This document shows positions 1 through 64,000 of a stretch of DNA of 64,000 nt, in pieces. The stretch covers positions 95,954-159,953 of the forward strand of contig JAHFMV010000001.1 of the NCBI GenBank assembly GCA_023267655.1. The letters are read 5' to 3'. The DNA is from Candidatus Kaiserbacteria bacterium (GTDB lineage: Bacteria; Patescibacteriota; Minisyncoccia; Phycocordibacterales; UBA2100). The translations under genes and the position numbers were made by a program. How positions within the stretch are numbered: the first letter of the stretch is position 1; each line of letters begins with the position of its first letter. The notes beneath the pieces were generated by a model, which was not told the origin of the DNA, made no database searches, and worked only from the letters and a program-made list of their open reading frames with translations.

Positions 1-136
1 GTAAGGATGGTGTATTACAAAACGTTGCCGTACCGACGTGGGATTTTAAAGAAGACACCAGTCGAATTCCTCGCAAGACGATGCCGGGACAATAATTGAA
101 GCCGCGGGCGCTTTGTGCGCACCGCGGCTTTACTTA

Positions 137-505
137 TCACCTCCTCTTTTTGTCGATCCGGGACAGTTCCCGGAATTGCGGCCGTTTCATTTTGACGACG
201 ACAAATGCCGAGCGAACGGAGTATTTGTCCGAGGGAACTTCCCGTACGCCATGAGTGAGCAGGCCCTGCGATGTAATTTGAATTGCGGTCGCCACTCCCG
301 CGGCGTTCGTTACGACGCGCGATACAGTCCCTAGTCGCTTCAAATCGATGGAATACGCGATCATGTCCACCGCGACTGGTCGCGGTCGCCGCAGTTCCTC
401 CTCCGTTGACGGGGGAGGCGTTGACCCCGTCATGTACGCGACAATCGCTGTAAAAAGCATCGCAAGCATGATGACGAGTTTCTGATTCCTCGAGAGCTTG
501 AACAT
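137..505 (-). CDS. hypothetical protein with N-terminal TM helix
   Basis: 122-aa ORF divergent from lemA; has a hydrophobic N-terminal segment (LVIMLAMLFTAIVAY); no recognisable domain. Confidence 0.3.
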   Translation of the reverse strand: MFKLSRNQKLVIMLAMLFTAIVAYMTGSTPPPSTEEELRRPRPVAVDMIAYSIDLKRLGTVSRVVTNAAGVATAIQITSQGLLTHGVREVPSDKYSVRSAFVVVKMKRPQFRELSRIDKKRR

Positions 506-531
506 GCTGTCCTCCGTGCCTAAACCCGGAC

Positions 532-1122
532 GTGATACTACGCGAAAGTGTGGTACAATACAACCCTATGACACTTCTCTATATCGTGCTGGGCATTATC
601 GCGGTCGTTATTTTGTGGATTATCTTTGGCTACAATCGGTTTGTCTCACTTACCAACCGCGTGAAAGAAGCGTGGTCGGACATCGATATCCAGCTCAAGC
701 GTAGATACGACCTCATCCCGAATCTCGTCGAGACTGTGAAAGGGTATGCAGGGCACGAAAGCAGCACGCTCGAAAAGGTGACTGAAATGCGCACGCGGGC
801 GATGAATGCAACCGCGCCGGCCGATAAAGCTGCTGCAGAAAATATGCTCTCGGGCGCGCTCAAATCGCTGTTTGCCGTTGCCGAAAATTATCCCGACCTC
901 AAGGCGAACACCAACTTTCTTGAATTGCAGCGCGAACTCTCCGACACTGAAAACAAAATCCAAGCTGCCCGCCGCTTCTATAATAGTGTCGTCCAAGACC
1001 TCCAGAACGCACTCCAGTCATTCCCGAGCAACCTGATAGGCAGCACGTTCGGCTTCCAACCGCGTGATTTCTTCCAGCTCGACAACGACGCGGCCAAAGA
1101 GCCAGTGAAGGTGCAATTCTGA
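532..1122 (+). CDS. lemA: LemA family protein
   Basis: N-terminal TM helix followed by the conserved LemA core (YNRFVSLTNRVKEAWSDIDIQLKRRYDLIPNLVETVKGYAGHE ... AENYPDLKANTNFLELQRELSDTENKIQAARRFYN). Confidence 0.8.
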   Translation: MILRESVVQYNPMTLLYIVLGIIAVVILWIIFGYNRFVSLTNRVKEAWSDIDIQLKRRYDLIPNLVETVKGYAGHESSTLEKVTEMRTRAMNATAPADKAAAENMLSGALKSLFAVAENYPDLKANTNFLELQRELSDTENKIQAARRFYNSVVQDLQNALQSFPSNLIGSTFGFQPRDFFQLDNDAAKEPVKVQF

Positions 1123-1125
1123 AAA

Positions 1126-1144
1126 GGGTATAGCCAATAGGGTA
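1126..1144. repeat. 19-bp inverted repeat (GGGTATAGCCAATAGGGTA) with partner at 1535-1553, bracketing the four-helix-bundle gene
   Basis: GGGTATAGCCAATAGGGTA at 1126-1144; its reverse complement TACCCTATTGGCTATACCC at ~1535-1553 is followed by a direct repeat of CTATACCCTAT. Confidence 0.6.
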
Positions 1145-1162
1145 TGGGGTTTAGGGAAATGC

Positions 1163-1522
1163 ATGGAATCCTATCGAGAACTCATTGTTTGGCAAAAGAG
1201 TAGAAGGTTTGTAGCCAATATTTATCGGTTGACCGACAAGTTTCCTAAATCAGAGATGTTCGGACTAACAAGTCAGATGCGTCGTGCAGCCGTATCGATT
1301 CCTGCAAACATTGCGGAGGGCTATTCTCGTAAACATCGTGCAGAATATGTACAATTTCTTCGAATTGCATATGGTTCAGGCGCAGAGCTTGAGACGTACT
1401 GCGGATTAAAGTCTGATTTGGGATATGTGACGAAAGAAAAATCTGCAGAGTTTGAAGAATTACTCGCTGAAATCATGCGGATGCTCAATAAACTCATTTC
1501 ATCCCTTGCAATCAAACAATAA
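1163..1522 (+). CDS. four-helix-bundle protein of the '23S rRNA intervening-sequence protein' family (PF05635/TIGR02436-like)
   Basis: 119 aa, all-helical, with family motifs (ELIVWQKS..., AVSIPANIAEGYSRKH, YGSGAELETY); sits between lemA and htpX bracketed by inverted repeats. Confidence 0.7.
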   Translation: MESYRELIVWQKSRRFVANIYRLTDKFPKSEMFGLTSQMRRAAVSIPANIAEGYSRKHRAEYVQFLRIAYGSGAELETYCGLKSDLGYVTKEKSAEFEELLAEIMRMLNKLISSLAIKQ

Positions 1523-1565
1523 CTTGCATTTCACCCTATTGGCTATACCCTATTCGCTATACCCT

Positions 1566-2468
1566 ATGTCGTCTTTGTATACACAGGAGAGTAAAAATGT
1601 GCGCAAAACCTGGCTCATGATGAGCGTCTTTTTAGTGCTTGTTATTGCGGTTGGTTGGGTGCTCGCGCAGTACTATGGCGATTCGTCGATTCTCTACATC
1701 GCGGTTGCGTTTTCTTTGATTTCAAACATCGGCGCATATTGGTTTTCGGACAAAGTTGCGATCGCGAGCGTCGGCGCGCATCCGGCAGATGAAAATGAGT
1801 ACAAAGAATTGCATCGCATCGTCGAAAACCTCGCTATTACCGCGGGCCTGCCAAAGCCGCGCGTCTATATCATTAACGATCCCGCGCCGAATGCGTTTGC
1901 AACGGGGCGCAACAAAGAGCACGCGGTCATTGCCGTCACGACTGGGCTCCTCGGAATGATGGATCGCTCGGAATTGGAAGGTGTCATCGCGCACGAACTC
2001 TCGCATGTGGGGAACCGCGACATCCTTGTCATGACCGTTGCGGTGGTCTTGGTCGGATTCATTTCCGTCCTCGCCAATATCGCACTGCGGATTTCATATT
2101 TTGGCGGGAATCGCGATCGCGAGAATAAAGCGGGACCACTTATCGCAATTGCCGCTATCGCGGCGATGATCCTAGCCCCTATTGCAGCGCAGCTCATCCA
2201 ACTCGCGATCTCGCGAAAACGGGAATTCCTCGCCGACGCTGACGGCGCACTCCTCACCCGGTATCCAGACGCCCTTGCATCCGCCCTCGCCAAAATCGGC
2301 TCGTACAGCGCACCTATGCAACGCGCCTCCACGACGACCGCACACCTGTTTATCTCGAACCCCTTCGGCGCGCATCCGGCAGGGCAGTGGATCGCGAAGC
2401 TTTTCTCCACGCATCCTCCGGTTGAAGAGCGCATCGCGGCTCTCGAAAGTATGCATTCAGAGCGATAG
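1566..2468 (+). CDS. htpX: zinc metalloprotease HtpX (peptidase M48)
   Basis: HEXXH motif (HELSHVGNRD) and TM segments typical of M48 HtpX; the ORF-track start at 1452 overlaps the upstream gene, so start trimmed to ATG 1566 (a GTG ~1597 with an AGGAGA RBS is also possible). Confidence 0.85.
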   Translation: MSSLYTQESKNVRKTWLMMSVFLVLVIAVGWVLAQYYGDSSILYIAVAFSLISNIGAYWFSDKVAIASVGAHPADENEYKELHRIVENLAITAGLPKPRVYIINDPAPNAFATGRNKEHAVIAVTTGLLGMMDRSELEGVIAHELSHVGNRDILVMTVAVVLVGFISVLANIALRISYFGGNRDRENKAGPLIAIAAIAAMILAPIAAQLIQLAISRKREFLADADGALLTRYPDALASALAKIGSYSAPMQRASTTTAHLFISNPFGAHPAGQWIAKLFSTHPPVEERIAALESMHSER

Positions 2469-2516
2469 GCGCCTATACCCCCGACTCGTCGATCGGAGAG
2501 TGACAGATATATGACA

Positions 2517-3086
2517 TCATTTGGATTTGAGTCGAAATGCGTGCCTCAAACGGGCATCATCCTGTATTTTTTCAAGGACACCATACAATACGTGTCGTGA
2601 TAACCGCGGGTCGTTTCTCAAGAGCCGAGACAGTTCCTCGCATTCATGCGGGAAAATCCAGGTGCTGTTTTGCAATTTGATAAATCCCGCTCGCTTCAAA
2701 ATTGTCCGAATTTCATCCCGCGCCTGGCGTAGCCTCTCCGGTATGTCAAAGGTTATTATGCGCCATTTGCCATCCCATTGCAGAGTATCTAATGTCGCAC
2801 GGATATTTTTTACCGTTCGCTCAATAAGAACTCGTCCCGTGTTTGTGATTGAAAGAATGTCGTCGCGCCGTTGAACATATCCCTCCCTCACGAGGCGATC
2901 TATCGCAAGTCGTGTTTTATACCTGCGTACGGCGCGTTCGCGCGCGATTTTATACATCAGTTTTGTTGAGCGCGCCGACATAAGAAACCCCATGAGCAAA
3001 TCTCCCGCAGTCAGCTGTTCCAAGACGTCTCTTTCGATTGCGCCGAGCCTGCCTCCGCGTCTTAATTTTTTATCACGATCCCGCAT
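2517..3086 (-). CDS. PaaX-like transcriptional regulator (winged helix plus Cas2-like PaaX C-terminal fold)
   Basis: C-terminal WDGKWRIITFDIPERLRQARDEIRTILKRAGFIKLQNSTWIFP matches the PaaX_C/Cas2-like fold; start trimmed to MRDRDKK because the longer ORF overlaps fba. Confidence 0.55.
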   Translation of the reverse strand: MRDRDKKLRRGGRLGAIERDVLEQLTAGDLLMGFLMSARSTKLMYKIARERAVRRYKTRLAIDRLVREGYVQRRDDILSITNTGRVLIERTVKNIRATLDTLQWDGKWRIITFDIPERLRQARDEIRTILKRAGFIKLQNSTWIFPHECEELSRLLRNDPRLSRHVLYGVLEKIQDDARLRHAFRLKSK

Positions 3087-3233
3087 AGACAAAGTATACC
3101 CCTCACTCGTCGGTCGGAGAGTGAGGGGTATATATTGTTGTGGACAGTGGAAGTACGAATAAAGAAACACAGAGGACGGCTGATGATTTTTTCTCGTACC
3201 TGTGTGTTTGTGGCGGCATGGTACTATTTCCGC

Positions 3234-4091
3234 ATGAAAACCTTGCGAGAAACAATTGCAGATGCGCGTGCCCGCAAAGTCGCGGTGGGGCATTTTAACG
3301 TATCTGATAGCAATCAATTTAATGCGATTGTTGCGGCAGCCGCGGAACTTGGCGTGCCGGTCATTATTGGTGCAACAGAAGGCGAGCAAAAATTCTTTGG
3401 CACGCATGAAGTCGCGGCGCTTGTACGCGCCGCACGCGAGAAAAAAGGACTCTCCGTCTACCTCAATTCCGACCACACCCGCACAATCGAAGGCATGAAG
3501 GCGGCCGTTGATGCAGGGTTTGATGCAGTACTTTTTGACGGCGCGAAAGAAACGATCGAGCACAATATCGAATTGGTAAAAGAAACGGTTGCCTATGCAA
3601 AAGCAGCAGGGCGCGAAGTGCTCGTTGAAGGCGAACTCGGCTACATTGGCTCATCTTCGCAAGTACATGCGGACATTCCCGAAGGCGCGGGACTCGATAT
3701 GACGACGCCGGAGCTTGCGACGCGATTCGTGCAAGAGACCGGTGTTGATCTTCTCGCGCCATCCGTCGGCAACATCCACGGACTTCTCAAAGGCCGGGCG
3801 AAACCAGCGCTCGACTTGCCACGTATCGAAGCGATCAGTAAGGCCGTCGGTATTCCGATGGTTCTCCACGGCGCGTCCGGCGAAACTGATGCTGATGTCC
3901 ACGGCGCGATAGAGCGCGGTATGGGCATCGTGCACGTCAATACCGAAATCCGCGTCGCCTACAAAGACGCCATCGCGAGAGGCCTTGCCGAAAACGCCGA
4001 AGACATCGCTCCATATAAATATATGCTTCCGGCGATGGAAGCCGTCAAACAAGTCGTCCTCAAGAAATTGAAGGTTTTCAACGGGCTCTAA
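3234..4091 (+). CDS. fba: fructose-bisphosphate aldolase, class II
   Basis: Class II FBA/tagatose-bisphosphate aldolase signature (VAVGHFNVSD ... GELGYIGSSS ... SVGNIHGL ... VLHGASG); start taken at MKTLRETI, exact start coordinate uncertain by a few nt. Confidence 0.85.
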   Translation: MKTLRETIADARARKVAVGHFNVSDSNQFNAIVAAAAELGVPVIIGATEGEQKFFGTHEVAALVRAAREKKGLSVYLNSDHTRTIEGMKAAVDAGFDAVLFDGAKETIEHNIELVKETVAYAKAAGREVLVEGELGYIGSSSQVHADIPEGAGLDMTTPELATRFVQETGVDLLAPSVGNIHGLLKGRAKPALDLPRIEAISKAVGIPMVLHGASGETDADVHGAIERGMGIVHVNTEIRVAYKDAIARGLAENAEDIAPYKYMLPAMEAVKQVVLKKLKVFNGL

Positions 4092-4132
4092 AGATTGAGA
4101 AAGAGCGATAAAAAGGCTATAAATAGGCGCAC

Positions 4133-4217
4133 GGAGGCGTCGCACAGTGGTCTAGTGCACCGCCTTGGAAAGGCGGCATGCCGCAAGGCATCGCGAGTTC
4201 GAATCCCGCCGCCTCCG
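4133..4217 (+). tRNA. tRNA-Ser (anticodon GGA)
   Basis: Cloverleaf read by eye: acceptor GGAGGCG/CGCCTCC, D-arm GCAC..GTGC, anticodon stem CCGCC/GGCGG with loop TTGGAAA (anticodon GGA), a long 17-nt variable arm, and a T-loop TTCGAAT; 85 nt. Confidence 0.7.
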
Positions 4218-4325
4218 CAACTAAAAGTTACTCACAGGCATTCGCGTCAACCGCTTTGCATAGGGTATTATTACCGTATTACTTACTAGAAGCTAAAAGC
4301 TAGACGCTCGCAGCTATTTAATACT

Positions 4326-4736
4326 ATGTTTGAAGTAACATTTCTTCCGATTCTTGTTGCCGGGATTGCCAACGTGATCCTCGGCATGGTGTGGTACAAC
4401 CCACGCGTCTTTGGTACTGCCTGGATGGCGAATATCGCAATGACGCCGGAGATGGCGGAAAAAGGCAAGAAGCGGATGCCGATCATGGCGCTTATTTCGT
4501 TTCTCGCGGCCATGGTAGTCGCGTATGTGATGGATTATTTTGGCATCGCGTGGGGCGTGTTTGACTGGATCGGTGCCGTTGAGTTGGGCTTCTGGTGCTG
4601 GGTTGGGTTTGTCGCACCAACGATGCTCGGGATGGTTCTCTGGGAGATGAAGCCGTTCAAATACTACGCGATTGTTAGTGGATACTGGCTGGTGTCATTC
4701 ATTATGATGGCAGTCATTCTCGTATTAATGGCGTAG
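4326..4736 (+). CDS. DUF1761-like small membrane protein
   Basis: 136 aa with four hydrophobic helices; pattern similar to the DUF1761 family. Confidence 0.55.
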   Translation: MFEVTFLPILVAGIANVILGMVWYNPRVFGTAWMANIAMTPEMAEKGKKRMPIMALISFLAAMVVAYVMDYFGIAWGVFDWIGAVELGFWCWVGFVAPTMLGMVLWEMKPFKYYAIVSGYWLVSFIMMAVILVLMA

Positions 4737-4876
4737 TTGTCTAAACGCTCAAATTTGGCGCATTTCGTCGTTGCGGAGCCTCTGCGTCTCCTTCGTCGTA
4801 TCTAGGATACGCCTCAGGAGCCGCTTTCTCCACGCCTAGAACTGCATCCAAATTTGAACGTTATTGGTAGTGCATT

Positions 4877-5353
4877 ATGGTGTCTTTGCACAAGAAAATT
4901 CTCATAGGAATGGTGATTATTCTGGCTGCCGCGCTGCTTTTATTTTTCATATTTTCGAAACCTGCTCATCCTGCGGCAGGTCTCACTCTGCACCCGACGC
5001 AGACCATTTCAATTGCAGGGACACCGCTGCATATTGCGCTCGCGACTACCGACGCCGAGCGCGAGCAGGGCCTAAGCGGCATCACCAGCCTTGCAGAAGA
5101 CCAAGGCATGCTCTTTGTATTCCCGAAAGACGGCATCTATTCGTTTTGGATGAAAGACATGCTTTTTTCCATCGACATGCTTTGGGTCTCTCAAGATGGT
5201 CGTGTTGTATACATCGTCCCGTCGTCCTCGCCCGCGACCTACCCCCATGCGTTCACGCCAAATACACCGGCGAGGTATGTCCTCGAAGTACCCGCGGGCT
5301 TCGCAACAGAGCACGAAATCGGGGTGGGGAGCAAATTGGATTTTTCGCTCTGA
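4877..5353 (+). CDS. DUF192 (COG1430) domain protein, secreted or membrane-anchored
   Basis: N-terminal TM/signal segment; core LHIALATTDAEREQGL...MLFVF...SFWMKDMLFSIDMLWVSQDGRVV matches the DUF192 fold. Confidence 0.65.
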   Translation: MVSLHKKILIGMVIILAAALLLFFIFSKPAHPAAGLTLHPTQTISIAGTPLHIALATTDAEREQGLSGITSLAEDQGMLFVFPKDGIYSFWMKDMLFSIDMLWVSQDGRVVYIVPSSSPATYPHAFTPNTPARYVLEVPAGFATEHEIGVGSKLDFSL

Positions 5354-5560
5354 TTTCCCTCGAGAAACGGGTTATCCACATATTTTCCGGACGAAGTAAG
5401 AGGTCGTTCGGGAGTATCCTAAGACAACTGAGCGTGCGTGCGCCCGGGATGCACTTGAAAGGCCTGTTACGAGACAACAGGCGTGTAAAATGCCCCCGAA
5501 AAAACGTTTCGCGAAGATAATTACAGGGAAAATTATTCAAAAATTTACACGCCAGAGCCT

Positions 5561-8458
5561 ATGATGACCCAGATAACAATCACGAAACGTGATGGAAATA
5601 AAGAGCCCTTCAATGCGGACAAAATCAACCGCTCGATCGAGCGTGCATGCATCGGACTTACCGATCCCATTTCGATGGTGACGCAAATCGCAACCGAAAC
5701 GCAGCTCACGCTCTACGATGGAATCACGACGGAAGAGATGGACATGGCGACCATCAACGCGGCGGTGCAAAACATCAAAGAAGACATTGAATACGACAAA
5801 GTGGGCGTGCGTTTGCTTTTGAAAACGGTCTATCGCCGTGTTGTTGGCGAATTCCATGATGATCCGGCGGAATTGGATGCGAAACACCGAGCGCAATTCC
5901 CGGTGCATATCAAAAATATGGTGCAAAGCGGTCTGTTGGACGTGCGCATGCAAGAAAAATACGACCTTGAGAAGCTTGCCGCAGCCCTCAAAATCGAGCG
6001 CGACGAGCTCTTTACCTATGCGGGCGTTTCCACACTTCTTGATCGTTATTCCATGCGCAACGAAGCGCAGAAACGCATCGAAACGCCCCAGTATTTCTTC
6101 ATGCGCATCGCGATGGGACTCTCATATAACGAAGCAAATCCGACCGAGCAAGCGATCAAATTCTACGACCGCATGTCGCAGCTCCTGTATATCGCGGGCG
6201 GCTCCACGAATCTCGGTGCAGGCACCTCGCGTCCAGCGCTCTCCAATTGTTTCCTCCTTGAAGTCCACGACGACATGGACCATATCGCAAAATCAGTCGC
6301 GGATGTCTTGAAAATCTCAAAAGCATCAGGTGGTCTTGGCGTTTCTCTCACCAAATTACGCGCGACCGGTTCCACATTGAAGGCCTCAAACACGGTCTCT
6401 AGTGGCCCAACCCCATTTGCCAAAATCATGGACACCGCAGTGCATGCGATCGTCCGCGGTGGCAAGAAAAAAGGCGCGCTCTGTTTCTATATGGAGAACT
6501 GGCACTATGATTTCCCGGAATATATCGACTGGAAACATAACGCGGGTGACGACTACATGCGCATGCGCACCGCAAATACCGCGACATGGATTTCCGACGA
6601 ATTTATGAAGCGTGTCGAGGCGGGTGACGAATGGTATCTCTTTGACCCGAAGGAAGTAATGGATCTGAACGAACTCTACGGCCAAGCCTTTTCGAAGCGG
6701 TATGCGGAATACATCGAGAAAGCAAAGGCAGGGCAAATGAAAATGTGGAAGAAGATGCCGGCGACCGAATTGTGGAGCAACATGCTCACCGCACTGCAAT
6801 CGACGTCGCATCCGTGGCTCACGTGGAAAGATTCGATCAACCTGCGCGCGCTCAACAACAACACCGGCACGATCCACATGTCGAATTTGTGTACCGAAAT
6901 CTGTTTGCCGCAAGACAAGGACAATATCGCCGTTTGTAACTTGATTTCACTCAATCTCGCGGGGCACATCGAAGGGAAGCAGGTCAACTGGTACAAGCTT
7001 GAAGAAACCGTACGCCTTGCGGTGCGTCAGCTCGACAACCTCATTGATATCAATGTGCTCCCGATCGAAGAAGCGCGCCGCTCGGACAGCGAGAACCGCG
7101 CGATCGGCCTCGGCGTCATGGGCTTTGCGGATGCGCTTGAGCAGCTTGGCATTCCGTATGAAAGCGGTCACGGCGCGGAATTTGCGGACCGGATTTTCGA
7201 ATTCATCAGTTATATGGCGATCGATGAGAGCGCGAATCTCGCAAAAGTGCGCGGTTCGTACAAACACTTTGTTGGCTCAGGATGGTCAGAAGGGTTGGTG
7301 CCGGTAGATACGATCGCGCGCGTCGAAGCAGAGCGCGGATTCCTGACCGGCCTCAAGAAAGACACGCGCAACAAGCAGCTGAATTGGGATGCATTGCGCG
7401 CAAAAGTGAAAGGCGGCATGCGCAATGCGACGCTTATGGCGGTTGCGCCGAATGCAAACATCGGACTTGTTGCGGGCACGACGCCGGGGATTGATCCACG
7501 CTTCGCACAAGTTTTCTCGCGCAACAAATTCTCCGGCAAGTACATGGACATCAACCACAACCTCGTGAAGGATTTGAAAAACATGGGGCTCTGGGATGAG
7601 GTGAAAGAAAAAATCGTCGAGCAGCAGGGAGATATTTCTGCGATCAATGAAATTCCGTCGTACTTGAAACAGATCTACAAAACATCATTTACGACATCAC
7701 CGTACGCATTCATTGAAGTCGCGGCGCGTGCGCAGAAATGGGTAGATCAGGCGCTCTCGCGCAATATCTATCTCGAAAACCGCGACATGGACGCGATGAA
7801 GCAGGTGTACATGGCGGCGTGGAAACGAGGACTGAAGACGACGTACTACTTGCACATGAAGCCGCGCCATAGCGCCGAGCAATCAACGACGCATGTGAAC
7901 AAGGGCGCACAATTCGCAAAGCGTGGGTTCGCCGGAGTGGTGGCGTCGCCGATCTCGACCGAAGCACCAACGCTCTCGCCGATCCAGCAGTCGCCCGTTA
8001 CCGTTCACGAGACGATGCCACTTACGCCGAATAGCGCGCCTGCGGTCGAAGTCGTGATGCCGGTGGAAACGTCGCGCGGATTCGCTCCTGCAGCAGCACA
8101 GGGAGCACTGCCAATTCAACCCGCAATGCAGCAGAGTTTACCCGGTGAGATGACGGCTTCGCCTATCTCACGGGATTTACCGGTGCAGGATGTGGTGAAG
8201 CCGGTGGTTGCGGTAGCACCAATCGCCGTAGCACCACTACAGACGCCATCGTATCAACCGATTCAGGCTGTAGCACCGGCGCAAATGGCTTCAGCACCAT
8301 CTCGCATGGGTTTTGCAACCGTTGTCTCGTCCGCTCCTATCCAAATGCCAGCCGCTTCGACCGTGCCAACACCTGCACCAATAGTTATCAAAAAAGAAAA
8401 AGCATTCGTCTGCCCGATAGATCCCGCCGAAAGAGCTCAATGCGATTCCTGCCAATGA
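5561..8458 (+). CDS. nrdA: ribonucleoside-diphosphate reductase alpha subunit (class I, with ATP-cone), carrying a long Pro/Ala-rich C-terminal extension
   Basis: N-terminal ATP-cone (ITKRDGNKEPFNADKINRSIERA); catalytic core motifs (NLCTEI, ...); ~180-aa low-complexity P/A/V-rich tail ending in a CDSCQ Cys pair. Confidence 0.9.
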   Translation: MMTQITITKRDGNKEPFNADKINRSIERACIGLTDPISMVTQIATETQLTLYDGITTEEMDMATINAAVQNIKEDIEYDKVGVRLLLKTVYRRVVGEFHDDPAELDAKHRAQFPVHIKNMVQSGLLDVRMQEKYDLEKLAAALKIERDELFTYAGVSTLLDRYSMRNEAQKRIETPQYFFMRIAMGLSYNEANPTEQAIKFYDRMSQLLYIAGGSTNLGAGTSRPALSNCFLLEVHDDMDHIAKSVADVLKISKASGGLGVSLTKLRATGSTLKASNTVSSGPTPFAKIMDTAVHAIVRGGKKKGALCFYMENWHYDFPEYIDWKHNAGDDYMRMRTANTATWISDEFMKRVEAGDEWYLFDPKEVMDLNELYGQAFSKRYAEYIEKAKAGQMKMWKKMPATELWSNMLTALQSTSHPWLTWKDSINLRALNNNTGTIHMSNLCTEICLPQDKDNIAVCNLISLNLAGHIEGKQVNWYKLEETVRLAVRQLDNLIDINVLPIEEARRSDSENRAIGLGVMGFADALEQLGIPYESGHGAEFADRIFEFISYMAIDESANLAKVRGSYKHFVGSGWSEGLVPVDTIARVEAERGFLTGLKKDTRNKQLNWDALRAKVKGGMRNATLMAVAPNANIGLVAGTTPGIDPRFAQVFSRNKFSGKYMDINHNLVKDLKNMGLWDEVKEKIVEQQGDISAINEIPSYLKQIYKTSFTTSPYAFIEVAARAQKWVDQALSRNIYLENRDMDAMKQVYMAAWKRGLKTTYYLHMKPRHSAEQSTTHVNKGAQFAKRGFAGVVASPISTEAPTLSPIQQSPVTVHETMPLTPNSAPAVEVVMPVETSRGFAPAAAQGALPIQPAMQQSLPGEMTASPISRDLPVQDVVKPVVAVAPIAVAPLQTPSYQPIQAVAPAQMASAPSRMGFATVVSSAPIQMPAASTVPTPAPIVIKKEKAFVCPIDPAERAQCDSCQ

Positions 8459-8502
8459 GTGTCAATAGGTTTGAAAATTAATAGTAGTAACATAGTGCGC
8501 AT

Positions 8503-9486
8503 ATGTTAGTTGGAAAAGCGTCTCCGGACGACATGAATTTGCATCCTATACGCTATCAGTGGGCGTATGATCTCTATCAGCAAGCAGTCAGAAACACGTG
8601 GTTCCCGCACGAAATTGCGCTCAAAGAAGACCTCGGCGACTGGGCAAACATGACCGACGACGAGCGGCATGCGGTGAAATTCCTCATGGCGTTCTTCAAC
8701 CCAGCGGAACTGATTGTGAACCGCTCGATCGCGCTCGGTATTTATCCGTATCTCAAATCACCGGAGTGCCACTTGTATCTCGCCAAACAAATGTGGGAAG
8801 AGGCAAACCACTGCGTCGCATTCGAGTACGTCTTGCAGACGTTCCCGTTTGATCGCACCGAAGTCTTTGGCATCCATTTGCAGACACCATCGATGCTCGC
8901 CAAAGAAGCGTACATCAACAGATACATGAAGCGGATGATGGAAGATTCGCTCGATGTGGAGACGCCGGAAGGGAAGAAAGACTTTCTGCGCAATCTCGTC
9001 GCGACGAACATCGTGATGGAAGGCATTTGGTTCTATTCGGGATTCATGGTGGCGCTTTCATTCCGTCAGAGAAATCAGCTGCGCAATTTGGGCTCGATGA
9101 TCAATTGGGTGATCCGCGATGAATCGCTCCATTTGAAATTCGGGATCAATCTCATTCATAACATCCTTGAAGAGAACGCAGAATTAGTCGATGCGTCGTT
9201 TGCGCAGGAAATCGCCGGTATCATCGTCGAAGGTGTGAATTTGGAGACCGCCTACAACCAAGACCTCTTCCCGCGCGGCATCCTCGGGCTGAACGCGGAT
9301 TATGTAAATCAATACGTGCAATACGTTGCGGATCGCCGTTTGGAGGAATTAGGCCTCGGCAAGCACTACAACGTCACCAATCCGGCAAAATGGATGTCCA
9401 CGGCGACGGATGTCTTTGAGTTGGTCAACTTCTTCGAGGCTCAGAATACGTCGTACGAGGTGGATTCTGGCTCGAAACATAAGTAA
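8503..9486 (+). CDS. nrdB: ribonucleoside-diphosphate reductase beta subunit (ferritin-like di-iron)
   Basis: Di-iron ligand motifs (EANHCVAFEY, VIRDESLHL) and the tyrosyl-radical-region pattern; immediately downstream of nrdA. Confidence 0.85.
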   Translation: MLVGKASPDDMNLHPIRYQWAYDLYQQAVRNTWFPHEIALKEDLGDWANMTDDERHAVKFLMAFFNPAELIVNRSIALGIYPYLKSPECHLYLAKQMWEEANHCVAFEYVLQTFPFDRTEVFGIHLQTPSMLAKEAYINRYMKRMMEDSLDVETPEGKKDFLRNLVATNIVMEGIWFYSGFMVALSFRQRNQLRNLGSMINWVIRDESLHLKFGINLIHNILEENAELVDASFAQEIAGIIVEGVNLETAYNQDLFPRGILGLNADYVNQYVQYVADRRLEELGLGKHYNVTNPAKWMSTATDVFELVNFFEAQNTSYEVDSGSKHK

Positions 9487-9488
9487 TC

Positions 9489-9617
9489 CGCTCGCGGCTA
9501 AGAAGTTTGAAAACCCGACGCCGCCGGAAAACCTCCTCTCGGTTGCGCTCCGGGCCGCTAGGCCAAGTCTTGCAACCTCGCTGAGCTTTTCCGGCGCCGT
9601 TTGACGTTTTTCAAACT
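9489..9617 (+). repeat. ~130-nt nested-palindromic repeat element, copy A; candidate MITE-like element or structured RNA
   Basis: Outer arms GTTTGAAAAC/GTTTTTCAAAC, then CCGACGCCGCCGGAAAA/TTTTCCGGCGCCG, inner CTCGGTTGC/GCAACC and GGCC/GGCC; a second copy, ~95% identical over the 80-nt core, lies inverted at 43383-43530. Confidence 0.6.
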
Positions 9618-9651
9618 TCAAAGTCGACTCACTGCTGTCGCTGTAAAAAAG

Positions 9652-9684
9652 AATCGCGGCAGAGCTTTCGCTCTGCCGCACATT
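9652..9684 (-). terminator. rho-independent terminator for the 9687-9983 gene
   Basis: On the minus strand, GCGGCAGAGCGAAAGCTCTGCCGC is followed by GATTCTTTTTTA. Confidence 0.55.
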
Positions 9685-9686
9685 GC

Positions 9687-9983
9687 CTACACGAACATTT
9701 CCCAATTACTCTCCGCAAATGGATGCATGAGAAGATACGCTTGGTACAGTTTCCTTTCGAAGTCAGGCGTTCCTCGCTCATCACGCTTCTCGAAACCATA
9801 TAGCTCCGCCGCTAGCCTGTTGAATGCTTCGATGTTTGCCGCGAAGCAACGCCGGAATACCGGGACATCTCTGTACATGTCACCCATGAAATGTTCATTG
9901 GGTTTCCCGCAGAAGAAAAGGGCGAAGTTGTTCTGTTGTATGTCGAACTCCTCAAGACTGAGGACGGGGTCTTTGTTGGCCAT
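9687..9983 (-). CDS. hypothetical protein (98 aa)
   Basis: Compact ORF with a terminator downstream; the overlapping plus-strand ORF 9601-10092 looks low-complexity and spurious. Confidence 0.45.
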   Translation of the reverse strand: MANKDPVLSLEEFDIQQNNFALFFCGKPNEHFMGDMYRDVPVFRRCFAANIEAFNRLAAELYGFEKRDERGTPDFERKLYQAYLLMHPFAESNWEMFV

Positions 9984-10115
9984 TGTCGCCTCCTGGCTAT
10001 CAGTGGTTGTACTGCGCGCAACAATACGATTCTTCAGTCAAATTGGCAAGGAAAATTGGGTAGGAGCCGTTTATGACAAACCCCTCAAATAGCGGTATTT
10101 GAGGGGTTCGGCGGG

Positions 10116-10484
10116 TTAGACCTTCTTGATTTGGAGGCCGGGGATTTTCTTGAAATCGCGGACATTGCGGGTAAAAAGGGTTGCTCGTGCCGCGAGAGCT
10201 GTCGCAGCGACAACGCTATCGCCGAGGGACATACTGTAATCACGACGCAGGATGCCCGCTGCTTGCGCCAGATCAGCGTCGAGCTTTACGACGAGAGTCG
10301 AGTTGAGAAATGATTCGATTTTTTGCATCTCTGTCTGCGATGTTTTTGTTGAACTCCAAAGCTCGGTGATTACGATCGAGGGAACAATGATGATTTCGTC
10401 AGCGAGAATAGAGGAGAGAATTGCCAAGGCTTCACGATCGTCATTAACGTAGTAGACGATCGCATTGGTATCGAGTACGTACAT
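10116..10484 (-). CDS. vapC: PIN-domain ribonuclease toxin VapC
   Basis: Starts MYVLDTNAIVYY (the conserved Asp); PIN acidic residues present; short, and sits downstream of a small antitoxin ORF. Confidence 0.8.
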   Translation of the reverse strand: MYVLDTNAIVYYVNDDREALAILSSILADEIIIVPSIVITELWSSTKTSQTEMQKIESFLNSTLVVKLDADLAQAAGILRRDYSMSLGDSVVAATALAARATLFTRNVRDFKKIPGLQIKKV

Positions 10485-10491
10485 GTCGCAC

Positions 10492-10647
10492 TTAACGATC
10501 CCAAGATTTACGCGCCTGGCGCATTTCGCGCAGGATCGCTTTGCCGCGCGCGCCTTTCCACATGCCTTTTATGCGCGCCAATGCTGCTCGCCGTGCCACG
10601 AGATCAGCCTTTGTCGGCTTTGGGATTTTGATGACAGGCATGTTCAT
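10492..10647 (-). CDS. vapB: putative VapB-type antitoxin (52 aa)
   Basis: Hand-translated minus-strand ORF MNMPVIKIPKPTKADLVARRAALARIKGMWKGARGKAILREMRQARKSWDR; its stop lies 7 nt upstream of the vapC ATG. Confidence 0.5.
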   Translation of the reverse strand: MNMPVIKIPKPTKADLVARRAALARIKGMWKGARGKAILREMRQARKSWDR

Positions 10648-10707
10648 ATGACGGGAGTATAGCATATACGCAAACGAATCGCGGCAGGGGATGCCTGCCG
10701 CGGAGAC

Positions 10708-11259
10708 TCACTTCTTTAGTTTTTCTTCGTGCATTTTTCTGCAGTCGGCAACAAGTGCATCTAAAGCTCGCACAGCGTTTTGTTCGTTATGAATCATATC
10801 TTCGTACGACTGCAACGTTCCATCAACTCTTGGAATGCCGATGTCGAGCGTCTCGCCATGAGACTTCATCGCCGCATTAAACACACCCCGGATTTCAATG
10901 GTCTTGTCCTGGAGCTTGAGGGGTCGAGACATCCAGCCTTTGATAGCAACCATATGCGTCCTCGACGGGGGCCCAATGATGACTTCAATAAGGGGGAAAA
11001 GCACCTGCGTGTTATTTCCCAGCTTGATCGACCCCATCGAATTTGGTCCGTAACACTTGATAAGCCATGTCGGTTCCGATTTATCTCCCGCATGAGGATA
11101 CGTTGGAATGGTCGTCACGCGCGAACCGATCTTTGAAGCGTTCGTCACAATCCAACGGAGGTCTTCAAAGTTTGTGAACCTTATTTTCTCTTCTTGTGAT
11201 TCCGCAGGCGCTGCACACACGCAAAGTGCAACTAGAATCATCTTCAGAATTTTCGTCAT
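10708..11259 (-). CDS. secreted hypothetical protein with signal peptide
   Basis: GGAGGAG RBS immediately before the MTKILKMILVALCVCAAPAES signal peptide; no recognised domain. Confidence 0.5.
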   Translation of the reverse strand: MTKILKMILVALCVCAAPAESQEEKIRFTNFEDLRWIVTNASKIGSRVTTIPTYPHAGDKSEPTWLIKCYGPNSMGSIKLGNNTQVLFPLIEVIIGPPSRTHMVAIKGWMSRPLKLQDKTIEIRGVFNAAMKSHGETLDIGIPRVDGTLQSYEDMIHNEQNAVRALDALVADCRKMHEEKLKK

Positions 11260-11362
11260 TTTCTCCTCCACTTTTCTGCCGGCCATTTCAGCAGCTGCGT
11301 GCAACAGTACAATTCTTTCGTCAAACGAGCAAGAATGGTAGAATATAGATATAACTAACCGT

Positions 11363-11659
11363 ATGGAACCAGATTTTAATTTTTCGACGGGGCCAGAGAA
11401 GGTGTTTATCGAGGGATTTCATGCACGTATTCTGAACGGCATCCTGCACATCGTCTTTCGCTCGGCGGAAAAGTCATATTCATTTGTCTTGCCGCTGGAT
11501 TTGACGAAAAAACTCTCGCGCGGGCTTGCCGCGCAGGTGGAGGAAATTGAAAAGAAAAACAACATCGTGATTGATGGACGATTACCGAACGAACCAATGG
11601 TCTCGCCGATCCAAGCACAAATTATCGAAGGGGACACGCCACCGGAAGAGAAGAAATAA
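11363..11659 (+). CDS. hypothetical protein (98 aa)
   Basis: ORF followed by a strong hairpin; no domain recognised with confidence. Confidence 0.4.
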   Translation: MEPDFNFSTGPEKVFIEGFHARILNGILHIVFRSAEKSYSFVLPLDLTKKLSRGLAAQVEEIEKKNNIVIDGRLPNEPMVSPIQAQIIEGDTPPEEKK

Positions 11660-11692
11660 AAAAGAAGAGCCGGCGCGTACTCGCGCCGGCGT
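11660..11692. terminator. bidirectional terminator hairpin between convergent genes
   Basis: GCCGGCGCGTACTCGCGCCGGC hairpin with T-rich runs on both sides, strongest on the minus side (TCTTCTTTTTTATT). Confidence 0.55.
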
Positions 11693-11698
11693 GCATTT

Positions 11699-12238
11699 CT
11701 ACGTTTCCGCAACTTTCTTTCGAAGGTGTTTGATGAGACCGGCAACGATGCCCTCATAATAGGATTGCAAGTGTTCTCGTGACCACATCACTTTGAAGGC
11801 AATTGATGCCTCCGTATACAGTGGCACGTAGGCATCAAATTCGCCGTCAGGTCCATTGTCGACAAACGCTACCGGAACCTCGGCAAGAAAGCCGACTGGA
11901 ACCGATCGTCCCCGCGCGTTGATTTCAAATCGTGGGACAAATTCTTCGAATGTAAGGATCAACCGCCATGTTTCCTTTTTCTCGAATTTTACATTGACCT
12001 CAAACATCCCCACACCGGAATCAACATCCGAAAGAGTAAATTTAAACGCCCCCCTTGGTTTATTGGAATACAGACGTGCGAGTCGCATGAACTCCGCCAT
12101 ATTAGGTTTGTCTGATGCCTGTGCGGGCGACTGCTGAACATCGGTGACGATGCCGATGATCATGATGATAGCTCCAGCAATAACGGCAATAATCCACCAC
12201 CAGTGTTCTTTCCATATCCGTGCCATGTTTCTCTCCAT
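11699..12238 (-). CDS. membrane-anchored hypothetical protein
   Basis: 179 aa with an N-terminal TM helix (WWWIIAVIAGAIIMIIGIV); no recognised domain. Confidence 0.45.
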   Translation of the reverse strand: MERNMARIWKEHWWWIIAVIAGAIIMIIGIVTDVQQSPAQASDKPNMAEFMRLARLYSNKPRGAFKFTLSDVDSGVGMFEVNVKFEKKETWRLILTFEEFVPRFEINARGRSVPVGFLAEVPVAFVDNGPDGEFDAYVPLYTEASIAFKVMWSREHLQSYYEGIVAGLIKHLRKKVAET

Positions 12239-12284
12239 CGGCTACGACTTCTTGTACCAGTGAATCACTTTTACCCGGAAATGC

Positions 12285-12310
12285 CAAACCCCCGCGATTA
12301 GCGGGGGTTG
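12285..12310 (-). terminator. terminator of rnpB
   Basis: On the minus strand, CCCCCGCTAATCGCGGGGG is followed by TTTGGCATTT. Confidence 0.5.
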
Positions 12311-12318
12311 TGACATAT

Positions 12319-12634
12319 CTGCACATTAAGCCGGATTCTGTCGAGAGCAGCCATTTATCTGGGATGAGTGTTGCCACTCACCTCAAGCGGTTCTCCGTTC
12401 AGTTTTTAGGCTGGACGACACGACCTTGCACGTAGATAGGAAATTTAGCCGTTGCACCCGGTATGTTTCCATACCGATTGATCCTTGCGGATCCCTTTGT
12501 CTCTCGACGCGGGCGTCACTGTTCGCATCCCTAGGATTACCCCGGCGGGCGTTACCCGCTACCGTCCTGCACCGTAAGGTGCACGTGTCCGGACTTTCCT
12601 CTCAATCTTTCGAAAGAGCGACTGCTTAATGCAG
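12319..12634 (-). ncRNA. rnpB: RNase P RNA (bacterial type A-like, compact)
   Basis: The minus strand contains GAGGAAAGTCCGGAC (P4 5' strand), CGGGTAACGCCCG, GGGTGCAACGG and ACAGAATCCGGCTTA (P4 3' strand); a P1 pairing CTGCATTAAG/CTTAATGTGCAG closes the molecule; the ORFs called in this interval are spurious. Confidence 0.75.
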
Positions 12635-12707
12635 AAAAGTACTATACCATTTTTCTCCACAGTGCGCGAGCGCTTGAGATTTTTTCGAGCATGCTACAAT
12701 TTCCGGA

Positions 12708-15029
12708 ATGGAATTACACGCAACGTCTCGTCGAGGTATTTTTAGTGTTGCTGATGGCATCACGCGGATTTTTTTAGTTGGGCTCGCGGCGATCCTGCCG
12801 TTTTTCATTATCCCGCTCCCGTATGCAGCGGTCGCGCAATCGAAAGTGTTGTTCATCGCCGCGGTGGTTATCATCGCTATCATCGTATGGGTGTATGCGC
12901 GGCTCACCGAGGGCATCGTGCACGTGCCACAAAGCAGCCTCGTGTACGTGAGCATGTTGCTGCCTATCGCGTATCTCATCTCGACTCTTGCTACCGGATG
13001 GAATACCGCGTCACTCGTCGGACAAGGTACGGAACAAGATACACTCGCCGCGGTTGCGCTTATGTCGTCACTCTTTGTCCTCACGGCATTTGCGTTCGTC
13101 GGTAACAACGCGGCAATGCGCCTCGTAGTACAAGGGCTCGTTCTCGGACTCATTGGCCTCTTTGCGCTCGAAGCGCTCTACGTGTTCTTCCCGCAGTGGT
13201 TCTCGCTCGGGGGCGCTCTTGTCGGGCAAACGGCGAACCCATTTGGCTCATGGCACGACCTCGGCATCATTGCCGGCTTATCGTTTTTCATTTCGGTAAT
13301 GCTATGGCGTGCGGATTACTTCACCGGCTGGAAGCGATACATCCCGATTGCTTTGTCTCTCTGTGCGGCGTTTTTCCTGATCGTCATCCATTTTAATGAT
13401 GTGTTATGGGCGACGGCGATTTTGTTTGGCATTACGGTTGCCGCGGTTGCACGCACGTCACTCTCGCACGACGGCCTAACGCCCGTGCAAACGCTGCGTC
13501 GCGTGGCCGTTCCGTTTGCACTCGCCGTCGTTCTCGCGGGCGCGGCCTTTTTCGGCACAAAAATATGGGACAAACTTCCCGCACCAATCCAAATCGTGCA
13601 GACGGAGGTGCGTCCATCGTGGCAGGGCACGTTCGACGTTGCGAAACAGTCTCTCCAAGCACCGGGCGAATTTATTTTCGGCTCGGGTCCGAATTCATTC
13701 ATTCGCGAGTGGGGATTGCACAAGCCGACGAGCGTGAATGCGACGCCGTTTTGGGATTCTGATTTCAATTATGGTGTGGGCATCATTCCAACCTCGATAT
13801 TTACCGCTGGCGCGATCGGCCTCATCGCATGGGCAGCACTCATTCTCGTGATGCTCGGCCTCGTGTGGCGCTTTGTGCGCGAATCACGACCATTGAGCCA
13901 CGGGCGCGCTCTCTTTGGCGTCACGCTCGTTAGCATCGCGTACCTCGTTGCGTACTACATGATCTACACGCCGGGGACGGCGCTCACGGCCGCGACATTC
14001 ATCGGCCTCGGCTTCCTTGCAGTCCTCGCGACCGGCGACGCGCCACTGCGCGTGGTGCGCATTGGTGTCTCGAATATCGGCGATGGAATACGAATGCTGA
14101 TTCTTGTTGTCATCGTTCTCGCGGCGATTGCTGCAGCGGGTATCGTCGGACGGGAAGTTCTTTCGAATATCTTTGTCAACAAAGCCGCGTACATTTATCA
14201 GAACTCAAATGATGTCGCACAGTCAGGAAACGTCCTTGGAGTCGCGCTTCTTATTTCTCCGCGCAATGATCGCGCGCATCGCGCGGCAGCGGAATTGGGC
14301 ATTGTCGAGCTTGCAAAACAGATCAAAGAAACTGATCCGAACAATCAGGCAGCCGCGCAGAAATTAAAAGTGACGCTGCAAGATACGATCCAGCATGGTC
14401 TCACCGCGGTCTCAATCGACGGCACCAACTACCAAAATTGGCTCTTGCTCGCGCAGGTATACAGCAATTTGGCCGGCGCAAATATCGCCGGCGCGTACGA
14501 TCAAGCAAAAACAGCGTATGAAAAGGCGTTTGCCGCGCATCCGACGAATCCGGTGCCGAAGTTCCGTCTTGCGCAGCTTGCGGTCGCCGCAGGCGACCGC
14601 GCATCTGCTCGTACGTACTTGCAGGATGCACTCAAGTTAAAGCCTGATTTTGCCGCGGCGCAGTTCTTACTCTCGCAAGTCGAAGCGGCCGATGGCAAAG
14701 GCGATGCCGCCGTGACCGCCGCAACGGCCGCAGTGCAGCAAGTACCGCAAGACCCGCTCGGCTGGTTTAATCTCGGCTATATCTTATATGCCGGACAGTC
14801 GTACCAAAATGCCGCGCAGGCGCTTGCGCAAGCCGTGCAGCTCGCGCCCGATTATTCCAACGCACTGTTCTATCTCGGCTTAAGTCTCTATCATGTGGGT
14901 GACAAAGCGGATGCGGTCATTGCGCTTGATCGCGTCGTGCAATTGAATCCGGGTGAGGCGTGGGTGGCGCAAGTATCGGCGAACATTAAAGCTGGCAAAG
15001 ATCCAATGGCGGGAGTACAGCAAAAATAA
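12708..15029 (+). CDS. O-antigen ligase (Wzy_C)-like polytopic membrane protein with C-terminal TPR repeats
   Basis: ~12 TM helices with a Wzy_C-like loop; the C-terminal ~250 aa are Ala-rich TPR-like repeats (AHPTNPVPKFRLAQLAVAAGD..., NALFYLGLSLYHVGDKADA). Confidence 0.7.
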   Translation: MELHATSRRGIFSVADGITRIFLVGLAAILPFFIIPLPYAAVAQSKVLFIAAVVIIAIIVWVYARLTEGIVHVPQSSLVYVSMLLPIAYLISTLATGWNTASLVGQGTEQDTLAAVALMSSLFVLTAFAFVGNNAAMRLVVQGLVLGLIGLFALEALYVFFPQWFSLGGALVGQTANPFGSWHDLGIIAGLSFFISVMLWRADYFTGWKRYIPIALSLCAAFFLIVIHFNDVLWATAILFGITVAAVARTSLSHDGLTPVQTLRRVAVPFALAVVLAGAAFFGTKIWDKLPAPIQIVQTEVRPSWQGTFDVAKQSLQAPGEFIFGSGPNSFIREWGLHKPTSVNATPFWDSDFNYGVGIIPTSIFTAGAIGLIAWAALILVMLGLVWRFVRESRPLSHGRALFGVTLVSIAYLVAYYMIYTPGTALTAATFIGLGFLAVLATGDAPLRVVRIGVSNIGDGIRMLILVVIVLAAIAAAGIVGREVLSNIFVNKAAYIYQNSNDVAQSGNVLGVALLISPRNDRAHRAAAELGIVELAKQIKETDPNNQAAAQKLKVTLQDTIQHGLTAVSIDGTNYQNWLLLAQVYSNLAGANIAGAYDQAKTAYEKAFAAHPTNPVPKFRLAQLAVAAGDRASARTYLQDALKLKPDFAAAQFLLSQVEAADGKGDAAVTAATAAVQQVPQDPLGWFNLGYILYAGQSYQNAAQALAQAVQLAPDYSNALFYLGLSLYHVGDKADAVIALDRVVQLNPGEAWVAQVSANIKAGKDPMAGVQQK

Positions 15030-15150
15030 TTTTTAATTATCAATTTCCGATTTTCAATCAACCTCCAATGCAGCAATTTTCAAACAGAGTTCTTTTCAAA
15101 TCATTGGAACATTGAGAATTCAATGAAAATTGAGAATTGTAAATTGAAAT
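15030..15150 (+). repeat. AT-rich ~115-bp intergenic repeat, copy 1
   Basis: AATTATCAATTTCCGATTTTCAATCAA...AATTTTCAAAC...CATTGGAACATTGAGAATTCAATGAAAATTGAGAATTGTAAATTGAAATTTCT; a second copy (~80% identity with one 17-nt indel) lies at 39003-39115; the AT-rich composition contrasts with the ~55% GC background. Confidence 0.65.
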
Positions 15151-15157
15151 TTCTCTT

Positions 15158-16615
15158 TTAAAATTTCGCTAAAAGGGCATCTATCACTTCCTCCGTCTCG
15201 GACGGTGAAGATATTTGCCTTGTCTGAATTCCCGTCGGAATAACGACAGCATCATTGCCGCCTTCATAAAATCCATCGCCGATGAAGCGCATGTCGCTCG
15301 GATGGACGCGCAGTTCTTTGGCGAGCCATTCGACCCCATGCGCTTTCGTCATGCCGAGGCGTGTTACGTCGACTGTCGTTTTTCCGCCGATGAGGACTTC
15401 GTATTCGGGAAGTTTAGTCTTCACGATAGTAATCATTTTCTGGCGTTTCTCGCTCGTCGGATCCCACGCACGCTTTTCGGCCTGCGACGCGCCGTCAGGG
15501 AGCGCCGTAAAGGCGACCGATGTATCACGTTCAAGAATACGCGACGTGTCGCTATTTTCGCTAAAGATTTTGCTTTCGCGTACCGCGTCTTTGAGAGTTG
15601 TCGAGATTTTCATGCGTTCACTGTCCGTGAGCGGAAAGTTATACTTTTCGCGCCATTCATGATGCTCCCACGCGTGGCATTGCGCAGCGCTATCGGAAAA
15701 AACGTACCAATGAGCATCGGTTGGTTCCTTTGGAATTCGACTCAAGATATCGCGTTCCATACGCGCGTATGCCGCGCCCGACATGATCGCGATTGGGATT
15801 TTTTGGGAAAGACGCAACAGCTTGTCGAGGATTGTATCGCTCGGCGGGACAAAACTGTCCGCGAGTGTGTCGTCCATGTCGAAAATAATCGCGCGTGGCA
15901 ATGATCCAGAAAGGTTTAACCTTTCTCGCGGCTCTGTTGTGGGCTGGAAAAGGTTAAACCTTTTTTCTGATCCCTGTTTGGCCATTTTTTGTTTGAAAAT
16001 TTCGTACGCGATCGGCAGCATCGTGACGAGAATGATGCCGATGATGATGTATTCGAGATAGTGCTCGATACCGGGAATCGAGTGCCCAAGGAAGTAACCG
16101 CCAAACGTAAATCCACCGCCCCAAATTAACGCCCCGAGGACGTTGTAAAAGAGGAAGGTGCGGTATTGCATGGCGCCCACGCCGGCGAGGATCGGCGCAA
16201 ACGTGCGGACGATCGGGATAAACCGTGCGAGCAGGATCGTTTTCGTGCCGTGCTTCTCAAAAAAGTCATGCGTCTGCCGCAAGTATGCTTTCTTGAAAAA
16301 ACGCGAGTCTTCGCGTTTGAAAAGCGCCGGGCCGACCCATGCGCCAAACCAATAGCCGATTGAATCGCCGAGGATTGCAGCCGTGAGAACGATCGCAAGA
16401 AGTATGTAAATATTGAGGAATCCTTGTGAAGCGAGGAATCCGGACGTGAACAGGAGGGAAGCGCCCGGGAGCGACACCGCAAAGAACAGCCCGCTCTCGG
16501 CAAGAATAATCGCAAAAATGCCCGGATACCCGAGGATTTGAATCAAGTGAGCAAGATCGATCCCGAAGAGCATGAGTGAGTAGTATGACGCAGAAACGCC
16601 TAAGAACCAACACAT
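15158..16615 (-). CDS. fusion protein: DedA/SNARE-associated membrane domain joined to a HAD-family hydrolase domain
   Basis: The N-terminal part has the DedA/VTT motif (GYPGIFAIILAESGLFF..SLPGASLLF); the C-terminal part carries HAD motifs (IIFDMDDTLADSF, ...GDGFYEGGNDA); the linker is encoded by a pair of 15-bp palindromes. Confidence 0.7.
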   Translation of the reverse strand: MCWFLGVSASYYSLMLFGIDLAHLIQILGYPGIFAIILAESGLFFAVSLPGASLLFTSGFLASQGFLNIYILLAIVLTAAILGDSIGYWFGAWVGPALFKREDSRFFKKAYLRQTHDFFEKHGTKTILLARFIPIVRTFAPILAGVGAMQYRTFLFYNVLGALIWGGGFTFGGYFLGHSIPGIEHYLEYIIIGIILVTMLPIAYEIFKQKMAKQGSEKRFNLFQPTTEPRERLNLSGSLPRAIIFDMDDTLADSFVPPSDTILDKLLRLSQKIPIAIMSGAAYARMERDILSRIPKEPTDAHWYVFSDSAAQCHAWEHHEWREKYNFPLTDSERMKISTTLKDAVRESKIFSENSDTSRILERDTSVAFTALPDGASQAEKRAWDPTSEKRQKMITIVKTKLPEYEVLIGGKTTVDVTRLGMTKAHGVEWLAKELRVHPSDMRFIGDGFYEGGNDAVVIPTGIQTRQISSPSETEEVIDALLAKF

Positions 16616-16693
16616 ATGATCAGGTGTTCCGGTTTGACGTCGATTAAGGTAAGGGGTATTCTATTTTAAGAATTCAACAGGGAGATCACAGCA

Positions 16694-16990
16694 ATGGGCG
16701 ATTCAACATTAGCCGCACGTATCAAGGCGTATCGTGTCGAGAAGAACTTAACAGCGAAAGCGCTCAGTAAAGCGTTGCGCCTGGAGGGCTCGACAATAGG
16801 GCAGATCGAGCGCGGAGTTAGAGCATGTAGCGCAGAAATCACCGCCAAGATTGAGAATTTCATGACACATGCGACAGAAGAGCAGCTTGTTCGATTTCGA
16901 ATTGATCGGCGGGGAAAAAGACGCTACTCGAAAAATACACTTTGGGACGTACCGACGATAGAGGAAATCGACGAGGAACTCTCCCGGTGA
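16694..16990 (+). CDS. XRE-family helix-turn-helix transcriptional regulator
   Basis: HTH pattern (LTAKALSKALRLEGSTIGQIERGVRA); GGGAGA RBS upstream. Confidence 0.6.
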   Translation: MGDSTLAARIKAYRVEKNLTAKALSKALRLEGSTIGQIERGVRACSAEITAKIENFMTHATEEQLVRFRIDRRGKRRYSKNTLWDVPTIEEIDEELSR

Positions 16991-17027
16991 AATCGCACAC
17001 CGGCTCGCAAGGGAAACTGCGAGCCGT

Positions 17028-18362
17028 TTATTTAAACACCGTCGGAATCGGAAACTTTTTGCAGAGCGCCATGACTTCTTTACGGATTTTGGCTAATTCT
17101 TTGTTTTTTGCGAAGTCTTTTCTACATTCAGCGAGAAATGCCTTGCGCACGCCTTTTTCCGCCGGCAAATCGACATCTTTCACCATTTCCATGGCGTCCG
17201 CAATGTAATTGCCGATCAATTTCATTTCTTTTTCTTTCATTCGACGTGTTGTGATCGACGGCGTGCCGAGGCGGATGCCGCTCGGGTAAAACGGGGAGGA
17301 TGGTTCATTAGGGATCGTATTCTTGTTGGTCGTGAGGCCGATGGCATCCAGCGCGATTTCCACGATAGCTCCTCGGCCGGTTCCGCATTTCATGAGCATC
17401 ATGTGGTTGTCAGTGCCATTCGTGACGAGATTAACACTGCGATCCATAAGTGCTTTTGCGAGCGCTTTTGCGTTTTTCACGATTTGTTTGCCATAGGTAC
17501 GGAACGCGGGAGTTGCGGCCTCTTTGAGTGCGACACCAATAGCGGCCGTCGTGTGGTCATGTGGGCCGCCCTGTAAATTAGGGAAGATCGCACGGTCGAC
17601 TTTTGCGCCAAGTTCCGCGTCTTTCGCGAGTCCCTTTGTAGTGACCATTATCATACCGCCACGCGGGCCGCGAAGCGTTTTGTGCGTCGTCGTGGTCACG
17701 ACGTGCACATACGGAACAGGCGAGACATGCGCCCCTGCGACAACAAGGCCGGCGATGTGCGCGATATCGGCGGCTAGGTATGCGCCAACTTCATCCGCAA
17801 TTGCGCCGAGTTCTTTAAAGGGAAATTCGCGCACATACGCCGTGGCTCCCACCCATATCAATTTCGGCTTATGCTCGCGCGCGAGTCGTGCGATCTCCTT
17901 CAAGTCCATGTAACCGTCGGGTTTGAGGCCATACTGCACTGATTTGTAGAACATGCTCGTCGCACTTGCTTTCCAACCATGCGTGAGGTGCCCGCCGTCG
18001 GTGAGGAGCAAGCCCATGACCGTGTCGCCGGGGTTGCACGTGGCGAGATACACTGCCAAATTGGCCGGAGAACCGGAATACGGCTGGACATTCACGAAGG
18101 GAACTTTGAAGAGCTTTTTGGCGCGCTCACGCACCATGTCTTCAATCTCGTCGATGACTTCGTTGCCGCCGTAATAGCGCGCATGCGGGTAGCCCTCCGA
18201 GTACTTGTTCGTGAGAATTGACCCCATTGCCTCCAAAACAGCCTGCGAAACGATGTTTTCCGAAGGAATCAGCTCCAACCCCTCCTCTTGGCGATTCTTT
18301 TCAGCGATTATTTTTTGGTAGATTTCTTTGTCCTGTTTTTTTACATTGAGATAACGATCCAT
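17028..18362 (-). CDS. glyA: serine hydroxymethyltransferase
   Basis: Full-length SHMT with the PLP-lysine region (TTTTHKTLRGPRGGMI) and typical N-terminal motifs. Confidence 0.9.
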   Translation of the reverse strand: MDRYLNVKKQDKEIYQKIIAEKNRQEEGLELIPSENIVSQAVLEAMGSILTNKYSEGYPHARYYGGNEVIDEIEDMVRERAKKLFKVPFVNVQPYSGSPANLAVYLATCNPGDTVMGLLLTDGGHLTHGWKASATSMFYKSVQYGLKPDGYMDLKEIARLAREHKPKLIWVGATAYVREFPFKELGAIADEVGAYLAADIAHIAGLVVAGAHVSPVPYVHVVTTTTHKTLRGPRGGMIMVTTKGLAKDAELGAKVDRAIFPNLQGGPHDHTTAAIGVALKEAATPAFRTYGKQIVKNAKALAKALMDRSVNLVTNGTDNHMMLMKCGTGRGAIVEIALDAIGLTTNKNTIPNEPSSPFYPSGIRLGTPSITTRRMKEKEMKLIGNYIADAMEMVKDVDLPAEKGVRKAFLAECRKDFAKNKELAKIRKEVMALCKKFPIPTVFK

Positions 18363-18410
18363 AGATTGACAGATTAGCCGAATAATTAAAATGAAGGTAT
18401 CTAAATCATA

Positions 18411-18746
18411 TTAGCGGTTATCACCATCGCTGGCTATGACGTTCCGTGTCGCACGATCAGCCAGTTTGTCGACATTTGCTTGCGCGATTTCAGAAAAGGG
18501 GATTTCGAGGTGGCGCGCGAGCTGTGAGCAGTACCAGAGTACGTCGCCGATTTCCAATTTCAACGCCTCGCGCTTTTCCGGCGAGATCATGCCGTTGTCA
18601 TTGCGAATTATTTTCTTGATCTTATCGGCCACTTCGCCCGCTTCCGAGGTGAGACCAAGGCCGAGGTACATAAGCGCAAATTCAGCCTGTTTTCCCTCGA
18701 AATTGCCGGTTCTGTTGGCAAGCGTCTGGTACTCATCGAAATCCAT
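18411..18746 (-). CDS. MazG-like nucleoside triphosphate pyrophosphohydrolase (small all-alpha NTP-PPase)
   Basis: EAGEVADKIKK ... EIGDVLWY motif pair typical of the MazG/NTP-PPase superfamily. Confidence 0.7.
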   Translation of the reverse strand: MDFDEYQTLANRTGNFEGKQAEFALMYLGLGLTSEAGEVADKIKKIIRNDNGMISPEKREALKLEIGDVLWYCSQLARHLEIPFSEIAQANVDKLADRATRNVIASDGDNR

Positions 18747-18834
18747 CAGGTAAGTATACCCCTCGGAAGCGCATGGGGCGGGTGCGTCGTATATAGAAAA
18801 CGGCCGACAGTTTCAGTCAAACTGCCGGCCGTTA

Positions 18835-19350
18835 TTATTCAAATTGTTTCCCGACAACATTACCTTTGATGTCGCGGTTAAAGAGCTGATCGCTGCCTTC
18901 GAGGAGGTAAAGATCCCGAATGCCGCCGCTTATAGCGGCATCCCAACAAGGCTTGCAAGCCCACCAATGGCCCCACAGATACATATCACCGCCGTTTGTG
19001 TCTTCACCATGACTGTGTGCATCGCGCACGGATCGCGCTTCCGAGTGATGTTTGGACGCTGCGCATCCTGGACAGAGCCAATACTTTTGTCCCGATGGAA
19101 TACTCAGAACTCGCCGTACGCAGAAATAATCCTTGTGAATTCGTGCGAGAAGCGGATGTTTAAGCGGCACCTGATTTGCACCGCTTCCGATAATTCGGTC
19201 GTTTTTTACGATGACGGCTCCTGTCGGCATCTGGCGGTCCGTTGCATGTAAGCGCGAAAATTCTTTCGCGGCAGCCATCCATGGATTGTCGAGCGTGACG
19301 TACTTGATTGTTCGTCCTTCGGGAAGATATGGATACTTGATTGGATTCAT
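18835..19350 (-). CDS. dCMP deaminase (cytidine/deoxycytidylate deaminase zinc-binding family)
   Basis: HSEARSV (HAE zinc ligand) and CKPCWDAA (PCxxC) motifs. Confidence 0.75.
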   Translation of the reverse strand: MNPIKYPYLPEGRTIKYVTLDNPWMAAAKEFSRLHATDRQMPTGAVIVKNDRIIGSGANQVPLKHPLLARIHKDYFCVRRVLSIPSGQKYWLCPGCAASKHHSEARSVRDAHSHGEDTNGGDMYLWGHWWACKPCWDAAISGGIRDLYLLEGSDQLFNRDIKGNVVGKQFE

Positions 19351-19418
19351 GGTGTTGTGTCCTCTTTTGCCTCAGCAGTGTATACCACGGGACGCGCGCG
19401 GTATATAATCTCCGGACT

Positions 19419-20252
19419 ATGGCTCGATTCGATTCCATCTACCAAGACATGTTGAAGCGAATCGTCAAGGAAGGAACTCCTGAAAAAAACCAACGAACTG
19501 GGCACGAAGTGAAAGCAATTCCAGGAATGCATTTTTCGATTGATACTGAGAAAGAAGGATTTCCACTCCTCACGCTGCGCAAAATTCCGGTGAAGATGTT
19601 TGTTGCAGAGCAGATTTGGTTTGTTTCCGGTGCGCGCAAGCCCGCAGATTTTTTGCGCGACTATACGAAAATCTGGGACATCTTTACGAATCCGGCGGAT
19701 GTCGTGACCGTCGCCTATGGCTACCGCTGGCGCAAACATTTTGGCCGCGATCAGCTCGGTCTCCTCATGAAGCATTTGAAAGAAGAGCCGACATCACGTC
19801 ATGGTGTCGTCATCACGTGGGATCCGGCAGGAGATGGGCTTGGTGTGACGAATCGCAAAAACGTGCCATGTCCGTATTCGTTTACGGTGAACATTATTGG
19901 CGGCAGGCTGAACCTTCACAACATCGTCCGCTCCAATGACATGGTCTTGGGCTTCCCATCGGATGTTGCGGGGTTCGCTCTTTTGCAGCACATGCTCGCG
20001 CAGAAACTAGGCGTAAAATCAGGCGTATATTCGCATTCGATTTCCAATGCGCATGTGTATGACAATCAGTACGATGCCGTGAAAGAAATGCTGCGTCGAA
20101 GAAATACCCATAAGACCCTGAAGATCGCACTGCCAAAGAATTCGTATGATCGCGCCGAGAAAAAGGATGTGAAATTGGTGGATCAAATGATTGCGGCGTT
20201 TGGTGATTACAAACCGCAGGAGGCGATCAAAGGCTTGCAGATTGTTTTATAA
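19419..20252 (+). CDS. thyA: thymidylate synthase
   Basis: ThyA core (GHEVKAIPGMHFSID, LLTLRKIPVKMFV, the active-site region PCPYSF with the catalytic Cys, ISNAHVYDNQ); start taken at MARFDSIY. Confidence 0.9.
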   Translation: MARFDSIYQDMLKRIVKEGTPEKNQRTGHEVKAIPGMHFSIDTEKEGFPLLTLRKIPVKMFVAEQIWFVSGARKPADFLRDYTKIWDIFTNPADVVTVAYGYRWRKHFGRDQLGLLMKHLKEEPTSRHGVVITWDPAGDGLGVTNRKNVPCPYSFTVNIIGGRLNLHNIVRSNDMVLGFPSDVAGFALLQHMLAQKLGVKSGVYSHSISNAHVYDNQYDAVKEMLRRRNTHKTLKIALPKNSYDRAEKKDVKLVDQMIAAFGDYKPQEAIKGLQIVL

Positions 20253-20259
20253 TTCAACT

Positions 20260-20892
20260 ATGGCAATCCTCACAAAAGAAGAAATTTTGCAGCGAGTGAA
20301 GGACAAAAATATTGTCGTCTCTCCTGGACTTGATGTTTTCCAGATACAAGCGCATGCAATTGATCTTCGTCTCGGATTTACCTTTCTCATTCCAAAATCA
20401 TGGCGTATGACGGCAGAGGGGCGTGAAGCAATGATGATCGATCCTCTACGTGATCACGGACCGGAATATTTCGACGTGATTGAGCTGGAGCAAGGGCAGT
20501 CATTTGACCTTTTACCGCAAGAGTACGTACTCGTCTCAACGTTTGAGACGATAAAAATCCCGAACGATCTTATGGCGGTCTTGTATCCGCGTTCGTCGGT
20601 AAATAGAAAAGGCCTTTCCGTCGACCTCACGGGAATCATCGATTCCGGCTATGAAGGACCCCTCACGCTCCCGATCCGTAACAACACCCGATCGCAAGTG
20701 ATCCAACTACATCCCGGCGAACGCATCTGTCAGGTTGTTTTTGAAGAACTCAAGCAGCCGGTCATCGCGCGCAAATCACGATGGCACATGAAGGACGTCG
20801 TCGAAAAAGGGAAGAAAGAAAAGGCAAAAGAAATGAAGCTCGTCTTCAACGGCGATATCAAGAAATTAAAGTCGGATTACAAAGCGGCATAA
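20260..20892 (+). CDS. dcd: dCTP deaminase (dUTPase-fold)
   Basis: Dcd N-terminal signature (ILTKEEIL..., IDLRLG) and the SVNRKGL...IIDSGYEGPLTL motif. Confidence 0.8.
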   Translation: MAILTKEEILQRVKDKNIVVSPGLDVFQIQAHAIDLRLGFTFLIPKSWRMTAEGREAMMIDPLRDHGPEYFDVIELEQGQSFDLLPQEYVLVSTFETIKIPNDLMAVLYPRSSVNRKGLSVDLTGIIDSGYEGPLTLPIRNNTRSQVIQLHPGERICQVVFEELKQPVIARKSRWHMKDVVEKGKKEKAKEMKLVFNGDIKKLKSDYKAA

Positions 20893-20911
20893 TATGATAT
20901 AGTGTCTACGT

Positions 20912-21148
20912 ATGAAAACGAAAGAGCACTCATATACCGTCCAGATTGAGCCCGTAAAAGAGGGTGGTTTTTGGTCGCGCGTACCTGCGCTTTCGGGCTG
21001 CTTTTCACAAGGGGAGACGATTGAAGAGACGATTCAGAACACAAAAGAAGCCATTGAGCTCTACCTCGAAGGGCTTGCAAATGACAAACAAGACATTCCC
21101 GAAGAATCTGAATTTGCCGTCAGTGTGCGCATCCCAGTAACGGTGTAA
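20912..21148 (+). CDS. hicB: HicB-family antitoxin (UPF0150)
   Basis: 78 aa with an HicB N-terminal RNase H-like fold pattern (YTVQIEPVKEGGFWSRVPALSGCFSQGETIEE). Confidence 0.7.
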   Translation: MKTKEHSYTVQIEPVKEGGFWSRVPALSGCFSQGETIEETIQNTKEAIELYLEGLANDKQDIPEESEFAVSVRIPVTV

Positions 21149-21150
21149 TT

Positions 21151-21375
21151 ATGGCTCCGCGTTTGCCGAACATCACGGCAAAAGAAGCGATCCGTGCCTT
21201 CACACGGGCGGGGTTCCTTATTGCAGGGCAGAAGGGAAGTCATGTTCGATTGAAGAATTCAGATGGTATCATGCTCATCATCCCAAATCATTCGGGCGAC
21301 GTTAAGCGGCCGCTTCTTAAGGCACTGATCAAGCTGGCGGGATTGAATGAGAAGCAGTTTCGCGACTTACTTTGA
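21151..21375 (+). CDS. hicA: HicA mRNA interferase toxin
   Basis: 74 aa with the HicA/YcfA signature (AIRAFTRAGFLIAGQKGSHVRL...IIPNH); 2-nt gap after hicB; overlaps folA by 4 nt. Confidence 0.75.
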   Translation: MAPRLPNITAKEAIRAFTRAGFLIAGQKGSHVRLKNSDGIMLIIPNHSGDVKRPLLKALIKLAGLNEKQFRDLL

Positions 21376-21884
21376 ATATGAGCGAGCATACGATTAGTAT
21401 GATTGGCGCGATCGGAAGACTGCGCGAGCTCGGAAAAGGGAATGATCTGTTGTGGAAAATTCCCGATGATCTGAAGAGATTCCGCTCGATTACCAATGGG
21501 CATCCCTGCGTGATGGGGAGGAAGACGTTTGAATCGATTGTTGCCATTTTAAAAAAGCCGCTGCCGAATCGGACAAATATCATCGTGACTCGCGATCCGG
21601 CGTGGGCGTACGAAGGCGTGCTTGCGGTAAATACGATTGAAGAAGCGATCCAGCTCGCGAAGCGAAAGCTCGGCGGCGAAGAAGTCTTTATCATCGGCGG
21701 TGGGCAGATCTACGAGCTTGGCATTTCATACGCCGACAAGTTGTATTTGACGCTGATCGATGATTCAAAGGAAGCCGATTCGTTTTTTCCCGAATACGAA
21801 AAAGTTTTCACAAAGAAAGTATTTGAAGAGGAGCGAGAGTTCGAAGGGTTGAAATATACATGGGTTGACTTGGAAAGAGCTTGA
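21372..21884 (+). CDS. folA: dihydrofolate reductase
   Basis: DHFR motifs (ISMIGAIGRLRELGKGNDLLWKIPDDLKRFRSIT...VMGRKTFESI). Confidence 0.85.
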   Translation: MNMSEHTISMIGAIGRLRELGKGNDLLWKIPDDLKRFRSITNGHPCVMGRKTFESIVAILKKPLPNRTNIIVTRDPAWAYEGVLAVNTIEEAIQLAKRKLGGEEVFIIGGGQIYELGISYADKLYLTLIDDSKEADSFFPEYEKVFTKKVFEEEREFEGLKYTWVDLERA

Positions 21885-21951
21885 GTGGCAACTCCCGCAG
21901 CGTTGTGGTAGGTTTTTCGGAGGGGCAATGTAACGCAACAGGAGTAAAGAG

Positions 21952-22224
21952 ATGCTGCTACCAGAGAAACTTGCAGACGTATTGAAGCCGTACTATCGAA
22001 ACGACCCATCCGTGAAGCAGGGTAGGATTGACTATATGGCAAAAGGTCGGGTCTTTTACCTGGCTCACGGATGCGAGATCGTGCTCACACAAGAAGGCCG
22101 GCACGGATATCACGTGACCATAATCGCGCCAAACGGCGAATCGTACGGCGATGGGCCGTACTTCAACAATCTACAATCCGCTGCAGAACTCGGGTCGTGG
22201 ATGACCGCGGAACTTGCGGCGTAA
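21952..22224 (+). CDS. hypothetical protein (90 aa)
   Basis: ORF followed by a terminator; no recognised domain. Confidence 0.4.
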   Translation: MLLPEKLADVLKPYYRNDPSVKQGRIDYMAKGRVFYLAHGCEIVLTQEGRHGYHVTIIAPNGESYGDGPYFNNLQSAAELGSWMTAELAA

Positions 22225-22240
22225 TCAAACGTCCGCAACA

Positions 22241-22275
22241 AACAAAAAGGGGCGCCTTATCCGGGCGCCCTTGTT
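22241..22275 (+). terminator. rho-independent terminator
   Basis: GGGGCGCCTTATCCGGGCGCCC hairpin followed by TTGTTATG. Confidence 0.5.
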
Positions 22276-22364
22276 ATGTATAAGGGATGGGATATTCTGT
22301 ATGCAGCTGCCAGAGGAAACCCTCTGGTTTTTCTGTTCTATGATACAACGAATGAGAGGATGCG

Positions 22365-23483
22365 ATGCAAACGAATGCAATGACCTATGCGCAGACCGGC
22401 GTCGATTACGATCCAATTGACGCTTTCAAACGAAGGTGCCAAGCAGCAGCACTCAAGACAGCAGAATTTCCAATGCGGCACGGGTTTCGTGAGGTGTCCT
22501 GGAGTCGGGGCGAGAGTGCCTATCTGCTCGAACAGTGGATGTCGTTCTATGCGACACAGAGACTTGCGTTCGTGGAAGAAGGCTTAGGAACGAAGGAGCT
22601 TGTTGCCACCGAAATGTTGCGTCTCACCGGCATTTCTCATTATCGGAAGATCGCACAATGTAACTTGGCAATGATCGTCAACGATATGGCGACACTGGCC
22701 TTACCGCTTGTCGTTTCCATGTACTGTTCGACCGGGACGTCCGACTGGTTTAAGCACGAAGGGCGTTGCATCGATCTCGCTGAAGGGTATGCAGAAGCGT
22801 GTATGCTTGCGCGCTGTGCGTGGGGTTGCGGCGAAACCCCTGTCTTGAAGGGAATCGTGCACGAAAATGCAGCGGACCTCGGTGGTGCCGCGATCGGGAT
22901 TGTTCCCGAATTCGGTATTACGGGGACGATACAAGATGGCGATGCGATCGTAATATTGGAAAGTTCGGGAATACATGCCAATGGAGTCACCATTGCTCGA
23001 CATATCGCGAGCATGCTCCCAAAGGGGTATTTGACGGAAACGCCGGATGGAAGGACTTACGGCGAGGCGCTTCTCGATGCGACACATATTTATGTCGCGT
23101 TTGTCGAAGATTGCCTTGCAGCAAAGATTCCGATCCATTATGCGGTGAATATCACCGGCCATGGATGGCGAAAATTCATGCGGCATCGCCATCCGTTTAC
23201 CTACACGATCGTGAACATGCCGCACCAACTTCCCATCTTCGACTTCATAGAAGAAAGGGGTCCGGTCACGCGGCGCGAAATGTATTCGACCTTCAACATG
23301 GGCGCAGGGTTTGCACTATACGTCCCAGCGGCCGAGGTTGTTAAGATTAGCGCGATTATCGAGCAGGGAACGTATCCGTTCCGCGTTATTCCCGCAGGCT
23401 TCATCAAAAAAGGTGAACGCAAGAGCGTGGTCATTGAAAGTGAAGGTATTGTATTCGAAGAAAACGAACTGCAGGTTCGCTAA
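22365..23483 (+). CDS. AIR-synthase-related (PurM-like) protein
   Basis: N-terminal YAQTGVDYD resembles the PurM YKDAGVDID; size and glycine-rich segments fit the PurM/HypE/SelD/ThiL superfamily; the exact family is unresolved. Confidence 0.5.
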   Translation: MQTNAMTYAQTGVDYDPIDAFKRRCQAAALKTAEFPMRHGFREVSWSRGESAYLLEQWMSFYATQRLAFVEEGLGTKELVATEMLRLTGISHYRKIAQCNLAMIVNDMATLALPLVVSMYCSTGTSDWFKHEGRCIDLAEGYAEACMLARCAWGCGETPVLKGIVHENAADLGGAAIGIVPEFGITGTIQDGDAIVILESSGIHANGVTIARHIASMLPKGYLTETPDGRTYGEALLDATHIYVAFVEDCLAAKIPIHYAVNITGHGWRKFMRHRHPFTYTIVNMPHQLPIFDFIEERGPVTRREMYSTFNMGAGFALYVPAAEVVKISAIIEQGTYPFRVIPAGFIKKGERKSVVIESEGIVFEENELQVR

Positions 23484-23593
23484 TAGAACCCGCGGGCAGC
23501 GCAGCTGCCCGCGGGATTTTCATAGGCGATTCGGGAAAAAGAAACGGCCGCCACTCGAAGTGGGCGGCCGTCGATGCGCGTTCTGGTGTCAGA

Positions 23594-24070
23594 TCAGAGT
23601 TTGCTCGCCGCAGAGATGAGCGACTCCAACGTGGCACGAGTTCCTGTTCCGATTGCTGCAATAACACGTGACTGCACCTCCCGCCACAGCGGGTAGGCCG
23701 ACTTGATCACCGCCTCGCCCTTTTGCGTAAGATGCAAATGTTTTCCGCGTCGACCGGCAGGCGGACCTATCGTGATAAGCCCGAGTGCAAGCATTCGCTT
23801 AAAATTTCGTGCGTTGGTCGACTTCTCGATATCGAGCAATCTGTTGATTTCTACTTGCCTGATTCCATCTCGACCAGCAACGTGCGCGAGCAGGGTAAAC
23901 TGGCTACTGGTGATCCCCAGTGGGCGCAGAGCATCGTCGTACACACCGGTGATGATACGCGAGAGTTGGCGTACTCGCATATTGATGCATGCGGCAGCCG
24001 TTGCCCCAGCAATGTCGTCAATATCGTGCCTTTTTCGCGCCGTCACAACAGGTGCTGAGCCCTGTAACAT
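23594..24070 (-). CDS. MarR-family transcriptional regulator
   Basis: Winged-HTH MarR pattern (LGITSSQFTLLAHVAGRDGIRQVEINRLLDIEKSTNARNFKRMLALGLI). Confidence 0.8.
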   Translation of the reverse strand: MLQGSAPVVTARKRHDIDDIAGATAAACINMRVRQLSRIITGVYDDALRPLGITSSQFTLLAHVAGRDGIRQVEINRLLDIEKSTNARNFKRMLALGLITIGPPAGRRGKHLHLTQKGEAVIKSAYPLWREVQSRVIAAIGTGTRATLESLISAASKL

Positions 24071-24145
24071 CTCTTTTCTCCACTATTGTGCGCTTCGTAG
24101 CGCGGTTGCCGCGCCAACTATGTCACTTTCGGACTTCGAGCACAA

Positions 24146-24928
24146 CTACTGCTTGAGACCCAAGCCGTTCTTGATGAAATACCAATTGATGCTGACAAGG
24201 ACGACGATCATGCTGGAGAGGATTGCGATGGAAATCCAGAGCGGGATATCGGCGATGCCGAGGAAGCCGTAGCGAAAGCCGTTGATGAGGTAGAAGACCG
24301 GATTTACGTAGGTGATGTATTGCGCCGCGTGAGGAAGCGAGTGGACGGAATAGAAGACCCCGCCGAGGTACACGAGCGGCGTGAGGACGAAGGTCGGGAC
24401 GATGTTGATGCCGTCTATTGATTTTGCGTAAATACCGTTCACGAGGCCGGCGAGCGAAAAGACGAGCGCCGTGAGAATTGCGAATGCAAAGATGATGAGA
24501 AGATTGTGGATCGCGAGGTGGAGCCCGGTGAAGAAAACAGAGACGAGCAGCACGATCGTGCCGACAAGAATACCGCGCACGATGCCGCCCGCGATAAATC
24601 CGGCGATAAGCAGCCACGGCGGCGTCGGTGAGACGAGGATTTCATCGATCGATCGTGCGAAGAATTTAGACGAGAAGAACATGAACGACGTATTCGCGTA
24701 GCTTGTCGTCACGATCGAGAGCATCACGAGCCCCGGAACGACGAAGCTCATATAATTCACTCCTTGCATTTGTCCGATGCGCGAACCGAGTACCGTGCCG
24801 AAAATCAAAAAGTACAGCGATGACGTGATGACCGACGGCAAGAATGTCTGCACCCAGATGCGGAACATGCGCACCACGTCTTTGCGGAGCATTGTGTAGA
24901 ACGAAATCCATTTTTGTCGGGGGGTCAT
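24146..24928 (-). CDS. ABC-2-type transporter permease
   Basis: 260 aa, six TM helices, ABC-2 family pattern; directly downstream of the ATPase. Confidence 0.8.
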   Translation of the reverse strand: MTPRQKWISFYTMLRKDVVRMFRIWVQTFLPSVITSSLYFLIFGTVLGSRIGQMQGVNYMSFVVPGLVMLSIVTTSYANTSFMFFSSKFFARSIDEILVSPTPPWLLIAGFIAGGIVRGILVGTIVLLVSVFFTGLHLAIHNLLIIFAFAILTALVFSLAGLVNGIYAKSIDGINIVPTFVLTPLVYLGGVFYSVHSLPHAAQYITYVNPVFYLINGFRYGFLGIADIPLWISIAILSSMIVVLVSINWYFIKNGLGLKQ

Positions 24929-25045
24929 AGCTAAGGAAATTAGATAGTAGAAGTTAGAAATGAGAAGTACAAAGCAGAAATCGAGGAATTTCTCACATTC
25001 TTATTTGTCATTCTACTTTTTGATTTCTCATTTCTCATATCCGTG

Positions 25046-25804
25046 TTATTTCTCACTGGTAAGCTGGATAAACACTTCTTCAAGCTTGCCGCCGCGGTAA
25101 CCGGTGTCGCCTTTGTCTTCGTGGAGCGCGAGGATTTCGTCCATCGTGCCGTTTGCGACGATTTCTCCCTTCCTAATGATCGCGACGTGTTTTGCGAGCT
25201 GTTCTGCTTCTTCGAGGTAGTGCGTGGTGAGGAGAATCGTGAGACCTTCCGAAGTCAGTTTGCGTAAATAATCCCACATGCCTCGACGTAACTCTACATC
25301 GACACCCGCGGTCGGTTCGTCGAGGATGAGAAAGCGTGGCTTGTGAATGAGCGCACGCGCGATCATGAGACGGCGCTTCATGCCGCCGGAGAGCTCCATC
25401 GCACGACCGGTCATTTTTTCACCGAGTCCGAGGTCGGTGAGAAGTTGTTTTGCGCGAGGGACGGCCTCGGTACGGGGGATGCCGTAATAGCCACCTTGGT
25501 TCACAATGATATCGATTGGCTTTTCAAACGGATTGAAATTCAACTCCTGCCCGACGAGCCCGATTTGTGCCTTTGCCATCTCCGTATCGGTGTCAATATC
25601 GTGCCCAAAAACGCTCACGGTGCCCTCGGTTTTATTCACAAGGCCGGTTGTTATACCGATGATAGTCGTCTTTCCCGCACCGTTAGGCCCAAGCAGCGCA
25701 AAAAAGTCTCCCGCGGGGACGGTGAGCGAAACGCCCTTCAGCGCCTCGGTGCCGTTGGCGTATTTCTTTTTTAAATCCTTAATTACAAGTGCTGGTTCTG
25801 ACAT
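25046..25804 (-). CDS. ABC transporter ATP-binding protein
   Basis: Walker A GPNGAGKTT, signature LSGGMKRR, Walker B LILDEPT; start trimmed to MSEPALVI. Confidence 0.85.
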   Translation of the reverse strand: MSEPALVIKDLKKKYANGTEALKGVSLTVPAGDFFALLGPNGAGKTTIIGITTGLVNKTEGTVSVFGHDIDTDTEMAKAQIGLVGQELNFNPFEKPIDIIVNQGGYYGIPRTEAVPRAKQLLTDLGLGEKMTGRAMELSGGMKRRLMIARALIHKPRFLILDEPTAGVDVELRRGMWDYLRKLTSEGLTILLTTHYLEEAEQLAKHVAIIRKGEIVANGTMDEILALHEDKGDTGYRGGKLEEVFIQLTSEK

Positions 25805-25870
25805 GAGGGGGTATTGTAGCATATTGCATTGCAGCTGCGCACGTGTTTGTATGATACAGGCCAAGGCAAC

Positions 25871-26168
25871 CATGGAGCTGATCATGTCTGAAGTCAAAGC
25901 ACCAATCTATTTTCTTCCAGAAGAAAGTATAGACACGATAGCAAAGGGGATTGCATCACATATCGTCGGTGTCGCCTCAATCCTCATCGAGGTGCACGGT
26001 CTGGAAGTGAAAATCGAAGAGTACGTCGATTCACTCCCGGAACATGAGCGTGAAAGTGCTCGCAAGTCAGCGTATCCTTCGCTCGCACACTTATTGGCAG
26101 AGAAGGCGCTGCAAATTCTCGACCGGCAACATGCCGAAACCATGTATTCGAGCGAGAAGAAAGACTGA
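25871..26168 (+). CDS. small hypothetical protein (~99 aa)
   Basis: The C-terminal part of the long ORF-track call is the only non-overlapped section; acidic and helical; real status uncertain. Confidence 0.3.
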
Positions 26169-26209
26169 TGACCATCACGGGTCCGCTCGAGGAATTCGGC
26201 GGACCCTAT

Positions 26210-27604
26210 TTAATGCCCGCTGGAATCCCAATCCTTACTCACGCTTTTGAAGGCAGAAAGTTTTTCTTTGAAAATCTGCTTGATTGCTTCGAGCGATTCA
26301 CTGGTCTTTGCTTCGAAACGGAGAACGAGCGTTGGGGTGTTAGACGACGCGCGCACGAGGCCCCAGCCGTCGTGCATATAGACACGTGCGCCGCTGATAT
26401 CGACGACTTTGTAACCTTCCTTTTTGAAAATATCCACAAGCTCGTCGGTTATTGCGTACTTTTCTTCGTCGGTCGTCTTTACTTGGATCGTCGGCGTGGA
26501 AACGTAATATGGTGTGCCGGCGATTTCTTCTGAAAGCGTACTCTTTTGCTGCGACAAGTATTCGAGCAATTTGAGGCCTGCATAAAACGCATCGTCGAAT
26601 CCGTAGAAATCATCGCCGAAGAAAATGTGCCCACTCATCTCACCGCCGAGCGCTGCATTTTCTTCAGATAATTTTGCTTTGATATACGAATGGCCTGTTT
26701 TCCACATGATAGGAACGCCACCGTGTGCGGCGATGTCTTCTGGGAGCGCTTCGGAGACTTTGACGTCAAAGACGATCTTCGCGCCCGGATGTTTCGCCAG
26801 GACGAGGCGCGAGAGGAGCATCATGTATCGATCTGGCCAGACGATCTGGCCTTTTTCATCCACCACGCCGAGACGGTCGCCATCGCCATCAATCGCGATG
26901 CCGATGTCGCATCCGTTTTTCAAAACCTGCGCGCCGGTGTCCTGCATCATTTTCTCGCCGTCAGGATTTGCGGTGTAGTTCGGATACGATGGATCGACGT
27001 TGGTGAAATGCTCGACGACTTCGCATCCGGCCGCGCGGAATAATTCCGGCGCAAAAAGTCCCGCAGTGCCGTTGCCGGTATTCACGAGGACTTTCAGCGG
27101 TCGTGCAATTTTTGTGCGACCGACGAGATCCGCGATGTAGGCATCTTTCACATCTTCTTTTCGCACCGTACCGACGCCGCCGGCATAATCTTCCTCCTCA
27201 ATAAGTGTGTAGAGGTGGCCGATATCAGCGGGTCCAAGCGTGTTTGATAAATCCATGCCCAATTTGAGTCCATTCCATCCGGCCGGATTATGACTCGCGG
27301 TGATCATGCACAGGCCTTTTGTCTTAAAATGGTACTGTGCAAAATACGACATCGGCGTCGTGACGGTGCCGATGTCGATACAATTGATACCGCTTTCGAG
27401 GAGCGCTTTCAGTGCCTGCGCGTGGAAACTTTCCGAGGTAGTGCGCGCATCATGCCCGACGATACATTCGGTAATCTCCTTATCGCGGAGCATTTTGCCA
27501 AAGCCGCGTGCAATGTGATAGATAGAATCTTCGTTCAACTCGTCGTCCGTCTCTTTACCGCGAATATCGTATTCGCGGAACATCGTCTTTTTCAGCTGCG
27601 CCAT
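26210..27604 (-). CDS. phosphomannomutase / phosphoglucomutase (alpha-D-phosphohexomutase)
   Basis: Active-site TASHNPAGWNGLK, metal-binding DGDGDR, sugar-binding GEMSGH; start set at MAQLKKTMFREYDIRG. Confidence 0.85.
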   Translation of the reverse strand: MAQLKKTMFREYDIRGKETDDELNEDSIYHIARGFGKMLRDKEITECIVGHDARTTSESFHAQALKALLESGINCIDIGTVTTPMSYFAQYHFKTKGLCMITASHNPAGWNGLKLGMDLSNTLGPADIGHLYTLIEEEDYAGGVGTVRKEDVKDAYIADLVGRTKIARPLKVLVNTGNGTAGLFAPELFRAAGCEVVEHFTNVDPSYPNYTANPDGEKMMQDTGAQVLKNGCDIGIAIDGDGDRLGVVDEKGQIVWPDRYMMLLSRLVLAKHPGAKIVFDVKVSEALPEDIAAHGGVPIMWKTGHSYIKAKLSEENAALGGEMSGHIFFGDDFYGFDDAFYAGLKLLEYLSQQKSTLSEEIAGTPYYVSTPTIQVKTTDEEKYAITDELVDIFKKEGYKVVDISGARVYMHDGWGLVRASSNTPTLVLRFEAKTSESLEAIKQIFKEKLSAFKSVSKDWDSSGH

Positions 27605-27707
27605 GGCGCACACTGTACCATATTGTGCTTTCTTCGTACTTATGTCATGAGTACTCTTTAGTACCATGGTCTCAACATGGATACATGCCAACCAACACGT
27701 GCGTTCG

Positions 27708-29072
27708 CTAGAGCGAAATATTGACTTTAATCTTGTTTGAGCCGCCGTCGCCGTCGTGACTATCGTTGCCCTCATCGGAAGGGAATATCTGCACGGTCGG
27801 CGGGAGAATGTTTTGCACTTTAATGTCGCCGGTTGCCGAAGTACCGTTGTGAATTTCAACTTTTATCGAAGCTGGCGCTGATATCTGCACCGTCGTTGTC
27901 GCCCGGAAAGATGTTGATGCTTTGATATCGGTTGCGTTTTTGCCACGTCCACGATCGTTGTTGCGGCCGTTTTGCGAAAAGCGCGAGTGGGCTTTGGCGA
28001 GCGTTGGTGCCGCTTTGAGGAGCACGTCCATCTTTTCCGTAATGACTAGCGCGTCTTGAAACGAATGGAATGCAACAGCGATCTCGTCATTTTCGAGTTG
28101 TGTATCACCATCCGCGAGAAGTCCTTGCACCTGCGTAAACTGGTCTTCGGCCCGCGCTTTTGCGTTTGCATCGAGATCAGTATTTGCCTCGACTGCCGCG
28201 CGGACGCTATTGAATTTACTATTCGCCGCATCGTGCATGCGAAGCGCGGCAGAGCGGCTGACTTCTTTTTCTGCACTTGTCGCCGCCGTGTCTTCAGTGG
28301 TGTCGGTTGTCGCCGTTTCTTGCGGTGAGATCGCCTTTGCAGCAAATGAGAGAGTCGCTGCCGCTGGTGCCGCGGCAACGGTTGCAATGACATTGTCGCT
28401 CACCGATGCGTTTTCTTCGGCGCGTGTTCGGATCGCGGCGATTGCGCGTCCCGCATCGTGGATAGCGTTTGAAAGGTCGGCGGTGTCGGCGTTGTCGTCC
28501 GACTGCACTTCGGCAAGAACGGCGTCGTGTGCGGCGAGACGCGTCTCAAAGCGCGAAGCGATTTCGGCCGCGGCAGGGGAATCAGTATCGTCGGTTTTCT
28601 GGATGTTGTCGGATGCGGCCGTTGCGTGGGATTCGAATGCTACCGCGAGATCCTGTTGTGTTTTGCTATCGAGGCGGCCTTCGGATGCGAGCGCTGCGGC
28701 TTCATCAATGCGACGCTCGGCAAGATCGATCTGCACATTGGCTTTTGCCTCCGCGGTGGTCGCGAGTGCGATGCGGACGGGTTCGTTGATGTATGTTTTC
28801 ACGGCGTAGAGCGAATCACCGGGGAGGGCATTTTCTGCAGCGTATGAAATGCCGGTGCCGCCGACTAGCACGAGGACGAGCGCCGCAGCAAGCGGGCGAT
28901 GGGCAAACGACAGCCATGAGTACGAAATAGAAACCGAATAACTCCGCGGCGTGCGTAGTGGCTTGTGCGCGACGTACTCGTTGATAACTCGCGACATCTT
29001 CGCGCGTTCATCGGCCGAAAGTGAATATTCTCCCCCGGCTGTTTCGATTAGTTTCTCAAAATTTTGACTCAT
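27708..29072 (-). CDS. putative anti-sigma factor, membrane protein (DUF5667-like), low-complexity Ala/Thr/Asp-rich
   Basis: Start overlaps the sigma stop (ATGA); single TM helix; long coiled/low-complexity extracytoplasmic region; position immediately downstream of the ECF sigma. Confidence 0.5.
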   Translation of the reverse strand: MSQNFEKLIETAGGEYSLSADERAKMSRVINEYVAHKPLRTPRSYSVSISYSWLSFAHRPLAAALVLVLVGGTGISYAAENALPGDSLYAVKTYINEPVRIALATTAEAKANVQIDLAERRIDEAAALASEGRLDSKTQQDLAVAFESHATAASDNIQKTDDTDSPAAAEIASRFETRLAAHDAVLAEVQSDDNADTADLSNAIHDAGRAIAAIRTRAEENASVSDNVIATVAAAPAAATLSFAAKAISPQETATTDTTEDTAATSAEKEVSRSAALRMHDAANSKFNSVRAAVEANTDLDANAKARAEDQFTQVQGLLADGDTQLENDEIAVAFHSFQDALVITEKMDVLLKAAPTLAKAHSRFSQNGRNNDRGRGKNATDIKASTSFRATTTVQISAPASIKVEIHNGTSATGDIKVQNILPPTVQIFPSDEGNDSHDGDGGSNKIKVNISL

Positions 29073-29659
29073 ACGATTTTTGTGTTGTCCGTGTGCAGGC
29101 TTGGCTTGCACAGTTCACGAAGTTTGTGGGTGCCGCGATGGATGCGGACGGATACTACGTTTTCTGAAATGCCGATCATGGTGGAAATTTCTTTGGGGCT
29201 TAGGCCATCAATATATCGCATCGTTATCACATCGCGATAGGTGTCGGGGAGTTCGGGAATATGTGCGCGGATTTCTGCAAGCATGCGAACCTCGTCAAAT
29301 GATTCCTCCGTCTCGCGCACCGAACCTTCGGAAAGTCGAGCCTCCATCGCACCCGTATCGTTTTCAAGTATCTCGTCAAGCGACGACGATTTCTTTTTCC
29401 GGTATTCGTCGATGATGAGGTTGTTAAGAGCGCGGTACAGAAATGCCTTGTACTGTTCCACAACGCCACCGCCTTGCACATAATCCCACGTCTTGAGGAA
29501 TGCATCCTGCACGAGATCAAGCGCGCGTTCGCGGTTGGAAATGCGGAACGCGGCATGACGAAACAGTGCGTCGGCATAGTGTTCGTATGCCTCTAGATAC
29601 GCGCTTTCTGTCGCTTTTGCACGGGTGTCTGTCATAGAAGACGGGTTGGGTAGCTGCAC
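29069..29659 (-). CDS. ECF-type RNA polymerase sigma-70 factor
   Basis: Sigma-70 region 2 (DLVQDAFLKTWDY) and region 4 (LSPKEISTMIGISENVVSVRIHRG). Confidence 0.85.
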   Translation of the reverse strand: MQLPNPSSMTDTRAKATESAYLEAYEHYADALFRHAAFRISNRERALDLVQDAFLKTWDYVQGGGVVEQYKAFLYRALNNLIIDEYRKKKSSSLDEILENDTGAMEARLSEGSVRETEESFDEVRMLAEIRAHIPELPDTYRDVITMRYIDGLSPKEISTMIGISENVVSVRIHRGTHKLRELCKPSLHTDNTKIV

Positions 29660-29702
29660 CTTACTACTTTCGATGCTTCCCAGACATTTATTCTAATCGC
29701 AA

Positions 29703-29735
29703 GGCGGCTCGTTTCCTAGAGGAAACGAGCCGCCG
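29703..29735 (-). terminator. long hairpin, probable terminator of the 29753-30487 gene
   Basis: Perfect hairpin GGCGGCTCGTTTCCTAGAGGAAACGAGCCGCC. Confidence 0.45.
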
Positions 29736-29752
29736 CCGCTCACGAGTGAGAA

Positions 29753-30487
29753 TTAATGATTCCAGAAGTGAACCCAGAAGTTGCCACGGAACCAGCCGCG
29801 CATCCAGCCATTTCCACCGTCGTGATCGTCATCTTTGTGACTCTTTGTCGTTGAAGCGACATCGACAGCCGTCGCGCTGAAGATTGTCGATGATGCATTG
29901 AACATGCCCATCAAGCGAACTTTTGCGTTGAGGAAGAGGTCAGCAAATCCGCCTGTCTTGCCATTAACCGAGAACTTTGTCGAACTACCGGTCTGCACTG
30001 AAGTCGTGGCATTACCGTTCACAACCGTGAACGAATTCAGCGATGTGTTAATCGCGCTGACAGTTCCCTCAATGTGTGCCTTCGCTTGCGTCTTTGACCA
30101 ATCTTTCACCGCCTTCGCTTTTACCGTGAGGCCGCTGACTGACTGATCGATCGCACCGCGAAACGAGATCACATCACCGACCGCGATATTCGCAAGTCCT
30201 GATACGCCGCCCTTCGCAGCGAATTCAGTGTTGCCGTCGGTCTTCACGAGCCAGTTCATAACAGATGAACCAAACGACGTGTTCGCGCTAACATCCGAAC
30301 CGGAAACTGCCGTGACCTTTGCACCTTCTACTTGTGCATTTCCACCGGCACCGATGTGGACATCAATCCCCGGAAGGGAATCCGCATGCGCCATGCCCGC
30401 AAAGGCAAGGATCGTGAGAGCGGAAAGAGCCCCCACAACCATCGAGCTAAGAACGAGAGGAGTAAGAGAGAAACCATGTGTTTTTTG
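29753..30487 (-). CDS. secreted Gly/Thr/Ser-rich protein with signal peptide (DUF5666-like), upstream of the ECF sigma
   Basis: Signal peptide (MQKTHGFSLTPLVLSSMVVGALSALTILAFAGMAHA), beta-rich repeats, and a His/Trp-rich C-terminus (HKDDDHDGGNGWMRGWFRGNFWVHFWNH). Confidence 0.5.
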   Translation of the reverse strand, partial: QKTHGFSLTPLVLSSMVVGALSALTILAFAGMAHADSLPGIDVHIGAGGNAQVEGAKVTAVSGSDVSANTSFGSSVMNWLVKTDGNTEFAAKGGVSGLANIAVGDVISFRGAIDQSVSGLTVKAKAVKDWSKTQAKAHIEGTVSAINTSLNSFTVVNGNATTSVQTGSSTKFSVNGKTGGFADLFLNAKVRLMGMFNASSTIFSATAVDVASTTKSHKDDDHDGGNGWMRGWFRGNFWVHFWNH

Positions 30488-30704
30488 CATAGGTTTGAGA
30501 GCCAATTATGACTAATGTCGTACGGTGGCTCTCGTATATGAAGACGAAGTAGGGCACCACGGACTTTCCTTGACAATTTATCGTAGATTCGTCATAGTAA
30601 ATCTACTATCGAGCGTTTCGGTAGTCTCGGACATAGGGCTCAGCCTTCGGCAAACGAGTACCGCACCGAGCGTTCTTCATCAGGTCAACGACGGAGAGTG
30701 TCAC

Positions 30705-31835
30705 ATGACCGTTAGGATCCCTATCCGTATCCTCGATGCAAACATCCGCAAGTCGACATCGAACAAGGAGCGGACCATCTTGCGAGGCGTCATTCATCCG
30801 GAGAGTCTCAGTGCTCTCCAGGTGGACGACTATCAACGTGAGGCGCAGCAGCCATCGTCGCTCATGAGTATTATTGAGGCCCTTGAAGAGGGCGAACCGC
30901 TTCAGAATCTGGATCTCGGAATGCGCGGTGAAAAGTATCAGATCCGCGACGGCATCTTTTATCTGCAGGACCCGACGTTCATCATCGACGGTCTGCAGCG
31001 CGTGACGGCGACCAAGCTGTTCATGGCGGATAATCCTGACGTGCCGCCTGCGTATTTGGGCGTGACCATCTACTTCAATACCACTCACGAGTGGGAGAGG
31101 GAGATGTTCATCACCGTCAACACCAGGCGACGCCGCGTATCCCCCGACAAGATTATGTTCAATCGCCGCGAGACAAGCGAGGGTGTGGGCATGCTGTACA
31201 AGCTCTGCAGTGATCCCAAGTTTGCACTTCAGGATAAGGTGGCATGGTCGCAGAACAAGGGCAGTAAGTTTGTGGGGGCTTTCAGCCTTTGCAAACTCAT
31301 GTGCGTCCTGCATGTTCACAAGGTCAACGGCCTGTCGAACGACAAGGATGTCGTTTGTGCGCATCTCGATCGCATCTTGGGCGACGTGGGCGTCGGAGTC
31401 ATGCGCGATAATGTGCGGCTGTTCTTCGATCTGATCGACAGCACCTGGGGGTTGAGGAACCTCCAACACTACCAGAAGGCGCCACACATTAAGTTCGGAT
31501 TCCTCTTCGTCTTCGCGCGTTTCCTCTCGGATCACACCGAGTTTTGGAGGAGCGACGACAAGCGGTTGTTCGTGGATATGCCGCTCCGAAAGGCGTTGCA
31601 CAAGTTCAATGTGCACGAACCGATCCATGCGAACCTCTGCGGTGCGTCGGGCAAGGCGCTTGATCAGCTCTACGACTACCTCGTCGATGACTTCAACAAG
31701 GGCAAGCGTGGAAAGCGTCTGCGTCCCCGTCATGCGCACTTCGTGAGCATGGCCAGCAAGGATATGGCGTCCGGCGCAATCGATCCTTCCGATCCGTCGC
31801 AGGAGGATTTGCCTCCGGCCGAGGCAGCTGAATAG
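30705..31835 (+). CDS. ParB/Srx-fold DGQHR/DUF262-like (DndB-like) protein
   Basis: Paired YQRE...(IIDGLQRVTATKLF) motifs match the DUF262 DGQQR and DndB DGQHR signatures; a downstream F..VNTRRRRVSPDKIMF region resembles the DGQHR-domain continuation; GGAGAG RBS upstream; the ORF track started earlier but was trimmed to MTVRIP. Confidence 0.55.
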   Translation: MTVRIPIRILDANIRKSTSNKERTILRGVIHPESLSALQVDDYQREAQQPSSLMSIIEALEEGEPLQNLDLGMRGEKYQIRDGIFYLQDPTFIIDGLQRVTATKLFMADNPDVPPAYLGVTIYFNTTHEWEREMFITVNTRRRRVSPDKIMFNRRETSEGVGMLYKLCSDPKFALQDKVAWSQNKGSKFVGAFSLCKLMCVLHVHKVNGLSNDKDVVCAHLDRILGDVGVGVMRDNVRLFFDLIDSTWGLRNLQHYQKAPHIKFGFLFVFARFLSDHTEFWRSDDKRLFVDMPLRKALHKFNVHEPIHANLCGASGKALDQLYDYLVDDFNKGKRGKRLRPRHAHFVSMASKDMASGAIDPSDPSQEDLPPAEAAE

Positions 31836-31962
31836 TCGTGACCGAATAGCAAATAAGAGGGGCTGTCCTTGTGATGGCCCCTTTACTTTTTAATGTTGTA
31901 TGGTATTTTGAGATTGGACTGCACCTTGACATAGGCTCTAACGCAACAGAAGGTCCCTGACG

Positions 31963-33471
31963 ATGCCTAACCTCACCATAACCTGCGAGCAGCAAACACT
32001 GCGACCCATTATCCCTGGCCTCGAAAAGCATATAACGCGCCTTGCGGCGCATATCAAACTCGAGTGCGAACTTGTCCTCACTCCAGTCGAAGCGAGGAAA
32101 AGCGGTGCACACACGCAAGGTCTCCATACTCAAGCCTACGAGCAGAATGATGCCGAACCGGCGGTCTTGCTCCTCTATCAGTCATCCGAAGACAACTGCT
32201 GGCTCTGGCGACTGCGTTTTCCGAGCGGCACCGATGCCCAGTTGATGTATGGACGTCTTGGTATTGCGATCGAAAAGGGTCAACACCTTGTGGACGCGAA
32301 AAAGATGAATGGCCATGCAGGTCACATCTCGCCTGCAAGCTCAGCATTGTTCAGTGACGAGCAACTCGCAACATCGGCAAAAGCTATGGAACGTTCCGTG
32401 GGTCAGGGTGAGATAGCGAACCTCATCGTCGTCGAACTCCGCAACGGTCTTGGTAAAGACCAGGTGGAGTTCAGTGAAGCATATGCGCTCTCGCGGTTGC
32501 TACGCGCTGATTCCCACTACAAAGGGGACACGGCTCGTGTTGTGTTGCGAGCAATTACCAATCGCTTGTTGGTAAATAGCAGTCCTGAAAGCGGAATGTA
32601 CCGTTTTGGCGCACGAGGTAATGAAATCCTTCAGGCATATGACCTCGAACAAGCGCGTCAGAAAGCTCAGGAAGATGCAGAAGCTGCTGAGGCGCGCAGA
32701 CGCGCTTCGACTGTTTCTCCTGCACGCATCAAGTCGCCTGATTGGGTTGACGATGAGTCTCCCGACGATCAGGAGGCGTCATTACAACGGGCGTCAATGT
32801 TTACGCAAAATCCTGACAATGTGGCGCTCTCCCTGCGTTTCATCTGTAGCCACGGAGATTGGTCAACAGATGCTGCGCCCGTGCTTCGACGCGGACATGC
32901 ACTCGACAAAATCGTTCAATGCTCTCGAGAAACCTTGAGCAGACGAGATGCCGGTCGCGTACTCAAGACGTTCTCCAGGCGTGGGTATTTCGAGTATTAC
33001 AATGAGGGTGACCTCATCCAAATCAATCCAGCCGGTATCGCAATGGCTCGTTCCTGCAGGATTGGTGACGTTCCCGCTTGGGCAAGACCTTTTCGGGGGG
33101 ACGCGGCACAGATCAATGTCAAAGAGAAGACGCCCGCGACTCGGGCAGAGCCTGTTCGAGCCCATTCTACGCCGGTCGTTGAAGCTGCAGAGGTCACTAC
33201 GCCAAAGGTCGGACCGGACTATATCCGCGATCTTACCGCTCGTGTGGCAAAATTCGATGCCGCGACAAAGGTCGTCGAGACCGCAGAAAAAAGAATCGGC
33301 GAGATTAACCAGGAGCTCTCGGAATTGGAAACCAAAACAGCGATTCTGAAGGCAGAGCGACAGAGTCTCGCGACGAGTCTGGTCGAGTCGAGAGTAACGG
33401 TGGCGGACTCGCAATATCAGCAAGCCGTAGAAGAGCTGAAAAGCATCAGAGCGATGCTCGAGTTGAAATAG
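31963..33471 (+). CDS. hypothetical 502-aa protein with C-terminal coiled coil, no recognisable domain
   Basis: Long unique ORF in the same orientation, downstream of the DGQHR-like gene; C-terminal heptad-like segment (EINQELSELETKTAILKAERQSL). Confidence 0.5.
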   Translation: MPNLTITCEQQTLRPIIPGLEKHITRLAAHIKLECELVLTPVEARKSGAHTQGLHTQAYEQNDAEPAVLLLYQSSEDNCWLWRLRFPSGTDAQLMYGRLGIAIEKGQHLVDAKKMNGHAGHISPASSALFSDEQLATSAKAMERSVGQGEIANLIVVELRNGLGKDQVEFSEAYALSRLLRADSHYKGDTARVVLRAITNRLLVNSSPESGMYRFGARGNEILQAYDLEQARQKAQEDAEAAEARRRASTVSPARIKSPDWVDDESPDDQEASLQRASMFTQNPDNVALSLRFICSHGDWSTDAAPVLRRGHALDKIVQCSRETLSRRDAGRVLKTFSRRGYFEYYNEGDLIQINPAGIAMARSCRIGDVPAWARPFRGDAAQINVKEKTPATRAEPVRAHSTPVVEAAEVTTPKVGPDYIRDLTARVAKFDAATKVVETAEKRIGEINQELSELETKTAILKAERQSLATSLVESRVTVADSQYQQAVEELKSIRAMLELK

Positions 33472-33583
33472 ATTGAAACGGGGTGGTCTCGCGCAGACCA
33501 CCCTTTTTTTGTTTGATAAACGATGGTAATCGTAGTACTATGTCGTCGGACTCGCAGTCACACTGAATCGGAAAGGTCGTATC

Positions 33584-34345
33584 ATGGAACCGGCACTAGA
33601 TCTCACGCGTGGCACTGCAAAGGAGTGTCTTGCACATTACTTTGCGACAGAGTGGAATGGGCACTCACGAATTGCTCTCGCACATCTTGCGGGGTGCCAC
33701 ATCAAGTCAGTAGGGGGATGGTCTCGAGGTACGACTATTCCTAAAGGTGAAAACCTTTTGCGTGTCACGCACTACCTTGCACTCCTTGGCTATAGTGTCG
33801 TCGAACTCGACCGCATAGACCTCGACGTTCGGCGCCTTGGCCAGATGATTCTGCTCGGGATTCGCACGATACATGATCTGGCGGATACGTTGGAGTATAG
33901 TGGCACCACCGTCGCTGAGCGGCACAGTGAGTTATATCGGATTCTTTTGCGCGGTGGTGGTATGACCGCAAAACGTGCGCAGCAGGTAAAAATACTCGTA
34001 TCCGAGCACGCTGGTACACTTGAGTCTGCGCTCGCCGAATTCGAAAAAAAACGACCGCGTGTTCGAAATCAGTCACCCACATTTCCGCCAGGGCTTTCTC
34101 CGGGTCAAGGCACGTCGCCGAGGAGAATTCCAACGCAGGTGAAAGTGCAGGGGAGCACTGCACGTGATGAAGCGAGCAACAATGTTCAGGTGAGCATCGC
34201 GGCCGGACTTGTTCAATCGCTTTTACAACATGTGCAGCGCTTCGCGAATCACGATAAGCAGCATCTAGAGGCATTTCGCAAGCGCTCGCCAGAAATGCGC
34301 GAGCTCGGAGAATATTTGCTAGCTATTGCTTCGAAGACGATCTGA
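33584..34345 (+). CDS. hypothetical protein with N-terminal HTH-like segment
   Basis: IALAHLAGCHIKSVGGWSRGTTIPKGENLLRVTHYL resembles an XRE-type HTH; the rest is unrecognised. Confidence 0.45.
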   Translation: MEPALDLTRGTAKECLAHYFATEWNGHSRIALAHLAGCHIKSVGGWSRGTTIPKGENLLRVTHYLALLGYSVVELDRIDLDVRRLGQMILLGIRTIHDLADTLEYSGTTVAERHSELYRILLRGGGMTAKRAQQVKILVSEHAGTLESALAEFEKKRPRVRNQSPTFPPGLSPGQGTSPRRIPTQVKVQGSTARDEASNNVQVSIAAGLVQSLLQHVQRFANHDKQHLEAFRKRSPEMRELGEYLLAIASKTI

Positions 34346-34430
34346 TGCAGAGGCGGGGCCACATCGGTCCCGCCGTTTCACTTTTCATATAAATGTGGTA
34401 CTATATTTCCGGGTAGCAAGCGAGGATGTG

Positions 34431-34580
34431 ATGGTACAGCGTAGACGAAGATCGCGACGTAAGAAGTATCTTCAACCACTAGCAACCGCGAGCGTGTTGC
34501 TCTCAAAAACGAAACGGCAAGTCTTTTGGGCGGCAGTATATGTTGCCGAGTGCAGACGTCTTTTGAGGAGGAAACAATGA
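34431..34580 (+). CDS. small Arg-rich ORF (49 aa), speculative
   Basis: GAGGATG RBS; MVQRRRRSRRKKYLQ...; followed directly by a GGGCCGATCGAACGGCCCTTTT terminator. Confidence 0.2.
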   Translation: MVQRRRRSRRKKYLQPLATASVLLSKTKRQVFWAAVYVAECRRLLRRKQ

Positions 34581-34600
34581 GGGCCGATCGAACGGCCCTT
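34578..34600 (+). terminator. rho-independent terminator
   Basis: GGGCCGATCGAACGGCCC followed by TTTTATATTT. Confidence 0.55.
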
Positions 34601-35028
34601 TTATATTTCCTCCGCCTCGAAATTGGCGAATTCGACGTTTTAACAACAAGTTAATGCGCCGAGAGGCCGCAGTGCTTTGCACTTGCGGCCTCTCGGCTTA
34701 TTCGATACGTGGCGTGCTCTCTGGCTCTGCCGCGACGAGTAGATGATGTGCATCCATACGCTTTTTGTTACCTTTTTAACACTAGGCTTCTGCGCTTGCT
34801 CGAGGGAGCAGCGCGAAGAACAGCATCTCTGTGCACATTCTAAAATTGTGCCGGTGAAGCATGTATGAATTCATCGTGCACCAACAGCTCGGACAGACGC
34901 GTATAAATAATTGCCACGGCGATGAAATAAATGTCGAGGCTTCCAAGTTCTAGGCACTTGGAAAAACCAAAAGACGCACCAACGTGCGTCTTTTTGGCGT
35001 ATAGTAGGGAGACGCTCACGCGCCCGCT

Positions 35029-35613
35029 TTGCCTATGTCCCTCACCGATTCTGAACTCGTGCTTTCCTATCGGGAAGGCGATGACCAGGCGTTTGAATCA
35101 TTGATTGCGCGGCACACCGATGCGATCTTCGCATATCTCGCGCGGCTCACGGGAGATCGGGAAGTCGCCGCCGATCTTACCCAAGAGACATTTGTGAAAG
35201 CGTGGAAAAATCTTGCCCGATTTCGAGAGAGCGAAAATTTTAAAACATGGGCCTTCACGATCGCACGCAATTCGGCATACGATTGGTTGCGCAAAAAGAA
35301 ATCGGTTGTCTTCTCGGCACTGGATGGTGAAGAATTTTCATTTGCGGACACGATCGCGGATACCGAGCCGCTCGCAGACGAGGTCCGGATCCGTTTCGAA
35401 GACGCGCATTTTCTTGAAAAACTTCTCACCGGCCTTCCCGCCGATTCGCGCGAAATCTTGCTCCTCCATTATGTCGACGAGATGACGTTCGATGAAATAG
35501 GCCGGGTGCGAGGGGAGCCTTTGAATACGGTAAAGAGCCGCCATAGGCGCGCCCTCATTGCACTTCGCGAACAGGCCGCGGGCACCAAAGGGAGCCCCAA
35601 TGACGTACAATAG
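35029..35613 (+). CDS. ECF-type RNA polymerase sigma-70 factor
   Basis: Region 2 (DLTQETFVKAWKN) and region 4 (MTFDEIGRVRGEPLNTVKSRHRRAL). Confidence 0.85.
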   Translation: MPMSLTDSELVLSYREGDDQAFESLIARHTDAIFAYLARLTGDREVAADLTQETFVKAWKNLARFRESENFKTWAFTIARNSAYDWLRKKKSVVFSALDGEEFSFADTIADTEPLADEVRIRFEDAHFLEKLLTGLPADSREILLLHYVDEMTFDEIGRVRGEPLNTVKSRHRRALIALREQAAGTKGSPNDVQ

Positions 35614-36016
35614 ATGTATGACCGATTTCCGGCAGATTTTTCATAAGCTCCGCCCGCTCATCGCTCCGATGGGTCTCAAGGCGGCTATTGTGGCGCGGAT
35701 TCGATTCGAAGAGCGCCGCGTTGCGCGCCGTGCAGTTTTCATTACGACGCCGATCCTCGCCTTGTCGTTTGCAGGACTCGCATGGGGCGTGACATCCGCG
35801 GCAACGTCTCTCGCGCATTCATCGCTCGGGCAATATCTCTCGCTCGCGGTTTCCGATCCGATGTCGGTCGCTGCGCTCTGGCAATCGTTCTCGCTCACGA
35901 TCATTGAATCATTGCCGATCTTCGCGCTTACGATTATCATCGGCGCACTGGTGGCGCTTCTTGCGTCTGCATTTGTCGCTGCGCATAACGTAAAGCGGGC
36001 GTTTTCTTTTGCATGA
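35600..36016 (+). CDS. membrane protein, candidate anti-sigma factor
   Basis: Start overlaps the sigma stop; two TM helices; position typical of a cognate anti-sigma. Confidence 0.4.
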   Translation: MTYNRCMTDFRQIFHKLRPLIAPMGLKAAIVARIRFEERRVARRAVFITTPILALSFAGLAWGVTSAATSLAHSSLGQYLSLAVSDPMSVAALWQSFSLTIIESLPIFALTIIIGALVALLASAFVAAHNVKRAFSFA

Positions 36017-36462
36017 TCGAAGAAATTTTCAAAAAAGGAGGTTGGCAGCGGACGACGCTCTACACACTCGCGGCGCTGTTTGTCGCACTTCTCATTTTCC
36101 AAACCGGCATGTTCACCGGCGAGCGTCGCGCAGCCTTTACCTACGGCACCGGCGCCGCGTACTACAATGTCTTTGAACATCCCGAACATGGGCCTGCACA
36201 GCGCGGGTTTTTTGGGGATGCACATGGCGCGGCCGGACAGATCATCAGCCTTTCGCTTCCGACATTTGTCGTGAAGAGTCCTGATAATACGGAAAAAGTA
36301 ATTCTCATCGGCGATGCAACGGAAATCCGCCGTTTCCACGATGCGGCAACTTCGACCGACCTTGCCCCCGATGATTTTGTCGTCGTCATAGGAGAGCCGA
36401 ATAGCGACGCGCAAATTGACGCAAAACTCATTCGCATTTTGCCGCCTCCGCCAGAGCGATAA
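36013..36462 (+). CDS. membrane-anchored hypothetical protein
   Basis: 149 aa, N-terminal TM helix, ATGA overlap with the previous gene. Confidence 0.4.
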   Translation: MIEEIFKKGGWQRTTLYTLAALFVALLIFQTGMFTGERRAAFTYGTGAAYYNVFEHPEHGPAQRGFFGDAHGAAGQIISLSLPTFVVKSPDNTEKVILIGDATEIRRFHDAATSTDLAPDDFVVVIGEPNSDAQIDAKLIRILPPPPER

Positions 36463-36463
36463 T

Positions 36464-38284
36464 ATGTTCAATGCCACCGCGTTCTTCGAGTATATGAAAT
36501 CATTCAAATATTTTGTGTTCGCGCACAAGATCATTTCCACGGTGGTGCTCGTCGTGGTTCTCGGCGGCGGATATTGGGTTTACACCGCGCGCACGTCAAC
36601 CTCCGGCGAGACGCGCTACATTCTCGGGACGGTGCAAAAAGGAACGGTCATCGCGTCAATTTCCGCGAGTGGCCAAGTCGCGGCGTCGGATCAGACTGAT
36701 ATAAAAGCGAAAGCAGCGGGCGACATCGTTTCGATTTCCGCGAAAGAAGGCCAGCGTGTCGTACAGGGGCAGGCGATTGCGAGCATTGATAGTACCGACG
36801 CGCGTCGCGCCGTTACCGATGCGAAGCTCGCTGTCGAAGAAGCACAGATCAACCTCGAACACGACACGCTGCAAGCACCAATCGATTTTAAAAAGTTACA
36901 AGAAGATGTGGATCGCGCACAGCGGGACCTCGACAGCAGTTACGACGATGCGTATACCGCTCTCTCCGATGCGTTCATCAAGCTTCCCGACATAATCTCT
37001 GGCACAGATTCTATCTTGCACCACACTGACATAGTGGCGAATACTCAAAACGTGAGCGCGTATCCTGCGCTGTTCATTTCTGCGCCAACTGATCAGACGG
37101 CAATCCAGACACTCGCGACGCGCGCCGAAAATGACTATAACGCTGCTCGCGAGGCGTACACTATAAGCTTAAATGCGTTTAAAGCACTGTCGCGCGTCTC
37201 CGGTCAGCAGACGATTGCGGATACGCTGAAGCAGGCCAATGACATGTCGGCGCTTCTTGCGAAAGCCGCCGTGAGCGAAACCAATCTCATTGACTCGACA
37301 ATCGACACACTGAATCGCCGCAGCTGGAATGTCGCCGCTGCGATTCCTGCGGCACAGACCAACGCGCGCTCGTATGTCTCGAGCGCCAATTCTGTGCTCT
37401 CGAGCCTCACCGCCGCGCAAAAAAATATCCAAAACATGAAAGATGCGCTCATCGACGCGCAGCATGCGCTCCAACTTGGATCGGTCGGCGATTCAACGGG
37501 GGCGAATCCGATTTCGCTTAAATTAACCGACAACACCCTGAAGCAAAAACAGGCGGCGCTCGCCGATGCGGAGCAGGCACTGGCCGATACCGTGATCCGC
37601 GCGCCGTATCCCGGAGTGCTTGCGAAACTGACGGTGAAGCGCGCCGACACGGTCGCAAACGGCGCATCCGTCGGCACGCTCATCTCTGACCAAAAAATTG
37701 CGCAGTTGAGTTTGAACGAAGTCGATGCGGCGAAACTGAAAGTCGGTGACAAAGCGACGCTCACCTTTGACGCAATAGACACTCTCACGCTCACGGGGTC
37801 TGTCGCCGAAATCGATTCTCTTGGCACCGTCGCGCAGGGCGTTGTCTCATACACCGTAAAAATCGGATTTGATTCGGACGATGTGCGTATCAAGCCGGGG
37901 ATGACCGTGAATGCCGCGATCATCATCGACGCGCATCAAGATGTGCTCACCGTGCCTTCGAGCGCAGTGAAATCGCAGGGTGCGAATAAATATGTCCTCG
38001 TATTCAATCCCGCGCTTCCGGAGAGAGATATTTCCGCGGGCGGCGCGCAGGGTGTTACCTCAACGCAAACACCGCAGCAAATTCCGGTCGAAGTCGGTCT
38101 CTCTGATGACACCAATGTTGAGATTCTCTCGGGGCTCACGGAAGGCGAGCAGATCATCACGCGTACGATTACCGCCGCAACGGCCGCGGCGAGTACGGCA
38201 GCAACGCGGACGGGGACAGGCGGCGCTGGCGGCGCACGCGGTGGCGGCTTTGGCGCAGGCGCACCCGTCTTTATCGGTCGCTAG
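36464..38284 (+). CDS. HlyD/MacA-family periplasmic adaptor subunit with Gly/Ala-rich C-terminal tail
   Basis: N-terminal TM helix, long coiled-coil hairpin, beta-barrel motifs (VIRAPYPGVLAKLTVKRADTV, IKPGMTVNAAII); precedes macB-type genes. Confidence 0.75.
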   Translation: MFNATAFFEYMKSFKYFVFAHKIISTVVLVVVLGGGYWVYTARTSTSGETRYILGTVQKGTVIASISASGQVAASDQTDIKAKAAGDIVSISAKEGQRVVQGQAIASIDSTDARRAVTDAKLAVEEAQINLEHDTLQAPIDFKKLQEDVDRAQRDLDSSYDDAYTALSDAFIKLPDIISGTDSILHHTDIVANTQNVSAYPALFISAPTDQTAIQTLATRAENDYNAAREAYTISLNAFKALSRVSGQQTIADTLKQANDMSALLAKAAVSETNLIDSTIDTLNRRSWNVAAAIPAAQTNARSYVSSANSVLSSLTAAQKNIQNMKDALIDAQHALQLGSVGDSTGANPISLKLTDNTLKQKQAALADAEQALADTVIRAPYPGVLAKLTVKRADTVANGASVGTLISDQKIAQLSLNEVDAAKLKVGDKATLTFDAIDTLTLTGSVAEIDSLGTVAQGVVSYTVKIGFDSDDVRIKPGMTVNAAIIIDAHQDVLTVPSSAVKSQGANKYVLVFNPALPERDISAGGAQGVTSTQTPQQIPVEVGLSDDTNVEILSGLTEGEQIITRTITAATAAASTAATRTGTGGAGGARGGGFGAGAPVFIGR

Positions 38285-38290
38285 TACCAC

Positions 38291-39004
38291 ATGATTGAAA
38301 TCAAGGACATTACGAAATCCTATGGCGAGGGAGACGCGGCGTTCCAGGCGCTGAAAGGCGTTACGTTTACGATTGAAGACGGCGAGTTTGTTGCGATCAT
38401 GGGACCATCCGGAAGCGGTAAATCGACGCTCATGCACATCCTCGGCTGCCTTGATACACCGACAAGTGGCACCTATCTCCTCGATGGTAAAGACGTCTCG
38501 ACCTTCGATGACGAACGCCTCGCCGATATTCGCAAGGACAAAATCGGATTTGTATTCCAATCGTTCAACCTTTTGCCGCGTACCAGCGTGCTCCGTAACG
38601 TCATGCTGCCTCTTGTGTACGCCGGCGTCGGCGAAAAAGAGCGTGAAGAGCGCGCGACAAAGGCTTTGCACGCTGCGGGGCTGACCGAATTGCATTTCCA
38701 GCACAAATCAAACCAAATTTCCGGCGGCCAGATCCAGCGCGTCGCGATCGCACGAGCGCTTGTGAACGACCCGACGCTCATCCTCGCGGACGAACCGACG
38801 GGTAATCTCGACACAAAAACGGGCGAGATTGTGCTCGGCACATTCCAGAAATTAAACAAAGAACACGGCCGCACGGTGATCTTGATTACGCACGAGCATG
38901 ACGTTGCCGCGCATGCGGAGCGAATTATTACACTTCGCGACGGATTGATTGTGAGTGATTCAAAAAAGCATGCGAGGAAGCATGCGAGACATGTGCATGA
39001 TTAA
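38291..39004 (+). CDS. ABC transporter ATP-binding protein (MacB/LolD-type)
   Basis: Walker A GPSGSGKST, signature ISGGQIQRVAIARAL, Walker B LILADEPTGNLD. Confidence 0.85.
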   Translation: MIEIKDITKSYGEGDAAFQALKGVTFTIEDGEFVAIMGPSGSGKSTLMHILGCLDTPTSGTYLLDGKDVSTFDDERLADIRKDKIGFVFQSFNLLPRTSVLRNVMLPLVYAGVGEKEREERATKALHAAGLTELHFQHKSNQISGGQIQRVAIARALVNDPTLILADEPTGNLDTKTGEIVLGTFQKLNKEHGRTVILITHEHDVAAHAERIITLRDGLIVSDSKKHARKHARHVHD

Positions 39005-39115
39005 TTTTCAATTATCAATTTCCAGTTTTCATTCAAGGCTCAATGTATTAATTTTCAAACATTGAAACATTGGAAATTCATTGAAAATTGCAAAATTATA
39101 AGTTGAAAATTCTTA
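39003..39115 (+). repeat. AT-rich ~115-bp intergenic repeat, copy 2
   Basis: AATTATCAATTTCCAGTTTTCATTCAA...AATTTTCAAACATTGAAACATTGGAAATTCATTGAAAATTGCAAAATTATAAGTTGAAAATTCTT; aligns with 15030-15150. Confidence 0.65.
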
Positions 39116-39118
39116 CGT

Positions 39119-40345
39119 ATGAAAATGTCCGATACTCTCCACGAGACCTATAGCGCGTTATCTGCAAACAAGGTCAGATCAGGTTTGACGATCCTCGGCA
39201 TTGTGATCGGCATTTCATCGGTGATCGCGATGGTCTCGATCGGCACCGGCGCGTCTGACCGCATTTCATCATCGATTGAGTCACTCGGATCGAACCTGAT
39301 TCAAATCACGCCGGGCGCACAGCGGACGCAAGGATTTGGCGCAAGCGGCGGCCGCGGCGGCGCAAAGACGCTGACGAACGACGATGCGGGCGCGATCGCG
39401 ACGCAAGTCGGGAATGTGCAAGCAGTTGATTCACAAGTCAGTGGCCGTTACCAAATAACCGCAAAAGGGACGAACACGAATACCAGTGTGCAAGGGGTTA
39501 CTTCCGCGTATCCGCAGATTCGCAATCTGGAAATTGCGGAAGGCTCGTTCATTTCTGATTCGCAGAACGATTCCGCGGCGAAAGTCGCCGTCCTTGGCCC
39601 CACGACACGCGACGATCTTTTTGGAATCGATGCGACAGGAGTCGTCGGGCAATCAATTCGCATCAAGGGGCTGGAGTTCAAAGTGATCGGTATTTCGGTC
39701 GCAAAAGGCGGCAGCGGTTTTATGAACCAGGACGACATGATCTATATTCCGGTTAAAAGTGCACAGCGGTATTTTTCGGGCGACCAGTATTTGACGACCA
39801 TCGCGGTGCAGGCGACGTCGCAGGGCGTGATGACGCAAGTGCAACAGGACATTACCGATCTCTTGCTCGCGCGTCACAAAATCAGTGACTCGACGCAAGC
39901 GGATTTTTCCGTCTTGAACCAGAATGACATCCTTGGCGCCGCATCAAGCGTCACGACGACCCTCACGTATCTTCTCGCCGCGATCGGCGGGATTTCGCTC
40001 CTTGTGGGCGGGATCGGCATCATGAACATGATGCTCACGACGGTGACGGAACGCACCAAAGAAATCGGCTTGCGCAAAGCGATCGGCGCAAAGAGAAAAG
40101 ACATCTCGACGCAGTTCCTCGCGGAAGCTATCGCGCTCACCATGATCGGCGGTGTTGTTGGGATTGCACTGGGATGGGCGATATCACTCGCGGTGAATTT
40201 GACCGGGCTGGTGACCACGAGTGTCTCCCCGGTGTCGGTCGTGATCGCCTTCGGCGTCTCCGCTCTCACCGGCATCATCTTCGGTTGGTATCCCGCTCGC
40301 AAGGCGGCCGCCATGAATCCGATTGATGCTCTGCGGTATGAATAA
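39119..40345 (+). CDS. ABC transporter permease (FtsX/MacB family)
   Basis: MacB-type topology: a TM helix, a large periplasmic domain, three further TM helices, and a conserved C-terminal FtsX region. Confidence 0.85.
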   Translation: MKMSDTLHETYSALSANKVRSGLTILGIVIGISSVIAMVSIGTGASDRISSSIESLGSNLIQITPGAQRTQGFGASGGRGGAKTLTNDDAGAIATQVGNVQAVDSQVSGRYQITAKGTNTNTSVQGVTSAYPQIRNLEIAEGSFISDSQNDSAAKVAVLGPTTRDDLFGIDATGVVGQSIRIKGLEFKVIGISVAKGGSGFMNQDDMIYIPVKSAQRYFSGDQYLTTIAVQATSQGVMTQVQQDITDLLLARHKISDSTQADFSVLNQNDILGAASSVTTTLTYLLAAIGGISLLVGGIGIMNMMLTTVTERTKEIGLRKAIGAKRKDISTQFLAEAIALTMIGGVVGIALGWAISLAVNLTGLVTTSVSPVSVVIAFGVSALTGIIFGWYPARKAAAMNPIDALRYE

Positions 40346-40422
40346 ATTTCTCGCAAAAATGGTTAAAGAAAAAGACCCGCTATGTTGCCATAACGGGCCT
40401 AAAGTCAGTGTGGTCTTTCTCG

Positions 40423-40707
40423 CTAGCCACGGGTGTGACGGATGTGCTTCATGTAGCTCGGCTCGTCCTCATTTTCTTTGTCGAGTCGGTCGAGTTCCGT
40501 TTCATGACGCCACGTTGCGATGATCAGCGGTATTGCAGCAATGACGCCGAGAAGGATTGCTAACTCACGTCCTCCCGAGGCTGCTTTCTCTGCGGCCAGA
40601 TAGACCGCTCCGGCTATTGCGGGTATGCCGACAAGTGCGGCGATCGCCCACAACACCCAGACATTTGCGCCGACGTGCCACCACGGCACGTGCTTTTGAG
40701 ATTCCAT
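40423..40707 (-). CDS. small membrane protein (hypothetical)
   Basis: Start trimmed to MESQKHVPWWHV; two TM helices. Confidence 0.35.
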   Translation of the reverse strand: MESQKHVPWWHVGANVWVLWAIAALVGIPAIAGAVYLAAEKAASGGRELAILLGVIAAIPLIIATWRHETELDRLDKENEDEPSYMKHIRHTRG

Positions 40708-40739
40708 AGTTGCTCTCCTTTGCATTAGAAAGTCCCACG

Positions 40740-41230
40740 TCCTGCCGTATAGATTATCCAACCAAGCGAGCCAGCGCAAGTTGCCGACCATAGGTACTGG
40801 GCAACGACACTCATAATCCTTACGCCACCGCGAAAGGATATTTCGCGTGCTCGAATTGCGGATGGAAAATCAATGGCAGAGAAAACAACAACGCCCGTTT
40901 CGGTGCCCCACTTCATTTCGAGTGCGGCAAAGCAGCCTGTGTAGAAGTCGATGAACCGATTTTCTCTACGCACTTGCCTGCGCCACATAAAGTTCAGACT
41001 TGCCCCGATGAGTGATATCAGAGCAGGAGCAATCCAATACCGTCCTTAGATGCCATTTCCGCTCAAATTTATAACCCACCCCAAGAGTGCAGCATTTGCT
41101 GCCATATAGACAATGGTTCTTTGCAACCGCGACGTTGATGCCTGCGCTCTCGATTGGCAAACTCCGATATACATTGCACTGGATGGCACGAGGATAGGTT
41201 TCTTTTCAGGTTCGTCTGCCATGTCGGGAC
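40740..41230 (-). pseudogene. possible frameshifted membrane-protein gene
   Basis: Hand translation of the minus strand gives MADEPEKKPILVPSSAMYIGV...NLSGNGI*; it then continues protein-like in another frame (GIAPALISLIGASLNF...MSVVAQYLW); the three partial ORFs in the track lie in different frames. Confidence 0.3.
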
Positions 41231-41314
41231 TCCTTGTTTCCCATCTCTACTTGCGGCATACTGACACATAAATGACATTGAGGCAAATCGCACCAGAAGT
41301 AGTACGATCAACGT

Positions 41315-41764
41315 ATGAAGCAGTATATGAATCCTAAAATCATCGGGGCGGTTATTGGCATCATCAGTATTGCAGGTGGGGCATTTTACGGCGGGACGGT
41401 CTACGCTAAGGCGCAAAATCTGCAACGAGGTGGCATGGCGGGGCAATTTCAACGCACAGGTGCTGGGGGTGCGCGCGGACCAGGAGGCATGGCGGGCGGA
41501 TTTACGGCAGGAGAAATCCTTTCAAAAGACGCTACATCACTCACGATAAAGATGCAGGACGGTAGTACCAAAATCGTGCTCTTCTCCGGTTCCACAATGA
41601 TCACCAAAAGTGCATCGGGGACGCCGCAAGACCTAACGACAGGTGAGCGCGTGACGGTGATGGGTAGCGCGAATTCCGACGGTTCCTTGACGGCGCAAAA
41701 TATCCTTCTGGGAGGCGGTTTCGGATTCACACGCATGGGTGGGCAAAATCCGATGATGCGCTAA
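41315..41764 (+). CDS. secreted/membrane-anchored Gly-rich protein (DUF5666-like)
   Basis: N-terminal TM helix, Gly-rich linker (GGMAGQFQRTGAGGARGPGGMAGG), beta-rich domain (LTIKMQDGSTKIVLFSGSTMITK...GERVTVMGS). Confidence 0.5.
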   Translation: MKQYMNPKIIGAVIGIISIAGGAFYGGTVYAKAQNLQRGGMAGQFQRTGAGGARGPGGMAGGFTAGEILSKDATSLTIKMQDGSTKIVLFSGSTMITKSASGTPQDLTTGERVTVMGSANSDGSLTAQNILLGGGFGFTRMGGQNPMMR

Positions 41765-41833
41765 GGCATACAAGGTCGAACCTTGTATGTGGCTCAACAG
41801 AGCCTCAAGAAAGGTTAAACCTTTCGGTAAAAG

Positions 41834-42742
41834 TTAATCGAAGATTTTGACCAAGTACGTATTAATCTCGCGCTGATCAAGGTCGTAAAAGTATTTGCCG
41901 TCTGCGTGTAATTTTGTCGCAAGCTCGACACCAACGTACCGCCAGTGCCACGGCTCGTAGGTGAAATACTTGTTGCCTTTGGGATAGGAAAGTATGAAGC
42001 CGTACTCGTGTGCATGCTGCTGCAACCACGTAAAGCCCGAGGATTTGTCGAACGCTGCCAGTGATTCGCCGCCTTGCGGTGTCGTGAAATCGACTGTCGA
42101 GCCGAGTTGGTGTTCGGAATATCCTTGATCGGCAGAAAAAGAATTCGCCGTCCCCGCGCCGTAGGTTATTTTGTAGCTCGTCTTCAGATTCGCCTGCGTG
42201 CCAAACGAGCGATACGCAGAGAGGACGAGGAGCGGCGCGTTGTCTGCGGTTGCATTGTGCAGTAGGCGTTCAAGCTGCGTTTTTATTTGCGCATGAATTT
42301 CGAGCGTCACATTTTTGTTCAGCGTGTATTGTGAATCAATGTTCGTAAGCGATGCGGGAACGAAATTTTCGCTCAAAAAATACACATTCGAATATTTCTG
42401 CAGCAATTCACGGTCGGTCTTTGATAATTTATCGAGCATTGCGACCGTTGAGACGAGTGATTCCACCTTTTGGCCGTATTCGTTGTTTCGATCGACTTCG
42501 TCGTGCAGTCGTTCATGGAGCGTGGTATTTTCTGTTTCCGCATCCGCGAGTTTCGTGCTCATATCAGTGATCGTACTTTCGAACTGCATCGTCGACGACG
42601 CGAAATCCTGTTTAGCTTTCGCAAAATCCGCTCGCACCGCATAGTCGCTATATCCACCCGCTCCCACCGCAAGCACCACAACAGCAACCCCGCCCGCGAC
42701 ATAAACTAAAGGAACTTCCATCTCAAGAATCTTTTTCACCAT
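41834..42742 (-). CDS. peptidase M15 family D-alanyl-D-alanine carboxypeptidase (VanY-like) with N-terminal TM helix and coiled coil
   Basis: Zinc-binding motifs typical of M15B (SAYRSF, GYSEHQLGSTVDF, PWHWRY). Confidence 0.75.
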   Translation of the reverse strand: MVKKILEMEVPLVYVAGGVAVVVLAVGAGGYSDYAVRADFAKAKQDFASSTMQFESTITDMSTKLADAETENTTLHERLHDEVDRNNEYGQKVESLVSTVAMLDKLSKTDRELLQKYSNVYFLSENFVPASLTNIDSQYTLNKNVTLEIHAQIKTQLERLLHNATADNAPLLVLSAYRSFGTQANLKTSYKITYGAGTANSFSADQGYSEHQLGSTVDFTTPQGGESLAAFDKSSGFTWLQQHAHEYGFILSYPKGNKYFTYEPWHWRYVGVELATKLHADGKYFYDLDQREINTYLVKIFD

Positions 42743-42804
42743 GGGATTTTAGCACCATCGGCAATCCTTGACGCACAAGAAATAAAGACGTACAAATATG
42801 AAAG

Positions 42805-43275
42805 ATGTGCCATCGGTACGTCGTTTGGGCCGAAGTGAGCCCTCCAAACCAAGGAGAAATCACGGTGTATAAGAGCATCACGAAGCGTTTTTCGAGATCT
42901 GTCCGCGAAATGATCGACGAAACCGGCTATGCGTCAGCGTCGCTGGCCGAGGCGATGGACTTTGTCAGCAGGCTTGAGATGGTCATCATCGGTGGTTGTC
43001 GAGCAGGTCAGCATCAGGAGCTAAACGAATTCCTGATTCCCGGTCGTCAGCATTATGCGGCTGTGCGCAACCTTTTTCGGCTGTTGCATCGAGTCACTGT
43101 GGAGTATACGCACGAACGTCTGACGGGTATTCGCGTAACCATCAAGTGGCATATGCAGCGGGGTGTCGAGCAGTCGAATATCGACACGACCCATGGCGAA
43201 TTGAATGTCACGTTTATCCACGCGCGCGTCGTTGCCATCGGCTTCACTGAGAATCTATTTCAGTACCGACCCTAG
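42805..43275 (+). CDS. hypothetical protein
   Basis: ORF only; no recognised domain; true start uncertain. Confidence 0.3.
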   Translation: MCHRYVVWAEVSPPNQGEITVYKSITKRFSRSVREMIDETGYASASLAEAMDFVSRLEMVIIGGCRAGQHQELNEFLIPGRQHYAAVRNLFRLLHRVTVEYTHERLTGIRVTIKWHMQRGVEQSNIDTTHGELNVTFIHARVVAIGFTENLFQYRP

Positions 43276-43382
43276 CGGCGTTTTTTTAGCCGGTCGTTCC
43301 GAACTGGGACGGCCGGCGATTCTTTTTATACCATTGCGACCGTAAGTGGCGGGGAGTTTTCATTTCAGAATTACCTCTAAGC

Positions 43383-43530
43383 GAGACGGCGCCTCGATTT
43401 GAAAATTGGCAAACGACGCCGGAAAAGCTCAGCGAGGTTGTAAGACTTGGCCTAGCGGCCCGGAGCGCAACCGAGAGGAGGTTTTCCGGCGGCGTCAATT
43501 TTCAAATCGTGGACGCCGCGAGCGGGCGAT
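43383..43530 (-). repeat. ~130-nt nested-palindromic repeat element, copy B (inverted relative to copy A)
   Basis: The reverse complement of 43413-43494 is GACGCCGCCGGAAAACCTCCTCTCGGTTGCGCTCCGGGCCGCTAGGCCAAGTCTTACAACCTCGCTGAGCTTTTCCGGCGTC, one mismatch from 9516-9597; the flanks share GTTTGAAAA/TTTTCAAA arms. Confidence 0.6.
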
Positions 43531-43543
43531 TGGAAAGAGAACG

Positions 43544-44599
43544 TCAAATCCGCCGATGCGAATAGTCGACGGCGACTTCATCCAGTACTTTGCGTCGCCG
43601 GAGCGAGTGGTCGGAGGCGGGGACTGCCGTTGAGGGGAGGGAGATGGAGATGGTGGTGCCGCGGCCGACGGCGCTGCGCACGGTGATTTTGCCGCGATGC
43701 AGCTTTACGAGCTCCGACACGATCGCGAGCCCAAGACCCGAGCCGCCATAGGAGCGGTTGCGTGATTGTTCCGCGCGATAGAACGGTTCGAAAATATGGA
43801 ACAGATCTTGCCGCGCGATGCCCGCACCGGAGTCCGACACAATAATTTCCACATGCGACGGCGAACCGTTTCCCGGCGTACTAATCTGTTCGACCGTGAC
43901 CGAGATCCGCCCACCGCGCGGCGTGTAGTTGATCGCATTTTTGACGACATTCATGATGATCTGCTCGAGCCCCGCCGGATTCCCCCATACATAACTCGAA
44001 TCGCCTTTGCGAAAATTCATTGCAAGGTTGCGCGCTCGCGCCAAATTCTCTAATTTTTCCATAACACCCGCAGCGATATCTCCCGCGTTGACCGCAGAAA
44101 ATTCAATGCGCTCTGGCCTGACGCTTGCTGAAAGCGAGAGAAGGTTGTTGATGATCTGTGACGCGCGATCTAATTCTTCGACTGTGCTGTTCATGATTGC
44201 CTGTGTATCTGGCGGGATTTCTTGCGAGAGGAGCGCGACTTCGGTGTTCGTCTTAATAACGGCGAGCGGCGTGCGGAGTTCATGCGCGACATTGCCGATG
44301 AATTGCTTTTGCGACGCAAGCGCGTTGCGTGTGGGCCCGAGCGCGATGCGCGTGAGGAGATAGCCGAATGCGATCGTAGCCGCGGCGGTGATAAACGAAA
44401 TCGCGGAGAGATTTTGCGTGCGGATATCGCTCAGCGCTGGAATCATTTGCGCTATCGGCGCGGTCGAGGATGCCGCGATGGATTCGCGTACGCCGCCGAT
44501 TATCGCGACGGAAATGTCGTGGTACAGGTAATCAATGACGATGCTCACGAGGATTAGGAGGAAAATCGAGAACACACCGAGCATTCCGATAACATTCAC
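43544..44599 (-). CDS. sensor histidine kinase (HisKA plus HATPase_c)
   Basis: H-box AHELRTPL; N/G1/G2 boxes (NAINYT, DSGAGI, GGSGLGLAIV); the ORF-track start at 44728 overlaps the RR by ~100 nt, so start trimmed to GTG 44599 (ATG 44584 is an alternative). Confidence 0.75.
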   Translation of the reverse strand: MNVIGMLGVFSIFLLILVSIVIDYLYHDISVAIIGGVRESIAASSTAPIAQMIPALSDIRTQNLSAISFITAAATIAFGYLLTRIALGPTRNALASQKQFIGNVAHELRTPLAVIKTNTEVALLSQEIPPDTQAIMNSTVEELDRASQIINNLLSLSASVRPERIEFSAVNAGDIAAGVMEKLENLARARNLAMNFRKGDSSYVWGNPAGLEQIIMNVVKNAINYTPRGGRISVTVEQISTPGNGSPSHVEIIVSDSGAGIARQDLFHIFEPFYRAEQSRNRSYGGSGLGLAIVSELVKLHRGKITVRSAVGRGTTISISLPSTAVPASDHSLRRRKVLDEVAVDYSHRRI

Positions 44600-44630
44600 C
44601 TGCGTGCGGAGGAACGGATCGTACTGATAT

Positions 44631-45305
44631 TTATCCGCGAAGGCGGTAGCCGATGCCACGGACCGTTTCCAGAATGTTCGGATCGCCTGCGGTAGCCAAT
44701 TTGCGTCGAAGATTTTTGACATGGACATCTACTACGTTGCTAAAGGACTCGTAATTGAAATCCCAGAGGTGCGAGAGCAGGTCTTCACGGTTAATGACTT
44801 GGTTCGGATGTCGCATGAAGTATTCAAGGAGGCCAAACTCTTTCAGTGTGAGCGGGATTTCTTTGGTCTCGCGCGTGACCGTGCGCAATGCGGGATTCAG
44901 TTCAATGTTTTCGACTTTGAGCACATCCGGCATCGATTCATTCGGGCGGCGCAGAAGTGCGTGCACGCGCGCCGTCAACTCCTCAAACGAGAACGGCTTC
45001 ACGAGATAGTCGTCGGCGCCCGAGAGGAGGAGATCAACTTTTGTGTCGGTTTCGCTCCGCGCGGTGAGGATGAGTATCGGCGTTGTGACGCCCATTTCGC
45101 GCGCCTGTTTACAAATTTCGTGCCCGTCCATGGAGGGAAGCATCAGATCGAGGATAATAAGGTCGTAATCCATACGATGGAGCGACATGCGGGTGAGCGC
45201 CTTTTTTCCATCATTGATGGTATCGACGCTGTAGCCCTTGAGCGTGAGCCCCTTGGCCACGGCATCTGCGAGCTTCTTTTCATCTTCAACAACAAGTATT
45301 TTCAT
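44631..45305 (-). CDS. OmpR-family response regulator (REC plus winged-helix)
   Basis: REC acidic pocket (ILVVEDE, DLIILDLMLP) and the OmpR wHTH C-terminus (VHVKNLRRKL...GYRL). Confidence 0.85.
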   Translation of the reverse strand: MKILVVEDEKKLADAVAKGLTLKGYSVDTINDGKKALTRMSLHRMDYDLIILDLMLPSMDGHEICKQAREMGVTTPILILTARSETDTKVDLLLSGADDYLVKPFSFEELTARVHALLRRPNESMPDVLKVENIELNPALRTVTRETKEIPLTLKEFGLLEYFMRHPNQVINREDLLSHLWDFNYESFSNVVDVHVKNLRRKLATAGDPNILETVRGIGYRLRG

Positions 45306-45567
45306 CCCGTTAGAAATAGGACGCGGACGAGTGTCCGGAGAACCCTATTTTGTTAATTTTCGTAAATAAAATCCTATCGTGTCCCGTTGTGTTCCGAACC
45401 GAGTCCGCTATTTCTAACGGGATTCATAGAGATTTGTTAGCGGCTAATCCAATAATGAACTAGGCTTTGTACATTCTACTCTTCGGCGGATGAACACTTC
45501 ATGAAGACGCCTGTATATAACGACGCATGTCTTGAGAATGGCTTCCCTAAAGGCTTTTTAGACGACG

Positions 45568-47667
45568 TTATGCGTTTATGGCAAGAATTTTTTCGAGTTC
45601 TGCGATTGAGACCGGTTTCGTGAGATGGAAATCAAATCCGGCTTCAATCGCGCGTTGTTTGTCGTCGTCTTGACCGTAGCCGGTGAGTGCGACGAGGATG
45701 GGTTGCGGATTTAAATAGTGGCGCAACTTGCGTGCAATGTCATAGCCGCTCTCTCCGGGGAGCCCGATATCAAGGAAGATGATGTCGGGACGGAACTCGC
45801 CGAGTTCTTTGAAGGCGCTTAATGCGTCGTGTGCAATGCGCGCGTGGTGGCCGGAATGATTGAGGAGTTGCGCAATTGCTCGTGCGGCGTCCTCGTTATC
45901 ATCGACGATGAGTATTGAGCGCTTACTCTTTTTTGGAAGATTCCACATGTGCTGCGGTGGTGCTGGGGCTTGAGGTTGCGGCGGCGGCCGCGCAGCGGCC
46001 GCCGCTCGGCCACGTGCCTCGGTAAGGAGCATGTCCGTCACCGTCGGCAACCACACGACGAATTCGCTCCCGGCTCCCTCACCGTCACTTTTTGCCTCGA
46101 TAGTGCCGCCGTGCAATTCGATAAATCGCTTGGAAAGTGAAAGTCCGATGCCGAGGCCGGAGGTGCCACTCTCGCCCGCGTGAACTTGCCGGAATGGTTC
46201 AAAAATCGCGATTAGCATATCTTTCGGAAGCCCAATGCCATTGTCGCGAATGGCGACTTGGACGCCATTATGCAACCGCATCGCCAACAACATGATCGTG
46301 CCACCGGGATTTGTGTATTTTGCTGCGTTATTTAATAAGTTGACGAACACTTGTTCGAGACGTAGTGGATCTGCATCAACCCAGATGGCATCCGATGGCA
46401 CGTTCATCGTGAGCGTATGATTTCTCTTCCTGATACTGTCGCGCGCCGTCGTCGCGGAATGCATGAGGACATCTTGCAGTCGCACGCGCGAGATCTGAAG
46501 CGTGAATTTCTTGCGCGAAATACGCGTCATGTCGAGGAGGTCATCCAGAAGACGCGTCATGCGCGCGACCTGTTCATACATGGTATTGAAAAGCGGTTTG
46601 AATTCATGACCGTCCGCGACTTTGAGGCGCAGTAATTCGAGCGAGCTTACGACGGGTGCGAGAGGATTGCGCAACTCGTGCGAAAGGATTGCGATAAATT
46701 CATTTTTCGCTTTGTCATCTTCCGAGATTTGTTCAAAATCTTCTTCCAACTCAACGACGTGTTCTTTCAGGCTGTCCGTCGCTTTTTTGCGTTCTTCCAC
46801 GGTTGTGGTGAATAGGAGGGAAATCATCGCAACGGTCGCGAGGAAGATCTGGAGATAGAGAATTTCGTTGATGCCGGTCGATCCTGAAAAAGGCCCGAGA
46901 CCCATGAATGTCCCGGAAATGGCAAGTGTCGCGACAGTCGCGACACCGATCGTCATAAAGCGTGGACCAACGCGCAGCGCCCCCCACGTCAGCGGGATGA
47001 AAATAAGATAGGGTGAGGTGAAATCTTGTATACCCGGAATCGGATCCCAGAACACGAGGATGCACGTGAAAATAAGCGCGCAAAAAAAGGCAACATTTTC
47101 GACCCACTGTGCGAGCGAACGTCGAACCATGTAAATCGGCCGTGCAAACCATTTGAGAAGGAATGGCCCAATGATGAGGGCGCCGATCACATCGCCGATC
47201 CACCACGTGAGCGACGTGATAGGGAGGTCAGCCGCGCGCAGCGTGCCGGCGATGCCGAGCATGACGGGGCCGATGACGGCGCTCACAAACGGTGTCGCAA
47301 CCGCAACGGCAATAAAACCGATACTGTCTCTCAAGCGATCAAAAATCGGCCGGAATCCCAAACTGCGCAAAAGGTACACACCGAGGAGTGCCTCGATCGA
47401 ATTTCCAAGCCCGATACCGGCAGCGGCTATGACGGGAGCGCCGAAAACAATGTTGACAATAAACGCCGCGACACCGATCGCGGGCAAAAGGCGAAAGCCT
47501 CCGAAGTAGATCGCGGCGAGCGCAATGCCGGTCGGTGGCCAAATCGGTGCGGCAAAGGTGTTGACCGACGCAAGGCTTAGTCCCCAATATGCCGAGAAAT
47601 AATACGCACAAAACACGACTGCAAGCTGCAGCGCATAGGTCAAATAGAAGACCGGAGAGTTTTTCAT
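45568..47667 (-). CDS. hybrid sensor histidine kinase/response regulator with polytopic N-terminal membrane sensor domain
   Basis: About eight TM helices; H-box SHELRNPL; HATPase motifs (NAAKYT, DNGIGL, GTSGLGIGL); C-terminal REC (ILIVDDNED...DIIFLDIGLPG); start trimmed to MKNSPVFY. Confidence 0.8.
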   Translation of the reverse strand: MKNSPVFYLTYALQLAVVFCAYYFSAYWGLSLASVNTFAAPIWPPTGIALAAIYFGGFRLLPAIGVAAFIVNIVFGAPVIAAAGIGLGNSIEALLGVYLLRSLGFRPIFDRLRDSIGFIAVAVATPFVSAVIGPVMLGIAGTLRAADLPITSLTWWIGDVIGALIIGPFLLKWFARPIYMVRRSLAQWVENVAFFCALIFTCILVFWDPIPGIQDFTSPYLIFIPLTWGALRVGPRFMTIGVATVATLAISGTFMGLGPFSGSTGINEILYLQIFLATVAMISLLFTTTVEERKKATDSLKEHVVELEEDFEQISEDDKAKNEFIAILSHELRNPLAPVVSSLELLRLKVADGHEFKPLFNTMYEQVARMTRLLDDLLDMTRISRKKFTLQISRVRLQDVLMHSATTARDSIRKRNHTLTMNVPSDAIWVDADPLRLEQVFVNLLNNAAKYTNPGGTIMLLAMRLHNGVQVAIRDNGIGLPKDMLIAIFEPFRQVHAGESGTSGLGIGLSLSKRFIELHGGTIEAKSDGEGAGSEFVVWLPTVTDMLLTEARGRAAAAARPPPQPQAPAPPQHMWNLPKKSKRSILIVDDNEDAARAIAQLLNHSGHHARIAHDALSAFKELGEFRPDIIFLDIGLPGESGYDIARKLRHYLNPQPILVALTGYGQDDDKQRAIEAGFDFHLTKPVSIAELEKILAINA

Positions 47668-47762
47668 CGCGAGACGGCGTAGCCCTCCCCAAGGCTCCCG
47701 TCTCTTCATTCTACCGCAATTCCGCTCCTGCGGGACAGGCGGTTTTGTGTAATAATGTCCGC

Positions 47763-48356
47763 ATGGTAATTGGCAAGCAAGATCACTTGGCGGTGCGCAC
47801 GCACGAAAAGATGGTTGAGGTTTTGAAAAATCCGGACGCACCAGGACCGGAAGTGCACTACTACATGATTCGAGGTGGTAGTGACATGCGCAATGTCACG
47901 GTGTGGGAGCCGGGAAAAGTCGGCGACGAATACATCAAAACCTACGGCCACTACCACATAGGACAACTCGATGAGACGTACTGGTTTTTGCTCGGAAGTG
48001 GTGTCGCGCTGCAGCAAAAATTAGTTGAGATCGATGGCGTACCGCAACCGGATCGCGTCGCGGAATTCAAAGCAGTGCCGGTCAAAAGTGGCGACTCGTT
48101 GTATATGCCGCCCGGGTATGGGCATCTTGTGGCGAATGTAGGGACTACCTACATGGTTACCGCCGATGACTCACCGGTTGATTTTGGTGACAAAGACCCC
48201 GTTTCGATGCCCGGGCACGCCGACTACGAAATGGTGAAAAAAATGCGCGGCTTTGCGTATTATGTGATCGAGCACAACGGCGCTCCCGCGCTCGTCAAAA
48301 ATCCACTCTACACAGAAATTCAAAAAGAAGATTTCGGCGGATTGCCCGTCATGTGA
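47763..48356 (+). CDS. cupin-type glucose-6-phosphate isomerase (archaeal-type cPGI)
   Basis: Cupin metal-binding motif TYGHYH...E and GYGHLVANVG; length ~197 aa after trimming to MVIGKQDHL. Confidence 0.65.
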   Translation: MVIGKQDHLAVRTHEKMVEVLKNPDAPGPEVHYYMIRGGSDMRNVTVWEPGKVGDEYIKTYGHYHIGQLDETYWFLLGSGVALQQKLVEIDGVPQPDRVAEFKAVPVKSGDSLYMPPGYGHLVANVGTTYMVTADDSPVDFGDKDPVSMPGHADYEMVKKMRGFAYYVIEHNGAPALVKNPLYTEIQKEDFGGLPVM

Positions 48357-49156
48357 TGTGCTGCTAGGAATGTGTCGATCGCCGCACAGAGCTGCGGTAT
48401 GTAGTTATGCACCAAAATATGATCGGCGCCCTCAATCGCAACGAGTTGCGCGTGCGGTAGTATGGTCCGAATTATTTCTGAGTTTTCAAAGGGGAAGTAA
48501 CCGTCGCGCGTGCCGTGGATCAACAAAAGTGGCATCTGTAACATCAAAAGTTTGTTGCGGACGTCGAGGCCGAGCATGTTGAACGCTGCATAGCAATACA
48601 TGCGGAAGCCGGTGGTGCGCAGATCGCGCGAAATTGCAACGATGTCGTATTCGCTGCGCTGCTGATATCGCACATAATCCACGCGCCCACCACGAGGCAT
48701 CGGTAGCGGAAAATACTGGAGTACAGGAGAAAGCGCAAGTGCAATCTTCAATACACGCTCCGCGAATCGGCGTCCCGTCTGGACCGCGGGGCTGATGAGA
48801 ACGCACGCAGACGCCACTTGAGAGTTGCGCGCCACATATTCAATGGCAAAGAGCGTCGCAAACGAATGTGCGATCAGGACGCACGTCGTGATGTTGCAGT
48901 GCCGTAAGAGGCGATCGAGATCTTCGATGTAAGAGGAAAGTGCATAATCTCGCAGATGCGGAGGGCGTTGTGACAAGCCATGTCCGCGGATATCGTACGT
49001 AAGGATGTTGTACGAGAGTTCAAAATGTTTTTCATACAATGCCCAAGCCGACGAACTGCCCGAGAGCCCGTGGATAAAGACGAGTGTCGGACGGGCGGGC
49101 TTGAACGCATTCGTGCGGTATGCGATTCCGCGCTCTTCAAAGAAATGTTCGTTCAT
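48320..49156 (-). CDS. alpha/beta-fold hydrolase
   Basis: HGLSGS oxyanion region, nucleophile elbow IAHSFA, C-terminal GADH motif. Confidence 0.75.
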   Translation of the reverse strand: MNEHFFEERGIAYRTNAFKPARPTLVFIHGLSGSSSAWALYEKHFELSYNILTYDIRGHGLSQRPPHLRDYALSSYIEDLDRLLRHCNITTCVLIAHSFATLFAIEYVARNSQVASACVLISPAVQTGRRFAERVLKIALALSPVLQYFPLPMPRGGRVDYVRYQQRSEYDIVAISRDLRTTGFRMYCYAAFNMLGLDVRNKLLMLQMPLLLIHGTRDGYFPFENSEIIRTILPHAQLVAIEGADHILVHNYIPQLCAAIDTFLAAHHMTGNPPKSSF

Positions 49157-50322
49157 GATAGGACTCGGTAATACACTTCTTCGATTCTCTCGACGCTTCG
49201 GTTAATGTCATAGTTTTTTATTTTCTCGAGATTCGCCTCTTTCATAGATTTGAGAAGCACGGGATCGCGTAGGATACGAATTGCTTCTGCTGCTAAGTGT
49301 TTGTGATCGCCCGGGCGAAAGAGCGCGCCATTACCGTCAACGAAGTGTTTTGCCGCGCTCTCTGGTGAGTCGGCAACCAGGATGGGCGCTCCGACCGACA
49401 TGGCCTCCAAAACTGCCATTCCTTCCAACTCCGCAAGAGACGGCATAACAAATAGATCCGCAGCGCTGTACGCTTGAATGAGATCATCATCGTCTACGCG
49501 GCCAGTCATGGTGACCTTGTCCGTAACCCCGAGATTTTTAGCCAGTTTTGCAAGGGCCGTCTCCATGTGGCCGAAGCCGACGATAATGAGATGCACGTTA
49601 AGGTTACTCTGGAGCATCAGAGGGATTGCGCGTATGAGTGTCGAGATACTTTTTTCAGGATGGATGCGCCCGACGAACACGATGTACTGACGACCGGGCG
49701 GAATGTTGTATTTTGCAAAAAATGGCGCGGGATTGCGTCGGCTAAAATACGCGGCATCAACGCCGTTACTGATCACGTGCGTTTCCGAAAGCATGAGCGT
49801 TGAGAATTTCAGCCGCGAAAACTCCGACGGATGGATGATTGCCTCCGCTCGCCGGTAGATCCAATGCAGGTACCGGTAAAAAATACCACTGATCGTTTTG
49901 ATTGGCAGGAATTTCGGCAGATGTAAGAAGAGATTATCAGGTTGTGTGTGGGAATGTGCGACGACAGGAATGGAGAGCTTTTCAGCGACGCGTGTTGCCG
50001 TGATGGCAGAAATGGTCGGAATGATGGAATGCACAATATCTATTTTCTCGTCGGTAAATATATCCTCCAGCTGGCGTCGTGACGGGAATCCCAGATACAC
50101 CTGACTCTCTGATTTCGGAATAGGGATCGAGGCAAAGCGATATACTCGCATGCCGTTATACTCGCCGTCCACCGGATTCATCGGTGATCGCGCCGCGATA
50201 AAAATAATCGTGTGTCCACGTTCTTTGAGAAGGTTTGAAAACCGTCGCGTCGAAATAAATGAACCTGCGAGACAGTCGGTGATAGAGTCGCAGATCATTG
50301 CGATGCGCAGTGGACGTTGCAT
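49153..50322 (-). CDS. glycosyltransferase family 4 (GT-B)
   Basis: Start MQRPLRIAMICDSI; C-terminal EX7E-like region (PSLAELEGMAVLEAMSVGAPIL). Confidence 0.8.
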   Translation of the reverse strand: MQRPLRIAMICDSITDCLAGSFISTRRFSNLLKERGHTIIFIAARSPMNPVDGEYNGMRVYRFASIPIPKSESQVYLGFPSRRQLEDIFTDEKIDIVHSIIPTISAITATRVAEKLSIPVVAHSHTQPDNLFLHLPKFLPIKTISGIFYRYLHWIYRRAEAIIHPSEFSRLKFSTLMLSETHVISNGVDAAYFSRRNPAPFFAKYNIPPGRQYIVFVGRIHPEKSISTLIRAIPLMLQSNLNVHLIIVGFGHMETALAKLAKNLGVTDKVTMTGRVDDDDLIQAYSAADLFVMPSLAELEGMAVLEAMSVGAPILVADSPESAAKHFVDGNGALFRPGDHKHLAAEAIRILRDPVLLKSMKEANLEKIKNYDINRSVERIEEVYYRVLS

Positions 50323-50328
50323 GGCGGA

Positions 50329-50904
50329 TTATTGCGCAGGCTGCGATTTTAGCCGATAGATGGCATAGAAAAGACCGGCTGTCAGCGCTCCAACACTAAC
50401 CGCAGCCGCAAAATAACTCAAGTACTGGCCGATAAGAATGTACGCGTGGCCAAAGAGGATGCCTATCATAAGGAGCGCGAACGCCTGTGCTGCGGAGACC
50501 AGAAAACAAGTTCGTACAAAACGCGCATACGGCACGTGCAAGCTTCCCGCCGCAATGAGTCCCGTCATACCGATACCGTGAATCAGTTTGGACGCCATAA
50601 CAGCACGATGGTGATTTTCGTGGAAGAACTTTTTTGCAACTTCGATGCGCTCGGGGGTGAGCGCAATATACTTCCCGAAGCGATGTACAAGCTTGCTTCC
50701 GTAACGTCCGATCGCGTAGCAGCCGCTATCGCCGACGGCATCCCCCGCGACAACCACGAGGTATATCAAGACGGGGTTAAGAAGGCCGAGCGATACGAGA
50801 AACCCGCCGATCACCGTAAGTATCGGCCCCTCGATTATGGCAAAAGGAAAAATGACCAGATAGCCATATAGAGAAACGAGGTGCGCGAGTTGGTCAGGGG
50901 TCAT
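50329..50904 (-). CDS. DedA/SNARE-associated (VTT) family membrane protein
   Basis: DedA motif region (GYLVIFPFAIIEGPILTVIGGFL ... AGDAVGDSGCYAIGRYGSK); start trimmed to MTPDQL to avoid overlap with the GH1 gene. Confidence 0.7.
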   Translation of the reverse strand: MTPDQLAHLVSLYGYLVIFPFAIIEGPILTVIGGFLVSLGLLNPVLIYLVVVAGDAVGDSGCYAIGRYGSKLVHRFGKYIALTPERIEVAKKFFHENHHRAVMASKLIHGIGMTGLIAAGSLHVPYARFVRTCFLVSAAQAFALLMIGILFGHAYILIGQYLSYFAAAVSVGALTAGLFYAIYRLKSQPAQ

Positions 50905-51000
50905 GGATAGCACTAGTATATACGTATTTGAGCCCTTTTCGGATGCATATTCGATCTCCATGCTACGATATATGCAAATTCCGCATGCGGATTTTGGAAT

Positions 51001-52245
51001 ATGACTGTACACAAGAAATTTCCAGACGGATTTTTTTGGGGAGCCGCAACATCCTCCTTTCAAACCGAAGGCGGGATTGAAAATATGGATTGGGCGCAGG
51101 CTGCGCGGGATGGTCTTGTCCCGCCGATTGGCCTCGCGTGTGATCATTACCATCGCTTCGAAGCAGATTTTGATATCGCGAAAAGTCTCGGGCACAACTC
51201 GCATAGGCTTTCTATCGAATGGGCGCGGATCGAACCACAAGAGGGGAAATTCGACGAGAAAGAAATTGAACACTATCGGGCAGTCTTGCGCGCGCTCCGC
51301 GCGCGCGGCCTCGAGCCCTTTGTCACGCTGTGGCACTTCACGCTCCCTTTGTGGTTTTCACAGAGCGGAGGATTCGAACGCACGGATGCGCCTGAAGTCT
51401 TTGCGCGGTATTGCGCGTACGTTGTCGAGCAGTTAGGCGATTTGTGCACGCACTATTCAACGATCAATGAGGCGCTCCCGTATACGTCAAATGGGTGGAG
51501 GCGCGGCACGTGGCCGCCGTTCAAAAAGTGGCCATTTATCGACCGCATCAATCTGCCAGCGTCGTACCGCAACCTTGCGGAAGGAAAAACCGAGAGGAGT
51601 TGGAAAAATATTGCTGCATATTTCCGCGTGCTCCGCTCTCTTGCTCGCGCGCACAACGCTGCGTACGACGGCATAAAAAAAGTGCGACCGGAGTCGGAAG
51701 TTGGCATCGTCCATCACATCGTCCTCTTTGAAGCGAATGGGAATCCGTTCAATATACTGCTCGCATGGTTTGCAAATTGGCATTGGACGTATCATTTTCT
51801 CGCGAAAGTCGAGGAAAAATGCGACGTCTTTGGTCTCAACTACTATCTCTACAAGAAATTCGGCGACATACACGTGTACGAAAAGACCGATATGGATTGG
51901 GATTCATATCCGCAGGGGATTTGCAACGCGCTTCTGATGCTGAAGCGATACGGGAAGCCGGTCTATGTGAGCGAAGCAGGAATTGCGGATGCGGCGGATC
52001 GTATGCGCGCGGACTATATCAAACAGCTCGTGCGCTGCATGCATGCCGCAATCAAAAAGGGCGTCGATGTTCGCGGTTACATGTACTGGTCGCTTCTCGA
52101 TAACTACGAGCTTGCGCAAGGCTATACCAAACGCTTTGGGCTCGTGGAAGTGAATTTTGAGACGCAGGAGCGCAAGATCAGGCCGTCAGCGTACGTGTAT
52201 AAGCAGATCATTGAGGCAAATGCGCTGGTAGACCCCGTTAGATAG
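51001..52245 (+). CDS. glycoside hydrolase family 1 beta-glucosidase
   Basis: GH1 signatures (FPDGFFWGAATSSFQTEGG, acid/base region TINEA.., nucleophile YVSEAGIAD). Confidence 0.8.
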   Translation: MTVHKKFPDGFFWGAATSSFQTEGGIENMDWAQAARDGLVPPIGLACDHYHRFEADFDIAKSLGHNSHRLSIEWARIEPQEGKFDEKEIEHYRAVLRALRARGLEPFVTLWHFTLPLWFSQSGGFERTDAPEVFARYCAYVVEQLGDLCTHYSTINEALPYTSNGWRRGTWPPFKKWPFIDRINLPASYRNLAEGKTERSWKNIAAYFRVLRSLARAHNAAYDGIKKVRPESEVGIVHHIVLFEANGNPFNILLAWFANWHWTYHFLAKVEEKCDVFGLNYYLYKKFGDIHVYEKTDMDWDSYPQGICNALLMLKRYGKPVYVSEAGIADAADRMRADYIKQLVRCMHAAIKKGVDVRGYMYWSLLDNYELAQGYTKRFGLVEVNFETQERKIRPSAYVYKQIIEANALVDPVR

Positions 52246-52338
52246 AAGCGTCGACACGGCAAACTAATGTTTATTCACCTGTACACATCATTACAGTCAC
52301 GACATTTGTTAGGCTATCTAACGGGGTAGAATGAGGTA

Positions 52339-53232
52339 ATGACCACGTGGGTACTACTTGCGATCTGCGCGCAGGCGATTGCGGCTGTGGTGACGTATGT
52401 CGATCGTCATGTCCTTACGCACGGAAAGGGAATCGGAAAACCGATCGCGTATGCGTTTTATGTCGCGCTCCTCTCGGGCTTTGTCGTTGTATTGCTTCCG
52501 TTTGGCGTCGTCGATGCACCCAGCCTCCTCGTTCTTGAACTTTCGACCATAAATGCGGTTGCATTCGTCACATCACTCTACTTTTTATATTCGGCGCTCA
52601 AAGAAGGGCACGCATCGGATGTCATGCCGGTCGTGGCAGCTGTCTCCGCGATCGCATCGTTCGTGTTTGCGAGCCAGTGGCTCGAAGAACACTTGCCGCC
52701 GTATTTTCTGCTCGCGGCGCTCCTTTTCGTCGCCGGCACATTTCTCATCTCGCGCTACCGTTTTACCCGTCGGCAACTCTTGTTTGTGGTCGCCGCCGGG
52801 TTCCTTTTCGGTGTGACTGCATTCACATTCAAACTTGTATTTGATCACACGACATTTGTAAACGGATTCTTTTGGACACGCATGTTTGATGTCGCTATCG
52901 CAGGCGTTTTGTTCCTCATCCCTTCAGTTCGCGCGCAGATACTCCATGGTTCCAAGCAATCCAGCCATGGCACGAAATGGCTTGTCGTTGGTAATAAAGT
53001 GCTTGCGGGAGCTGCGGCGATACTCACGCAATTGGCGATCTCGAAGGGGAGCGTCTCGATCGTGAATGCGATGTCAGGTCTCCAATTTGCGTTTCTGCTC
53101 ATCATCGCTTTTTTGTTTGCGTCCTACTTTCCTCAAGCGCTGCGCGGCGAAATTGAGCACGCGGGTATACGTCACAAGATTTTTGGCATCGCCCTCATCG
53201 TCCTCGGCATGGCGGCGCTGTATATCGCATGA
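52339..53232 (+). CDS. polytopic membrane protein (DMT/EamA-like, putative)
   Basis: 297 aa with ~10 TM helices in two halves. Confidence 0.45.
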   Translation: MTTWVLLAICAQAIAAVVTYVDRHVLTHGKGIGKPIAYAFYVALLSGFVVVLLPFGVVDAPSLLVLELSTINAVAFVTSLYFLYSALKEGHASDVMPVVAAVSAIASFVFASQWLEEHLPPYFLLAALLFVAGTFLISRYRFTRRQLLFVVAAGFLFGVTAFTFKLVFDHTTFVNGFFWTRMFDVAIAGVLFLIPSVRAQILHGSKQSSHGTKWLVVGNKVLAGAAAILTQLAISKGSVSIVNAMSGLQFAFLLIIAFLFASYFPQALRGEIEHAGIRHKIFGIALIVLGMAALYIA

Positions 53233-54212
53233 ACATTCTAAAAAGAATCTGTATCGGAGTCCTTGCCATTGTTGCAGTGATATTTATACTTTCGCTACGT
53301 ACAATCCCTTCGCACATCGAGTACGGTGTCTCGTTCAGTAAACTACACTCTGACGAACTCGGCCTGGATTGGAAGGCAACCTATCTTGCGATCCTTAATG
53401 ACCTCAAAGTAAAGCGACTGCGGCTCAGTGCGCATTGGCCGATGGTTGAGCCGGAGGCAGGTGTTTTTCATTTCAGTGAGCTTGATTTCCAAATGCGCGA
53501 AGCCGCAGCGCATAACGCGAAGGTGATCCTTGCCGTAGGCCGCAAGACCCCAGGGTGGCCGGAATGCCACACGCCGGATTGGGCCGCAAGCTTCTCAGAA
53601 GAGAAAGAGCACGCGGCGCGACTGGAATACATTACTGCGGTCGTGAATCGGTATAAAAATTCTCCCGCGCTCGATATGTGGCAAGTCGAGAACGAGCCGT
53701 TTTTAAATTACGCACGCACGATCTGCGGGCAGCCGGATGAGGGATTTTTTGCCGATGAGATAGCTCTGGTAAAAAAGATTGACTCAAAGCACAAAATACT
53801 GGTCACCGATGGCGGTGAATTCGGCACCTGGTACAAAGCTCGCTCGTATGGCGACGTATTTGGCTCGACGATGTATCTGTATGTGTATTCATCGCATATC
53901 GGCTACTGGAGATATCCAATCGGCGGGTGGTTCTTCCGCGCAAAGCAAAATCTATTCGATCTTTTCACGCGCAAGCCGTCGATTTCCATCGAAGTCGGCG
54001 CCGAGCCGTGGCTCAATACGGCAATCGCGGGGACGTCGATCGACGAACAATTGCAGCATATGAACATGGATCGTTTCGGAGACATTCTCTCGGTCGCGCA
54101 AACGAGCGGATTCGCCGAACACTACCTCTGGGGAGCCGAATGGTGGTATTACATGACAAAACACGGCCATTCTGAATTTTGGAACAGCGCGAAAGAGTTA
54201 TTCGGGCACTAA
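53229..54212 (+). CDS. membrane-anchored glycoside hydrolase, TIM-barrel (GH5-like)
   Basis: N-terminal TM helix; WQVENEP acid/base-like motif; aromatic-rich barrel segments. Confidence 0.45.
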   Translation: MNILKRICIGVLAIVAVIFILSLRTIPSHIEYGVSFSKLHSDELGLDWKATYLAILNDLKVKRLRLSAHWPMVEPEAGVFHFSELDFQMREAAAHNAKVILAVGRKTPGWPECHTPDWAASFSEEKEHAARLEYITAVVNRYKNSPALDMWQVENEPFLNYARTICGQPDEGFFADEIALVKKIDSKHKILVTDGGEFGTWYKARSYGDVFGSTMYLYVYSSHIGYWRYPIGGWFFRAKQNLFDLFTRKPSISIEVGAEPWLNTAIAGTSIDEQLQHMNMDRFGDILSVAQTSGFAEHYLWGAEWWYYMTKHGHSEFWNSAKELFGH

Positions 54213-54215
54213 TAA

Positions 54216-54262
54216 TGACATAAGTCCGACTTCCCTCAATGAAGTAAGTCGGACTTATGTCA
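54216..54262. repeat. REP-like perfect hairpin, left flank of the RAYT
   Basis: TGACATAAGTCCGACTT...AAGTCGGACTTATGTCA. Confidence 0.7.
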
Positions 54263-54272
54263 TACTACTCGC

Positions 54273-54977
54273 ATGCGCGTCGAACCTCACGAGATAGATG
54301 CGATCTTGCATGTCGTAAAACGCGGCGCACGGGGCATGGAGATTGTTCGGGATGAAGCAGATCGTCGTCGCTTCGCCGGGCTACTCTTTACACTCAACGA
54401 TGAATATACCGACAGTAACCGTATTCGGAGTACAAGCACATTGCAGATGTTTGAGCGTCCGAATTCGTGGCCGGAGCCGCAACCAATAACGCAGATTCTC
54501 GCATGGACGCTTATGCCTAATCATTTCCACCTTGTCGTAAAAGAGACTCAAGAAGGCGGTATCGCGACTTTCATGCAGAGGCTGTGCGGGAGTATGTCGG
54601 TTGGCTTTAACGCGAAGTACAATGAACAGGGGAGTATTTTTCAGGGCGGATATCGGGGGAAAGTTGTTGATGATGACAACTATCTTCGATACTTGATATT
54701 TTATGTGTTGGTAAAAAACGTAATGGAACTGTATCCCGGTGGGCTTCGCGTCGCAATCCGCGAGTTTGACCGCGCATGGCAATGGGCGCTCGCGTATCCG
54801 TACTCGAGTTTGCCTGTATATGCTCAAAATAAAACATCACCGATTGTTGACAGAACGCTCGCAGACGAGATGTGTAAAAGTGAAGCAGCATTTCGCAATG
54901 AGGCTAAGGAAATGTTGTCGATACACATGGAATCGCGAGCTGAAGATTTAAATGCAGTGTTGCTGGAAGAATGGTGA
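54273..54977 (+). CDS. REP-associated tyrosine transposase (IS200/IS605 TnpA-like HUH)
   Basis: HUH motif (MPNHFHLVV), the RAYT-typical QGGYRG, and a catalytic Tyr region (YLRYLIFYV). Confidence 0.75.
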   Translation: MRVEPHEIDAILHVVKRGARGMEIVRDEADRRRFAGLLFTLNDEYTDSNRIRSTSTLQMFERPNSWPEPQPITQILAWTLMPNHFHLVVKETQEGGIATFMQRLCGSMSVGFNAKYNEQGSIFQGGYRGKVVDDDNYLRYLIFYVLVKNVMELYPGGLRVAIREFDRAWQWALAYPYSSLPVYAQNKTSPIVDRTLADEMCKSEAAFRNEAKEMLSIHMESRAEDLNAVLLEEW

Positions 54978-55022
54978 AGTAAGTCCGACTTACGTCATGA
55001 CGTAAGTCGGACTTACTTCACG
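54975..55022. repeat. REP-like perfect palindrome, right flank of the RAYT
   Basis: GTGAAGTAAGTCCGACTTACGTCATGACGTAAGTCGGACTTACTTCAC. Confidence 0.7.
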
Positions 55023-55058
55023 CTAAACTTTTTACTGATGTTAGTGCACAATAGGGAC

Positions 55059-55820
55059 ATGAACATTGTATTTGATATCGGTGGGACGAATATGCGCATA
55101 GCTACGGCGCAAGGCGCGACGCTTGGCGAAGTCAGAAAAGTACCAACACCGAAAGATCCGACCGAGGCGATCAATCTCTTCGTCACAACTGCCCGCGAGC
55201 TTAGCGGCGGAGCAATCGAAAAAATCGTCGGTGATGTACCGGGGAGCATTGATGCGGAAGGTCGTCTGTACGATATTGGTAATTTGCCGCACTGGCAGGG
55301 ACGGGAGATCGGGAAAGATCTTTCGCATGAGCTCGGCGCTCCGGCACATATATTTAACGACTGCATTCTGGTGGGCTTCGGTGAAGCGCGAGAGGGTGCC
55401 GGAAAAGGTTTTCCTGTCGTTGCGTATATCACCGTCTCAACGGGCGTCGGCGGCGCGAAGATCGATGGCAATGCTCTTTCTAAAAGCTCACTTCTTGCAG
55501 ATTTTGTAGATCTTAAGCGGCGTCTCAACGAAGAAATTTCCGGTAACGCCGTGAAGAAAAAATTCGGCATCGAGCCGAAAGCGCTTGCTTCTATTCCAGA
55601 GAGGAATAAACTTGCCGATATCCTGGCGGAAGGGCTTCGCGATGTGGCAGAAATGTGGAAGCCGGACGTATTCGTGCTCGGCGGCTCGATGATAGTTGGT
55701 GTGAATCCCATACCACTTGAGCGCGTGCGCGAAAAATTCAGTGCCGTGCCGGTAAAAATGGCTGCACTAAAAGACAATGGCGGCCTCATTGGTGCGGCAA
55801 TTCTTTTACAGCACCTGTGA
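55059..55820 (+). CDS. ROK-family sugar kinase (putative glucokinase)
   Basis: N-terminal MNIVFDIGGTNMRIA plus ROK glycine-rich regions; start trimmed to MNIVF. Confidence 0.7.
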   Translation: MNIVFDIGGTNMRIATAQGATLGEVRKVPTPKDPTEAINLFVTTARELSGGAIEKIVGDVPGSIDAEGRLYDIGNLPHWQGREIGKDLSHELGAPAHIFNDCILVGFGEAREGAGKGFPVVAYITVSTGVGGAKIDGNALSKSSLLADFVDLKRRLNEEISGNAVKKKFGIEPKALASIPERNKLADILAEGLRDVAEMWKPDVFVLGGSMIVGVNPIPLERVREKFSAVPVKMAALKDNGGLIGAAILLQHL

Positions 55821-55925
55821 ATAGTAATTGCTCAGTGGTTAAATTCTCAATAGAGCCGCTTGTGGTTGTGCACTTTTAAACAGCACATGTCATCCAGCTT
55901 GACTGGTACGTGATACGCTTGGGCA

Positions 55926-57914
55926 ATGTTTCGAGTGATAACTCGGGCGCATTCTCTGCATAGTGCGTTTCTTACCGCCGGACTCTCTGTCGTATTTGTT
56001 GTTGGTTATATCGGCTTGGCGTTGTATGTGTTGCCAGAGCTTCATTCGGTCGTGCAGTTGCGCGCGACTGAAGCGGGCGTTGCCTCAGAACTATTGCGAC
56101 TTCAAGGTGAAGGCAACGGTCTCGCGAAGGTCCCAGCCTTTACCGATACGGTTCAGCGTGGGGACGCGTCTGAGATGTTCTCGATTCTTTCACAAGCGCA
56201 GACCGAACGGAACATTGAACGCTTGGCAGTGGCCGATCGCGCCGGGTTTCTCGTTTCTCGCACAAACGCGCCTGATGTCCTCGGCGATAATATATTTTTA
56301 ACTTCAAGCGTGGGACGAACACTCGCGGCTGGCCGCCTTGAAGCTGCCTCGGTAGGACCAAGTGCTCTGAACCCCGACCAAGTTCTGCTAACCACGGGAC
56401 GTTGGATCATACATGGCGGCGACCGTGTTGGAATCTTATTTGCAATAACGCCAGCGAATGATGCGTTTTCAAGACGATTCGCACAGTCGTACTTAGCGCC
56501 GGACACTGAGATAATCTTTTATACGAGGGAATTTGGAATTTATGGATCAAGTTTCAAAGATGCTGGAGATCGAGCTCTTGTCGCCTCATTTGCGCATCAA
56601 AATTCAGGGTTCGTAAAAACGGCGACGGATGATATGCGTGTTGTCTTGCCTGACGGGCGCACTTATATTATCCGCAATTTAGTATTTCAGGGCGCCGAAG
56701 CTTCTTCGACCGGGGCACTCGTTTTTGTCCCCGTCGGTCATGTAGCGTTCCTTTTCGTCGCGCTGCTTTTCCCTGCGGCGTTGTTTGCGGGGTTGGCGTT
56801 TATTCTCCATCGAAGGAATCGCGAACATTTTCGGTTATATTTCATGTCGCTCGTCACGGGCTCAGTTCTTTTTCTCATCATATCCGCGGGTCTGTATTAC
56901 TTTATCCATGGACAATTTCATCTGGTTCGCTCAGTACGATACCCGCTCTATAATTCAGTGCTCCGCATCAGTCCGGAAAGCGGCGTATTTAGTTCAAAAT
57001 ACTCCCGAGCATTCAGCGTCTTTCTCGATACTGGTGGCGAAGCCGTAAACGCGGTGGCTACATCAATAACCTACGATCCGTCGATGTTGACGATCGAGTC
57101 GCTCGACACGGAGAATTCCGTATGTGAGCATTTTGTACGCAACGCCGTTGATCCGGGATCGGGAACTATTACAGTTGATTGCATCATTCCGAATCCGGGG
57201 TTTTCGGGAGCAACAGGTCTCATCGGGGTCATACATGTTCACGCACGACAAACGGGGACAATGTCGCTTCACTTTGGAGACGGGACACAAGTTCTCGCTA
57301 ACGATGGTCTAGGGACGAACGTACTCCGGACAACAACCGATGCAAGTATTCAATTTCAGGACGCGTCGCTTGGTAAACCCGGATCGTTGGCGGTGTATTC
57401 TCCGTCGCACCCGGACCCTGCGCGGTGGTACTCTCGCAGTACCGTAAGTCTAGTATGGTTGCCAGCGAGCCCGATCACGATTGATGTTGTTGATTCTTCC
57501 GCAGCAGGATTCCATCGTACCTTCACGAATATTTCACCCCCTTTTTCTTTCGTCACTCCGCGCGATGGTGCGTATACGTTCATTCTCAATGCCGCGTCGG
57601 GAACGGCGGCTACCTATATCGCGCGTGTCGACACAGGGACATCACTCGCTGTGCGCGTCGAAGCGTCAGACACCACCGTCTCGCCTGGCAGTGTCGTTCG
57701 TCTGCGAATATCAGGTTCAAACGACGTGAGCGGGCTGCAGAGGACCTATTATTTGAAAGTTGATGATGATTTATTTTATCCTGTGGGGTCCGAAGCATAT
57801 GTCCCGATTTCCGCAGGCGGCGTCCATATGCTTACCGTGCGCGCATTTGATAATGCGGGCAACTTTAAAGATACTGATGTGTCGATCAACGTCGCACCGA
57901 TCGTAAAACCATGA
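55926..57914 (+). CDS. large membrane-anchored extracellular hypothetical protein
   Basis: 662 aa with TM helices near the N-terminus and middle; beta-rich extracellular segments; no recognised domain. Confidence 0.45.
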   Translation: MFRVITRAHSLHSAFLTAGLSVVFVVGYIGLALYVLPELHSVVQLRATEAGVASELLRLQGEGNGLAKVPAFTDTVQRGDASEMFSILSQAQTERNIERLAVADRAGFLVSRTNAPDVLGDNIFLTSSVGRTLAAGRLEAASVGPSALNPDQVLLTTGRWIIHGGDRVGILFAITPANDAFSRRFAQSYLAPDTEIIFYTREFGIYGSSFKDAGDRALVASFAHQNSGFVKTATDDMRVVLPDGRTYIIRNLVFQGAEASSTGALVFVPVGHVAFLFVALLFPAALFAGLAFILHRRNREHFRLYFMSLVTGSVLFLIISAGLYYFIHGQFHLVRSVRYPLYNSVLRISPESGVFSSKYSRAFSVFLDTGGEAVNAVATSITYDPSMLTIESLDTENSVCEHFVRNAVDPGSGTITVDCIIPNPGFSGATGLIGVIHVHARQTGTMSLHFGDGTQVLANDGLGTNVLRTTTDASIQFQDASLGKPGSLAVYSPSHPDPARWYSRSTVSLVWLPASPITIDVVDSSAAGFHRTFTNISPPFSFVTPRDGAYTFILNAASGTAATYIARVDTGTSLAVRVEASDTTVSPGSVVRLRISGSNDVSGLQRTYYLKVDDDLFYPVGSEAYVPISAGGVHMLTVRAFDNAGNFKDTDVSINVAPIVKP

Positions 57915-57932
57915 GATACTCATTACATTGCT

Positions 57933-58598
57933 ATGAATGAACTCGACGTCTTTTTTCTTGTTTTGATTGAATTTACCCTCATTCTCTTTCTGTGGAAACT
58001 CGGAAGGGAATACTTGTACGCATCAATAGCGACTAATCTCATTTTGGTTAGCGTCGCCGGACCAAAATTGATTGAAATCTTTGGGTACACCACGAATGTC
58101 GGCAATATTTTCTACGCTTCGGTCTTTGTCGCGACGTACTTTATCATCGAACATTGCTCGCGCAAAGATGGCGAGCGAGCGATCGGGCTCGGCGCCATAG
58201 TCGTGGTGCTCTTCGTGGTTATGGGCCAACTAGTCATCGCGATGTCGAGTGTACCAGAGACGACTGGCTTTAGCGCGGCACTCGCGACGATATTTAGGAC
58301 TTCTGTGCGCGTTGCGAGCGCGAGCGTGATTGCGTACATCATCGCACAAAGTATCAACGTGGGGATTTATGCGACGCTGCGTGAGAAGGGGGTGGCTCGC
58401 CTATGGCTTCGTGTCGCCACTGCGGGTGTTGCATCACAATTTGTCGACAGCATTCTTTTTTTCTCGATTGCATTTCTTGGGGTGCTCCCGCTTGCTGTCG
58501 TCGTTGAGAGCATGTTGGTCGGTTTTTTCCTAAAAGTCAGCATCACTCTTCTTAGTATTCCGCTTATTTACGTAAGCCGACGCATGCGGGAAACATGA
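57933..58598 (+). CDS. queuosine-precursor transporter (YhhQ/DUF165 family)
   Basis: 221 aa, six TM helices; the N-terminus matches the DUF165/YhhQ pattern. Confidence 0.55.
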   Translation: MNELDVFFLVLIEFTLILFLWKLGREYLYASIATNLILVSVAGPKLIEIFGYTTNVGNIFYASVFVATYFIIEHCSRKDGERAIGLGAIVVVLFVVMGQLVIAMSSVPETTGFSAALATIFRTSVRVASASVIAYIIAQSINVGIYATLREKGVARLWLRVATAGVASQFVDSILFFSIAFLGVLPLAVVVESMLVGFFLKVSITLLSIPLIYVSRRMRET

Positions 58599-58625
58599 CG
58601 AGGAGTCACATCCAACAATCATAAT

Positions 58626-59945
58626 ATGCTCTCTCGGTGCATCCGTATCGCCTGTGTTGTGATGCTTCTACCAACATGCGCTCTTGCGCAGGATTTTTCT
58701 TCAACGAATTTTACGGTAACAGCGCCAACGATCGTCCCCGGTGGATATTCAACATCAGCCTCATTTGGTTTACAGAGCGTGATCGGTGAGATGAGCATTG
58801 GTACTTCGAGTGCACTGTCGTTCGGTGCAAACGTCGGATTTCCTTTTTTCCCGCAAGTCTCAACGCCGACGGTAAGTGCGACAGCGGGAGATGCGCAAGT
58901 TGCACTTTCGTGGAGCGCATCAACTGCGTACGTGGGATGGACCGTGGGCGGCTATAGCGTCGGGCAATCGACAACAAATAGCGGCCCCTACAGTTTTTCA
59001 TCGGTTGGAAATGTCACGAGTTCGACGCGCACGGGACTGACGAACAGTACGACGTATTATTTTGTTATCAGAGTTCTGGATGGTCTCGGCAATACCATCG
59101 CAACTTCTTCGCAAGTAAACGGCACACCCGCGTCGTCGGGTGGGGGCGGAAGTTCTGGTGGGGGCGGAGGCGGAGGTGGAGGCGGTGGAGGAGGGGGCGG
59201 GGGAGGCGGTGGAGGCGGGGAGTTGGGTAGTATTGTGAATTTTTCTGGACGCGCGTATCCGAATCGCACCGTGACTCTCTTAAAAGACGCGCAGGTTGTC
59301 TCATCGGCGAATGCTGGGGCTGACGCGCGCTTTGCAATGAGCATCGGTGGCGTCGCCGCAGGTAACTATATTTTCTCGGTGTATAGCGAAGACAAAGACG
59401 GCATCCGCTCCAGCCTCCTCACGTTCCCCGTCAGTGTTTCGGGGACGACAATGACCGACGTCACCGGCATTTTTATCGCGCCGACGATCACGGCGGACAA
59501 AAGCCAGGTGAAGCAAGGCGACAACATCACGTTCTTTGGGCAGAGCGCGGCAAATTCGGACATCACCATCACCGTTCATTCCGATCAAGAAATCTATGGT
59601 AAAGCGAAATCGGATGCGAGCGGCGTCTATTTGTATACGCTCGATTCGCAGCAGCTTGAGATGGGTGACCACTCCGCAAAATCAAAAAGCGCGCTCGCGA
59701 GCGAGATAAGTTCGTTTAGCGCGGCTGTGCAATTTACCGTGGGCGAGAAAAATGTCGAACTCGAAAAAGAAAAGAAAGCTCCGAAAGCTGACGCGAATGG
59801 TGACGGCAAAGTAAATCTCGTTGATTTTTCCGTCGTCGCGTATTGGTACGGCCGCGCAAAGCCGCCCGCAAAGGCAGATCTGAACGGCGACGGCAAAGTA
59901 AACCTCGTTGACCTTTCAATATTGGCTTATAACTGGACCGGCTGA
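58626..59945 (+). CDS. secreted protein with fibronectin-III-like domain, poly-Gly linker and C-terminal dockerin-like repeats
   Basis: Signal peptide; FN3-like (TVSATAGDAQVALSWS); a 26-residue Gly/Ser run; two dockerin type I-like Ca-binding repeats (DANGDGKVNLVDFSVVAYWYG and DLNGDGKVNLVDLSILAYNW). Confidence 0.6.
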   Translation: MLSRCIRIACVVMLLPTCALAQDFSSTNFTVTAPTIVPGGYSTSASFGLQSVIGEMSIGTSSALSFGANVGFPFFPQVSTPTVSATAGDAQVALSWSASTAYVGWTVGGYSVGQSTTNSGPYSFSSVGNVTSSTRTGLTNSTTYYFVIRVLDGLGNTIATSSQVNGTPASSGGGGSSGGGGGGGGGGGGGGGGGGGGGELGSIVNFSGRAYPNRTVTLLKDAQVVSSANAGADARFAMSIGGVAAGNYIFSVYSEDKDGIRSSLLTFPVSVSGTTMTDVTGIFIAPTITADKSQVKQGDNITFFGQSAANSDITITVHSDQEIYGKAKSDASGVYLYTLDSQQLEMGDHSAKSKSALASEISSFSAAVQFTVGEKNVELEKEKKAPKADANGDGKVNLVDFSVVAYWYGRAKPPAKADLNGDGKVNLVDLSILAYNWTG

Positions 59946-59946
59946 T

Positions 59947-60819
59947 ATGCGCCTCGCTCTTACCATTCTCCTTACCCTCGGTATCGCGTCGCCTGCAGCG
60001 GCTGCGGAACTGCAGCTGCAGGCGCAGGGCGCTGCACAAGCAGGTGGGCAGATCGTATTGACCGCATTACTCGATAGCGGTGGTGAATCCATTAATGCTA
60101 TAGAAGGAACCTTGCAGTATCCGCACGACCTCGTGAAGCTTCGAGAAATTCGCGACGGCAATTCTCTGGTTAATTTTTGGGCCGAACGTCCGCACGACGG
60201 CGCGGACGGCATCCGCTTTGCCGGCGTTACGCCGGGTGGTTATGCCGGGAGTGGCAGGGAGGTGTTTTCTCTGGTTTTCGATGTCCAAAAGGGTGAGAAG
60301 ATTCGCTACACGCTTCGGGATGCGCGTGCGCTCATAAATGACGGTCAAGGGACTCCGGTATCGCTCACGCTTTCTCCCACGGTGATTCTTGTCCCGACGG
60401 TATCGGGTGCAATCGACCCTACGCACGACGTCACGTTGCCCGAGCCGTTCACCCCTGTACGAGGAAGCGATCCGGCGCTGTTTTCTGGTGCGCCGTTCAT
60501 TGCGTTCGTCACACAAGACAAGCAATCGGGCGTCGATCATTATGAAGTTGCAGAGCAGAAAGGTTTTATGATGCCGTCAGTACTCTATCACCAGCTTACG
60601 TGGGAGCATGCCGAAAGCCCATTTGCGCTGCGCGACGCGAACGAGGACGCGTACGTATATGTGAAAGCTGTCGATCGCGCAGGCAATGAGCGTGTTGCAG
60701 TCCTATCCCCTCGTAATCTGCCTTTGCGCTACAATCCACCCTTCATTCTCGCTATACTGCTTCTTATGCTCGGCGTCTGGGTGATCTACCGGCGCAGGGT
60801 TCACCAATTGTATGAATAA
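59947..60819 (+). CDS. cohesin-like domain protein, C-terminally membrane-anchored
   Basis: Signal peptide; cohesin-like beta-sandwich pattern (ELQLQAQGAAQAGGQIVLTALLDSGGESINAIEGTLQYPHDLVKL...FSLVFDVQKGEKIRYTL); C-terminal TM helix; start trimmed to MRLALT just after the dockerin gene stop. Confidence 0.5.
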   Translation: MRLALTILLTLGIASPAAAAELQLQAQGAAQAGGQIVLTALLDSGGESINAIEGTLQYPHDLVKLREIRDGNSLVNFWAERPHDGADGIRFAGVTPGGYAGSGREVFSLVFDVQKGEKIRYTLRDARALINDGQGTPVSLTLSPTVILVPTVSGAIDPTHDVTLPEPFTPVRGSDPALFSGAPFIAFVTQDKQSGVDHYEVAEQKGFMMPSVLYHQLTWEHAESPFALRDANEDAYVYVKAVDRAGNERVAVLSPRNLPLRYNPPFILAILLLMLGVWVIYRRRVHQLYE

Positions 60820-62035
60820 ACTTTTGTACAACGTAGTATTACTTTCACTCTGCGCGTTTCTCATACCTTCCTTCGTCTCGGCAGCAACGATGCGTATTGC
60901 GCCTGCGGCGGCGTCCGTAACAGTCGGAGGAACAGCATCGATTGCCATTCAAGTAACGAGTGCGGACCAGCCGATGAATGCAGCATCAGGTATCGTACAT
61001 TTTCCCGCCGATTCGCTTCAAGTAGTATCACTTTCAAAAAGCGGGACCATTATCAGTCTCTGGGCGCAGGAGCCGTCATATTCAAACAGTGCCGGCACGA
61101 TTAATTTCGAAGGCGCGGTTTTGAATCCAGGATTTACCGGCTCCAATGGTACTGTGCTCACCATCACGTTTAAAGCGAAAAGTGCGGGCGTGGCACCGAT
61201 TACGATTGGATCGGGATCAGTGCTTGCAAACGACGGTAGTGGTACGGAAATTTTGACATCGGTTTCCGGAGGGAATATGAGCGTCACCGCAGCAGCGCCG
61301 GCGCCCGCAGTTACACCTTCTGCACCGGCATCTCCGACTGCGGCGCGATTAGTTATTACATCCACGACACATCCTGATGCGGAAAAATCATACCGCGCAC
61401 CTGTGGTACATCTTGCGTGGAATAATCCACCGGGTACCGAGGCTGTACGGATTTTGTATGACAAGAATCAGGGGACTACTCCGAGCGTGACCTACGATCC
61501 ACCGATTGAATCTAAAGAGATTGAACCTGGTGATGGCACCTGGTATTTCCATGCGCAAGCGCGCAGCGGAGGTGGATGGGGGCCAGTCACACATTTCAAA
61601 TTCACCATTGATCCGAATGCTCCGGAAGAGGTGGTACCTGCTGAACCGCCAATGCCGCAACTACCAGTTACTCACAATGCGACGCCATCGTTGTTCAGTT
61701 CGATCACACAATGGATTCTTGGTTCACAAACAATGCTACTTGAAATTGCGCTTGCCATTTCGTTGCTGATGCTTGCATTGGTTTCTCTATCACACAAACG
61801 CTCTCTGCGTCAGACACATGGGGGTCGTGTACGACATGTGCACGATTTGGTGCACCGTGAATTTAATGATCTGAAAGATGCGCTCACGGATGAACTCTCG
61901 GCGCTCAATCGCGCGCAATCGAAAAGAAATTTGACCACCGAAGAAAAGCGAATCGTCGCACGGTTTACAAAAATGCTCGACACATCAGAGCGAACGATTG
62001 GAACGGAAATCGATGAGCTTGGCACGAAAGGGTAA
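60812..62035 (+). CDS. second cohesin-like domain protein with C-terminal TM helix and coiled coil
   Basis: Signal peptide; cohesin-like pattern (MRIAPAAASVTVGGTASIAIQVTSADQPMNAASGIVHFPADSLQVVSLS...LTITFKAKSAG); Pro/Ala linker; TM helix; coiled-coil tail. Confidence 0.5.
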   Translation: MNKLLYNVVLLSLCAFLIPSFVSAATMRIAPAAASVTVGGTASIAIQVTSADQPMNAASGIVHFPADSLQVVSLSKSGTIISLWAQEPSYSNSAGTINFEGAVLNPGFTGSNGTVLTITFKAKSAGVAPITIGSGSVLANDGSGTEILTSVSGGNMSVTAAAPAPAVTPSAPASPTAARLVITSTTHPDAEKSYRAPVVHLAWNNPPGTEAVRILYDKNQGTTPSVTYDPPIESKEIEPGDGTWYFHAQARSGGGWGPVTHFKFTIDPNAPEEVVPAEPPMPQLPVTHNATPSLFSSITQWILGSQTMLLEIALAISLLMLALVSLSHKRSLRQTHGGRVRHVHDLVHREFNDLKDALTDELSALNRAQSKRNLTTEEKRIVARFTKMLDTSERTIGTEIDELGTKG

Positions 62036-62553
62036 TCTCGCAGTGAATTTAGGAAGATTTTTCTCACGAAATTTTATCCAAACTGTGGATAAGTTTTTTC
62101 GCTCTGCGCTTCAATTCTCGAATCGGTGGTTAGAAAAATGCTCAATGTCCGGTTAAGCCGCCGGATCTACCTTTCGCTCTAATTTTACAGATTCGAATTA
62201 TTGTTGCCAAGAAGTATACGATTTCTCAATTGCTGTGCATCGAGCGGACCCATATATGTCCCTCCGTTGCGTATCTTGGGTAGCCGAGATTGGCTTAAAT
62301 ACTTGCTATCTCGGGCTGCCGAGAATAAGCAATCTCCCAGTAGCGACTTTAGCGTTCAGTAAAGACCGCGTAATTCATCCTCATTTCGTGATACCGGAAT
62401 CAAAACACCACCCGCCAGTGAAGTTTTAAAGCTACACATACGGCGTCGAAATCATGGCTATCTTGAGGCTTCTTTTACTAAAAACGCCTAAAAAAGCGTA
62501 TACAATTAGTGGACTCGTGAAGTGTTTGTGAAGGTCCAAAATCAATTCTTTGC

Positions 62554-64000
62554 ATGAGCCGCTACACAAAATTTTCAATCTACGCCGCCGACGTCTGTCT
62601 TGTGGTGTCATTTGTCCTGACGCCGCTTCTCACCATTGTCCCGATTGTGGCTGAAGCAGCAGCGGTACCCACTGTTCTGTCGTACCAGGGCCGGCTGACT
62701 GATGCATCGGGCAATCTTCTCGGCGGATCCGGCACATCGTATTACTTCAAGTTTTCGATCTGGGATTCCTCTGCCACCACAAGCGGCTCGCGTCTGTGGC
62801 CATCTTCAGCACCGACAGCAACCACCGCAAATGTTCGTCAAGGAGTGTTCACGGTCAATATTGGTGACACGGCGAATGGATATCCGGACGCACTTGATTA
62901 CCCATTTGATTCGACGTCCGTGTATTTGCAGGTGGAGGTGTCTTCGAACGGATCGACGTACGAAACACTTTCGCCACGCCATCAAATCGCATCGACCGCA
63001 TTTTCTCAAGTGTCGGGCGCAGTGCGCGGATCAGGACAATCTGCGGTCGGCACGACGACGCCGGTCTCAACATCAGTTCTGACGGTAGAGGCAACGACAT
63101 CGGGCGCAACACCGCTTACGGTACGCGGCGCCCCGAGTCAGTCGGCGAATTTATTTTCAATTTTGAATTCCGCAGGATCATCGTTGTTCTCGATCGATAG
63201 TGCGGGTTCAATCACCTCGATGGTTCGAGCTCTTTTTGGTAACGCATCATCGACGCAGTTTTCGTCGCTCGATGGTATTTTTGTTGGACGCACTGCAACA
63301 ACAACGATTCGCGGAGACGGCATTGCTTCAACGATTCCACTCGCGTCATCGACTGCAATTACCGTTTCGGGAACTGCATCAACGACGAACCTCACCGTAT
63401 CAGGATTAGGCGCGGCAAATTGTGACGTTAAGGCGTCCGCGGGTGGCGTCCTTTCCTGCGGTATTGACGCGGGAGGTGTCGGGTCAAATTTCGGAGAAGC
63501 ATGGACCATCAGCGGTGGCTTATTGGTGCCGACGACGACGATTGGAATTTCTGTTGCGGCGGCCTCTGCATTTACTGGCGGCGTTACTATCTCGAATTCT
63601 ACGACCACGAACGCAACCACAACGAATCTTGCAGTGACAGGCACGGCATCGACTTCAAACCTTGTCGTTTCGAATACGCTAACGTTCGGAAATGTGAGTG
63701 GATTTTTGAAGGCTACTGCAGGGGTGATCGCTGCCGCCGCAATCAATCTTGCTTCTGATATCACGGGTATTCTCACGGTCGCAAACGGCGGCACGGGATG
63801 GGCAAACCTTGCCGCGGGGGGCATCCTCTACGGCAACGGAACAGGAGCAGTATCAACGACGTCTGCCGGTACGGCGGGACAAATTTTGGCGCTCAATGGC
63901 AGCACGCCAACATGGGTTGCAACAACCACCTTCTCGTCAGGCCTTGCGTATGCGGCAGGCAACGTCACCAACACCGGCGTCCTTTCTATCACTGGTACGA
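62554..64000 (+). CDS. large secreted Ser/Thr/Gly/Ala-rich surface repeat protein (5' partial in window; continues beyond 64000)
   Basis: Open frame from ATG 62554 to the window end, hand-translated (MSRYTKFSIYAADVCLVVSFVLTPLLTIVPIVAEAAA...); absent from the ORF track because no stop falls in the window; contains the tail-fibre-like motif ILTVANGGTGWANLAAGGILYGNG. Confidence 0.6.
   Translation, partial: MSRYTKFSIYAADVCLVVSFVLTPLLTIVPIVAEAAAVPTVLSYQGRLTDASGNLLGGSGTSYYFKFSIWDSSATTSGSRLWPSSAPTATTANVRQGVFTVNIGDTANGYPDALDYPFDSTSVYLQVEVSSNGSTYETLSPRHQIASTAFSQVSGAVRGSGQSAVGTTTPVSTSVLTVEATTSGATPLTVRGAPSQSANLFSILNSAGSSLFSIDSAGSITSMVRALFGNASSTQFSSLDGIFVGRTATTTIRGDGIASTIPLASSTAITVSGTASTTNLTVSGLGAANCDVKASAGGVLSCGIDAGGVGSNFGEAWTISGGLLVPTTTIGISVAAASAFTGGVTISNSTTTNATTTNLAVTGTASTSNLVVSNTLTFGNVSGFLKATAGVIAAAAINLASDITGILTVANGGTGWANLAAGGILYGNGTGAVSTTSAGTAGQILALNGSTPTWVATTTFSSGLAYAAGNVTNTGVLSITGT

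Follow-up and report, generated by a model that had tools for sequence, protein, structure and literature searches.

A dispersed family of hairpin repeats of about 147 nt in groundwater Patescibacteria, with copies behind nrdB and a histidine kinase gene

Two copies of a palindromic element in the window

The window, by which we mean the whole 64-kb stretch of DNA analysed in this work (G+C content of 52%), contains two inverted copies of a palindromic non-coding element, each of which is found 3' of a gene that is read in the same direction. Copy A follows nrdB (8503-9486, PF00268) on the plus strand and starts 0 nt past the TAA stop codon of this gene (9484-9486). The 5' motif of copy B is located 17 nt past the TGA stop codon (43544-43546) of a histidine kinase gene (HisKA/HATPase_c domains; 43544-44728) on the minus strand. 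When aligned with the copies B, E, F, and G, which occupy unrelated loci (see below), the full element A comprises 147 nt, corresponding to positions 9487-9633 (+); by alignment, copy B is of the same length and occupies positions 43380-43526 (-). The original prediction had recognized the inverted pair and its location behind co-oriented genes at both loci, but its extent of about 130 nt was slightly too small. It had also described a core of 82 nt that recurs in reverse complement with one mismatch; the single mismatch is correct, but the length is 80 nt. This 80-nt string is present exactly at 9517-9596 (+) and with one mismatch at 43417-43496 (-), and no match was obtained in 100 dinucleotide shuffles. 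A repeat scan of the 64-kb window identified 128-nt inverted arms at 9488-9615 and 43398-43525 that are 88% complementary, and a search with a covariance model with filters off set the number of copies in the window at two.

Each copy was predicted to fold into a single long nested hairpin, as had been proposed. The minimum free energies at RNA parameters are -58.5 kcal/mol for A and -68.4 kcal/mol for B (z scores of -5.2 and -6.0, respectively), and none of 200 shuffles was as stable. Folding with DNA parameters is likewise strong, with z scores between -4.3 and -7.3. In every copy known so far the antisense strand folds more stably than the sense strand, and in six of the seven the difference is about 10 kcal/mol, which argues against selection on the sense RNA alone. 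The repetition also creates the two spurious ORFs that had been reported to share the peptide PPENLLSVALRAARPSL, at 9410-9604 (+) and 43286-43498 (-). Spurious antisense translations of the element have furthermore been deposited as the proteins P0001, P0002, and P0003, which derive from 9349-9681 (-) of the window, L101:3254-3406, and L102:3020-3172, respectively.

Two independent ENA assemblies (L001, L002) contain copy A within the same flanking sequence, and the same applies to copy B (L091, L092), which indicates that the repeat is not an assembly artefact. Each of the copies A, B, and D is supported by two to six independent assemblies in which the flanks are identical. An assembly duplication, which the original prediction had named as a possible refutation, or a chimera therefore has a negligible probability. 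An observation in favour of such an artefact is that contig L003 (Ga0137414_1258780) carries the element twice. The two halves of this contig are inverted duplicates that differ by many indels, and the contig itself probably arose as a chimera or a hairpin during assembly; the element copies at 951-1064 and 3712-3821 were counted as one locus.

Several other repeats and features were noted in the window. A second dispersed family is formed by a 67-nt direct repeat of 79% identity (15020-15130 and 38995-39110) that is AT-rich and contains recurring TTGAAAAT/ATTTTCAA motifs; both times it begins exactly at the stop codon of a plus-strand gene, encoding a TPR protein and an ABC ATPase, respectively. 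A 54-nt inverted repeat pair with 78% identity and AAGGTTTAACCTT palindromes (15909-15962 and 41772-41825) has one member within a 485-aa ORF with a VTT domain and the other in the spacer before a VanY gene. Two related hairpins at 2474-2512 and 3095-3133 (TATACCCC...GGGGTATAT, 85% identical) are found on either side of a PaaX-like gene. A gene for a 119-aa 23S_rRNA_IVP / bAvd-like four-helix-bundle protein (1163-1522) lies within 23-nt inverted repeats that are 96% complementary (1121-1143 and 1533-1555), and this arrangement looks as if a small cassette had been inserted between the genes for LemA and an M48 peptidase. Owing to the bAvd-like gene, the two copies of the element were also considered as the TR/VR pair of a DGR; this was rejected, since both copies lie outside genes and the differences between them are not confined to adenines. 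No reverse transcriptase was seen in the window. Neighbouring proteins were found to contain dockerin (58626-59945) and cohesin (60812-62035) domains, a cellulosome-style pairing that seems unusual for a CPR bacterium. The window also encodes RNase P RNA (12311-12638, -) and a tRNA with a long variable arm (4133-4217, +).

Further copies and the anatomy of the unit

The search for further copies that had been suggested was successful. Five more independent copies were identified in other metagenome contigs, which amounts to seven independent copies of the core (A to G), all exactly 86 nt long. An exact 21-mer scan of 241 M metagenome records returned three loci (L003, L004, and L005), two of which are real. 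The first corresponds to copy C, with its core at L003:967-1052. In L005 the element follows an RF1 gene and is truncated where the contig ends; an RF1 protein look-up retrieved the complete copy D after the RF1 gene in six further Hainich assemblies. The match in L004 was dismissed as a chance 21-mer within a coding region. A HMMER search of 1.84 billion protein representatives with the antisense peptide of the element identified two 50-aa spurious ORFs, which led to copy E, 3' of rplN and sense to it in L101, and to copy F, 3' of a class-II aaRS gene and sense to it in L102. A word-indexed protein search with the antisense peptide gave no candidate, although a 110-aa ORF containing this peptide is in the collection. 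Copy G was detected in L102 by the core covariance model and resides in a divergent spacer, co-oriented with the gene 37 nt downstream; beyond G, this model identified no copy in 1.37 Mb of relatives' loci. There was no match in viral contigs (two 21-23-mers), nor in phage or plasmid collections. Public data thus hold few copies, namely, two real loci in the 241 M metagenome records and two ORF representatives with the element peptide among 1.84 billion. A candidate relative at L026:6822-6930, with TTTTAAAA arms at similar spacing, proved to be an unrelated hairpin (z score of -1.4).

The window derives from an uncultivated CPR bacterium. Its NrdB shares 98% identity with the counterpart in 'Patescibacteria group bacterium H52-bin124_1', and the related contigs are from Hainich groundwater wells. 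The best 80 NrdB loci all stem from MAGs, most of which are labelled Paceibacterota, Parcubacteria, or Saccharibacteria, with a few assigned to Gammaproteobacteria or Nitrospira or left unlabelled.

From the outside to the inside, the unit consists of a 5' end motif, a variable outer stem, and the 86-nt core, and it is closed by a 3' end motif. In copy A, the 5' motif TCCGCTCGCGGC (9487-9498, +), which is common to A, B, E, F, and G and to an element with a different interior, H, is followed by the 5' arm of the outer stem, GAAGTTTGAAAAC (9502-9514, +), which pairs with 9606-9619. The conserved core, ACGCCGCCGG...CGTTTG, spans 9518-9603 (+) and has a covariance-model score of 116.1 bits. As judged by folding, an unpaired TTGA(C) bulge precedes the 3' arm GTTTTTCAAACTTC (9606-9619, +), and alignment places the 3' terminal motif GTCGACTCACT (family consensus GCCGNCTCGCT) at 9623-9633 (+). 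The core of copy B is located at 43410-43495 (-; 116.6 bits), and the 5' side of its outer stem, GCGGCG.CC.CGATTTGAAAATTG (43496-43519, -), pairs on folding with the 3' side CAATTTTCAAATCG.GG.CGCCGT (43386-43405, -).

The core is built from the stems P1b (ACG/CGT), P2 (CGCCGGAAAA/TTTTCCGGCG), and P3 (CTC/GAG), a 5x5 internal loop, the stem P4 (GGTTGC/GCAACC in copy A), and the apex GGCC-GCTA-GGCC. A constant bulge of unpaired bases on the 3' side, TTGN, which comprises the last three core bases and the next base, makes the hairpin asymmetric. GACG precedes the core stem in six of the seven copies and CGTC follows it in five of the seven; the halves of about 40 nt are not themselves palindromic. 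The outer stem has 14-21 bp, and its sequence differs between copies (A, GAAGTTTGAAAAC; B, CGATTTGAAAATTG; C, GGGGATTTTAAAACC; D, GAATTCATCTTAAAATCG; E, GAAGTTTAAAAAAC; F, CAAGAAATTTCAAAAAG; and G, GAAGCTTAAAAAC), whereas the two arms are complementary within every copy. The original prediction was therefore right in describing the flanking arms as more diverged than the core.

The terminal motifs, TCCGCTCGCGGC at the 5' end and GCCGNCTCGCTACC at the 3' end, are common to five of the seven copies (A, B, E, F, and G), with TCCGCTCGC and CTCGCT at the ends. Their patterns can be written as T/C-CCGCTCGCG(G/A)C and GCCG(A/T/G)CTC(G/A)CT(ACC), i.e., GCCGNCTCGCT[ACC], respectively. Copy C has degenerate versions and copy D has neither motif. 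Both end motifs carry CTCGC, in direct rather than inverted orientation. This pair of end motifs also brackets an unrelated hairpin-forming interior in L102:8632-8761(-) (element H) and L102:1-112(+) (element I), and L102 thus harbours four members of this superfamily (F, G, H, and I) within 8.9 kb. No longer element bounded by the family termini was detected in the window or in 1.5 Mb of collected loci.

These features bear on the MITE-like nature that the original prediction had considered for the element. A classical MITE would be a deletion derivative of a DDE-transposase IS that moved through its TIRs and made target-site duplications. The element resembles such repeats in being small, non-coding, multicopy, and palindromic and in its presence at unrelated loci (those of nrdB, the histidine kinase, RF1, rplN, the aaRS, and other genes); in addition, contig L002 ends within the element, as contigs often do at repeats. 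However, no flanking direct repeat (target-site duplication) was found at any copy, with the boundaries of A, B, D, E, F, and G inspected, and apart from a T before the 5' motif in five of six copies nothing in the flanking target is conserved. Between most copies the outer arms match to only 53-74%, unlike TIRs, which should be the best-conserved part. The shared CTCGC termini are not inverted, and none of the window ORFs scanned proved to encode a DDE transposase. The absence of target-site duplications and of conserved TIRs largely refutes a classical MITE, which we regard as improbable. What stands of the claim is its substance, that of a probably mobile repeat, with at least seven copies and three orthologous sites that are empty in relatives.

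Structural conservation and genomic position

The structure of the element is maintained by selection, as is evident from compensatory changes in P4. This stem occurs in three fully complementary versions, namely, GGTTG/CAACC, GACTG/CAGTC (copy E), and GGTCG/CGACC (copies F and G). Covariation, which the original prediction had named as a property to be checked, amounts to three fully compensatory pair changes among the seven copies, compared to 0 in all slid controls and 10/500 shuffles, and it stems from two diverged lineages. Elsewhere in the core, the C.C mismatch 15 x 69 is replaced by A-T in F and G, and in the outer stem a G-C pair changes to A-T when copy A is compared with copy E. Two substitutions in copy F break pairs.

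Cores and arms tell different histories. The cores of A and B differ at two positions, those of B and D are identical, and F and G have four derived states in common; cores therefore group by contig (A with B, F with G). In arms and termini, A, E, and G are 82-85% identical although located at three unrelated loci, compared to 53-74% for all other comparisons, and arms thus group across contigs. The like arms of A, E, and G at unrelated loci imply that arms travel with the element. Core insertion into pre-existing 'empty' TTTGAAAA palindromes was considered and rejected, since the window contains no empty palindrome and the arms of A, E, and G move with the element. The incongruence between cores and arms may be due to gene conversion between cores within one genome.

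The element is absent from orthologous sites in the nearest available relatives. The nrdB site is empty in L006 and L007, which are syntenic across nrdA-nrdB and RNase P at about 82-85% DNA identity. At the RF1 site, the place of copy D is taken by a 46-nt spacer in L100, whose RF1 is 88% identical. At the kinase site, the gap between the kinase and VanY genes is 17 nt in L103-L107, where the kinase is 75% identical and the gene order RR-HK-VanY-DUF5666 is kept. Since these relatives are at about 75-88% protein or 85% DNA identity, and intergenic DNA is not alignable at this distance, loss is not distinguishable from gain, and near-identical strains gave no example of an excision or insertion polymorphism. 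At the kinase site (window 42805-43275 versus L103:6446-6464), the window has copy B together with an opposite-strand gene of 156 aa with its own terminator, so the insertion there exceeds the element alone. rplN and rplX are normally adjacent in the spc ribosomal-protein operon. In L101:2659-3436, copy E and a 169-aa ORF without a Pfam match are found between these two genes. The hypothesis that such small genes are cargo of the element was rejected, as the small genes beside the copies are unrelated to one another.

The distance of the 5' end from a co-oriented stop codon is 0 nt for A, 4 nt for E and F, 6 nt for H, and 17 nt for B, and the outer arm of copy D begins 4 nt past the stop codon of the co-oriented RF1 gene. 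Six of the eight placeable elements thus start 0-17 nt past a co-oriented stop. The other two are copy G, which is located in a divergent promoter region and has the start of a co-oriented gene 37 nt downstream, and element I, which is cut by the contig start and lies 76 nt before the start of a co-oriented gene. The three copies in co-directional contexts, D, E, and F, are all in sense orientation, which is no more than suggestive (P of about 0.1). In L102, the strand of the elements F, G, H, and I switches along with that of the genes around them over 9 kb, indicating that orientation follows transcription and not replication. An explanation by replication strand was discarded on account of these alternating strands within 9 kb; the GC skew of the window is uninformative.

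This position is what would be expected of a functional cis-acting RNA, the other reading offered by the original prediction, in which the host would retain, by selection, a stem-loop in the 3'-UTR that terminates the upstream transcript or stabilises it, and repetition would reflect the recruitment of a useful module. The start just past co-oriented stop codons, the sense orientation of D, E, and F, and the orientation of the L102 elements with local transcription are all in its favour. Furthermore, a canonical terminator is found at the convergent neighbours of nrdB and the kinase gene but not at these two genes themselves, and the compensatory changes in the stems agree with a structured RNA. 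REP-type repeats, too, are predominantly located downstream of coding regions and are plausibly RNA elements (PMC3733652). Being close to stop codons, the element is likely to be co-transcribed as a 3' stem-loop. As the primary identity of the element, however, such an RNA is unlikely. The Rfam search that had been recommended produced no match to the element: at the gathering threshold only the RNase P RNA and the tRNA were detected in the whole window, and a search of 9400-9720 at E<=10 found nothing on the element. No U-tract follows the hairpin, and a terminator scan flagged only the terminators of the neighbouring genes at 9655-9680(-) and 43289-43317(+). The greater stability of the antisense strand, the absence of the element after orthologous genes in relatives, and the location of copy G in a divergent promoter region and not past a stop codon also speak against it. 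Finally, near-identity over 86 nt, including loops and mismatches, across unrelated genes exceeds the needs of a stabiliser hairpin.

Relation to known repeats and a possible mechanism

Features reminiscent of integrons are the imperfect palindrome of about 130 nt located 3' of genes and in gene orientation, the conserved asymmetric unpaired bases with one strand that folds better, and small genes beside B, E, G, and H where relatives have none. attC sites (e.g., Vibrio cholerae repeats) measure about 60-140 nt, are likewise imperfect palindromes located 3' of genes, and display extrahelical bases and an asymmetry between strands; the element might then be a site-specific recombination site of this kind that marks the 3' boundary of mobile gene cassettes. 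However, it has no RYYYAAC / GTTRRRY core sites (R'/R''), the nearest sequence, CGTTTGN, being unpaired, and its copies form no co-oriented cassette array, as they are 34 kb apart, on opposite strands, and beside housekeeping genes. The neighbouring small genes are mutually unrelated, and no tyrosine recombinase or integrase was found among the window ORFs scanned. We therefore consider an attC-type site very improbable.

Other families of small repeats share some, but not all, of the characteristics of the element. Conserved TIRs and duplications of the target (TA or others) characterize Correia/NEMIS, RUP, and other TIR-type bacterial MITEs; the element resembles these repeats in being small, non-autonomous, co-transcribable, and able to fold into a hairpin, but it has neither conserved TIRs nor a target duplication. 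PATEs derived from IS200/IS605 have separate left-end and right-end hairpins and a conserved target of 4-5 nt 5' of the left end. With these the element shares the lack of TIRs and target-site duplications, the dependence on hairpins, and orientation-specific insertion; unlike them, it is a single nested hairpin with only a weak preference for T on the 5' side. ERIC/IRU sequences are imperfect palindromes of about 127 nt in transcribed intergenic regions near gene ends, and their copies are highly conserved. The element is similar to them in size, in its long imperfect palindrome, in its gene-end position, and in the high conservation between copies, but has no sequence relationship to them, occurs in another host phylum, and differs by its variable outer stem and by termini shared with elements of a different interior.

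REPINs and the REP-RAYT system provide a further comparison. In both cases non-coding extragenic hairpin repeats are made from two inverted halves and located mostly downstream of genes, and all copies of the element are intergenic. Both have no target-site duplications and no classical TIRs, structure matters in both, and near-identical 'master' sequences are found within a genome. The GACG...CGTC at the foot of the core stem is reminiscent of CGTC-tagged REPs. A REP unit measures 20-40 nt and has a conserved GTAG or CGTC tag at one end (PMC3733652). The element, in contrast, consists of one imperfect hairpin of 86 nt with an outer stem and end motifs instead of two such REPs with a variable spacer, its centre and not its arms is best conserved, and its copy number appears low, with two copies in the 64-kb window. 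REP/REPIN systems have tens to hundreds of copies in a genome.

As in REP-RAYT systems, a gene for an IS200-like Y1 transposase is present in the genome region. It encodes a Y1_Tnp/RAYT-like protein of 234 aa (54273-54977) with the motif HFHLVV (HFH) and is the only mobile-element protein among about 60 window ORFs scanned or annotated. The protein matches PF01797 with 28.8 bits (cut-off of 23), but NF047646 with only 29.4 bits, far below the cut-off of 80, and a PDB search gave no match. The gene is flanked by palindrome dimers at 54215-54263 and 54974-55021, as in REPtrons, with the unit TAAGTCCGACTTA and central ACGTCATGACGT (CGTC/GACG tags). This unit occurs nowhere else in the window and is unrelated to the element, which differs in this respect from REP-RAYT systems. 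Gene and dimers are REPtron-like, but a link to the element is speculative. In a 2013 survey, CGTC-tagged REPs were reported without an associated transposase gene (PMC3733652).

On the best reading, the element works most like REPINs and ERIC-type repeats; its features do not agree with those of classical MITEs, attC sites, terminators, or canonical REP-RAYT systems. A and B belong to a family of non-coding hairpin repeats of about 147 nt, and the reading that we favour, and hold to be probable, is that this family is restricted to a lineage of groundwater Patescibacteria and represents a non-autonomous, structure-dependent, REPIN/ERIC-like mobile element. The units would behave as non-autonomous selfish DNA, being present at unrelated loci, absent from like loci in relatives, and without coding capacity. 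They may be mobilised in trans as a folded single strand, in which the core and the end motifs would be recognised by sequence and the outer stem only as a helix. Such recognition would explain a near-invariant core next to arms that drift with compensatory changes. The most plausible type of enzyme would be an HUH/Y1 (IS200/RAYT-like) or similar structure-specific enzyme. Units may persist where they are least harmful, i.e., directly past stop codons and co-oriented with the gene, and those past stop codons are probably co-transcribed and would form a very stable 3' stem-loop. Against REPIN/ERIC-like mobility as the favoured reading, no partner enzyme is linked to the element, and the RAYT-like gene comes with unrelated palindromes. 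Furthermore, the grouping of cores by contig and of arms across contigs is not predicted by copy-and-paste of whole units alone and needs an added process, such as the gene conversion between cores mentioned above.

A bolder view, which is tentative and in our opinion rather doubtful, is that these repeats represent an undescribed class of modular mobile hairpins in the ultra-small genomes of CPR. The end motifs TCCGCTCGCGGC ... GCCGNCTCGCTACC would define the unit and interiors would be exchangeable, consisting of either the 86-nt core or the unrelated interior of H and I. Within one genome the cores would become homogenised, whereas the arms would be retained from genome to genome. The elements would insert a few nucleotides past stop codons and along transcription, by a targeting coupled to the termination of transcription or translation that possibly involves a divergent HUH/Y1 enzyme.

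The family was previously uncatalogued and belongs to a narrow CPR lineage, whereas its kind, that of REPIN/ERIC-like repeats, is already known. No description of palindromic repeat or MITE families in Patescibacteria was retrieved by a literature search. Genomes of Patescibacteria are about 1 Mb in size, tightly packed, and contain few repeats or mobile elements. The element, located past the stops of nrdB, RF1, rplN, and an aaRS gene, suggests that selfish or semi-domesticated DNA persists even in such genomes. In practical terms, it generates spurious ORF calls, of which P0001-P0003 pollute public protein sets, and it provides a strain-typing marker as well as a known cause of contig breaks in CPR assemblies. 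If it is true that the stop-proximal, transcription-oriented placement reflects targeting rather than survivorship, this would be mechanistically new.

Follow-up and report, generated by a model that had tools for sequence, protein, structure and literature searches.

Three genes on the plus strand of a 64,000-nt stretch of a Candidatus Kaiserbacteria genome (GCA_023267655.1, JAHFMV010000001.1:95954-159953; hereafter the window) combine a protein that appears from its sequence to found a new subfamily of ParB/DUF262-type proteins (g1), a conserved structured RNA in the leader of its gene, and two partner genes (g2 and g3) that match no described family, as had been noted for both. A functional link among the three genes is supported, since each pairwise adjacency is seen again in independent genomes. 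Our tentatively preferred reading is a polymorphic module derived from mobile elements, in which a nucleotide-gated DNA-binding protein would work with helix-turn-helix partners and whose role could be surveillance or regulation. The ORFs g1 (30705..31835, 376 aa), g2 (31963..33471, 502 aa) and g3 (33584..34345, 253 aa), together with a promoter-like site, an inverted repeat and hairpins, lie where the initial annotation had placed them.

The start of g1 at ATG 30705 was supported by an alignment of 30 homologs. A public protein, P0001 (436 aa), has the same length as the ORF that opens at GTG 30525, a start that would run across the promoter and the leader RNA. The g1 protein carries YQRE at residues 43-46 and DGLQR at residues 95-99, and Q44, R45, D95, G96, Q98, R99, F135 and N139 are invariant among the 30 homologs. 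These residues match three motifs described for DUF262/DGQHR proteins (PMC4619093, PMC12065111), which in DUF262 read QRxxxW, DGxQR and FxxxN (PMC12065111). In the same alignment, motif I is YQREAxP, with the QR pair present and the tryptophan of QRxxxW absent, while DGxQR and FxxxN are invariant; the pentapeptide is DG(L/Q)QR, in which the histidine position of DGQHR is always glutamine. Conservation of the family is strong, with about 40% identity across classes and 28 invariant columns. The AlphaFold2 model of g1 (mean pLDDT 85) showed a ParB/Srx fold, with ParB-N, PadC, KorB and Noc as the closest structural matches. Seven helices were predicted for residues 192-331 in the C-terminal domain, and a structural match of this part to a ParBDB-type domain was not obtained.

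The best sequence-profile match of g1 was TIGR03187 (DGQHR; 24.8 bits against a cut-off of 58.85, E = 1.6e-5), and PF03235 (DUF262/GmrSD_N) gave 21.2 bits against a gathering cut-off of 33.2 (E = 3.6e-4). These two matches are weak but specific. PF14072 (DndB) scored 12.9 bits with a cut-off of 29.1, the DpdB model gave E = 0.18, and PHROG matches were negligible. Because g1 stays below every curated DGQHR, DndB and DUF262 cut-off, it is best placed in a subfamily of its own. The earlier description of g1 as a DGQHR/DUF262-like ParB-fold protein thus holds for the fold and for the QR and DGxQR motifs, but not for membership of any curated family.

Between the promoter and g1, a structured 5′ leader RNA (30604..30674, plus strand) was found. 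Its three helices pair 30606-30612 with 30618-30624 (H1), 30626-30630 with 30666-30670 (H2), and 30636-30642 with 30655-30662 (H3), and the internal loops keep the stretches CAUA(A/G)G and AC(U/C)GCA. Given a plain MAFFT alignment, RNAalifold predicted 18 pairs, of which 9 show compensatory changes; in the covariation count such changes were seen in 15 of 19 pairs, and 93.6% of cells were paired versus 70.7% in shuffles, none of 500 shuffles being as high. All matches of the covariance model built from the leader (R2) lay upstream of g1 genes. Among 4227 Rfam covariance models, none matched anywhere in the window at the gathering score, and none matched 30540-30730 at E ≤ 10. The g1 leader is a conserved structured RNA that had not been described before. 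It had been missed by the initial annotation.

A scan placed a sigma-70-like promoter at 30570..30598 (plus strand, TTGACA-17-CATAGT); six loci of the g2 clade conserve both its TTGAC element and a -10-like hexamer. An inverted repeat (30583..30606, GTAGATT-N10-AATCTAC), which occurs once in the window and overlaps the -10 region, had been read as an autoregulatory operator. When the 160 nt upstream of g1 were shuffled, 12% of the shuffled sequences had an equally good repeat (p about 0.12), which means that the repeat is not significant by itself. Moreover, it is not conserved in a related genome, L001, which also lacks g3, and g1 genes linked to g3 showed no enrichment of repeats in their upstream regions. 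The autoregulatory reading is therefore not sustained, and the repeat is a possible candidate for a g3 operator. Terminator-like hairpins on the plus strand lie in the g1/g2 gap (31856..31884, also in L001), after g2 with a T-run (33480..33504, by scan) and after g3 (34352..34374, with an L001 counterpart that comes after g2). A further promoter-like site, TTGATA-17-TACTAT, stands upstream of g3 (33513..33541, plus strand). With a terminator-like hairpin for each gene and a promoter-like site for g3, a single g1-g2-g3 operon is doubtful.

The g2 protein has an N-terminal alpha/beta domain at about residues 1-110 and a long C-terminal helix at 418-501, and its central stretch exceeds that of its homologs by about 150 aa; read by eye, this stretch forms two winged-helix-like segments. 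The long helix weakly matched coiled-coil and SMC-type (JetC, LmuB) models. Of the C-terminal coiled coil claimed for g2, the long terminal helix stands, and the structure model has a mean pLDDT of 49 and is unreliable. Only 10 relatives of g2 were found among 1.84 billion representative proteins. In the g3 family, about 150 N-terminal residues are conserved, and the C-terminus is variable, differing with the type of partner. The XRE-like helix-turn-helix proposed for g3 was recovered as a weak signal at residues ~19-63 (best E about 0.003-0.03), and the N-terminus bears a weak resemblance to antitoxins of the HigA type and to repressors of phages. No nuclease domain was detected in g1, g2 or g3; g2 and g3 also showed no protease, NADase, membrane-disrupting or toxin domain, and no ATPase or inactive-PIN domain.

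The exact trio occurs in this window only, and each gene pair recurs elsewhere. A g1-g2 succession is present in eight genomes, and outside the window a g2-like gene has g1 immediately upstream in L001, L003, L072, L180, L181, L182 and L183. A g3-like gene follows g1 in about 25 loci; in 14 genome loci it is immediately downstream, and where starts could be placed they overlap or abut the g1 end (gaps of -20 to +2 bp). In the loci examined, g2-like and g3-like genes near g1 were always immediately downstream and on the same strand, and never elsewhere within the ~10 kb flanks. When g3 loci were retrieved independently of g1, 11 of 49 showed g1 followed by g3. On the other hand, the g3-like genes in the remaining 38 of 49 loci do not adjoin g1, most Patescibacteria g1 homologs stand alone with housekeeping neighbours only, and the window's g1 falls in the g2 clade, outside the g3-linked clade; all three observations count against a module. 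The housekeeping-only surroundings of most Patescibacteria g1 genes also mean that the partners are not obligatory. The proposal that the three genes form one system is thus upheld for the pairwise adjacencies, not for the trio as such.

Components of these loci are swapped between genomes. g2 and g3 are found together again in one genome, L184, where a GHKL ATPase (HATPase_c_3, E = 2e-12) replaces g1 and the gene order is m0, g3-like, GHKL ATPase, g2-like. This is the orthologous site, since the DUF5666 genes of L184 and the window share 50% identity. The exchange of g1 for a GHKL protein was seen at this single locus. A g3-m0-m1 arrangement is common, with m0 at about 30 and m1 at at least 22 of 49 g3 loci, and g3-like genes lie beside m1, a second, putatively ParB-like protein, more often than beside g1. 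For m1, a ParB fold is no more than a suggestion (sulfiredoxin E = 0.076, ParB E = 0.32), and its comparison with g1 was not significant. The m1 profile also matches the ParB_N-plus-HTH gene found ahead of g1-like genes in acidobacterial elements.

The surroundings of the locus were compared with the claim that an island had been inserted between two ECF-sigma modules. The right module was confirmed in the window, with an ECF sigma gene at 35029-35613 and a DUF5666-like gene at 36013-36462. For the left one, the third gene (29753-30505), the only gene of that module scanned in the window, gave a below-cut-off DUF5666 match, and a sigma module is suggested by synteny with L001 genes carrying DUF5667, ECF sigma and DUF5666 domains. 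The GC content of the region, 0.53-0.55, falls within the range of its flanks (0.51-0.58), and base composition thus gives no hint of an island. Two related genomes, L001 and L184, have variants of the module at this same junction on the left, beside the orthologous DUF5666 gene. Insertion between the two sigma modules is thus not borne out. The 600-bp stretch downstream of g3 does contain hairpins (34579-34600 and 34653-34702), but it is not wholly non-coding, since it includes, at 34431..34580 on the plus strand, a short basic ORF (49 aa, MVQRRRRSRRKKY...) that has a promoter-like TGTGGTACTATA element of its own and, in the hairpin 34579-34600, its own terminator. This ORF has no Pfam match and also comes directly after g2 in L001.

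The g1 subfamily comprises at least 350 clusters from Patescibacteria, acidobacterial mobile elements and phage contigs. Its genomic position varies between genomes and its distribution appears patchy. In Acidobacteria, g1-like genes lie within a replication/recombination module that holds the ParB_N-HTH gene, a PD-(D/E)XK nuclease, an AAA_24 ATPase, a RecD-like helicase and a primase/VapE gene; the adjacent nuclease was found only in these relatives. On 40 IMG/VR contigs, g1 homologs neighbour RecT, ERF, YqaJ, RusA, SSB, MT-A70, GcrA, terminase and portal genes. Such company, with recombination, RusA, SSB, helicase, primase and methyltransferase genes, is that of the 'ParB-like' genes of phages and mobile elements; what sets g1 apart is that 50,697 deposited phage genomes contained no match to it. 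No phage genes were seen near g1 in the window or in most Patescibacteria genomes.

Under the reading we prefer, the module would probably be of mobile-element descent, with the window locus as one variant. By analogy with DndB, GmrSD/BrxU, SspE, NsnA and ParB, g1 may bind a nucleoside triphosphate at DGxQR, which would gate DNA binding or dimerisation, and it would act, through putative protein-protein contacts, with lineage-specific partners that look DNA-binding. Among these, g3 may be an adaptor or regulator, and g2 a dimeric bridging or scaffold protein in a narrow clade of Paceibacteria. The KorB-KorA pair joins a CTP-gated clamp to a small helix-turn-helix partner, and the pairing of g1 with g3 is similar, as an analogy only; g1 belongs to another sequence family than KorB, ParB and Noc. 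The nucleotide-binding head seems interchangeable, being g1, a ParB_N-plus-HTH protein or a GHKL ATPase; the task that is conserved would accordingly be to clamp or sense DNA in a nucleotide-dependent way. The leader RNA in the 5′ UTR would control g1 expression. The output would most likely be surveillance, silencing or regulation of DNA, possibly foreign, rather than restriction, because no nuclease or toxin was found in the window.

True anti-phage defence, in which g1 would sense foreign or modified DNA as DUF262-type proteins do in GmrSD, SspE or NsnA, and g2 or g3 would be a novel effector or transducer, appears unlikely. Known DUF262/DGQHR proteins mostly serve defence or DNA-modification systems (PMC12065111, PMC4619093), and the swapping of partners and of the nucleotide-binding component (g1, m1, GHKL ATPase), the different cassettes at one chromosomal site, the carriage of homologs by phages and the weak resemblance of the L184 GHKL protein to TmtA of the Tiamat system would all fit. 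DndB and DpdB share with g1 the fold, the QR pair, a DG-x-x-R pentapeptide, FxxxN and a stand-alone layout of ~360 aa with a helical C-terminal domain; GmrSD, BrxU, SspE and NsnA share DGxQR and FxxxN, and NsnA and DndB likewise place a ParB-like domain before an all-helical one (PMC12065111). However, g1 falls far below the DGQHR and DndB cut-offs and below that of GmrSD_N, and it has DG(L/Q)QR where DGQHR is nearly invariant in the DGQHR family (PMC4619093). Among the annotated neighbours of g1, in the window and the annotated loci, no dnd (including dndCDE) or dpd genes were seen. A DUF1524/HNH nuclease is neither fused nor adjacent to g1, unlike in GmrSD, BrxU and SspE, and, unlike in Menshen, neither the NsnB ABC ATPase nor NsnC is beside it. 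PADLOC models for these four do not match here, and its other matches were weak, with no complete known system. The window contains neither a nuclease nor a DNA-modification gene nor any known defence gene, g2 and g3 lack effector-type domains, and g1 genes are often solitary, among housekeeping genes rather than defence islands. The defence or modification context first proposed is thus not supported.

It is quite improbable that g1 and its analogues are housekeeping ParB-like clamps that organise or partition the small chromosome of Patescibacteria, with g2 and g3 as accessory DNA-binding proteins. The closest structural matches of g1, its strong conservation, its housekeeping neighbours, the dedicated leader RNA, which implies tight dosage control, and the weak coiled-coil/SMC-type matches of g2 point this way. 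Yet the GERRxRA CTP box of canonical ParB is absent from the 30-homolog alignment, no ParA gene was seen among annotated g1 neighbours, and no ParA-type ATPase is among the 25 Pfam families commonest immediately downstream of g1. The shifting position and patchy distribution of g1, its phage and mobile-element homologs and the rarity of g2 also argue against this role. We likewise give a low probability to three independent accessory genes that merely adjoin, each with its own promoter and terminator, as the hairpin after each gene, the g3 promoter-like site, the unique trio, the missing g3 of L001 and the separate occurrence of most g1 and g3-like genes would allow; the strict downstream, same-strand placement near g1 (~25 loci for g3-like genes), the reunion of g2 and g3 in L184 and the pairing of g3-like genes with a second putative ParB-like family speak against it. 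A toxin-antitoxin or abortive infection pair, in which a growth-arresting ParB/Srx-fold g1 enzyme is neutralised by g3, which represses its own promoter, is highly improbable: stop and start codons of g1 and g3 overlap in Saccharimonadia loci, g3 has its weakly HigA- and repressor-like N-terminus, and the repeat overlies the window promoter and is missing with g3 from L001, but g2 and two terminator-like hairpins separate g1 from g3 in the window, many g1 genes have no such partner, repeats are not enriched at g3-linked g1 genes, and we know of no toxin of ParB/DUF262 fold.

Returning to the mobile-element-derived module, a bolder form of it, which we regard as doubtful, is that these loci may represent an unrecognised polymorphic conflict system for DNA surveillance in Patescibacteria and their phages. 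An interchangeable nucleotide-gated clamp (ParB-DUF262, ParB_N-HTH or GHKL ATPase) would there be joined to an XRE-type adaptor and sometimes to a long-helix scaffold, and would be switched on or off by a leader RNA of a new class, riboswitch-like or protein-binding.

The three co-oriented + strand genes of the initial annotation, g1 (30705-31835, 376 aa), g2 (31963-33471, 502 aa) and g3 (33584-34345, 253 aa), were recovered exactly as described there. The public protein for g1 (P0001) is 436 aa long, which equals the length of an open reading frame beginning at GTG 30525, and translation from that codon would read across both a promoter-like site (TTGACA-17-CATAGT, 30570-30598) upstream of g1 and a leader RNA (30604-30674). 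Because of these two elements and an alignment of 30 homologs, ATG 30705 was preferred, indicating that the deposited start is probably too far upstream by 180 nt; the new start would thus be a correction to the public annotation. The Shine-Dalgarno sequence of g1, GGAG, lies at 30693-30696. A separate terminator-like hairpin comes after every gene (31856-31884 for g1, 33480-33504 for g2 and 34352-34374 for g3), and g3 has its own promoter-like site (33513-33541). Therefore, it is doubtful that the three genes form one operon.

The hairpins previously noted downstream of the trio are real. A small basic ORF of 49 aa (MVQRRRRSRRKKYLQPL..., 34431-34580, + strand) was found in this stretch, equipped with a promoter-like TGTGGTACTATA element and a terminator (34579-34600) of its own. 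It gave no Pfam match, and a homolog lies directly after g2 in L001, a syntenic relative (10288-10551, phmmer E = 3e-7). This ORF may be part of the module or an unrelated small gene. A strong hairpin with 19-nt arms (34653-34702) was observed in the spacer ahead of the second ECF sigma gene, and another strong one (34969-34994), with perfect 11-nt arms between A- and T-runs, looks like a bidirectional terminator. A known RNA within 34346-35028 was rejected, Rfam matches there being sub-threshold and terminator-like only.

The region had also been read as an island inserted between two ECF sigma modules. The GC content was 0.53-0.55 inside the region versus 0.51-0.58 outside, so the composition shows no sign of an island. 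On the right, scanning the window bore out the ECF sigma gene and a DUF5666-like gene. The left module was inferred via L001, where DUF5667, ECF sigma and DUF5666 domains are found in the corresponding genes; in the window, only the third gene of this module was scanned, and its DUF5666 match was sub-threshold. Ordinary housekeeping RNAs, namely a class A RNase P RNA (12311-12638, - strand, 121.5 bits) and a tRNA-Ser(GGA) (4133-4218, + strand), confirm the window as chromosomal.

The g1 protein was compared with curated models and scored below every stated cut-off: TIGR03187 DGQHR (E = 1.6e-5, 24.8 bits versus 58.85), PF03235 GmrSD_N (E = 3.6e-4, 21.2 bits versus 33.2), PF14072 DndB (E = 0.056, 12.9 bits versus 29.1) and the NCBIfam DpdB model (E = 0.18, 10.7 bits versus 300); the PADLOC DpdB model, which gives no cut-off, yielded E = 0.045 and 10.6 bits. 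The g1 family comprises at least 350 clusters of proteins of about 360 aa, all unnamed, and its few source-labelled matches are Patescibacteria metagenome-assembled genomes. Invariant residues of the alignment include Y43-Q44-R45-E46, M73-R74-G75, D95-G96-x-Q98-R99, E131, F135 and N139, and they correspond to QR, DGxQR and FxxxN, the defining motifs of the DGQHR and DUF262 domains (PMC4619093; PMC12065111). The motifs are not identical to either type, since g1 lacks the tryptophan of the DUF262 QRxxxW motif and its family carries DG(L/Q)QR instead of DGQHR.

Structural matches of g1 were pNOB8 ParB-N (9.0), PadC (8.7), KorB (7.0), two sulfiredoxin entries (6.9 and 6.2), SerK (5.3), SbnI (5.2), BrxU (5.0) and SspE (4.8). 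With Foldseek, the best 13 matches were all of the ParB family (ParB, Noc, PadC) or BrxU, all at E > 0.001, and the g1 family profile found nothing among PDB sequences. No match was found for a helical domain formed by residues 192-331, which could be a 'ParBDB' DNA-binding domain, judging by analogy from NsnA and DndB. Thus g1 has a ParB/Srx fold with the motifs of the DUF262/DGQHR branch, and the earlier ParB-fold reading holds for fold and motifs but not for membership in the curated DGQHR, DndB or GmrSD_N families. Being outside every curated family, g1 represents a new subfamily. The partner network matched nothing in the libraries used, which were Pfam, NCBIfam, PADLOC and PHROGs for the three proteins of the window.

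Several defence and DNA-modification systems use ParB/DUF262-fold proteins as sensors gated by nucleotides, and on this ground a defence system whose effector has escaped recognition was considered. No nuclease, toxin or modification enzyme was found in the window, which favours surveillance, silencing or regulation; the defence reading is unlikely.

The distribution of g1 was surveyed on one genome per species, and 80 loci were returned, mostly from Patescibacteria of several classes, with about 15 from Acidobacteria. In Patescibacteria, the flanks of g1 vary between genomes and consist mainly of housekeeping genes, those just 3′ of g1 including IleRS, AlaRS, ClpB, MiaA, YchF, S15 and GatC. 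In Acidobacteria, g1-like genes lie within a mobile-element replication/recombination module composed of a sigma-like gene, a ParB_N-plus-HTH gene, the g1-like gene, a PD-(D/E)XK nuclease (Cas4-like), an AAA_24 ATPase, a RecD2-like helicase and a DnaG-primase/VapE gene. This mobile-element/prophage module is conserved in Bryobacterales and Solibacter (L062:8575-18632, L060-L076, L103, L109-L113, L126). Homologs of g1 were also present on 40 IMG/VR contigs, where the neighbours include GcrA, MT-A70 methyltransferases, HNH, RecT, ERF, YqaJ, RusA, SSB, terminase and portal genes, indicating that these contigs are true phages; a tblastn search with g1 against 50,697 deposited phage genomes gave no match. 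In a neighbour-joining tree of g1, viral and Patescibacteria sequences were intermixed. A housekeeping nucleoid or segregation factor, a reading to which the ParB fold and the housekeeping flanks would lend themselves and the phage and mobile-element relatives would not, is rather improbable.

Partners of g1 were identified by local HMM searches over all fetched loci. A g3-like gene lies immediately 3′ of g1 in 14 genome loci, with a spacing of -20 to +2 bp (overlapping or abutting) where the start could be placed. A word-indexed homolog search for g3 returned the query itself and one short relative. In the reverse test, a hand-built IUPAC pattern of the conserved g3 core, checked locally, was run on the metagenome collection and gave true g3-like genes in 49 of 52 loci. 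Among these 49, g1 was directly 5′ of the g3-like gene in 11, and two further families occurred beside g3-like genes, m0 (about 85 aa) in about 30 and m1 (about 270 aa) in at least 22, usually in the order g3-m0-m1. The g3-like/m0/m1 trio recurs with housekeeping flanks on Patescibacteria-like contigs (L129:6-1848, L138, L134, L151 and about 20 other metagenome loci). The conserved pattern of m0 is ...GPYAVA...TFSL...WQE...PEPG...RAGWRA..., and m1 has a DGRHR motif, an HTH and weak sulfiredoxin and ParB matches; representatives of both families had no convincing Pfam or PADLOC match. Acidobacterial ParB_N-plus-HTH genes preceding g1-like genes are likewise hit by the m1 profile (E about 1e-5). 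No significant similarity emerged when m1 was compared with g1. In alignment A8 of the m1 family, the HTH-repeat region (profile positions 109-188) matches PDB 8vd6, 'CAP REPEAT' (E = 6e-10).

The XRE-like HTH proposed for g3 is present as a weak signal (g3 versus DicA, E = 0.025; g3 family profile versus the P22 C2 repressor, E = 0.026; HTH_3 in 4 of 15 family members). The g1-linked g3-like genes that are complete on their contig match nearly the whole g3 profile, and the m0/m1-linked ones mostly match its first two-thirds or so, typically to positions 150-180 of 240 with a few extending further, a difference partly expected from a profile built on g1-linked sequences.

For g2, which is rare, a word-indexed homolog search returned the query alone, and 1.84 billion representative proteins contain only 10 relatives of its N-terminal domain. 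The conserved N-terminal domain is followed by a central stretch that exceeds its counterpart in homologs by about 150 aa and, read by eye, resembles two winged-helix-like segments, and by a long C-terminal helix (residues 418-501). The AlphaFold2 model built from the g2 sequence alone was too poor to use (mean pLDDT 49), and profile-profile comparison of the downstream partner families g2, g3 and PD-(D/E)XK nuclease detected no relationship among them. Outside the window, g1 is immediately 5′ of g2 in seven loci (L001, L003, L072, L180, L181, L182 and L183). In L001, g1 is 67% identical to that of the window and has the same left flank, and it is followed by g2 and the small basic ORF without g3. 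In another locus, L184, the module (929-4904) adjoins the orthologous DUF5666 gene (50% identity) and consists of m0, a g3-like gene (29% identity to g3), a GHKL ATPase and a g2-like gene, in that order. The ATPase (560 aa, HATPase_c_3, PF13589, E = 2e-12, weakly TmtA-like) takes the place of g1, with g2 and g3 together again. The nucleotide-binding 'head' can be exchanged, and different cassette variants are found at a single chromosomal site. The trio had been proposed as a system; the exact trio is unique to the window, but all of its gene pairs recur. That these are unrelated neighbouring genes, a reading that the unique trio would allow and the recurring pairs speak against, has a similarly low probability to the housekeeping reading. 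A toxin-antitoxin-like pair, suggested by the tight g1/g3-like spacing and opposed by the position of g2 between g1 and g3 in the window, is very improbable.

An inverted repeat, GTAGATT-N10-AATCTAC (30583-30606), occurs once in the window and had been interpreted as an autoregulated operator. The repeat is present, but it is not conserved in L001 and is not significant alone (p about 0.12). As a general g3 operator it was rejected, repeats being no commoner upstream of g3-linked g1 (mean z 0.41) than of other g1 genes (0.82). L001 has neither the repeat nor g3, and this joint absence, a single comparison, is compatible with a g3 operator.

The 5′ UTR of g1 (30604-30674) is a newly found, conserved structured RNA. 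For six loci of the window's clade in a plain MAFFT alignment, RNAalifold gave a structure of three helices, with compensatory changes at 9 of its 18 pairs; 93.4% of cells pair versus 76.6% in shuffles (0/500 as high), and sliding the partners lowers this to 37-44%. The covariance model of this leader (R2) matched nine more loci outside the seed set (E 2.5e-5 to 0.048), all on the + strand and ending about 40-65 nt 5′ of the g1 match, and had no other match on either strand of the roughly 2.45 Mb covered. In the resulting 15-sequence alignment, 93.6% of cells pair versus 70.7% in shuffles (0/500) and 15 of 19 pairs have compensatory changes, this alignment being fitted to R2 and so biased towards the structure. 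Hardly any variation is seen in two internal-loop stretches, CAUAAG and ACUGC. Greater conservation of the upstream region than of the coding sequence was rejected (plain identity 68-71% versus 68%); the signal is base-pair covariation. Rfam gave no match to this leader at E <= 10.

A different, longer candidate leader with four stems (about 120 nt) lies ahead of g1 in the g3-linked, Saccharimonadia-type clade (L039:9809-9923, with equivalents in L047, L052, L053, L054, L040, L059, L086, L050, L170, L023 and L079). Its model, R1, matched solely upstream of g1 genes and was rejected for the window (-0.8 bits). Among 14 sequences, 90.1% of cells pair (shuffles, 70.1%), and in the model-fitted alignment compensatory changes are seen at 24 of 28 pairs. 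RNAalifold predicted no structure from a loose MAFFT alignment, and a hand-specified seed structure with covariance-model realignment was needed. No Rfam match was found for the long leader, so that neither leader RNA has an Rfam counterpart. In L054, a LOOT RNA (RF03000, 58.3 bits, 491-617) lies several kb 5′ of the g1-g3 pair and is probably unrelated to it.

With the g1 fold and motifs, recurring adjacencies, component swapping, phage/mobile-element relatives and RNA structure observed here, the reading that we tentatively favour is a module that descends from mobile elements and acts in DNA surveillance, silencing or regulation. In such a module, g1 would bind NTP at DGxQR and thereby control its contact with DNA, in the manner of other ParB/DUF262 proteins; g3 would be an HTH adaptor or regulator, g2 a dimeric scaffold, and the leader RNA would set g1 dosage. 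In its mode of action g1 may thus resemble DndB, NsnA, other DUF262 sensors and the ParB/KorB clamps, although score cut-offs, exact motifs and partner genes place it outside the DndB, NsnA, DUF262, ParB and KorB families.

To our knowledge, very little has been described of gene regulation in the lineage of the window, and the two leader RNAs, strongly supported by covariation and found only upstream of g1 genes, are candidate new cis-regulatory RNAs. The swapping of partners, and even of the nucleotide-binding component, narrows the possible conserved job of the module. The g1 proteins define a new branch, of at least 350 clusters, in a superfamily that is well studied, captured by no curated model and common to Patescibacteria, acidobacterial mobile elements and uncultivated phages.
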